From a virus (lineage: Duplodnaviria > Heunggongvirae > Uroviricota > Caudoviricetes), in IMG/VR virus record IMGVR_UViG_2534682161_000021, positions 1 through 23,803 of that record: a stretch of 23,803 nucleotides of DNA. The stretch is one strand, 5' to 3'. The notes below the pieces were generated by a model that saw nothing but the letters and a program-made list of their open reading frames with translations, was not told the DNA's origin and did no database searches. How positions within the stretch are numbered: the first letter of the stretch is position 1; the number at the start of each line of letters is the position of its first letter. This document shows positions 1 to 23,803 of this stretch, one piece after another. The position numbers and the translations under genes are program-made.

Positions 1-8331: not shown

Positions 8332-8610
8332 TTACCTCCAGATCCGTTGCTGGAATGTGCGGGACTGACGCGGTGGGCGTTCGGAATAAGGAAGCCTGAC
8401 GTAGATTATCCAGTGACGATAATCGGGGCTGAGGGCTTTCTTAATCTCGTATCCGCGTCTGCGGTAGCAATGAATTAACCATTCAGCCTGTTCTTCAGTG
8501 CATGGAGAATGCTGGAACCAGTCCGATTTGAATGCGTGAAAACGCCGTCCGCACCTGCTGGCAAAGACGGCAGAATCATCAGAATTGTGTAATTTGGTAT
8601 CGTGCGCCAT
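8332..8610 (-). CDS. small prophage protein at the rem position (hypothetical)
   Basis: ORF between hok and the ydfU-like gene; start chosen at the internal ATG (MAHDTKLHNSDD...). Assignment is by synteny only. Confidence 0.3.
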   Translation of the reverse strand: MAHDTKLHNSDDSAVFASRCGRRFHAFKSDWFQHSPCTEEQAEWLIHCYRRRGYEIKKALSPDYRHWIIYVRLPYSERPPRQSRTFQQRIWR

Positions 8611-8994
8611 CGGTTGTCTCTGCTGGCGCAGCAGGTGCCAGTTGTTCAGGCTGGCGTATAAAGTATAAATAAACTGGTTCCAGTGTAAAGCCCCTACATT
8701 AATGAAATAAAAATCAAACAACAGATTGCTGGGATAAAACACAACGCTTATTATTAAAAGCGATTAGATAAATTAAATTTTAATGTTATGCAAATTTGCC
8801 AGATCACCATAATATCTCGTTTGAAACCACCGAAATAACAACCATATCAATATTGATTATGTTAAAGCGAGTAAATATGGAAAACAACAAATCTGCACAT
8901 TACGCTCCTTTTTTATCTGTGATACTTTTTGTTTTATGCTGTGTGTGGGCATTATTTTTATAAAAATATTTACAGATAAAATAAACCCGCCGAA

Positions 8995-9225
8995 TCAAGT
9001 TAAGTGTGGGTGCATTGAGGATGCCTGACTCATCAGAGGTGGCGAGGGATTTCTCCCTCGCCTGGTCTCTAACTCCTCAGGTTCGTAAGCTGTGAAGACA
9101 GCGACCTCCGTTTGGCTGGTTCGGATTCGTACCTCACAGAGATCTTTCCTCGTTACCAGTGCCGTCACAATGACAGTTAAACAGATGACAATCAGGGCGA
9201 TTAACATCGCCTTATGCTGCTTCAT
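8995..9225 (-). CDS. hok: Hok/Gef-family type I toxin, HokD-like, with a C-terminal extension
   Basis: AAGGAG RBS then MKQHKAMLIALIVICLTVIVTALVTRKDLCEVRIRTSQTEVAVFTAYEPEE, nearly identical to the recalled HokD/RelF. The frame continues 25 codons because the codon after EPEE is TTA rather than a stop. Confidence 0.8.
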   Translation of the reverse strand: MKQHKAMLIALIVICLTVIVTALVTRKDLCEVRIRTSQTEVAVFTAYEPEELETRRGRNPSPPLMSQASSMHPHLT

Positions 9226-9810
9226 AGCCTGCTTCTCCTTGCCTTTCGGCACGTAAGAGGCTAACCTACGTGTGCAAGTCATAGATATGGCCTCAGATTA
9301 ATGTTAGGCGTCTTGCAGGACGCGTAATGTTAACTGGGGCTTTTCTCTATCTGCCGTTGGTATTCATGCCTGAGACAGATAGCCTCAAGCACCCGCAGCA
9401 ATCCTACTTAACTCCCGTCACCTCGCCAATATAAAATCAATCAGAAAGGCGATCCATAAGAACAACAGCAAGACAATAAATTGCCATTACAGCCGCAATA
9501 GCGAGCGCACATTTGAGAACCAGCACGACAACCTCCTGTATTGGACGTACACCAGTCCTGATAAATATGAGGCTGTCTCATCATTGATTCAATAAAACTA
9601 TTGGGAATAGTTTCTGTGATTTTGTTCTGTAGAAATGGAACACAACAACCAGTCACCACCAGCACTTCTTTAAAAACGCCAAGTCCGACGCAAGCTAACC
9701 TTCTAGTCCGCTTTGAACGATGAGCGGAAATTGACATATCTGTTAAAGTGAATGGTTCGTTTTGCAGGGATACTTACACTGCCCCCTGTCAAAATGATAT
9801 ACCGAAGAAT

Positions 9811-9815
9811 AAGAG
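9811..9815. repeat. IS2 target-site duplication, left copy (AAGAG)
   Basis: AAGAG immediately flanks both IS2 ends. Confidence 0.85.
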
Positions 9816-9906
9816 TAGACTGGCCCCCTGAATCTCCAGACAACCAGTATCACTTAAATAAGTGATAGTCTTAATACTAGTTTTTAGACTAGTCATTGGA
9901 GAACAG

Positions 9907-10272
9907 ATGATTGATGTCTTAGGGCCGGAGAAACGCAGACGGCGTACCACACAGGAAAAGATCGCAATTGTTCAGCAGAGCTTTGAACCGGGGATGACGG
10001 TCTCCCTCGTTGCCCGGCAACATGGTGTAGCAGCCAGCCAGTTATTTCTCTGGCGTAAGCAATACCAGGAAGGAAGTCTTACTGCTGTCGCCGCCGGAGA
10101 ACAGGTTGTTCCTGCCTCTGAACTTGCTGCCGCCATGAAGCAGATTAAAGAACTCCAGCGCCTGCTCGGCAAGAAAACGATGGAAAATGAACTCCTCAAA
10201 GAAGCCGTTGAATATGGACGGGCAAAAAAGTGGATAGCGCACGCGCCCTTATTGCCCGGGGATGGGGAGTAA
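9907..10272 (+). CDS. insC: IS2 transposase OrfA (InsC)
   Basis: [56 protein letters not shown]... with an HTH domain; the track start at 9862 is an upstream extension. Confidence 0.9.
10224..10230 (+). promoter_or_regulatory. AAAAAAG slippery heptamer for programmed -1 frameshifting (insC to insD)
   Basis: A6G motif at the insC/insD overlap, the standard IS3-family frameshift signal. Confidence 0.6.
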
Positions 10273-11135
10273 GCTTAGTCAGCCGTTGTCTCCGGGTGTC
10301 GCGTGCGCAGTTGCACGTCATTCTCAGACGAACCGATGACTGGATGGATGGCCGCCGCAGTCGTCACACTGATGATACGGATGTGCTTCTCCGTATACAC
10401 CATGTTATCGGAGAGCTGCCCACGTATGGTTATCGTCGGGTATGGGCGCTGCTTCGCAGACAGGCAGAACTTGATGGTATGCCTGCGATCAATGCCAAAC
10501 GTGTTTACCGGATCATGCGCCAGAATGCGCTGTTGCTTGAGCGAAAACCTGCTGTACCGCCATCGAAACGGGCACATACAGGCAGAGTGGCCGTGAAAGA
10601 AAGCAATCAGCGATGGTGCTCTGACGGGTTCGAGTTCTGCTGTGATAACGGAGAGAGACTGCGTGTCACGTTCGCGCTGGACTGCTGTGATCGTGAGGCA
10701 CTGCACTGGGCGGTGACTACTGGCGGCTTCAACAGTGAAACAGTACAGGACGTCATGCTGGGAGCGGTGGAACGCCGCTTCGGCAACGATCTTCCGTCGT
10801 CTCCAGTGGAGTGGCTGACGGATAATGGTTCATGCTACCGGGCTAATGAAACACGCCAGTTCGCCCGGATGTTGGGACTTGAACCGAAGAACACGGCGGT
10901 GCGGAGTCCGGAGAGTAACGGAATAGCAGAGAGCTTCGTGAAAACGATAAAGCGTGACTACATCAGTATCATGCCCAAACCAGACGGGTTAACGGCAGCA
11001 AAGAACCTTGCAGAGGCGTTCGAGCATTATAACGAATGGCATCCGCATAGTGCGCTGGGTTATCGCTCGCCACGGGAATATCTGCGGCAGCGGGCTTGTA
11101 ATGGGTTAAGTGATAACAGATGTCTGGAAATATAG
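10230..11135 (+). CDS. insD: IS2 transposase OrfB (InsD), DDE catalytic domain
   Basis: 301-aa frame overlapping insC in the -1 frame; recalled InsD sequence. Confidence 0.9.
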
Positions 11136-11146
11136 GGGCAAATCCA

Positions 11147-11151
11147 AAGAG
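11147..11151. repeat. IS2 target-site duplication, right copy (AAGAG)
   Basis: Identical to 9811-9815. Confidence 0.85.
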
Positions 11152-11188
11152 TTCTTCTTCAAGAACAACAAAAAGAGATCATTCCAGC

Positions 11189-11422
11189 ATGCTGGAAACG
11201 CAGCGTGTAATGATGACGGATAAGACTCTGGCGCATTCCATGACAGCGGCAAAGGCCATAGCAGCCAATCAGATAGCTAGAATAGCCGCGAGGAAGGAAA
11301 GCCACCAGCAAAATGAAGCCATCGAGCGCTTGCGCGTAAATACGCGAATCTTAAACGGCGCAGAGATGCAGATTTACCCGCAACTGGCGACTTCAGCAAT
11401 GAACCGCATACAGACCGAGTAA
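11189..11422 (+). CDS. small helical hypothetical protein (77 aa), first gene of the plus-strand accessory module
   Basis: First ATG after the IS2 right end (the track ORF starts inside IS2); Ala/Gln-rich and helical (MLETQRVMMTDKTLAHSMTAAKAIAANQIARIAARKESHQQNEAIERLRV...). Confidence 0.3.
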   Translation: MLETQRVMMTDKTLAHSMTAAKAIAANQIARIAARKESHQQNEAIERLRVNTRILNGAEMQIYPQLATSAMNRIQTE

Positions 11423-11586
11423 GTGATGCGCTGGATGCCGTATTGAAAAGACAGCCAGAAAAGCGGTATTGGGTTCCAGAGGGTTTTAGAGGTTAAAGCG
11501 CTCACAAATCTAGCTAATTTGTAACCATCTTTAAACGTTTATGATATTGTTAAATAAAACTAAAACTACCACGGCATGATTTACCG

Positions 11587-12285
11587 ATGAAAAAAGAACT
11601 TGAAACCATACTGCCTGAGTTTGGTGAGGCAATTCGCCCTTACGTTTATAGTTACGTAACAGCAAACAAAAATGCCAATGCCAAGCACGTCCTGTTTATG
11701 GCTGGTTCGCCTGCTGCAGGTAAAACCGAGCTCTTAAATCGTCTTTTAGAACAACATGGCATCACAAACATTGTTCGAATTGATGCTGATGATTTTCGCT
11801 GGTGGTTCCCCTACTACAATGAAGAGAACTCTGTGGACTATCAGAGACCTGCCTCCAGAATGGTCGATTTTATCTACAAAAAAGCGCTATCTGAAGGCTA
11901 TCCCATTGTTATGGACTCTACTTTCTCCAGTATAGGTATTGCGGAGAGAAACTTTGATCTGGCCCTGAAGGCTGGTTATCAGGTAGCACTGAATTACGTC
12001 TATTTTGATCCGGCTTACGCGTGGGTTTTTGCCCAAGCCCGCTCTCGTAAGGTTCCGTTAGAGGTTCTTAAAGCGAACTTTTTCAAGAGCAGAGAGACCA
12101 TTGAACATATGCTCGCGAAATATGCAGGCCTATTTACACTCAATGTTTATCATCGACGGGAAGATCCTGAAAATGATGGTCAGTTCGTGGTCGACTATAC
12201 TCCTAACGTGACCCTTGAAAACTGGACTACCTCCCATAGCTGCCCATATTCAGACGTTAGCGATCTAGCGCATTTAGGTGTATAA
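11587..12285 (+). CDS. zeta-toxin-like P-loop kinase
   Basis: Walker A MAGSPAAGKTEL, followed by RIDADDFR and then MDSTF, the arrangement of zeta/PezT-type kinases. Confidence 0.6.
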   Translation: MKKELETILPEFGEAIRPYVYSYVTANKNANAKHVLFMAGSPAAGKTELLNRLLEQHGITNIVRIDADDFRWWFPYYNEENSVDYQRPASRMVDFIYKKALSEGYPIVMDSTFSSIGIAERNFDLALKAGYQVALNYVYFDPAYAWVFAQARSRKVPLEVLKANFFKSRETIEHMLAKYAGLFTLNVYHRREDPENDGQFVVDYTPNVTLENWTTSHSCPYSDVSDLAHLGV

Positions 12286-12310
12286 TAAGTGTCCTATCTA
12301 AGGAGTGTAT

Positions 12311-12937
12311 ATGTCTGTTAAAACTGAAGCCATTAAACCAGCTGCTGAAATTTCGTTGTTCGATGCATTCGGACCTAACGTGAGCGAGCGGGTACAAGCC
12401 ATCAACCGGAAGGCCGCTGAGCTTTCTATGGCTGATATGGCTCAGGTAATGGACGTGACATTATCGTCTAGGAAGAAACTGGAAGTAACTGCTGAGAGCA
12501 AATATATTCTCGATTTGCCTCAATGGCTAGAAGTCAATGCACGGAAACCTGGAGTTTCTTTTGACATGAAAGCATACACTTCTGTTGAAGTTAACAAGAT
12601 GCATGTTCCTGACTTTCGCCAGTTCCTTCCTGTAGGTGCAAATATGTTGCATACCTATTCACCAATCGGTAAAACGGGCCTGCAAGGAATTCATGATTAT
12701 TTAATCGGTGCTGTTTCATCTAAACTTCATCACTTGCAAGGTGTCGGAGTTGATGAGGGCACGTTTAAAATACTTATCCGCTATGAAGATGCTAAAACGG
12801 GTGCTCCCCGCAATGATATAGTTGAAGCTGAGTCGACAATTAGCCCAAGTTCTTTCACTAGGCTCAAGCCCCGTGTGAAAAAACTTCGCAGAAAAGGTCA
12901 TGAAATGGCGATGCATGCACTAATTGCCAAAAAATAG
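12311..12937 (+). CDS. hypothetical protein (208 aa), co-transcribed with the zeta-like kinase
   Basis: AAGGAG 5 nt upstream of ATG 12311 (the track start at 12305 is GTG); 25-bp gap after the kinase; followed by a terminator; no family recognised. Confidence 0.5.
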   Translation: MSVKTEAIKPAAEISLFDAFGPNVSERVQAINRKAAELSMADMAQVMDVTLSSRKKLEVTAESKYILDLPQWLEVNARKPGVSFDMKAYTSVEVNKMHVPDFRQFLPVGANMLHTYSPIGKTGLQGIHDYLIGAVSSKLHHLQGVGVDEGTFKILIRYEDAKTGAPRNDIVEAESTISPSSFTRLKPRVKKLRRKGHEMAMHALIAKK

Positions 12938-12949
12938 TAAGCCCTTAAC

Positions 12950-12980
12950 AAAACCTCACTCGATTGTGAGGTTTTTGCTT
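12950..12980 (+). terminator. rho-independent terminator ending the accessory operon
   Basis: AAACCTCAC-tcgatt-GTGAGGTTT followed by a T-rich tract (TTGCTTTCT). Confidence 0.55.
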
Positions 12981-13475
12981 TCTGGCGTTCTAAAAGTCAA
13001 TCACTCCAGCTCACCAGCGCGGTTAATCTCTAAAACCGATTTAGTTTTCGGCATAGTGCCCTTCGTCGTCTCTTTCTGCGTACATCAAACAACATCTACG
13101 GCCCATAGCGGATCACCATCAGCATGCAGCCACTGACTGGTTAAAGTCTCCTTTTCGTTTATCTTAGCAAGCTGGTACTGCGTGTGGATCCCGCCCATTT
13201 CTGCATACTGTCGAAAATCGATGAGATGGCCAGTCGTGTTTGTTATTGGTCTATTTTTGAAAACAACTATCAATGCTATTGGTCTGTTCTTCGTTAATTA
13301 ATATGCAATCCTTTCATGACACAGGGCTACTGTTACAGCCCTGACAACCTTAGACTTCAATCGATTCAGAGATCTCTAACGCATCATCGCCCCGTTGAAC
13401 TCACAGCGATAAGTAGACGCTGGCGGCAATAACACAGAAGTATAGCGGGAATTTGAACCACATAATTTATGTTTG

Positions 13476-13928
13476 TTAGATGGCTTTGCTTCGATATTCA
13501 ATTTCTAAAATCGCCTTTGTCATTGCCGCAATAGTTATAGCTTCTACCATAGTTAATTCAGGCCTGTTCAAGCTTCCGTGTCCAGCAGTAGGTAGTTTGT
13601 TGCGTAAATCATAAATATCTTTAACAATATCAATAAGATTCTTAGGTAATTTTGACATTTTTTCGAACTGTTTAAAAAAACCACCCAATGACTCATTTGC
13701 CACATTCGGGTTTTGAGTGATTTCCTTCGCCATAGTTTCTAGAATATTAGAGGCTGCGTGCAGTGCACCCGCAGGGTCATTATTATCCAAGCAATTATTC
13801 ATTCTATCTATTTGCTGAATGATATTTGGATGCAATCTCTTTAAGTAATCACTAGCCAATTCTTCATTGAAGTTTTTGACACTTTCAAAAACATCGCAAT
13901 CTAAATAAAATTTAGGATTGACTGACAT
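13476..13928 (-). CDS. hypothetical protein (150 aa); downstream half of a frame split by an in-frame TAG
   Basis: Very AT-rich; same frame as 13998-14342 with only one stop codon between them; C-terminal R-x7-H (RNKLPTAGH) vaguely HEPN-like. Confidence 0.4.
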   Translation of the reverse strand: MSVNPKFYLDCDVFESVKNFNEELASDYLKRLHPNIIQQIDRMNNCLDNNDPAGALHAASNILETMAKEITQNPNVANESLGGFFKQFEKMSKLPKNLIDIVKDIYDLRNKLPTAGHGSLNRPELTMVEAITIAAMTKAILEIEYRSKAI

Positions 13929-13997
13929 CCATGTATATTTCCAATCATTTTCTAAATTATCTTTTTCCGCACTACGCCTGCCAGTATCCTGATCTAT

Positions 13998-14342
13998 CTA
14001 ATCAACATATTTACACATATAATCGGCGTAATAGTGTAAATATCTAAATGATATTTCTGGGCAAAAATTACTAACTGATGCAAGGCCGCCATATTCTTTT
14101 GTAGTAACTGTTGGGACTTCTTCATCACATAAATATGAGAAACTAGTTCTTTCCCCAAATTCGCCCAACTCTTTTTCTTTCCTAGTTGCCATACCAGCTA
14201 TCATATTGATGCTTGAGAGCAAAACTACACTCTGATAGTACCGAGGACATCTGTATGAACTAGCATATGGGCATTTTGATGATGCTTTACGATTAATACG
14301 CTCTTTTTCCCACCAATTTTTATCAGGAATAATTCTTTGCAT
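13998..14342 (-). CDS. hypothetical Cys-rich protein (114 aa); upstream half of the split frame
   Basis: Ends at TAG 14000-13998; the next 23 codons are open and in frame with the ATG at 13928. Confidence 0.4.
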   Translation of the reverse strand: MQRIIPDKNWWEKERINRKASSKCPYASSYRCPRYYQSVVLLSSINMIAGMATRKEKELGEFGERTSFSYLCDEEVPTVTTKEYGGLASVSNFCPEISFRYLHYYADYMCKYVD

Positions 14343-14806
14343 AATTTATGCTACTATCTCACGAGTGAATGAATGTTTAGCCTTCTGCACAGTTTATCAG
14401 TTCCGGCATACCTACTGCTACCCCACTGATTCAACTTTAAGTTATGGATTAAAGCGATTCGGTTTCGCTAGATGACACACTAGTGTTAACTTATGGATAA
14501 AAATTTATCACTTAAAATTAACTAATGACTGTAGCGACCAAAAGTGTGCCAGAATGTTATTTTCGTCTGGCCTATTATCAATCTAATTACCCAAATTAAA
14601 GTTACTCTCCTTCATCAGCAAAAAATAAATACGCCTGTTCACTTTCTCAAAGTGTTCCTGTGTTATTTTTAAAGTTAACAACGCCGTCTATTCGTCCAAA
14701 TGTACAACAAACATCAGACTCTGGCACAACGCTGACAATGAGAATAGTTCTAGCCCTGTGCCACAGAAATGTCAATTCACATATGTATTAATGCTCTTTA
14801 ATCTCG

Positions 14807-15229
14807 TCACTTCAATAAATAGCGAACATTTCCCTGATAAAATGCCAACACTCGCTGCATTACTTCACTTTCCAGACACTCGCGACAAACCATGTTATGG
14901 CGACTATCGTAGCGACGAATTTCTCCGTCAGGTAATGACCAGATAAGGTCCGGATCAACCATAGACGGTTTCTTCCCCTTTGCCCTCGATAGTTTTTTGC
15001 GGGCGTTTTGCCAGTCCTTACGAGCCTGTTCTGACGGGAATAACCCATAGCCAGAGTTGTATACATCGCCACTGGCAACCAGCTCCCAGGCAAGAACGCT
15101 AATCAGATATCTTGTCGCACCTGTTTTAGCTTCCAGCTGTCGTAACGTCTCGCGCCCACTCTGGCGTACGAGTGCAACAACCTGTCCCTTAATTTTTTCC
15201 CGCTCTTCTTGTGTAAAAACTTTTGCCAC
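14807..15229 (-). CDS. hypothetical protein (140 aa) directly downstream of the O-like initiator
   Basis: GTG start with AGGAGG 5 nt upstream; sits where a helicase loader would be but has no recognisable DnaC or lambda-P features. Confidence 0.45.
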   Translation of the reverse strand: MAKVFTQEEREKIKGQVVALVRQSGRETLRQLEAKTGATRYLISVLAWELVASGDVYNSGYGLFPSEQARKDWQNARKKLSRAKGKKPSMVDPDLIWSLPDGEIRRYDSRHNMVCRECLESEVMQRVLAFYQGNVRYLLK

Positions 15230-15269
15230 AAGTCCTCCTGAAAATTACCTCATGATCTGAAATCAATAC

Positions 15270-16232
15270 CTACCCCCTGAACCCTGGTGGAATTTCGGTG
15301 TCAGGTTCAGAAATATGATTCACACAACGCTGTACAGGCGAACGCCCCAGACGGATAACCAGCTCATCCCATTTATCGCGAAGTTTTGACGGGCTCATGA
15401 TGTTTTTTACCCAGAATGGATCCCGCTGTACCCGACCAAACATTTCGCAGATTTGTCTGTGAGTTCTGCCATCCAGCATCCGCATTATGCGCACGTCATT
15501 GGCCCATGCTGTCCAGTTGGGTTCTTTCGGTCGGGTGATCTCGCCATCATCGCTGGCGGCCTGTTCGTAAAGACTCACGATTCGCCCCCAGATCCACTGT
15601 GCGCATGCCAAATCCTCCTGAGTTCCCCACTGACGTTTTTTTGCACTAAACACAACCGCATCAGGATGTCGGGTTAAAAAATCCTGTTCAGCCGTCTGCG
15701 GGTCCGGTTGCGAAGCTTCCGGACGAAAAGATCTTTTATCTGACGGATCAGGTTTTAATACTGACGGATCGGGGCCAACCATCGCCCCCCTAACCGGCTG
15801 TTTTTTACCAACGGTTGATCCATCAAAATTTGACGGGTCAACCGTTGAGGGGGCAATATTTGACTGGTCAACTGTTAACGGGTCATTTTTTGCCGGGCTA
15901 ATTTTTCTTTTCGGTTTATATGCCTCACGCGCCGCCTCAGCTGCTGCTTCGAGTTTTTCCACATTAAGGCGGTAGATATTGCTTTCATTACGCCCACCGA
16001 CCTTACGCTCCTCCTTCGTCAGCCAGCCGTTCTTTTCCAGTTCCGCTATCGCCGCTTTAACCGTTGATTCACTCTTTGCCCCAATCTGACGACGAATGGT
16101 CTCCACTGCAGGCCATGACACACCTTCGTCATTGCTGTAGTCTGCAAGGCGAGCCATTACTGCCACCCTGGATAAGATCATGCCGGTGAAGGCGCACCCT
16201 TCCCAGACAAGACCATGAAGCTTGCTGCTCAT
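15270..16232 (-). CDS. replication initiator (lambda O-like), ori iterons embedded in the gene
   Basis: N-terminal HTH-like region, a central repeated peptide (PLTVDQ / PSTVDPS / GSTVGK) encoded by DNA iterons, then a C-terminal domain; position after cro and the CII-like gene. Confidence 0.6.
   Translation of the reverse strand: MSSKLHGLVWEGCAFTGMILSRVAVMARLADYSNDEGVSWPAVETIRRQIGAKSESTVKAAIAELEKNGWLTKEERKVGGRNESNIYRLNVEKLEAAAEAAREAYKPKRKISPAKNDPLTVDQSNIAPSTVDPSNFDGSTVGKKQPVRGAMVGPDPSVLKPDPSDKRSFRPEASQPDPQTAEQDFLTRHPDAVVFSAKKRQWGTQEDLACAQWIWGRIVSLYEQAASDDGEITRPKEPNWTAWANDVRIMRMLDGRTHRQICEMFGRVQRDPFWVKNIMSPSKLRDKWDELVIRLGRSPVQRCVNHISEPDTEIPPGFRG
15741..15915. repeat. iteron array (about 6 copies of TGAC(G/T)G(A/G)TCA) plus AT-rich tract: candidate origin
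   Basis: TGACGGATCA twice (15741, 15762), TTGATCCATCA, TGACGGGTCA (15831), TGACTGGTCA (15861), ACGGGTCA (15878), then TTTTTTGCCGGGCTAATTTTTCTTTTCGG. Confidence 0.5.
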
Positions 16233-16255
16233 AAAAAACCCCGAACACCGTGCTT

Positions 16256-16681
16256 TTAGTGCATCACCACAGCATTTCCTGCCGGGCCACCACGATTCAT
16301 CTGATTGAAACCGGCGATTGCCACTGCGACAAAATCATCAGCGTCTCTCACCAGTCGTTCCCGCGTCTCCACCAACTCCCGAAAATAGGCTGAACTGTGG
16401 CTGCGCATCCGGGCCACCAGCAGAGGTGGCATTGCTTTTTCGATTGCTGGTAACAACGCCTGAATTTTTTCAACCGCATCAGTGGTGTCTTTCTCCACCC
16501 AGCGGAAAATTTTCTGAGTATTACGAACCAGGGCTTCTGGATGGCTGTCGTCGTACAGTTCCGGGGACGTCATTCCCAGTTCGAAATAAGCCCTGGTTAT
16601 CTTGGCCGCCGGAACTTTTTCACCATCCGGACGCGCCCAGGCATTCATAGCCATGCGGATGTGTTCATGCTTGATTTTCAT
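16256..16681 (-). CDS. YdaT-like (CII-like) prophage regulator
   Basis: Starts MKIKHEHI as recalled for Rac YdaT; ATGA overlap with the cro-like gene. Confidence 0.55.
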   Translation of the reverse strand: MKIKHEHIRMAMNAWARPDGEKVPAAKITRAYFELGMTSPELYDDSHPEALVRNTQKIFRWVEKDTTDAVEKIQALLPAIEKAMPPLLVARMRSHSSAYFRELVETRERLVRDADDFVAVAIAGFNQMNRGGPAGNAVVMH

Positions 16682-16905
16682 GAATCATTCTTTCCTTCGT
16701 TCAAGGTGTTATCCTTCTTTTTGTAAAGTTCTGGGTTCAAAGATAATTTTCCCTTGGAGTATGCGGCAGCTTCCGCGGCCCTCCCCTTGGGAACTATTTC
16801 ACCAGGACGTTTGCGCCACATGTATATAGCTTCACGGGTTATCCCATAAAAATCGGCAACTCTCTGAACAGAGCCAAAAAACTGGACAAGTTCATCAACT
16901 CGCAT
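16678..16905 (-). CDS. Cro-like (YdaS-like) HTH regulator
   Basis: AGGAGG RBS; HTH pattern VQRVADFYGITREAIYMW resembles P22 Cro/YdaS; divergent from the cI-like gene. Confidence 0.6.
   Translation of the reverse strand: MRVDELVQFFGSVQRVADFYGITREAIYMWRKRPGEIVPKGRAAEAAAYSKGKLSLNPELYKKKDNTLNEGKNDS

Positions 16906-23803: not shown

What the first reader, a model, noticed from the sequence alone, without database searches (positions are those of the whole stretch)
8995..9440. HokD-like toxin gene with stop-codon loss giving a 25-residue C-terminal extension
The first 51 residues are nearly identical to the recalled HokD/RelF, but the codon after ...AYEPEE is TTA (Leu) rather than a stop, so the frame continues to 76 aa. 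The added tail would sit on the periplasmic side of a toxin that normally collapses membrane potential and may alter or inactivate it. The upstream leader region (9226-9440), where mok and sok would lie, is intact up to the IS2 insertion; no relBE genes precede it.
Basis: partly seen in the sequence, partly recalled or inferred. Interest (0 to 1): 0.5.

Follow-up and report, generated by a model that had tools for sequence, protein, structure and literature searches.

The report
Stop-codon-loss allele of prophage hok toxin
This is a complete hok/sok-type toxin-antitoxin locus in a lambdoid prophage whose toxin gene has lost its stop codon through one A-to-T change, a rare but real allele that most likely disarms the toxin, so it is an ordinary decaying toxin gene rather than a new system.

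Summary
On the minus strand, 9225..8995 encodes a 76-aa Hok. Residues 1-51 are 49/51 identical to K-12 HokD. Codon 52 is TTA (9072-9070), where close relatives have TAA.

It is not a sequencing error:
- The 661-bp region is 100% identical in 4 complete E. coli genomes, where PGAP flags it as a pseudogene.
- The exact 95-aa in-frame Mok-Hok product is on 53 contigs.
- 2 of 119 IMG/VR copies carry TTA; 117 keep TAA or TGA.
- An independent TAA>TCA loss exists in the relBE-linked hokD.

The locus is otherwise a full hok/sok module:
- leader (Rfam sok model, 108 bits)
- predicted 5'-3' end pairing (tac/fbi)
- GC stem-loop just after the old stop
- antisense Sok promoter and hairpin on the plus strand

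In plasmid R1, six substitutions that abolish the hok stop codon were recovered as toxicity suppressors, and a C-terminal FLAG tag abolishes toxicity. The likeliest reading is therefore a natural loss-of-function allele.

My added inference: the processed, translatable mRNA should end at that stem-loop, upstream of the new TGA. The active message would then be a non-stop mRNA.

IS2 lies at 9816-11146, not at 9440. Interest is low.

The parts
9401..9429 (-). Putative hok promoter: -35 TTGGCG (9429-9424), 17-nt spacer, -10 TAGGAT (9406-9401)
   Evidence: Placed by spacing to the mRNA 5' end defined by the Rfam match. The consensus scan missed it. Position 9403 is G in the window and A (TAGAAT) in 98 of 110 IMG/VR copies. 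Inferred, not shown.
9226..9394 (-). hok mRNA leader. The 5' end is at 9394. It holds tac (9394-9383, GGGUGCUUGAGG), the Sok-target region and the mok start (ATG 9282-9280, preceded by GAGG).
   Evidence: Rfam RF01794 match at 9394..9220, 108.1 bits against a gathering score of 59, covering the full model 1-157, on the hok-sense strand. The in-frame mok start comes from ORF listing and translation.
8995..9225 (-). hok ORF, 76 codons plus TGA. Reading from the in-frame mok start at 9282 gives 95 aa.
   Evidence: Pfam HOK_GEF 75.7 bits over residues 6-47. 49/51 identity to K-12 HokD.
9070..9072 (-). Former stop codon, now TTA (Leu52). The change is A>T at 9071.
   Evidence: Relatives have TAA at this position. 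Among IMG/VR copies matching the pattern: 113 TAA, 4 TGA, 2 TTA. In complete E. coli genomes the exact 61-mer with TTA occurs in 4 of 5426.
9041..9062 (-). GC-rich stem-loop GGCGAGGGA-GAAA-UCCCUCGCC. It is the homologue of the terminal 'road-block' stem of the processed R1 hok mRNA and lies inside the extended ORF.
   Evidence: Folds. In R1 the stop is at 330-332 and the stem at 342-359. The R1 truncated mRNA is 361 nt and ends at the base of this stem (PMC1635323; PMC9841398). The equivalence is by position and is inferred.
9008..9020 (-). fbi element CCUCAAUGCACCC, complementary to the mRNA 5' end. It also lies inside the extended ORF.
   Evidence: The minimum-free-energy fold of the 423-nt transcript pairs nt 1-12 with nt 375-387. 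z-score -6.8 against shuffles.
8972..9002 (-). Degenerate hok terminator. The 5' arm has changed from CCCGC to CTTGA, and this change also creates the new TGA stop at 8997-8995.
   Evidence: Hairpin energy is -3.0 kcal/mol here against -11.8 for the majority allele. The changes are present in 3-4 of 110 IMG/VR copies. They are shared with the TAA-bearing strain 357900.
9239..9345 (+). Putative sok gene: promoter -35 TTGCCT (9239-9244), 17-nt spacer, -10 TAACCT (9262-9267). The RNA spans about 9273-9345, with a roughly 15-nt single-stranded 5' tail complementary to the mok start, then a long hairpin and a U-tract.
   Evidence: Sequence and fold, -31 kcal/mol. Both hexamers are invariant in the 4-sequence alignment, whereas the tail/mok-start segment is the most variable part of the locus. 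The architecture matches R1 Sok: 64 nt, with an 11-nt tail plus a stem-loop (PMC1635323). Not tested experimentally.
9816..11146 (+). IS2 (context only, not part of the locus), with a 5-bp target duplication AAGAG at 9811-9815 and 11147-11151.
   Evidence: NCBIfam: IS2 TnpA 275.8 bits and IS2 TnpB 727.6 bits. The empty site is seen in L001-L004 and L008-L013.

Best explanation
[quoted passage not shown] A single A>T transversion at 9071 has destroyed the TAA stop shared by hok and the in-frame mok. I read it as a natural loss-of-function (toxicity-suppressor) allele, that is, a pseudogenising hit on the toxin.

Shown:
- the mutation
- its presence in many independent assemblies at very low frequency
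- an otherwise intact RNA architecture

From published R1 work: stop-codon abrogation and C-terminal tagging abolish Hok toxicity.

Inferred mechanism:
1. Only the 3'-processed mRNA is translated. By homology with R1 it should end at the base of the stem-loop at 9062-9041.
2. The new TGA (8997-8995) lies about 45 nt beyond that end.
3. Ribosomes would therefore add about 10 codons (LETRRGRNPS), melt the protective terminal hairpin and stall at the 3' end of a non-stop message.
4. That would lead to tmRNA tagging or ArfA/ArfB release, and probably to faster mRNA decay.
5. Any full 76-aa product carries a hydrophilic tail on the periplasmic C-terminal domain and is expected to be non-toxic.

In silico, the A>U change also converts an A.G mismatch into a U.G pair under the terminal hairpin. 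This stabilises the inert full-length fold by about 4 kcal/mol.
For: The mutation and its spread.
- The mutation is seen against the closest relatives.
- Independent assemblies carry it.
- Frequency: 4 of 5426 complete genomes and 2 of 119 IMG/VR copies, while 117 of 119 keep TAA or TGA. The stop is therefore normally conserved.
- PGAP annotates all four complete-genome copies as pseudogenes.

Published R1 data.
- Six substitutions abrogating the hok stop codon were recovered as loss-of-function suppressors, giving a 17-aa longer protein. An 8-aa C-terminal FLAG tag abolishes toxicity (PMC9841398).
- I reproduced the 17-aa extension. Its stop at 381-383 lies beyond the 361-nt processed end.

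Architecture of this locus.
- Leader match.
- tac/fbi pairing in the MFE fold, z = -6.8.
- 5' refolding in the truncated form.
- Sok promoter and hairpin.

Extra rare changes, consistent with decay.
- hok -10 hexamer changed from TAGAAT to TAGGAT.
- Terminator hairpin weakened from -11.8 to -3.0 kcal/mol.

Other inactivation routes at hokD-type loci.
- Independent TAA>TCA in the relBE-linked hokD, in 34 index blocks.
- IS1203 in the leader.
- Leader replaced by relBE in K-12.
Against: - No toxicity or RNA data exist for this allele or for any hokD-type stop-loss allele. The R1 extension has a different sequence and length.
- The processed 3' end of hokD-type mRNAs was not mapped here. It is assumed from R1.
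- The TTA allele occurs on several mok/hok backgrounds (P0121, P0125, P0128, P0129) and in strains from several continents. It has therefore persisted and recombined. That fits neutrality, but it does not exclude a retained or altered function.
- Tolerance of Hok to other C-terminal additions is not established beyond the FLAG tag and the R1 17-aa extension.
- The weakened terminator could change which transcript ends are made.
Confidence: 0.7

Rival explanations
1. The extended Hok (76 aa, or 95 aa from mok) is made and is still a functional membrane toxin, possibly with altered potency or regulation. The allele would then be a working variant rather than a pseudogene.
For: - The HOK_GEF domain, the transmembrane segment, Cys30 and the Tyr47 UACG motif are all intact.
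- The regulatory RNA elements and sok look intact.
- The allele persists in more than 100 index blocks and on several backgrounds.
- In a survey, 42 of 45 diverse Hok homologues were toxic. Conserved residues mutated singly to alanine did not remove toxicity, so the peptide tolerates sequence change (bioRxiv 10.1101/2025.08.07.668861).
Against: - In R1, stop-codon loss and an 8-aa C-terminal tag both abolish toxicity (PMC9841398).
- 117 of 119 sampled copies keep a stop at this codon, including TAA>TGA changes.
- The tail is simply the translated 3' UTR, whose sequence is constrained by RNA structure (stem-loop, fbi).
- The new stop lies beyond the expected end of the translatable mRNA.
Confidence: 0.15
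2. The relevant effect is on the RNA, not the protein. A>U at 9071 strengthens the helix beneath the terminal hairpin. This locks or stabilises the inert full-length fold, or slows 3' trimming, so that less active mRNA is made. The stop loss would be incidental.
For: - The change turns an A.G mismatch into a U.G pair in helix 322-328/357-363.
- Full-length MFE goes from -157.1 to -161.3 kcal/mol. The local hairpin goes from -22.2 to -25.3 kcal/mol.
- In R1, single substitutions that shift the balance between closed and open conformers suppress toxicity (PMC9841398).
Against: - The evidence is prediction only.
- Other stop-loss alleles (TCA, CAA, GAA, TAY) change other positions or bases of the codon and would not make the same pair.
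- This reading is not exclusive of the main explanation.
Confidence: 0.1
3. The TTA is a sequencing or assembly artefact.
For: None found. PGAP's note 'incomplete; missing C-terminus' could be misread that way.
Against: - The sequence is identical in 4 complete genomes from different laboratories and continents.
- It is also identical in 2 IMG/VR contigs and in dozens of NCBI, ENA and Logan assemblies, including E. coli M863.
Confidence: 0.01

Closest known systems
hokD (relF) of the E. coli K-12 Qin prophage
   Same: - The toxin is 49/51 identical over residues 1-51.
- The downstream neighbourhood is the same: a DUF968/ydfU gene, then an antiterminator gene, in a DicF-carrying lambdoid prophage.
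- The 3' UTR is homologous from 9239 to 8983 (93%).
   Different: - K-12 hokD lies directly after relBE and shares nothing upstream of about 14 nt before the ATG. It has no tac, mok or sok region.
- The window has the full leader and sok, no relBE, and no stop codon at position 52.
hok/sok of plasmid R1, and its experimentally selected stop-codon suppressor mutants
   Same: - The architecture is the same: leader with tac, upstream mok, Sok antisense with a 5' tail plus hairpin, a GC stem-loop right after the stop, and fbi near the 3' end.
- In R1, six stop-codon substitutions gave a 17-aa longer, non-toxic product (PMC9841398). The window allele is the natural counterpart.
   Different: - The Hok proteins are divergent.
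- mok is in frame with hok here and out of frame in R1. This rests on my recalled R1 sequence and on the plasmid variant.
- The extension is 25 aa with an unrelated sequence.
- The locus is prophage-borne.
- The terminator is degenerate.
hokW/mokW-type 'phage maintenance' loci of Stx-converting and other lambdoid phages
   Same: The 61-nt segment around the stop matches 22 phage records at 95-98%. They are annotated MokW, gef/phage maintenance protein or host killer protein. hok genes are reported as enriched in prophages (bioRxiv 10.1101/2025.08.07.668861).
   Different: None of the 22 phage records carries the TTA version. Their best identity is 98.4%, that is, at least one mismatch over the 61-mer.
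Inactivated chromosomal hok loci of E. coli (Pedersen and Gerdes 1999, cited from memory and via PMC1635323 ref. 32)
   Same: The theme is the same: chromosomal or prophage hok loci are often disabled by IS elements, point mutations or rearrangements. Seen here: IS1203 in the leader, an IS about 90 nt upstream of the hok mRNA start in M863, and leader loss in K-12.
   Different: The lesion here is loss of the stop codon. I did not find this route described for natural alleles in the papers I searched.

Membership tests
[quoted passage not shown] | Toxin with a Hok/Gef domain (N-terminal transmembrane segment, conserved Cys and Glu in the C-terminal part) | tested here: met
   Pfam PF01848: 75.7 bits against a cut-off of 22, covering profile positions 1-42 of 42.
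[quoted passage not shown] | Structured hok mRNA leader containing the Sok target | tested here: met
   Rfam RF01794: 108.1 bits against a gathering score of 59, full-length match 9394..9220 on the hok strand.
[quoted passage not shown] | Upstream overlapping reading frame (mok) to which hok translation is coupled | tested here: met
   ATG at 9282 with GAGG upstream, 19 codons, in frame with hok. The 70-aa in-frame form is the common database form, on 999 or more contigs. Coupling itself was not tested.
[quoted passage not shown] | Long-range 5'-3' pairing (tac/fbi) in the full-length mRNA | tested here: met
   The MFE fold pairs nt 1-12 with nt 375-387; z = -6.8. This is prediction only. The paired positions are invariant in 81 unique relatives, so there is no covariation to count.
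[quoted passage not shown] | GC-rich stem-loop after the stop codon that halts 3' trimming and defines the active mRNA | tested here: inconclusive
   The stem-loop is present at 9062-9041, at the position equivalent to R1. The processing site was not mapped.
[quoted passage not shown] | Antisense Sok RNA with its own promoter, a single-stranded 5' tail and a terminator hairpin | tested here: inconclusive
   Conserved hexamers TTGCCT/TAACCT with a 17-nt spacer, and a -31 kcal/mol hairpin plus U-tract. The consensus promoter scan did not call it. There are no expression data.
[quoted passage not shown] | Toxin ORF of about 50 codons ending right after the conserved C-terminus | tested here: not met
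   Codon 52 is TTA, so the ORF runs to 76 codons. This is the lesion itself. It argues against 'functional member', not against homology.
[quoted passage not shown] | Membrane-depolarising toxicity repressed by Sok | not testable with these tools
   Needs expression assays.
hokD (relF) in the strict K-12 sense | Third gene of the relBEF operon, lacking its own leader, mok and sok | tested here: not met
   There is no relBE. The full leader and sok are present. The name hokD that PGAP gives to the relatives reflects protein identity only.

The most novel reading that the evidence does not exclude
The stop loss may re-route toxin expression rather than simply kill the gene. The translatable, 3'-trimmed hok mRNA would then lack any in-frame stop. 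Hok output would pass through ribosome rescue (tmRNA tagging and proteolysis, or ArfA/ArfB release). The toxin would accumulate only when rescue or proteolysis capacity is compromised.

In addition, any ribosome on the full-length mRNA would read through the fbi element and open the 5'-3' clamp.

A related possibility is that the detoxified locus is retained as a Sok-producing 'anti-addiction' module against incoming related hok loci. Recurrent independent stop losses (TTA, TCA and others) would then reflect selection rather than decay.
Probability: 0.08. Interest if true: 0.55.

Novelty: new member of a known kind. Interest (0 to 1): 0.2.

Why it matters
The main value is for annotation. The 76-aa and 95-aa 'Hok/Gef family protein' entries in public databases are stop-loss alleles of a prophage hokD-type locus and should be treated as probable pseudogenes.

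It also gives a natural counterpart to the stop-codon suppressor mutants selected in plasmid R1.

It raises one small testable point. In both R1 and this allele the next in-frame stop lies beyond the 3' end of the processed, translatable mRNA. Stop-loss hok alleles should therefore be non-stop messages, and this may be the real reason they are harmless.

Tried and rejected
- The consensus promoter/terminator scan of 8850-9850 called none of the hok or sok signals and no hok terminator. The hexamers are too weak for its thresholds and the terminator arm is degenerate, so placement rests on homology.
- An exact-pattern scan of genome contigs (one genome per species) returned nothing. It gave no information on prevalence.
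- I suspected that 98.4% hits labelled 'Hok/Gef family protein' were further stop-loss alleles. Three that I checked have the normal stop: two are cut by IS1203 in the leader and one is an ordinary copy.
- Sequencing error was rejected (see the rivals).
- 'Family-wide extended C-terminus' was rejected. Nearly all of the 609 homologues cover only 66-67% of the query, that is, they end at EPEE.
- Several other 'extended' database proteins (P0005-P0007, P0009, P0010) are frameshifted single-contig sequences and were not counted as real alleles.
- Covariation support for tac/fbi could not be obtained, because the paired columns are invariant in the 81 unique relatives.
- The plasmid copy used as the R1 stand-in (L134) has a leader a few nt shorter than the published numbering. 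I therefore anchored positions on the stop codon.

Full report
**What is there**

On the minus strand, 9225..8995 is a 76-codon ORF. Residues 1-51 are 49/51 identical to the HokD of K-12-type strains, differing at Q4H and G37S. The Pfam Hok/Gef domain is complete (75.7 bits). Codon 52 is TTA (9072-9070).

I aligned 661 nt with the two closest relatives that PGAP annotates as intact hokD: strain 357900 (97% identical) and strain 503025 (95.6%). Both have TAA in that codon, so the change is a single A>T transversion at 9071. An ATG at 9282, preceded by GAGG, opens a 19-codon upstream frame that is in frame with hok. It therefore shares hok's stop, and reading from there gives 95 aa. The corresponding 70-aa in-frame form is the commonest database form of these proteins.

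**It is real, rare and recurrent**

- The 661-nt region is 100% identical in four complete E. coli genomes: cattle in the USA, seawater in the Galapagos, and food and cattle in Korea. In all four, PGAP marks the gene as a pseudogene, 'missing C-terminus'.
- The exact 95-aa product is on 53 contigs and in 105 index blocks. The 76-aa product is on 7 contigs. Deposited names include 'hok/gef family protein [E. coli M863]' and 'phage maintenance protein'.
- A 61-mer centred on the codon matches exactly in 4 of 5426 complete genomes, whereas 4302 genomes hold a homologous segment.
- Among 119 IMG/VR hits to a pattern with the codon left free, 113 have TAA, 4 TGA and 2 TTA. The two TTA copies are identical to the window over 474 nt.
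- None of 22 matching phage records carries TTA.
- Other stop-loss alleles exist. TAA>TCA occurs in the relBE-linked K-12-type hokD; it is in 34 index blocks and I confirmed it in the DNA. Poorly supported CAA, GAA and TAY versions are also present.
- The TTA codon occurs on several mok/hok backgrounds. The allele has therefore persisted long enough to recombine.

**The locus around it**

Rfam's sok model matches 9394..9220 at 108 bits against a gathering score of 59. The match is on the hok-sense strand and runs from the predicted mRNA 5' end to the hok ATG. What it recognises is therefore the hok leader.

Folding the 423-nt transcript (9394..8972) gives an MFE structure in which nt 1-12 (GGGUGCUUGAGG) pair with nt 375-387 (CCUCAAUGCACCC). 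This is the tac/fbi clamp, with z = -6.8. Cutting the RNA after the GC stem-loop at 9062-9041 makes the 5' end refold locally.

On the plus strand there is a sok-like unit. The hexamers are TTGCCT and TAACCT with a 17-nt spacer (9239-9267), and both are invariant among the aligned relatives. The RNA of about 72 nt (about 9273-9345) has a single-stranded 5' tail complementary to the mok start, a -31 kcal/mol hairpin and a U-tract. The tail/mok-start segment is the most variable part of the locus.

K-12 hokD shares homology only from 9239 downward, because relBE replaces the leader there. The window therefore carries the complete version of the locus.

The context is a Qin-like lambdoid prophage:
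- DUF968, RusA and Q antiterminator genes downstream
- a zeta-toxin family gene upstream
- DicF at 18984-19035

The window equals the prophage of the four complete genomes except for an IS2 at 9816-11146 with an AAGAG target duplication. IS2 lies 421 nt upstream of the hok mRNA start, not at 9440.

**How it most likely works**

In plasmid R1, saturation selection for loss of hok toxicity recovered six substitutions that abrogate the hok stop codon. These give a 17-aa longer protein. An 8-aa C-terminal FLAG tag also abolishes toxicity (PMC9841398). That makes loss of toxicity the default expectation for this allele.

I add one inference. R1 hok mRNA is translated only after 3' exonucleases remove the last 39 nt and stop at the base of the GC stem-loop. 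The forms are 398 and 441 nt before trimming and 361 nt after (PMC1635323). Mutations that weaken this terminal stem remove the truncated form (PMC9841398). Anchoring on the R1 stop at 330-332, the stem is at 342-359 and the stop of the 17-aa extension is at 381-383, beyond the processed end.

In the window the old stop is at nt 323-325, the homologous stem at 333-354 and the new TGA at 398-400. If processing is conserved, the active mRNA has no in-frame stop. Ribosomes would add about ten residues (LETRRGRNPS), unwind the protective hairpin and stall at the 3' end. The expected outcome is tmRNA tagging or ArfA/ArfB release, and a less stable message. The 76-aa protein would be made only from the full-length mRNA, which in this family is not translated. 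I found no paper linking hok stop loss to non-stop rescue.

In silico, A>U also turns an A.G mismatch into a U.G pair under the terminal hairpin. The full-length MFE changes from -157.1 to -161.3 kcal/mol, and the local hairpin from -22.2 to -25.3 kcal/mol. This is a possible second, RNA-level effect.

**Other rare changes on this allele**

- The hok -10 hexamer is TAGGAT instead of TAGAAT (6 of 110 copies).
- Three substitutions in the 5' arm of the terminator weaken the hairpin from -11.8 to -3.0 kcal/mol. They also create the TGA that ends the extended ORF.
- The terminator changes are shared with the TAA-bearing strain 357900. They therefore predate the stop loss.

These changes fit a locus under relaxed constraint. 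They do not prove it.

**Verdict**

The feature is a rare natural stop-loss allele of a well-known prophage hok/sok locus. It is already deposited and flagged as a pseudogene, and it belongs to a class of mutation already shown to detoxify Hok in R1. The non-stop-mRNA consequence is a modest, testable addition. Interest is low (0.2).

Noticed in passing
window 9437-9526 (minus strand): A 29-aa hydrophobic ORF, MLVLKCALAIAAVMAIYCLAVVLMDRLSD. It has a GTG start 7 nt after AGGAGG and ends 8 nt before the hok -35. It is intact in 27 of 29 homologous IMG/VR copies. Of 15 variable sites, 8 are third-position and synonymous. It has no Pfam or NCBIfam hit and is not annotated by PGAP. It is a candidate small membrane peptide that travels with the hok module.
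   Followed up: partly
window 9816-11146: A complete 1331-bp IS2 with a 5-bp AAGAG target duplication, absent from otherwise identical prophages. E. coli M863 (L014) carries the same TTA hok allele but has a different IS at the position equivalent to 9485-9490, about 90 nt upstream of the hok mRNA start.
   Followed up: partly
L135 and L137 (E. coli E2863, RM9131), locus positions 1-392: IS1203 is inserted in the leader of a hokD-type locus, leaving an N-terminally shortened 'Hok/Gef family protein' with a normal stop. This is a different inactivation route at the same kind of locus.
   Followed up: no
window 8972-9002 (minus strand): The 5' arm of the hok terminator has changed from CCCGC to CTTGA. 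The hairpin weakens from -11.8 to -3.0 kcal/mol. The changes are rare (3-4 of 110 copies) and shared with TAA-bearing strain 357900. The effect on transcript ends is unknown.
   Followed up: partly
window 9085-9087 (minus strand; Tyr47 codon in GCUUACGAA): A UACG motif sits at Tyr47, five codons before the lost stop. A-to-I editing by TadA that recodes Tyr to Cys is reported at the equivalent position of the hokC, hokD and hokE mRNAs (bioRxiv 10.1101/2025.08.07.668861). I did not examine whether the nearby change affects it.
   Followed up: no
window 18984-19035 (+): DicF sRNA, a full-length Rfam match at 76.7 bits. It marks the prophage as Qin/dicB-type.
   Followed up: no
window 9220-9394: The Rfam family named 'sok antitoxin' (RF01794) matches the hok-sense strand from the mRNA 5' end to the hok ATG. 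A hit to it marks the hok leader, not the strand that encodes Sok.
   Followed up: yes
window 11587-12285 (+), by correspondence with L001: A zeta-toxin family gene and two hypothetical genes lie just beyond IS2. They are part of a variable cargo slot next to hok. In relatives the same slot holds AbiH or DUF1627/DUF977 genes.
   Followed up: no

Follow-up and report, generated by a model that had tools for sequence, protein, structure and literature searches.

The closest described relative of the element reported here is IS2A of Escherichia coli K-12, an insertion sequence of the IS3 family with a length of 1331 bp, terminal inverted repeats of 42 and 41 bp, the genes insC and insD, an A6G frameshift site and a 5-bp target duplication, ATTAC in the case of IS2A. 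The function of the A6G frameshift in IS2 has been described (PMC3299598), and an extended -10 promoter was placed just inside the left inverted repeat (IRL), 3' of the OrfA site TAAATAA (PMC3299598). The right end of IS2 holds an outward-reading -35 hexamer that pairs in the minicircle with the -10 hexamer of IRL and forms the promoter Pjunc (PMC3299598, PMC3219604). A spacer of 17 bp is mandatory for Pjunc, and junctions longer by one base were reported as non-functional (PMC3299598, PMC3219604). Activation by IS2 fusion promoters is on record for ampC, acrEF and neoR (review PMC9330008). Insertion sequences are also known beside hok genes. They inactivate chromosomal hok loci of K-12 (PMC2654758), with hokA, hokC and hokE as cases attributed there to Pedersen & Gerdes 1999, gef with IS186 is a further case (PMC3562002), and IS150 repeatedly strikes hok-adjacent intergenic DNA in experimental evolution (PMC5419217).

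In the window, the whole stretch of 23,803 nucleotides that was analysed, an IS2 copy lies beside the hok gene of a Qin-like lambdoid prophage. It agrees with K-12 IS2A in length, InsC and InsD, A6G site, the 41- and 42-bp ends and the 5-bp size of the target duplication, and differs in occupying a new site, which was not seen in any of 5,426 complete E. coli genomes. We assign a probability of about 90 % to the reading that a complete IS2 landed in this prophage by a recent simple insertion. The element is familiar and its behaviour here follows the familiar pattern; the case is unremarkable, with little import beyond annotation. The insertion adds one more data point to the recurrence of IS3-family elements in hok-adjacent prophage DNA.

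Identity and integrity of the IS2 copy

The following features define the element and its borders.

9811-9815, no strand: left copy of the target-site duplication, AAGAG, read directly and present once in the empty-site alleles
9816-11146, plus strand: complete IS2 (IS3 family)
9816-9857, plus strand: IRL, left terminal inverted repeat of 42 bp, assigned from the published IRL oligonucleotide (PMC3299598), from K-12 and from a repeat search
9863-9871, plus strand: probable PIRL, a weak extended -10 promoter, TGATAGTCT, just inside IRL, placed by the description in PMC3299598
9907-10272, plus strand: insC (orfA), IS2 repressor TnpA, 121 aa
10224-10230, plus strand: A6G (AAAAAAG), programmed -1 frameshift site at which the overlapping orfA and orfB are joined, assigned from the sequence
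10230-11135, plus strand: insD (orfB), catalytic part of the OrfAB transposase, 301 aa
11106-11146, plus strand: IRR, right terminal inverted repeat of 41 bp
11125-11130, plus strand: outward-reading -35 hexamer TGGAAA in IRR, which forms Pjunc in the minicircle, assigned by PWM score and literature
11147-11151, no strand: right copy of the target-site duplication, AAGAG, read directly

Between the two AAGAG copies lie exactly 1331 bp, which start at 9816 with TAGACTGG and end at 11146 with GCAAATCCA. This DNA is 100 % identical to the RefSeq-annotated IS2 copies of E. coli MFDS1022581 and MFDS1019527. Compared with K-12 IS2A, 1327 of the 1331 nt are the same (99.7 %); the four differences are located at positions 32, 606, 900 and 906 of the element, comprising an A>G exchange in IRL at position 32 and three silent changes in orfB, so that InsC and InsD are unaffected and identical to InsC1 and InsD1 of K-12. 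The exchange at position 32 is also the single substitution relative to the published 42-bp IRL, and IRR matches the published sequence exactly. The terminal inverted repeats also emerged de novo from an unbiased search for repeats, with arms at 9825-9857 and 11106-11138. The profile searches gave 276 bits for insC with NCBIfam NF006928 (IS2 TnpA; cut-off 229) and 728 bits for insD with NF006918 (IS2 TnpB; cut-off 597). Within the reading frames, Pfam located HTH_Tnp_1 in insC and rve together with rve_3, the DDE integrase core, in insD. Identical DNA elsewhere is labelled by RefSeq as an intact 'programmed frameshift' transposase. The attributes of IS2, i.e., its length, both ends, orfA and orfB with the frameshift site and a 5-bp duplication with a matching empty site, were all found. 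The claim of the earlier note, a complete IS2 of 1331 bp with intact ends, intact insC and insD and the A6G site, was borne out by the comparisons with K-12, RefSeq, NCBIfam and Pfam. From the intact sequence and from the multiple 100 % identical copies in related strains we infer that the element is competent for transposition.

Insertion site and age of the insertion

The borders of the element read ...ACCGAAGAAT AAGAG / TAGACTGGCCCCCTG ... GGGGCAAATCCA / AAGAG TTCTTCTTC..., with slashes at the ends of IS2. Two fixed 5-mers agree by chance with a probability of 1/1024. The surroundings of the target are rich in AT (28 % GC within 25 bp on either side), and AAGAG covers the loop of the 7-bp hairpin GAAGAAT-AAGA-GTTCTTC and one base beside it. 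For a comparison with unoccupied alleles, the empty site was rebuilt from the 1 kb that ends at 9815 and the 1 kb that starts at 11152 and searched in complete E. coli genomes. Four complete genomes (ARS-C301, MFDS1022581, MFDS1019527 and MB07081) contain the rebuilt site without interruption over its 2 kb and at 100 % identity, and four further genomes contain it at 97.8-99.1 % identity; all eight have a single AAGAG. The prophage of MFDS1022581 is 100 % identical to window positions 1-9816 and has one mismatch, at 16527, in the 12,005 bp of positions 11147-23151. The flanks outside IS2 are in this way collinear with MFDS1022581 with one SNP in 21.8 kb. MFDS1022581 carries IS2 in 20 chromosomal and 11 plasmid places and has copies of identical sequence, thus a donor copy was at hand in the lineage. 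With positions 9316-11650 and with the left junction block as megablast queries, the occupied allele was not detected in any of the 5,426 complete E. coli genomes. The exact junction 32-mers were found neither in GTDB representative genomes nor in JGI metagenome contigs.

The perfect duplication, the empty sites at 100 % identity, the near-identical flanks and the absence of the occupied allele elsewhere show a very recent simple insertion. On re-inspection the 5-mers were identical on both sides, the junction predicted by the earlier note for IS2-free alleles does exist in related genomes, and its view of a fairly recent simple insertion stands with the empty sites and the single SNP. That IS2 marks instead a recombination or rearrangement junction with an accidental 5-mer match, considered since IS2-rich strains do rearrange, found no support and has a negligible probability, being ruled out by flanks that are contiguous with a single AAGAG in eight genomes and by the 21.8 kb of collinearity with MFDS1022581. 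Elements of the IS3 family transpose by the copy-out/paste-in route via a minicircle. IS2 entered the loop of the small AT-rich hairpin, with AAGAG duplicated, in a non-coding gap between divergent units. As a dated and typed, strain-specific IS2 insertion, the event could help to trace the lineage of a clone closely related to MFDS1022581 and MFDS1019527.

Prophage context and the hok locus

The layout of the prophage was taken from the RefSeq annotation of the identical empty-site allele and from Rfam. The minus strand carries Q (6247-6912), RusA, DUF968, a small hypothetical gene and hok, forming a hok-DUF968-RusA-Q block at 6247-9225. Next to it are IS2 and a plus-strand module with a zeta-toxin gene. 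Beyond this module follow on the minus strand two hypothetical genes, DUF977, a replication-type HTH protein, YdaT and Cro, with the cro/replication block at 13476-16905, and then on the plus strand the repressor, the DicF RNA (18984-19035), dicB, an exonuclease, xis and int. IS2 is located between cro/replication and hok-to-Q and is oriented against the minus-strand early operon. Signs of decay in the prophage are a frameshifted IS21 and the hok pseudogene, both present in the identical empty-site allele as well.

A hok/sok type I toxin-antitoxin locus comprises a Hok/Gef frame of about 50 aa and the conserved hok mRNA leader. At the hok locus of the window three features were assigned.

8995-9225, minus strand: hok reading frame with lost stop codon (TAA>TTA), 76 aa in place of 51 in comparison to other hokD alleles
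9220-9394, minus strand: hok mRNA leader from its 5' end to the hok AUG, full match to the Rfam model RF01794
9401-9429, minus strand: predicted hok promoter, TTGGCG-17-TAGGAT

The RF01794 ('sok') model matched minus-strand positions 9394 to 9220 with 108 bits at a gathering score of 59. The alignment begins with GGGUGCUUGAGG and finishes at the hok start codon and its Shine-Dalgarno sequence, thus the model marks the hok mRNA leader with a +1 position at about 9394. The predicted promoter fits this start and scored 11.0, within the top 0.005 % of the window, on a sigma-70 PWM that was home-built from consensus frequencies and is crude. PGAP calls the identical hok allele in an empty-site genome a pseudogene. 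As the stop loss is also present in the empty-site allele, it predates IS2.

The predicted hok promoter is 387 bp and the hok mRNA start 422 bp away from IS2, and both are intact. The earlier note had placed the element just upstream of the hok leader. The upstream position holds, but the distance to the hok start is 422 bp, and the next feature on the other side is much closer, with the ATG of a 77-aa reading frame only 37 bp away. The 422-bp gap, as given by the Rfam alignment and the PWM, rules out that IS2 disrupts the promoter or the leader of hok, and the insertion would have left both untouched. The described cases resemble the window in having an insertion sequence beside hok, as in K-12 hokA, hokC and hokE (as cited in PMC2654758) and in gef with IS186 (PMC3562002). 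The likeness to the evolved lines with IS150 (PMC5419217) consists of an IS3-family element in intergenic DNA near hok; here hok is decayed. Unlike these hok-adjacent cases, the IS2 of the window breaks no hok regulatory element.

Possible consequences for the zeta-toxin module

The right end of IS2 faces a plus-strand module of three genes.

11189-11422, plus strand: first gene of the module, 77-aa hypothetical reading frame (WP_000894818.1) annotated by RefSeq, ATG 37 bp after the right duplication
11587-12285, plus strand: zeta-toxin family P-loop kinase, 232 aa, Pfam Zeta_toxin E = 7e-29, PezT 2p5t E = 1.4e-10
12311-12937, plus strand: hypothetical protein of about 208 aa, from the RefSeq annotation of the identical allele, starting 26 bp after the zeta stop

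The Walker A motif of the kinase reads GSPAAGKT. A type II toxin-antitoxin module of the epsilon/zeta (PezAT-like) kind would pair such a kinase with a cognate antitoxin next to it. No family was assigned to the 77-aa frame in Pfam, NCBIfam, PADLOC, PHROGs and PDB, nor to the protein of about 208 aa in the Pfam, NCBIfam, PADLOC and PHROGs searches, and in those searches neither neighbour of the zeta toxin matched an antitoxin family. The module is rare, with eight occurrences among 5,426 complete E. coli genomes, and a search of the phage collection gave no enterobacterial match to the zeta-toxin protein. The expression of this rare cargo is probably altered in the source strain.

The consequences for transcription were deduced from the arrangement of genes and promoter-like sites; taken together, we see even odds for them. 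By its geometry the insertion probably cuts the 77-aa frame off from its native promoter. Upstream of the insertion point the PWM found promoter candidates of 8.8 to 11.1. In the 37 bp that separate the right duplication from the start codon of the 77-aa frame the best promoter-like pair reached 2.3, and wholly downstream of the insertion there is one weak candidate, TTCTTC-16-GATCAT. The 77-aa frame is probably uncoupled, since the 37-bp interval cannot hold a reasonable promoter; together with any co-transcribed genes it would have been moved 1.3 kb from the upstream promoter. It would then rely on weak transcription derived from IS2, either by read-through from PIRL and insCD or from a poor hybrid promoter at IRR. 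Inside IS2 no intrinsic-terminator-like site was detected on the plus strand, so that low-level read-through from PIRL and insCD is possible. A stringent consensus scan for promoters and terminators reported a single promoter-like site for the occupied allele and likewise for the empty one. Shuffled controls had more such sites, and the scan was therefore uninformative; it placed no promoter near the insertion site. The zeta-toxin gene may retain a promoter of its own, as the 164-bp gap before the gene contains the candidate TTGTAA-15/18-TATGAT/GATATT (PWM scores 8.6 and 7.6), so the kinase may be less affected than the first gene of the module.

IS2 has long been known for polar effects. Inserted in opposite orientation within the minus-strand early operon, which runs from cro/replication to Q, the element could be polar on Q and reduce its expression. 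A literature search on the polarity of IS2 in orientations I and II gave nothing usable. On balance, a neutral or mildly silencing insertion into an already decaying prophage is the likeliest outcome.

A rival reading holds that the insertion has no functional effect at all and that IS2 is a neutral passenger, with the module served by one or more downstream promoters or silent anyway in a prophage that is already defective. The frameshifted IS21 and the hok pseudogene speak for it, as do the candidate promoter in the gap before the zeta gene and the abundance of IS2 in related strains, for which the 20 chromosomal places let many insertions by drift be expected. With just 37 bp from IS2 to the ATG of the 77-aa frame, however, some change of transcription is hard to avoid, and complete neutrality is possible, if rather unlikely.

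The opposite outcome, an activation, was suggested by the earlier note, in which the right end of IS2 faces the plus-strand accessory module and could drive it from an outward hybrid promoter. The orientation was read directly and is correct. In this scenario the -35 hexamer of IRR pairs with a -10 hexamer in the flanking DNA and turns on the zeta-toxin module. The documented outward -35 in the right end of IS2 (PMC3219604) and the precedents of ampC, acrEF and neoR (PMC9330008) make such a promoter conceivable. The window shares with the IS2-ampC fusion promoter (Jaurin & Normark 1983, as cited in PMC9330008) and with Pjunc the same outward IRR -35 facing a gene. The sequence on the other side of the spacer differs. 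Our rebuilt junction of IRR and IRL, TGGAAA-17-TAGACT, scored 9.6 on the PWM, whereas the slot at 17 bp after TGGAAA in the window reads AGAGTT, with one of six consensus positions and a score of -2.0. The geometry is right and the -35 is present, but the -10 at the mandatory spacing is poor. At a spacing of 16 bp the hexamer AAGAGT matches three of six positions, including the key A2 and T6, and reaches 4.8, a score attained by about 0.4 % of the hexamer-pair positions of the window and hence at background level. The stringent scan found nothing here either. A hybrid promoter at IRR is predicted to be weak at best; the sequence does not back the proposed outward promoter, and a switching-on of the module by it appears improbable.

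IS2 near hokD in other prophages

Two composite queries were run against other E. coli genomes, in which the hok leader was fused either to the left end of IS2 or to its right end in reversed orientation. They revealed nine distinct same-orientation and four opposite-orientation IS2 configurations in prophages other than that of the window, at distances of up to about 1 kb from a hokD leader. With the window included, at least 14 distinct configurations of IS2 near a hok leader exist across E. coli genomes, a raw count that does not make the slot a hot spot. An orientation bias of IS2 near hok was considered and rejected at 10 insertions in the same orientation, the window counted, against four in the opposite one. 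The pattern echoes the inactivation of K-12 hok loci by insertion sequences (PMC2654758) and the repeated IS150 insertions beside hok in evolved lines (PMC5419217).

It is conceivable that the variable slot upstream of hokD in Qin-like prophages is a preferred or selected landing zone for IS2, a proposal that we regard as doubtful; activation of the zeta-toxin module by the insertion is less likely still. If the proposal were true, the insertion in the window would represent a recent instance of a recurrent silencing of the prophage early operon or of its toxin cargo, and the landing zone would parallel the association of IS150 and IS186 with chromosomal hok loci.

In a separate reading, the insertion in the window may have been selected for, because it blocks the early operon from the replication genes to Q and disables lytic induction, amounting to a domestication of the prophage, or, in a variant, because it silences toxin loci. 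The place of IS2 between cro/replication (13476-16905) and hok-to-Q (6247-9225) in opposite orientation is consistent with such a block, and so are the independent insertions in an equivalent slot, at least nine other sites in the same orientation and four configurations in the opposite one; the K-12 and IS150 precedents at hok point the same way. Against selection stand the lack of an orientation bias, an enrichment that is unproven as long as the counts have no genome-wide baseline of distinct IS2 sites, and the restriction of the occupied allele to the window, as it occurs in no other genome searched and gives no sign of spread. Selection on this insertion is distinctly improbable, and a neutral or mildly silencing event by simple insertion is the preferred reading.

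Eight complete same-orientation IS2 copies of the other prophages were mapped. Seven of them have a perfect 5-bp duplication of their own, namely ACTAT, CGGGG, AACTC, ATAAG, GGTAT, GTCTA and TTTTC, and the flanks of the eighth (HCP6S3_I1) read AATTT/ATTTG. Two of these insertions fall in the conserved spacer shared with the window, where they correspond to about 9598-9602 and about 9457-9461.

Target site of the IS2 insertion and the zeta-toxin module

The insertion landed in a target with nested palindromes and placed the right end of the element in front of the first gene of the plus-strand module. The features concerned are:

9800-9815 joined to 11152-11172: nested palindromes of the empty target, GAAGAAT-AAGA-GTTCTTC and GTTCTT-CTTC-AAGAAC
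11120-11422, plus strand: chimeric in-frame ORF of 100 aa, created by the IS2 insertion
11182-11197: perfect 16-bp palindrome TTCCAGCATGCTGGAA, with the start codon (ATG) of the 77-aa ORF at its centre
11189-12937, plus strand: cargo of three genes, encoding the 77-aa ORF, a zeta-toxin-family kinase and a protein of about 208 aa

The chimeric ORF starts with an ATG within IRR (11120) and extends the 77-aa ORF by 23 codons. It is probably not used, as a Shine-Dalgarno sequence was not evident in front of it. Judged from the sequence, the palindromes of the empty target and the one at the start of the 77-aa ORF could constitute an operator or, as a second candidate function, a hairpin hiding the start codon.

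The three-gene cargo is rare: among 5,426 complete E. coli genomes only 8 carried it, and it was absent from every enterobacterial phage record searched. The two proteins flanking the kinase had no family match in Pfam, NCBIfam, PADLOC, PHROGs or PDB.

Left end of the element

Relative to IS2A of K-12 and the published IRL, the element carries an A to G substitution at IS2 position 32 (window 9847), in the transposase-binding portion of the left end. Because the multi-copy, 100% identical IS2 of the empty-site strains E. coli MFDS1022581 and MFDS1019527 has the same change, the substitution is evidently tolerated by transposition.

The hok region

8995-9225, minus strand: hok ORF, stop codon lost (TAA to TTA) in comparison to hokD alleles of other genomes
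9408-9437, plus strand: sigma-70-like site TTAACT-18-TAAAAT, the best-scoring such site of the region

The loss of the stop codon lengthens the hok product to 76 aa, versus 51 aa for the hokD alleles of other genomes, from which it further differs by Q4H and G37S; an in-frame ATG upstream, at 9282, makes an ORF of 95 aa. An identical allele is annotated as a pseudogene by PGAP. The sigma-70-like site is arranged back to back with the predicted hok promoter, which it overlaps, and faces the conserved spacer 9441-9730, whose counterpart holds two IS2 sites of other E. coli prophages.

In lambdoid prophages of other E. coli, many independent IS2 insertions were observed upstream of hokD leaders, at distances of up to about 1 kb (loci L002, L003, L009-L015; matches H123, H124, H130, H134-136). 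Nine configurations had the same orientation and four the opposite one. Eight complete elements were mapped near these leaders, seven of them with a perfect 5-bp duplication of their own.

Prophage type and further sequence changes

18984-19035, plus strand: DicF sRNA gene (Rfam, 76.7 bits)
1 to approximately 450: frameshifted IS21 with istA/istB pseudogenes, corresponding to 668-2632 of the annotated locus L001

The location of DicF upstream of dicB confirms that the prophage is Qin-like. Across 21.8 kb of shared prophage sequence, the sole substitution versus MFDS1022581 was an A instead of G at 16527, within a YdaT-family gene (16256-16681, minus strand). Judging by how the identical allele is annotated, the window starts in the interior of the frameshifted IS21, near the lysis genes; this element represents a second, older IS insertion in the IS2-carrying prophage.

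Follow-up and report, generated by a model that had tools for sequence, protein, structure and literature searches.

A rare Escherichia coli prophage cargo suggests a zeta/PezT-family kinase module with a downstream putative antitoxin that phages may counter

Results

A plus-strand cassette in a minus-strand lambdoid prophage

The window, meaning the whole stretch of 23,803 nucleotides that was analysed, holds a lambdoid prophage on the minus strand, which hosts a plus-strand cassette formed by a kinase gene and a partner gene. Consistent with the first-pass annotation of this DNA, the plus-strand block is embedded within a minus-strand phage operon, with a hok pseudogene and the sok RNA (~9073-9394) on one side and DUF977 and replication genes from 14807 onward on the other; sok is the sole match of an Rfam scan of positions 9000-15000. 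The three plus-strand ORFs delineated earlier were recovered at 11189-11422, 11587-12285 and 12311-12937, and the terminator that had been placed after the third of them is borne out by a stem-loop followed by a T-run. The features of the locus are as follows:

9781..9816, plus strand: left piece of a RepL-like pseudogene remnant, severed by IS2; identified by tblastn with the RepL-like protein of locus L007
9817..11146, plus strand: IS2 (insC/insD), delimited by its insC and insD ORFs, by colinearity of locus L001 with both flanks and by 6 bp repeated at the junctions
11147..11442, plus strand: right piece of the RepL-like pseudogene remnant, which holds the 77-aa ORF (11189-11422) and a change of frame near 11323-11332
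11576..11590, plus strand: mini-ORF of four codons, MIYR*, whose TGA overlaps the ATG of the kinase
11587..12285, plus strand: putative toxin, a Zeta/PezT-family P-loop kinase of 232 aa (Pfam, PezT match, AlphaFold2, Foldseek)
12311..12937, plus strand: putative antitoxin, the partner, 208 aa, located 24-29 nt downstream of the kinase in all loci
12353..12451, plus strand: N-terminal motif of the partner, residues 15-47, SLFDAFGPNVSERVQAINRKAAELSMADMAQVM, near-invariant in the family and found in phage homologues
12950..12975, plus strand: intrinsic terminator, with a 10-bp stem, a 6-nt loop and a T-run, 13 nt past the partner stop codon
13085..13273, minus strand: ORF62 remnant (62 aa), with 51% tblastn identity over 49 aa to positions 6832-6978 of locus L008

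The cassette is carried by 8 of 5,426 complete E. coli genomes and constitutes the cargo of a variable site located between hokD and DUF977, in agreement with its earlier description as an accessory element rather than part of the prophage core. IS2 lies upstream of the cassette and on the same strand, as had been noted, but its role as a component of the module is not upheld, since it is missing from all eight other carriers, whose match to the window starts at 11147. Apart from IS2, the window aligns colinearly with NZ_CM129880 (99.98-100% identity), and the element has duplicated its target site. IS2 is a recent insertion that belongs to the context only and lies outside the module.

The kinase retains the zeta/PezT catalytic core and lacks the UDP-GlcNAc-binding motif

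The assignment of the 232-aa protein to the zeta/PezT family, first proposed from its motifs, is supported by both sequence and fold. The protein matches Pfam Zeta_toxin (PF06414) over residues 28-181 with a score of 101.1 bits (E = 7e-29), far above the gathering cut-off of 22.3, and PezT (2p5t) with an E value of 1.4e-10. A Foldseek search of the PDB with its AlphaFold2 model (pLDDT 91.7) returns zeta and PezT chains (1gvn, 3q8x and 2p5t) as the best eight matches, with E values of 1e-10 to 1e-8 and TM-scores of 0.62-0.67. AvrRxo1 comes next, below zeta and PezT, and zeta1 of N. gonorrhoeae (6epg) is a distant match at rank 41.

The kinase contains the motifs GSPAAGKT (Walker A, with K46), RIDADDFR and MDSTF, and residues K46, D66, D68, R71, D110, T112, R152, R154 and R169 are invariant in 30 kinase homologues. 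D68 aligns with D66 of PezT (D67 of zeta) and R152 with R157 of PezT, the roles of the Walker A lysine, the substrate-deprotonating aspartate and the arginine being those described previously (PMC6362051). The kinase is predicted to be catalytically intact. The zeta/PezT arrangement claimed by the first-pass annotation thus holds for the catalytic motifs but not for the substrate site, where the UDP-GlcNAc-binding GTXR motif (G116-T120 in PezT; PMC6362051) is missing and the sequence reads STFS, EGTLRT of PezT aligning to DSTFSS. Residues S111, T112, F113 and S115 of this segment are conserved within the kinase clade. Because the binding motif is missing, the substrate is probably not UDP-GlcNAc and may be a new one. 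The kinase also displays a conserved C-terminal extension of its own, which includes W213, S216, H217, C219 and Y221. No Shine-Dalgarno sequence precedes its gene, and the arrangement in which a mini-ORF overlaps the kinase start is also present in L003, L005, L007 and L020.

The 77-aa ORF as part of a RepL-like plasmid gene

A three-gene system had been proposed earlier, in which a 77-aa helical protein encoded 164 bp upstream of the kinase replaces the epsilon antitoxin and IS2 drives expression. The 77-aa ORF, which is counted from an internal ATG within a full ORF of 100 aa (11120-11422), is indeed open, lies on the same strand as the kinase and is annotated in RefSeq as a hypothetical protein. 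Against its role as an antitoxin, the RepL-like protein of L007 matches by tblastn positions 11971-12177 of L001, equivalent to window positions 9781-9816 plus 11147-11323, with 46% identity over 69 aa, after which the similarity continues in another frame with 65% identity over 37 aa. [quoted passage not shown] On Enterobacter plasmids (L007), and likewise in L020 and L021, the kinase is preceded by a RepL-like gene. A Pfam search with the 77-aa ORF gave no match, and the frame is open yet displays no sign of conservation as a gene, its counterpart being absent from L003, L005 and L009-L013, where the pair of kinase and partner is kept. By these alignments, the 77-aa ORF belongs to what remains of a RepL-like plasmid gene, frameshifted and interrupted by IS2, and is not a partner of the kinase. 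Its absence from other loci that keep the pair implies that the system comprises two genes, not three. No upstream gene is conserved across kinase loci, and neither epsilon nor PezA lies directly upstream of the kinase here. With IS2 also lacking from the other carriers, the three-gene model is already contradicted, and we give it next to no weight.

On the other side of the cassette, the region matched by ORF62 falls in a 137-aa gene that adjoins the partner on Enterobacter plasmids, where it is convergent and downstream. Judged by this match, ORF62 marks the right-hand part of an imported block. The proposed route of the cassette leads from a plasmid-like context to the hokD-DUF977 cargo site of the prophage, and remnants of both flanking genes, the RepL-like one with its 77-aa ORF and ORF62, would have come along. 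Read in this way, the correction of the 77-aa ORF to a RepL pseudogene documents the import of a plasmid cassette into a prophage cargo site, neighbours included.

Kinase and partner form a conserved pair

Kinase and partner genes are adjacent and on the same strand, with 24-29 nt between them, in at least eight genera of Enterobacterales. The pair occurs in a prophage, in an integrase island of Pectobacterium, on plasmids of Enterobacter and Kosakonia, and in chromosomal contexts in Serratia, Pectobacterium and Pantoea. The conserved module consists of two genes, the kinase and its downstream partner, and the earlier view of the 208-aa protein as a coupled and unrecognized partner is confirmed by its constant adjacency to the kinase and its lack of any known domain. 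Both are real genes under purifying selection, with dN/dS values of ~0.06 for the kinase and, for the partner, ~0.2 in its N terminus and ~0.35 in its C terminus. Between the same loci, identity reaches 74-87% for the kinase but only 33-38% for the partner, and residues 1-48 of the partner diverge as slowly as the kinase does (dN ~0.09 versus ~0.08).

At the loci examined, an intact kinase always has at least the partner motif downstream. An intact kinase stands beside a partner shortened to a motif-bearing 57-125 aa in L010, L011 and L024; the one case of whole partner loss, in L020 and L021, has a truncated kinase; and both genes are frameshifted in L022 and L023. The persistence of motif-only partners next to intact kinases, together with full loss of the partner only where the kinase is truncated, is over these ~7 loci the pattern expected of an inhibitor of a toxic enzyme. 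Judged from their sequences, one Enterobacterales kinase clade and a second, more distant one use a downstream partner defined by this motif. Downstream of P0059, a kinase with 33% identity, a 54-aa ORF shows no clear motif.

The downstream partner of the kinase is previously undescribed. The suggestion that the system as a whole is new agrees with comparison against the PADLOC-DB 2.0.0 models, in which neither kinase nor partner has a significant match, and with a literature search that found no description of the module. The 30 kinase homologues gave a single weak PADLOC match, to DolB, for one member (E = 5e-4).

Architecture of the partner protein

The ATG of the partner is preceded by a Shine-Dalgarno sequence, AAGGAG (12300-12305), making its ribosome-binding site much stronger than that of the kinase. 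The protein shows an N-terminal motif, a hypervariable middle, a conserved β-hairpin region and a conserved basic C-terminal tail that ends in KK. The motif is near-invariant over ~35 aa (LxDxFGP...AAxxSMxDM) and is proposed, from its conservation, as the element that would neutralize the kinase.

The partner has no match in Pfam, PADLOC, PHROGs, NCBIfam or the PDB, and 23 of its homologues contain no Pfam domain. Single-sequence and profile searches of PDB sequences gave nothing significant, the profile showing no similarity to the Arc1 chains of 4z8q-4z8v, and no homologue was detected among epsilon, PezA, Arc1 and the solved structures as a whole. Its relatives number only 34 among 1.84 billion representative proteins. 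The AlphaFold2 model is poor (pLDDT 50, pTM 0.17) and largely disordered. No inverted repeat that might serve as an operator palindrome is found upstream of the kinase between 11400 and 11620, and no DNA-binding domain was found in the partner, so that there is no evident sign of the autoregulation usual in type II systems.

Two other assignments were considered and set aside. The β-clamp-binding motif is QL[SD]LF, and the partner segment SLLDLFG resembles it; this reading was rejected because the required positions vary (L, F, R or Y) while D18, F20 and G21 are invariant. P0070 and P0076, two long proteins with nine short matching stretches each in the exhaustive search, were dismissed as spurious, one being an Ig-repeat protein and the other having merely scattered and unrelated Pfam matches.

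Virulent phages encode the partner motif in kinase-free proteins

Virulent T5-like and jumbo phages also carry the motif, in small accessory proteins and unaccompanied by a kinase; no Enterobacterales phage record encodes the kinase. Gp168 of Pantoea phage AAS21 and gp151 of Erwinia phage KEY match with an hhalign probability of 95% (E = 3.6e-8); their single-sequence tblastn matches are weak (E = 0.1-9), so that the similarity is convincing at the profile level only. Motif matches in phage proteins were also returned by a library-wide HMM search. Further motif proteins are encoded by a T5-like contig (P0086), by Mimasvirus jumbo phages (P0084 and XbC2_378) and by a jumbo-phage-like contig (P0068). 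Proteins related to P0086 occur in 80 Klebsiella phage records and match only from residue 33 of P0086 onward; therefore, none of these matches covers the motif. CBB and GAP32 lack the P0084/XbC2_378 gene at the syntenic position.

These orphan motif proteins belong to four sets of virulent-phage sequences, which differ in their C-terminal parts and in genome type. The phage variants of the motif most resemble those in partners from the likely host genus, and P0079 and P0084 carry tandem motifs, one of clade-1 type and one of clade-2 type, matching the two kinase clades. The correspondence with host genus and the tandem dual-clade motifs, across four phage sets, are hard to explain unless these phages meet the kinase. 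The phage proteins appear to be antitoxin mimics that counter it, and AAS21 gp168, KEY gp151, XbC2_378, P0086, P0084 and P0068 are candidate anti-defence proteins.

Discussion

Taken together, the comparisons suggest that a rare E. coli prophage cargo is a toxin–antitoxin (TA) module against phages, which phages have learned to disarm. The reading towards which we lean, if only slightly, is that of a toxin-first type II TA module in which the partner is the proposed antitoxin, and which probably acts as an abortive-infection defence countered by phage mimics. The elements of it that we infer are the toxicity of the kinase, its neutralization via the motif, the substrate, the trigger and the defence phenotype. 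The partner would be translated from its strong ribosome-binding site and the kinase without one, and the near-invariant ~35-aa motif at the N terminus of the partner would bind the kinase and keep it inactive. Failure of partner supply, or titration or degradation of the partner, for instance upon host shut-off by an infecting phage, would free the kinase, which could then phosphorylate an essential nucleotide-type metabolite, probably not UDP-GlcNAc. The resulting growth arrest would abort the infection, and virulent T5-like and jumbo phages of Enterobacterales would counter it with their small motif-bearing accessory proteins. The more specific claim, that of a new Enterobacterales abortive-infection system built from a non-UDP-GlcNAc zeta kinase and a modular motif antitoxin whose motif phages have captured several times, is a tentative one that we hold to be a little more doubtful than probable.

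A plain addiction module, which would stabilize plasmids, islands and prophages by post-segregational killing, with no defence role and with another use for the phage motif proteins, is unlikely, but it fits the presence of the module in partition and leading regions of plasmids. Plasmid maintenance is the classical role of epsilon/zeta (PMC10532202), and the module adjoins RepL, ParA/SopB and PsiAB/ParB leading-region genes on Enterobacter plasmids, an integrase in Pectobacterium and hok/sok in this prophage. However, the motif orphans of four virulent-phage sets, matched to host genus and in some cases tandem and dual-clade, argue against it, as does the rarity of the module on plasmids, where a search of 72,556 records yielded two close homologues. 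The partner might otherwise be a substrate, sensor or co-effector of the kinase, for example one that phosphorylation in its conserved ELSMxDM segment activates or releases, with the phage proteins acting as decoy substrates. Such a role would suit a protein much larger than epsilon or the 98-aa Arc1 (PMC4938570), in which conservation extends beyond the motif to a C-terminal region and a basic tail, no DNA-binding or known antitoxin fold was found, and a hypervariable middle could form a phage-recognition surface. It is nonetheless improbable in view of the motif-only partners retained beside intact kinases, the loss of the whole partner only with a truncated kinase, and the much stronger ribosome-binding site of the partner.

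Still less likely is a harmless metabolic or salvage kinase which, with an accessory protein, would form a prophage moron of some fitness benefit. The missing GTXR motif is compatible with this possibility, and the generic P-loop core is also similar to that of polynucleotide, tRNA and sugar kinases, but the best sequence and fold matches are the toxins PezT, zeta and AvrRxo1, occurrence is sporadic and tied to mobile elements, decay couples the kinase and partner genes, and phages carry the partner motif.

Through its presence in T5-like and jumbo phages, the motif connects a zeta-family kinase with phage defence in a concrete and testable manner. One paper, citing Mets et al., assigns zeta toxins a role in chaperone-mediated phage sensing. 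A literature search for an experimentally shown defence role of a zeta-family kinase found none. The toxin in the toxin–antitoxin–chaperone study of Mets et al. is reportedly not a zeta kinase. If the more specific claim of a new abortive-infection system is correct, this would be the first zeta-family kinase whose part in phage defence can be tested by experiment, with candidate phage inhibitors already at hand; the motif would serve phages as a portable anti-defence peptide, and its tandem forms could neutralize two kinase clades simultaneously.

Comparison with known systems

TA-based abortive infection is countered by phage-encoded mimics in ToxIN, with pseudo-ToxI, and in RnlAB, with Dmd of T4. 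Orphan antitoxin mimics of phages likewise counter TA defences such as DarTG (PMC11257639; bioRxiv 10.1101/2023.12.14.571748). The logic shared with DarTG, ToxIN and RnlAB is that a labile antitoxin would hold the toxin while virulent phages carry antitoxin-like orphan genes; the present module differs from them in that its putative toxin is a zeta-family kinase and in that mimicry is read from sequence alone.

Among zeta-superfamily systems, AvrRxo1:Arc1 of Xanthomonas (4z8q-4z8v), a zeta-like NAD 3'-kinase with its antitoxin/chaperone, has the same gene order, forming a toxin-first, antitoxin-second operon (PMC4938570), and AvrRxo1 acts on a substrate other than UDP-GlcNAc, as proposed here. 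However, AvrRxo1 is a type III-secreted protein of 414-422 aa, Arc1 is a small helical protein, and the kinase of the window resembles PezT and zeta more than it does AvrRxo1. EzeT of E. coli and epsilon1/zeta1 of N. gonorrhoeae are Gram-negative zeta kinases with non-epsilon inhibitory elements, for which altered sugar-nucleotide specificity is possible (PMC10532202); they differ from the present pair in that the inhibitory domain of EzeT is N-terminal and fused in cis, and the gonococcal antitoxin is encoded upstream.

With the streptococcal PezAT and with epsilon/zeta (1gvn, 3q8x, 2p5t), the module has in common the PF06414 family and fold of its kinase, the Walker A lysine, the catalytic aspartate (D68, PezT D66) and the arginine (R152, PezT R157), and its nature as a two-gene cassette on mobile elements. 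It departs from them in its reversed gene order, with the partner downstream; in a partner of 208 aa whose model is mostly disordered and whose sequence is unrelated to epsilon and PezA; in the STFS sequence found in place of GTXR; in the additional conserved C-terminal extension of the kinase; and in the absence of an omega or HTH regulator. Zeta toxins are a textbook TA family, many members of which are 'orphans' lacking a recognized antitoxin. A 2023 survey of zeta toxins examined upstream genes only (PMC10532202). The present locus reveals zeta-family clades whose previously undescribed partner lies downstream.

The cassette and its zeta-type kinase

The first-pass annotation had described three plus-strand ORFs closed by a terminator, next to IS2 and within prophage genes of the opposite strand. 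All of these elements are found, and every neighbouring phage gene lies on the strand opposite to the cassette.

Features of the cassette and its flanks (window positions)
9817–11146, plus: IS2 (insC/insD), target duplication of 5–6 bp (9811–9816 = 11147–11152)
11189–11422, plus: 77-aa ORF, counted from an internal ATG; full open frame 11120–11422
11587–12285, plus: kinase, 232 aa (ORF call)
12311–12937, plus: partner, 208 aa (ORF call)
12950–12975, plus: stem-loop with T-run (terminator), 3′ of the partner ORF
13085–13273, minus: ORF62 (62 aa), remnant of a 137-aa gene that is convergent after the partner on Enterobacter plasmid contig L008

The kinase matches Pfam Zeta_toxin with 101 bits (cut-off 22.3) as well as AAA_33, and aligns to PezT (2p5t, E = 1.4e-10) and zeta (1gvn, E = 3e-4). 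Modelled with AlphaFold2 from 30 homologues, it reaches a confident pLDDT of 91.7, and a Foldseek search of the PDB returns zeta and PezT chains as best matches, followed by AvrRxo1 and then by generic P-loop kinases. Residues K46 (Walker A lysine), D68 (catalytic D66 of PezT) and R152 (R157 of PezT), assigned from the PezT alignment, are invariant across the kinase clade. With every defining sequence and fold feature that was tested present, the kinase belongs to the zeta superfamily, as first proposed from its motifs, and is predicted to be active. The GTXR motif needed for UDP-GlcNAc binding (PMC6362051) is not conserved, EGTLRT of PezT being aligned to DSTFSS, and we therefore do not classify the protein as a UDP-GlcNAc kinase.

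The two genes differ in their translation signals. A strong Shine–Dalgarno sequence (AAGGAG) lies 5 nt 5′ of the partner ATG, and none is found in the sequence before the kinase start. A mini-ORF of four codons (11576–11590; ATG ATT TAC CGA TGA) overlaps the kinase ATG with its TGA; mini-ORFs of 3–4 codons also precede the kinase in comparison loci L003, L005, L007 and L020, and in L010 and L013 an upstream ATG is in frame with it. Together, the mini-ORF and the absent Shine–Dalgarno sequence may keep kinase translation low.

A mobile two-gene module

Relatives of the partner form 23 clusters in a word-indexed search and number 34 when 1.84 billion representative proteins are searched exhaustively with a profile; none of them has a Pfam domain. 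At every locus where the neighbourhood could be viewed, the partner gene lies 24–29 nt 3′ of a zeta-family kinase.

Settings of the kinase–partner pair
Pectobacterium: island adjoining an integrase
Enterobacter: chromosomal or plasmid contigs
Serratia, Pluralibacter, Pectobacterium and Pantoea: chromosomal sites
Metagenome: one contig
Kosakonia and E. kobei: IncF-type plasmids, kinase just 34–40% identical

The last of these settings represents a second clade (L035 2450–3879; L036 2444–3848), in which a 248-aa kinase is followed after 28–29 nt by a partner of ~210 aa with a basic tail and the variant motif KSLRDLFGDNLTETGKADLERAGELAAQDL. Since this distant clade keeps the same gene order, the kinase-then-partner design is older and wider than the clade of the window. 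A further 33%-identical zeta-family kinase (P0059, on metagenomic locus L015) has its stop codon overlapped by a 54-aa ORF (4695–4859) with no clear version of the motif; small downstream partners may thus be common among orphan zeta kinases.

The window is colinear with the lambdoid prophage of E. coli MB07081 (NZ_CM129880) at 99.98–100% identity, the IS2 copy being the sole difference. In that prophage the cassette has a hok pseudogene and sok RNA on one side and DUF977 and replication genes on the other; in a related prophage, hokD and DUF977 enclose two unrelated genes instead. The cassette is rare, occurring in 8 of 5,426 complete E. coli genomes, and close homologues on plasmids number only 2 among 72,556. 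The cargo carried at this prophage site varies, and the possibility that the module is a core gene set of this prophage family therefore falls away, leaving it an accessory element.

Other features lie around it. The sok antisense RNA lies at 9220–9394 (Rfam RF01794, 108 bits), within 9073–9394 on the minus strand, and the hok/gef gene beside it is a RefSeq pseudogene whose C-terminus is missing; the zeta cassette directly adjoins this possibly decayed type I toxin–antitoxin locus. On the other side, 13476–14342 (minus) holds two low-GC ORFs (GC 0.35–0.39), one of 150 aa with a borderline Abi_C/HEPN-like C-terminus (Pfam 23.2 bits, cut-off 24; motif RNKLPTAGH) and one of 114 aa that is Cys-rich. 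Neither is present at other zeta loci, and 13000–14800 is almost complete in 17 E. coli genomes as against 8 with the zeta cassette. This segment resembles a second cargo of the same prophage hotspot, independent of the cassette and of a defence or toxin–antitoxin-like kind. A ~75-bp piece at 13309–13389, 92–97% identical to annotated site-specific integrase genes of ~600 E. coli genomes, may have been left by an earlier insertion at the cargo position, either as the end of an integrase gene or as an att-like site.

Bystanders and origin of the block

The 77-aa ORF had been proposed to replace the epsilon antitoxin in a three-gene system. On four Enterobacter plasmid contigs (L007, L008, L020 and L021), the gene just 5′ of the kinase is labelled Phage_P1_RepL in precomputed Pfam annotation; a separate Pfam search gave no match, from a model set in which Phage_P1_RepL is apparently absent. 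Compared with the E. coli locus by tblastn, this RepL-like protein aligns in two pieces in different frames (residues 42–109, 46% identity; residues 113–149, 65%), and its residues 1–41 have no counterpart there. By this comparison the 77-aa ORF is the first RepL-like piece continued in the wrong frame, that is, a pseudogene remnant, and no trace of it is seen in loci that have kinase and partner with other upstream neighbours. Its role as antitoxin is accordingly not upheld and the three-gene system is rejected, the conserved unit being kinase and partner.

IS2 cuts the RepL-like remnant at 9816/11147, 42 bp 5′ of the ATG of the 77-aa ORF. Because all 8 other cassette-bearing E. coli genomes lack it, its insertion is recent and strain-specific. 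Both IS2 and the 77-aa ORF are bystanders. Remnants of both flanking plasmid genes, the RepL-like gene and the 137-aa gene, show that the whole block RepL′–kinase–partner–ORF137′ was imported from a plasmid-like context. An IS interrupts the 137-aa gene in L007.

Partner architecture and decay

Alignment and codon analysis divide the partner into four regions.

Regions of the partner (residues)
~1–48: N-terminal block, SLFDAFGPNVSExVxAINxxAAELSMxDMAxVM, near-invariant; dN ~0.09, at kinase level (~0.08)
~49–125: middle, unalignable and indel-rich; dN ~ dS, both saturated
~126–190: C-terminal region, GVDxR...YxDPxTG, moderate conservation; dN/dS ~0.35
last ~20: basic tail, ending in KK

Between loci, the kinase is 74–87% identical where the partner is 33–38% identical. 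Modelled alone with AlphaFold2, the partner is mostly coil (pLDDT 50), a low-confidence prediction that would fit folding on binding and does not prove it. Candidate roles for the middle, the C-terminal hairpin region and the basic tail include a phage-sensing surface, a degron and nucleic-acid binding.

Decayed loci bear on the role of the N-terminal motif. In L010, L011 and L024 the partner is cut to 57–125 residues that still bear the motif and the kinase is intact; in L020 and L021 the partner is wholly gone and the kinase is cut at residue 130; in L022 and L023 both genes are frameshifted. In this small sample, the pattern is as expected if the motif restrains a harmful kinase.

The motif in virulent phages

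Short motif proteins with no adjacent kinase are likewise among the hits of the exhaustive search; no Enterobacterales phage record encodes a kinase homologue. P0086 (131 aa, library-wide E = 9e-4) is encoded within a small-gene array, on contigs akin to T5-like Klebsiella phages. Over residues 33–128 it matches the hypothetical protein phrog_8901 in 80 T5-like Klebsiella phage records, and no match extends into the first 32 residues, where the motif resides. Two independent motif queries lead to the same gene in two Demerecviridae, Pantoea phage vB_PagS_AAS21 (gp168, 93 aa) and Erwinia phage KEY (gp151, 105 aa). The profile of this ten-member family aligns to the partner motif with hhalign (probability 95%, E = 3.6e-8, 38 columns), two of the ten members being without the motif region altogether. 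A jumbo-phage-like contig encodes P0068 (55 aa, E = 2e-11), and P0084 (101 aa) is encoded on contigs 94% identical to Mimasvirus jumbo phage XbC2, which has a single-motif version, XbC2_378.

XbC2_378 (L037 966–1184) is inserted between two conserved genes by tRNA-Trp and a 5′3′-deoxyribonucleotidase gene; at the syntenic position of CBB and GAP32 (L038, L039) the motif gene is absent and only a 24-nt gap is found. In these comparisons the Mimasvirus motif gene behaves as an accessory gene.

The motif of the Pantoea and Erwinia phages is closest to Pantoea partners, that of Klebsiella-type and Asteriusvirus-like sequences to E. coli, Klebsiella and Enterobacter partners, and that of Mimasvirus to Pectobacterium partners. 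Phage variants of the motif are most similar to those in partners of the probable host genera. In P0079 (L028 50–448) and in P0084 (L031 765–1070), two motifs follow each other in tandem: one is of the type found in the window clade, and one best matches the Kosakonia/E. kobei variant (46% identity over ~40 residues, pairwise E = 7e-12 and 6e-9). The two proteins have their motifs in opposite order; P0084 comes from Mimasvirus-like jumbo-phage contigs and P0079 from a contig of 643 bp.

That virulent phages counter DarTG with orphan antitoxin-like genes is well established (PMC11257639; bioRxiv 10.1101/2023.12.14.571748). By analogy, we read the phage motif proteins as probable counter-defence.

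Proposed mechanism and comparison with known systems

An intact zeta-family kinase is obligately linked to a downstream partner whose motif is conserved in step with it; the pair has unequal translation signals, a terminator, a patchy distribution on mobile elements and motif homologues in phages. The strongest new evidence is the N-terminal motif of the partner and its recurrence in virulent phages. We propose that this motif would bind and block the kinase and that the partner would need continuous supply. Phage infection would lower or divert the partner, and the freed kinase would phosphorylate an essential nucleotide-type metabolite, other than or besides UDP-GlcNAc, leading to cell arrest, which phages would prevent by providing the motif in trans. 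We lean modestly towards this mechanism in full. The earlier candidate for an undescribed toxin–antitoxin or abortive-infection system is retained for the zeta-type kinase and reduced from three genes to two, the 77-aa ORF being a remnant.

PADLOC-DB 2.0.0 has no model for kinase or partner, and a literature search found no description of the module. The module differs from epsilon/zeta and PezAT, whose GTXR motif the kinase lacks and whose upstream epsilon or PezA antitoxin is not found at the cassette. Toxin-first order is known within the superfamily from avrRxo1:arc1 (PMC4938570) and is common to the cassette, neither protein of which is specifically related to that pair. Many PezT/zeta homologues were recorded as orphan toxins in a 2023 survey whose search was confined to upstream genes (PMC10532202), which may explain why the downstream partner went unnoticed.

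Follow-up and report, generated by a model that had tools for sequence, protein, structure and literature searches.

AbiJ (Abi-859) of Lactococcus and the Abi_C HEPN proteins, SadR of Staphylococcus aureus among them, are the described systems closest to the gene considered here. They share with it a single polypeptide of about 280 aa in which a variable N-terminal domain (NTD) is joined to a C-terminal HEPN domain of the Abi_C type, an R-N-Xn-H-G motif, and carriage on mobile elements. In SadR the motif reads RNEYGDAH, and mutants of its R, N and H residues lose both RNase and defence activity (PMC13590631). A further common trait is the range of effectors with which the diverse NTDs are combined: for AbiJ-NTD1-5, fusions to TIR, REase, HKD and kinase domains have been described as well (Anantharaman et al. 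2013; PMC3710099). Also comparable are HepS of Gifsy-1 (Salmonella) and Tha of S. aureus prophages, single prophage-encoded HEPN proteins that both sense infection and execute abortive infection. HepS, which as in the present case is found on a lambdoid siphovirus prophage, is a lone HEPN domain that cuts tRNAs in their anticodon loops once the tail-tip protein J has activated it (PMC13043305). As for location, the P2 hotspot between portal gene Q and replication gene A is known to hold defence cargo (old, tin; Rousset 2022, Vassallo 2022) (PMC9122126, PMC9519451).

The window analysed here (the whole of a 23,803-nt stretch of lambdoid prophage DNA) carries two minus-strand ORFs, of 114 and 150 aa, which an earlier, sequence-only reading had described as lying in one frame, split by a single TAG with 23 open codons after it, in DNA more AT-rich than its flanks. 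Translation agrees: the frame has 288 sense codons, one internal TAG that is the sole separator of the two ORFs, and a terminal TAA, and the 23 codons up to the next ATG are open (Table 1). The 867 nt were shuffled 20,000 times with composition preserved, and none of the shuffles had one stop or fewer (mean 23, minimum 8), so that this near-open frame is not due to chance. The compositional claim also holds, GC being 0.352 in the frame and 0.361 in the 1.49-kb cassette around it versus 0.50 in the adjacent replication genes and 0.464 in the window. Sequencing error is ruled out as the source of the TAG, because it is present in 12 of 12 independent lambdoid copies, from isolates and metagenome, read at the DNA level.

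Table 1. Features of the disrupted gene and its cassette (positions in the window).
Feature	Position	Strand	Remarks
AT-rich (36% GC) mobile cassette	13238..14729	-	holds the gene, with 387 nt of upstream and 238 nt of downstream sequence
Whole disrupted gene, 288 sense codons	13476..14342	-	one internal TAG, terminal TAA
5' fragment, 114 aa	13998..14342	-	residues 1-114 of the ~160-aa N-domain; invariant C24, C32, C94
Premature amber, codon 115	13998..14000	-	GAG to TAG, a G to T transversion within the conserved D-E-I-D motif
W63G (TGG to GGG), secondary lesion in the window's sub-lineage	14154..14156	-	allele codon comparison
23 open codons, N-domain residues 116-138	13929..13997	-	includes the larger part of a helix predicted for residues 115-128
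3' fragment ORF, 150 aa, residues 139-288	13476..13928	-	last N-domain strand and helix (C149), entire HEPN domain
HEPN (Abi_C-like) effector domain, residues ~166-288	13479..13847	-	
Putative catalytic motif R247-N248-x6-H255 (RNKLPTAGH), then invariant G256	13578..13604	-	conservation
81-nt integrase-gene remnant (3' end and downstream flank), within the cassette	13309..13389	.	sequence match
Upstream non-coding part of the cassette; promoter and leader presumed there	14343..14729	-	

The two ORFs are halves of one gene disrupted by a single nonsense mutation. In a table of codon 115 across 10-18 alleles, lambdoid copies have TAG, P2 copies GAG and the NCTC9064 copy GAA. The intact Glu115 alleles are 97% identical at the nucleotide level in the P2-like prophages L001, L008 and L009 (96-97% over the P2-like copies, all with GAG at the position of the stop) and 80% identical in the NCTC9064 island (L003). 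The intact orthologues WP_016569949.1, WP_032317446.1 and WP_096835767.1 are each annotated as a single 867-nt CDS, and single ORFs of about 288 aa are likewise found in 40 of 40 homologue clusters, at 13 full-length loci from Proteobacteria, Desulfobacterota and Deferribacteres, and in all homologues compared outside the amber lineage. Of the two possibilities that the sequence-only reading had left side by side, a nonsense-inactivated accessory gene and a two-part system, the first is supported by the codon at the stop position in related alleles and by homologues spanning the junction.

The position of the stop within the protein points the same way. An HMM trained on independent, stand-alone N-domain proteins runs across the stop, with positions 1-113 before it (E 4.5e-29 against the 5' fragment) and positions 115-167 after it, and the stop falls within both a predicted helix and the DEID motif, whose D114 and D117 are invariant. 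Because a single N-terminal domain is interrupted in this way, we take the locus to be a nonsense-disrupted gene and not a two-gene system. Cooperation of the 114-aa and 150-aa proteins, for example as a regulator or antitoxin and a HEPN toxin, would be in keeping with the RefSeq annotation, which gives two CDSs in 8 of 8 complete genomes with the amber allele, and with the frequency of protein partners among HEPN toxins. However, a split inside one compact domain argues against it, as do the lack of a demonstrated split at this site in homologues outside the E. coli amber lineage, the fused state of the nearest intact relatives (97% identical) and the ongoing loss of invariant residues from the N-terminal piece, and we consider such a two-component system very improbable. 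The two RefSeq "hypothetical proteins" are one amber-broken gene, for which a pseudogene flag is warranted.

Scarcely credible, in our view, is leaky or programmed read-through, in which partial suppression of the TAG, whether through a host supE-type tRNA or through the sequence context, would supply a little full-length protein and so tame a toxic effector. The 288-codon frame is open in 12 of 12 copies, as this would predict, and one public gene caller rendered the TAG as Gln (P0001), but the latter is a gene-calling artefact, the corresponding DNA (L004) reading TAG under table 11. TAG also ends five other prophage genes, including Q, the repressor and a replication gene, and the substitutions W63G, R34Q and S38R, which hit invariant positions, speak for a loss of selection on the full-length product. 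Recoding under code 15 (TAG = Gln), prompted by the Q115 of P0001, was rejected on the same DNA reading and the same five stops, and a phage-encoded suppressor tRNA was rejected because the window contains no tRNA gene.

We favour a single nonsense-broken gene that seems to be drifting, the intact parent probably being a defence factor of the AbiJ/SadR/HepS type, an explanation to which, taken as a whole, we assign a probability of roughly 0.7. The AT-rich cassette carries an 867-nt gene encoding one 288-aa protein in P2-like prophages and other islands; in the Rac/lambda-like prophage lineage of the window, a GAG to TAG change at codon 115 truncates that protein within its N-terminal domain. 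The 114-aa product lacks about a third of its domain, and in the window copy the mechanism is most likely dead.

Sequence changes that followed the nonsense mutation suggest decay. Within the TAG clade, five nonsynonymous and three synonymous changes have accumulated, of which two hit invariant residues, and the branch from the TAG clade to the P2 clade carries seven nonsynonymous and twelve synonymous changes; the relaxed-selection contrast, computed on counts of 5:2 versus 7:12, is not significant (Fisher p = 0.19). W63, which is invariant across the whole domain family, is encoded by TGG in all intact alleles and replaced by GGG in 8 of 12 TAG alleles, and protein variants of sister alleles include R34Q with S38R (P0199) and G254R, which adjoins the putative catalytic His (P0202). 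It is these substitutions at invariant residues (W63G, and R34Q, S38R and G254R in the sister alleles) that suggest gene decay. The host prophage itself is full of IS insertions in several strains. Amber-allele 150-aa products are found on 613 + 90 contigs. At the protein level, two further 150-aa products, P0198 and P0201, carry P2-type residues and may represent independent disruptions.

Alternatively, the amber may have created something new: with the regulatory N-domain removed, the 150-aa ORF (M139-I288) would function from its own ATG as a lone HEPN protein, the 114-aa piece being debris. The entire HEPN domain does lie within that ORF, and the Abi_C proteins catalogued by CD-search are mostly without a recognised N-terminal domain (PMC13590631). 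At the DNA level, the radical post-stop changes (E12K, R34Q, W63G) are confined to the N fragment, the HEPN part showing V239I and one synonymous change only, and the amber allele is widespread, with no indels, frameshifts or deletions in 12 copies, each open over 288 codons. Yet the ATG at 13928, 69 nt beyond the stop, has no clear Shine-Dalgarno sequence or otherwise evident ribosome-binding site ahead of it, the fragment keeps an orphan N-domain strand and helix, and the amber-lineage variant P0202 has G254R beside the presumed catalytic His. Moreover, a HEPN RNase freed of regulation would be expected to be toxic, and the counts are too small for constraint to be demonstrable. This outcome is, we think, quite unlikely. 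As the amber allele is common and its 12 copies show neither frameshift nor deletion, its HEPN fragment may keep some residual function.

What the gene did before it was broken has to be judged from its HEPN domain, its N-domain and its setting. The C-terminal region has the four-helix HEPN fold. In an alignment of homologues, conservation is at least 90% at R247, N248 and H255 and complete at G256. The R-x7-H motif that had been noticed in the downstream half is located at R247-H255, where it exceeds the canonical Rx4-6H by one residue and lies in a loop with low pLDDT. Its 6-residue spacer is inside the range published for Abi_C proteins, R-phi-X(2-6)-H (PMC13590631), at the upper edge of that range and differing from the typical 5. 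Because the motif corresponds to the mutationally validated one of SadR, we take R247, N248 and H255 as the candidate catalytic site.

The match to Abi_C itself (PF14355) is weaker, the 150-aa piece scoring 23.2 bits and full-length proteins 18.9-20.7 bits. None of the 33 family members reaches the gathering score of 24 bits (six have E<0.01), a difference from AbiJ and the Abi_C proteins that applies to every member tested; one distant relative of the N-domain does pass the Abi_C threshold (2e-14). Searches of other collections gave no convincing match in PADLOC v2 (2023), where one allele matched PDC-S32 only (E 0.008 over 65 residues), the NCTC9064 allele matched nothing and, in a further difference from AbiJ, no AbiJ profile was matched; there was no match in NCBIfam, weak matches only in PHROGs, and a spurious ParA match only (E 1.1) in a sequence profile search of the PDB.

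Because of its architecture and its relatives, we take the intact protein to be a single-polypeptide abortive-infection or defence factor, probably an AbiJ/SadR-like RNase. By analogy, its C-terminal Abi_C-like HEPN ribonuclease would be held in check by the N-domain until a phage cue releases it, whereupon RNA of the cell or of the phage would be cut by the RN-x6-H site and the infection halted. Compared with HepS and Tha, the protein has a separate N-domain of about 160 aa, and the window copy is broken.

The N-domain is of wider occurrence than the gene. It is about 160 aa long, with invariant C24, C32, C94, C149 and W63 and a DEID motif, and is present in 656 clusters at the 50% identity level, fused to TIR, CAP12/Pycsar-TIR, SEFIR, DpnII/MboI REase, PLD, kinase, Schlafen/AlbA_2 and Abi_C domains or to short hydrophobic tails. 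None of the Pfam NTD models matched in 33 + 75 proteins, which excludes AbiJ_NTD3, NTD4 and NTD5, the AbiJ models that the comparison took in; the four invariant cysteines and the lack of a match to these three models set the protein apart from AbiJ. No relatives of the domain were found in Pfam, PADLOC, NCBIfam or the PDB, and its structure, confidently modelled, is unmatched. As an alpha+beta domain with four invariant and possibly metal-binding cysteines, it could act as a sensor or regulator. The PADLOC candidate families PDC-S35 and PDC-S66 and the ThsB-like and bSEFIR TIR proteins resemble the gene in that such effectors lie C-terminal to the same N-domain in many proteins; they differ in that the PADLOC profiles align to the C-terminal effector only (residues 161-324 in P0066), and stand-alone N-domain proteins have no PADLOC match. 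Present defence finders detect at most the effector half of the hundreds of proteins with TIR, REase, PLD or HEPN effectors that begin with this domain, and characterisation of the domain could expose a shared trigger-sensing mechanism.

The genomic setting of the intact copies is also relevant to function. In L001, L008 and L009 they lie between the portal gene and DinI-like/replication endonuclease genes of P2-like prophages, that is, in the exact site of the known defence hotspot, with the variable neighbours typical of its cargo (Septu PtuAB, a KAP-like P-loop NTPase or an LPO_1073 family protein). They differ from that cargo in that PADLOC v2 (2023) does not recognise the gene and that the window copy has moved to a lambdoid prophage, where it lies downstream of the replication genes and is flanked by DUF977 and a zeta-toxin gene. 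Other intact copies are in islands with Gabija-like, DUF4297, NACHT, KAP and DUF4145 genes. Neighbourhoods of 11 species-representative loci mix housekeeping with mobile or defence genes, and the defence-island signal is moderate, not overwhelming.

It could be argued that the parent gene served some other prophage accessory function, such as that of an RNA-binding regulator with an inactive HEPN. Non-catalytic HEPN families exist (PMC3710099), no validated defence model is matched, and housekeeping genes dominate several of the neighbourhoods. The conserved R/N/H/G motif speaks against this. So do the fusion partners of the N-domain, nearly all of which are classic immune effectors (TIR, SEFIR, REase, PLD, Schlafen), and the location of intact copies at the P2 defence hotspot and in islands that also hold Septu, Gabija-like, NACHT and KAP genes. 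We regard a non-defensive role as unlikely. Three multi-component arrangements were rejected. A type III toxin-antitoxin HEPN of the AbiF/AbiV kind would have an upstream tandem-repeat antitoxin RNA array, and neither tandem repeats in 13100-14900 nor an Rfam match were found. There is no conserved partner gene, since the adjoining convergent ORFs of about 210 aa in lambdoid and P2 prophages are unrelated and the neighbours differ in every context. Nor is there an EAD adaptor pair, the N-domain HMM matching the gene alone in six-frame translations of 16 loci. Promoter-like hits in a promoter/terminator scan were at chance level and no terminator was found, and tblastn with the intact protein had no match in the phage GenBank collection.

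The window locus is an ordinary pseudogene, and its modest interest lies in the parent family, a so far unannotated and probably defensive HEPN protein moving among the P2 hotspot, lambdoid prophages, plasmids and islands. Every lambdoid copy checked (n = 12) is amber and every P2 copy checked (L001, L008, L009) is intact, a small natural experiment in how defence genes may turn into a liability on a new mobile element. Tentatively, and with considerable doubt, one might go further and see the N-domain as a new widespread phage sensor for at least seven effector classes (TIR, SEFIR, HEPN, REase, PLD, kinase and membrane tails) and the intact protein as a new single-gene abortive-infection system. 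The P2-borne defence would then sense a lambdoid component, and a lambdoid prophage that captured the gene would silence it, avoiding self-immunity on induction.

The cassette is common en bloc to the window and the P2-like prophages: in blastn against L001 the two are 95.8% identical over its whole length, and homology to the P2-like prophage ends at its limits. The 81-nt remnant that it contains matches, at 91.5%, integrase genes of E. coli, in some 600 genomes, and in HKUOPY1 the match takes in the last 40 nt of an integrase gene adjoining tRNA-Thr and a DUF4145 (HEPN) gene.

Translation of 13476-14342 on the minus strand gives 288 sense codons with a TAG at 13998-14000 as the sole internal stop, followed by 23 codons without a stop before the next ATG, and the sequence-only reading was thus right to place the 114-aa and 150-aa ORFs in a single frame. 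This frame is not accidental, because 20,000 shuffles of the 867 nt had at least 8 in-frame stops, with a mean of 23. The AT-richness claimed relative to the flanks also holds, GC being 0.35 in the frame, 0.50 in the adjacent replication genes and 0.46 in the window.

We put the probability that the locus is a single gene disrupted by a nonsense mutation at about 0.9. A homologue search returned 40 clusters, spanning Enterobacteriaceae, Vibrio, Shewanella, Vreelandella and Pseudomonas, and every complete one is 286-302 aa long with no break in collinearity at the junction; among GTDB species representatives a further 13 full-length loci, each a single ORF, came from Gamma- and Betaproteobacteria, Desulfobacterota and Deferribacteres. 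The stop sits within a conserved Y-x-D-E-I-D motif, of which D114 and D117 are invariant. An HMM of the N-terminal domain (N-domain) was trained on nothing but 53 independent short proteins of that domain; it matched the 114-aa ORF at positions 1-113 (E 4.5e-29) and the frame beyond the stop at positions 115-167 (E 2e-6), placing the amber truncation inside the N-domain of one gene. The sequence-only reading had offered either an inactivated gene or a two-part system, to be told apart by whether homologues exist as two genes; the first stands, while a genuine two-component system of 114-aa and 150-aa products is very improbable and is rejected, given uniformly collinear single-ORF homologues and one HMM matching both sides of the stop. 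Read-through of the TAG is more improbable still, since TAG also ends five further genes of this prophage, including Q, the repressor and the replication gene, and the window has no tRNA gene.

A megablast search of 5,426 complete E. coli genomes with 13300-14700 as query gave 18 full-length matches, eight of them (99.4-100% identity) annotated as two hypothetical proteins and ten (95.7-96.1%) as a single one. Every lambdoid copy read at the DNA level, 12 in all, has GTT GAT TAG ATA, the sources being the window, five RefSeq or GenBank chromosomes, six further assemblies and one ENA metagenome contig. The copies in three P2-like prophages (L001, L008 and L009) have GTT GAT GAG ATA, and an 80% identical copy in an island of NCTC9064 has GAA at codon 115, so that the sense codon sought in related alleles does exist. 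The lesion is therefore a G-to-T transversion, Glu115 to amber. Residue 115 is not strictly fixed, as a Salmonella allele carries Ala. P0001, the representative of a 141-member cluster in a public protein collection, has Gln at 115; it was rejected as an intact allele because its DNA (619-1485 of the metagenome contig L004) reads TAG under table 11. The TAG was evidently translated as a sense codon under an alternative code, and caution is needed against using this gene-calling artefact as 'intact'. Two further 150-aa products, P0198 (Salmonella) and P0201 (E. coli), carry the P2-type residues IVQQ, IDAVKD and LNKPEL rather than those of the lambdoid lineage, a hint of possible independent disruptions upstream of M139 in other lineages.

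Within the amber clade, five nonsynonymous changes (E12K, R34Q, W63G, R123L and V239I) and three synonymous ones have arisen at the DNA level, and S38R and G254R are seen in addition in protein variants of this lineage. The family does not vary at R34, S38 or W63, and G254 is the immediate neighbour of the putative catalytic His; no indels were found in amber-clade copies. Crude dN/dS inside the clade is about 0.6 on 5:2 counts, or about 0.4 by hand with 5:3, against 0.14 (7 nonsynonymous, 12 synonymous) on the branch between the clade and the intact P2 alleles, a difference in the direction predicted for a pseudogene, although counts are small (Fisher test of 5:2 versus 7:12, p = 0.19). The locus is an ordinary pseudogene, as the sequence-only reading had spotted, and we infer that the window copy is non-functional; that its 150-aa product acts as a functional truncated HEPN is quite unlikely. 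Amber-lineage 150-aa products occur in 613+90 contigs, and three intact variants in 299, 71 and 434. The amber allele probably owes its abundance to a successful, partly cryptic prophage on which it hitch-hikes, because all 24 contigs read share the same prophage context, and in several of them IS elements have entered the replication gene or the zeta-toxin gene or lie close to hok.

The window and the P2-like prophage are homologous (95.8% identity) from 13238 to 14729 and no further; a 1.49-kb unit, comprising the gene with 387 nt upstream and 238 nt downstream, has therefore been transferred between temperate phages that are not related, as a mobile AT-rich cassette. Its downstream flank, in the P2 copies too, contains an integrase-gene remnant, probably a recombination scar of an earlier residence. 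About 600 E. coli genomes carry the matching site-specific integrase gene beside tRNA-Thr islands; in HKUOPY1 it adjoins tRNA-Thr and a DUF4145/HEPN gene. A recent survey found defence genes of P2/P4 hotspots to be swapped rapidly and seldom to be pseudogenes (PMC13586616); here a pseudogene is found after export to a lambdoid phage.

The C-terminal half carries the R-x7-H motif noticed earlier (RNKLPTAGH), and its fold supports membership of the HEPN superfamily, with HEPN toxins, RnlA, Csm6, AbiA, HepS and AbiV also listed. In L-R247-N-K-L-P-T-A-G-H255-G, R, N and H are at least 90% conserved and G256 is invariant. The R247/H255 spacing exceeds the canonical Rx4-6H by one residue; in the Abi_C notation R-phi-Xn-H, n is 6, within the reported range of 2-6 (PMC13590631). 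In SadR, an Abi_C RNase with RNEYGDAH, mutants of R, N and H lack RNase activity and defence (PMC13590631), and the intact protein is a putative RNase. Its assignment to Abi_C/AbiJ is borderline by sequence: against the Pfam Abi_C model (PF14355, cut-off 24) the 150-aa piece scores 23.2 bits and full-length proteins 18.9-20.7, E falling below 0.01 in 6 and the cut-off being reached by none of 33 family members.

An alpha+beta domain occupies residues 1 to about 165. By exhaustive profile search it is present in 656 clusters at 50% identity (542 of these at E <=1e-10), nearly always at the N-terminus of proteins of 154-819 aa. Pfam searches of the remainder of 75 longer members show it to be common to many immune-effector fusions: TIR_2 (18), TIR (11), CAP12/Pycsar TIR (5), DpnII/MboI REase (3), PLD (2), and protein kinase, GGDEF, Schlafen/AlbA_2, SEFIR and Abi_C (E 2e-14) once each. 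PADLOC matches (PDC-S35, PDC-S66, ThsB-like, bSEFIR) are confined to C-terminal parts, and stand-alone N-domain proteins had none. In short members, among them many proteins of 170-215 aa in the alignment A3, the domain is followed by a short hydrophobic or amphipathic tail resembling a membrane-active effector, and a Pseudomonas subgroup (P0034-P0038) joins the same domain to a different, unannotated C-terminal region of ~140 aa. C24, C32, W63, E74, C94-P-E, D114, D117 and C149 are invariant or nearly so, and the four cysteines suggest a putative metal site. Anantharaman et al. (2013; PMC3710099) have described AbiJ N-terminal domains of five kinds, whose fusion partners are very similar to these. 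Pfam models of NTD3, NTD4 and NTD5 do not match the N-domain; the description of NTD1 and NTD2 mentions no conserved cysteines, and identity with NTD1 is possible. An EAD-type paired adaptor is ruled out because none of 16 loci has a second copy, and, with neither a repeat array upstream nor a known RNA present, a type III TA arrangement is disfavoured.

In P2-like prophages the intact gene has the portal gene on one side and the DinI-like/replication endonuclease genes on the other, in a hotspot that holds old, tin and many validated systems (PMC9122126, PMC9519451). Neighbours there vary among Septu PtuA/PtuB, a P-loop NTPase and an LPO_1073-family protein. The L001 hotspot also has a 217-aa ORF weakly matching the PADLOC model RTasHEPN (E 5e-5), so that with Septu and the intact gene three candidate defences are stacked. 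In NCTC9064 the gene stands between a Gabija-like nuclease/helicase pair and DUF4297+AAA genes, in Salmonella at a prophage end beside DUF4145 (HEPN) and a GT4-conflict glycosyltransferase, in Pseudomonas between NACHT and KAP NTPase genes, and in Vibrio and Shewanella in small islands with ParDE, DUF2971 or resolvase; it also occurs on several enterobacterial plasmids. Eleven species-representative loci are mixed (integrases, TIR, AAA_21, LA2681 HEPN, transposase, terminase and many housekeeping genes). No partner gene is conserved across contexts, so the gene behaves as a single-gene cassette.

The parent was fairly likely an Abi-type defence RNase, in which a sensor would be coupled to a HEPN RNase aborting infection; a non-defence function is unlikely. 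The parent family is an unannotated AbiJ-like HEPN protein whose N-domain is widespread, structurally unmatched and joined to many immune effectors. Among the copies read, all lambdoid ones are amber and all P2 ones intact, a split that could reflect selection against self-targeting after a P2-type anti-lambdoid defence entered a lambdoid genome; Gifsy-1, which must evade its own HepS (PMC13043305), offers an analogue.

Coordinates of the features discussed
Feature	Sequence	Position	Strand	Remarks
114-aa ORF	window	13998-14342	-	5' fragment, ATG start
150-aa ORF	window	13476-13928	-	3' fragment
W63G	window	14154-14156		carried together with V239I
Integrase-gene remnant	window	13309-13389		81 nt, 91.5% identical to integrase gene's 3' end and downstream flank
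Zeta-toxin family P-loop kinase	window	11587-12285	+	Pfam E 7e-29; first of pair with 210-aa protein
210-aa protein	window	12305-12937	+	no Pfam or PADLOC match; follows zeta-toxin gene
IS2 (IS3-family) element	window	~9790-11146		near Hok/Gef remnant; insertion relative to otherwise 99.98-100% identical MB07081 prophage
Type II DNA methyltransferase	window	3671-4756	-	PADLOC MTase_II, E 6.5e-152; late region; no adjacent restriction gene noticed
Hotspot with complete Septu	L001 (P2-like prophage, E. coli 120899)	2914-5922		PtuA E 1.5e-121, PtuB E 3.9e-81

A Rac/lambda-like prophage of E. coli makes up the window, and its matching segments are 99.98-100% identical to RefSeq genome MB07081. The annotation there runs Bor, lysis genes, Q, RusA, DUF968, Hok, zeta-toxin family gene, hypothetical, the two ORFs, DUF977, HTH replication protein, YdaT, Cro, CI-like repressor, DicB, exonuclease, xis and int, in agreement with the proposed position directly downstream of the early-right replication genes. 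Other IS insertions interrupt the same prophage in the replication gene (L018, probably L020), in the zeta-toxin gene (L021) and near hok (L017); as they differ between strains, the prophage is decaying in several lineages. All 24+ copies of the prophage have the zeta-toxin gene and its 210-aa companion, which run convergently to the broken gene and may form another accessory toxin or defence module, for which no antitoxin was identified. The type II DNA methyltransferase is probably an orphan, anti-restriction methylase.
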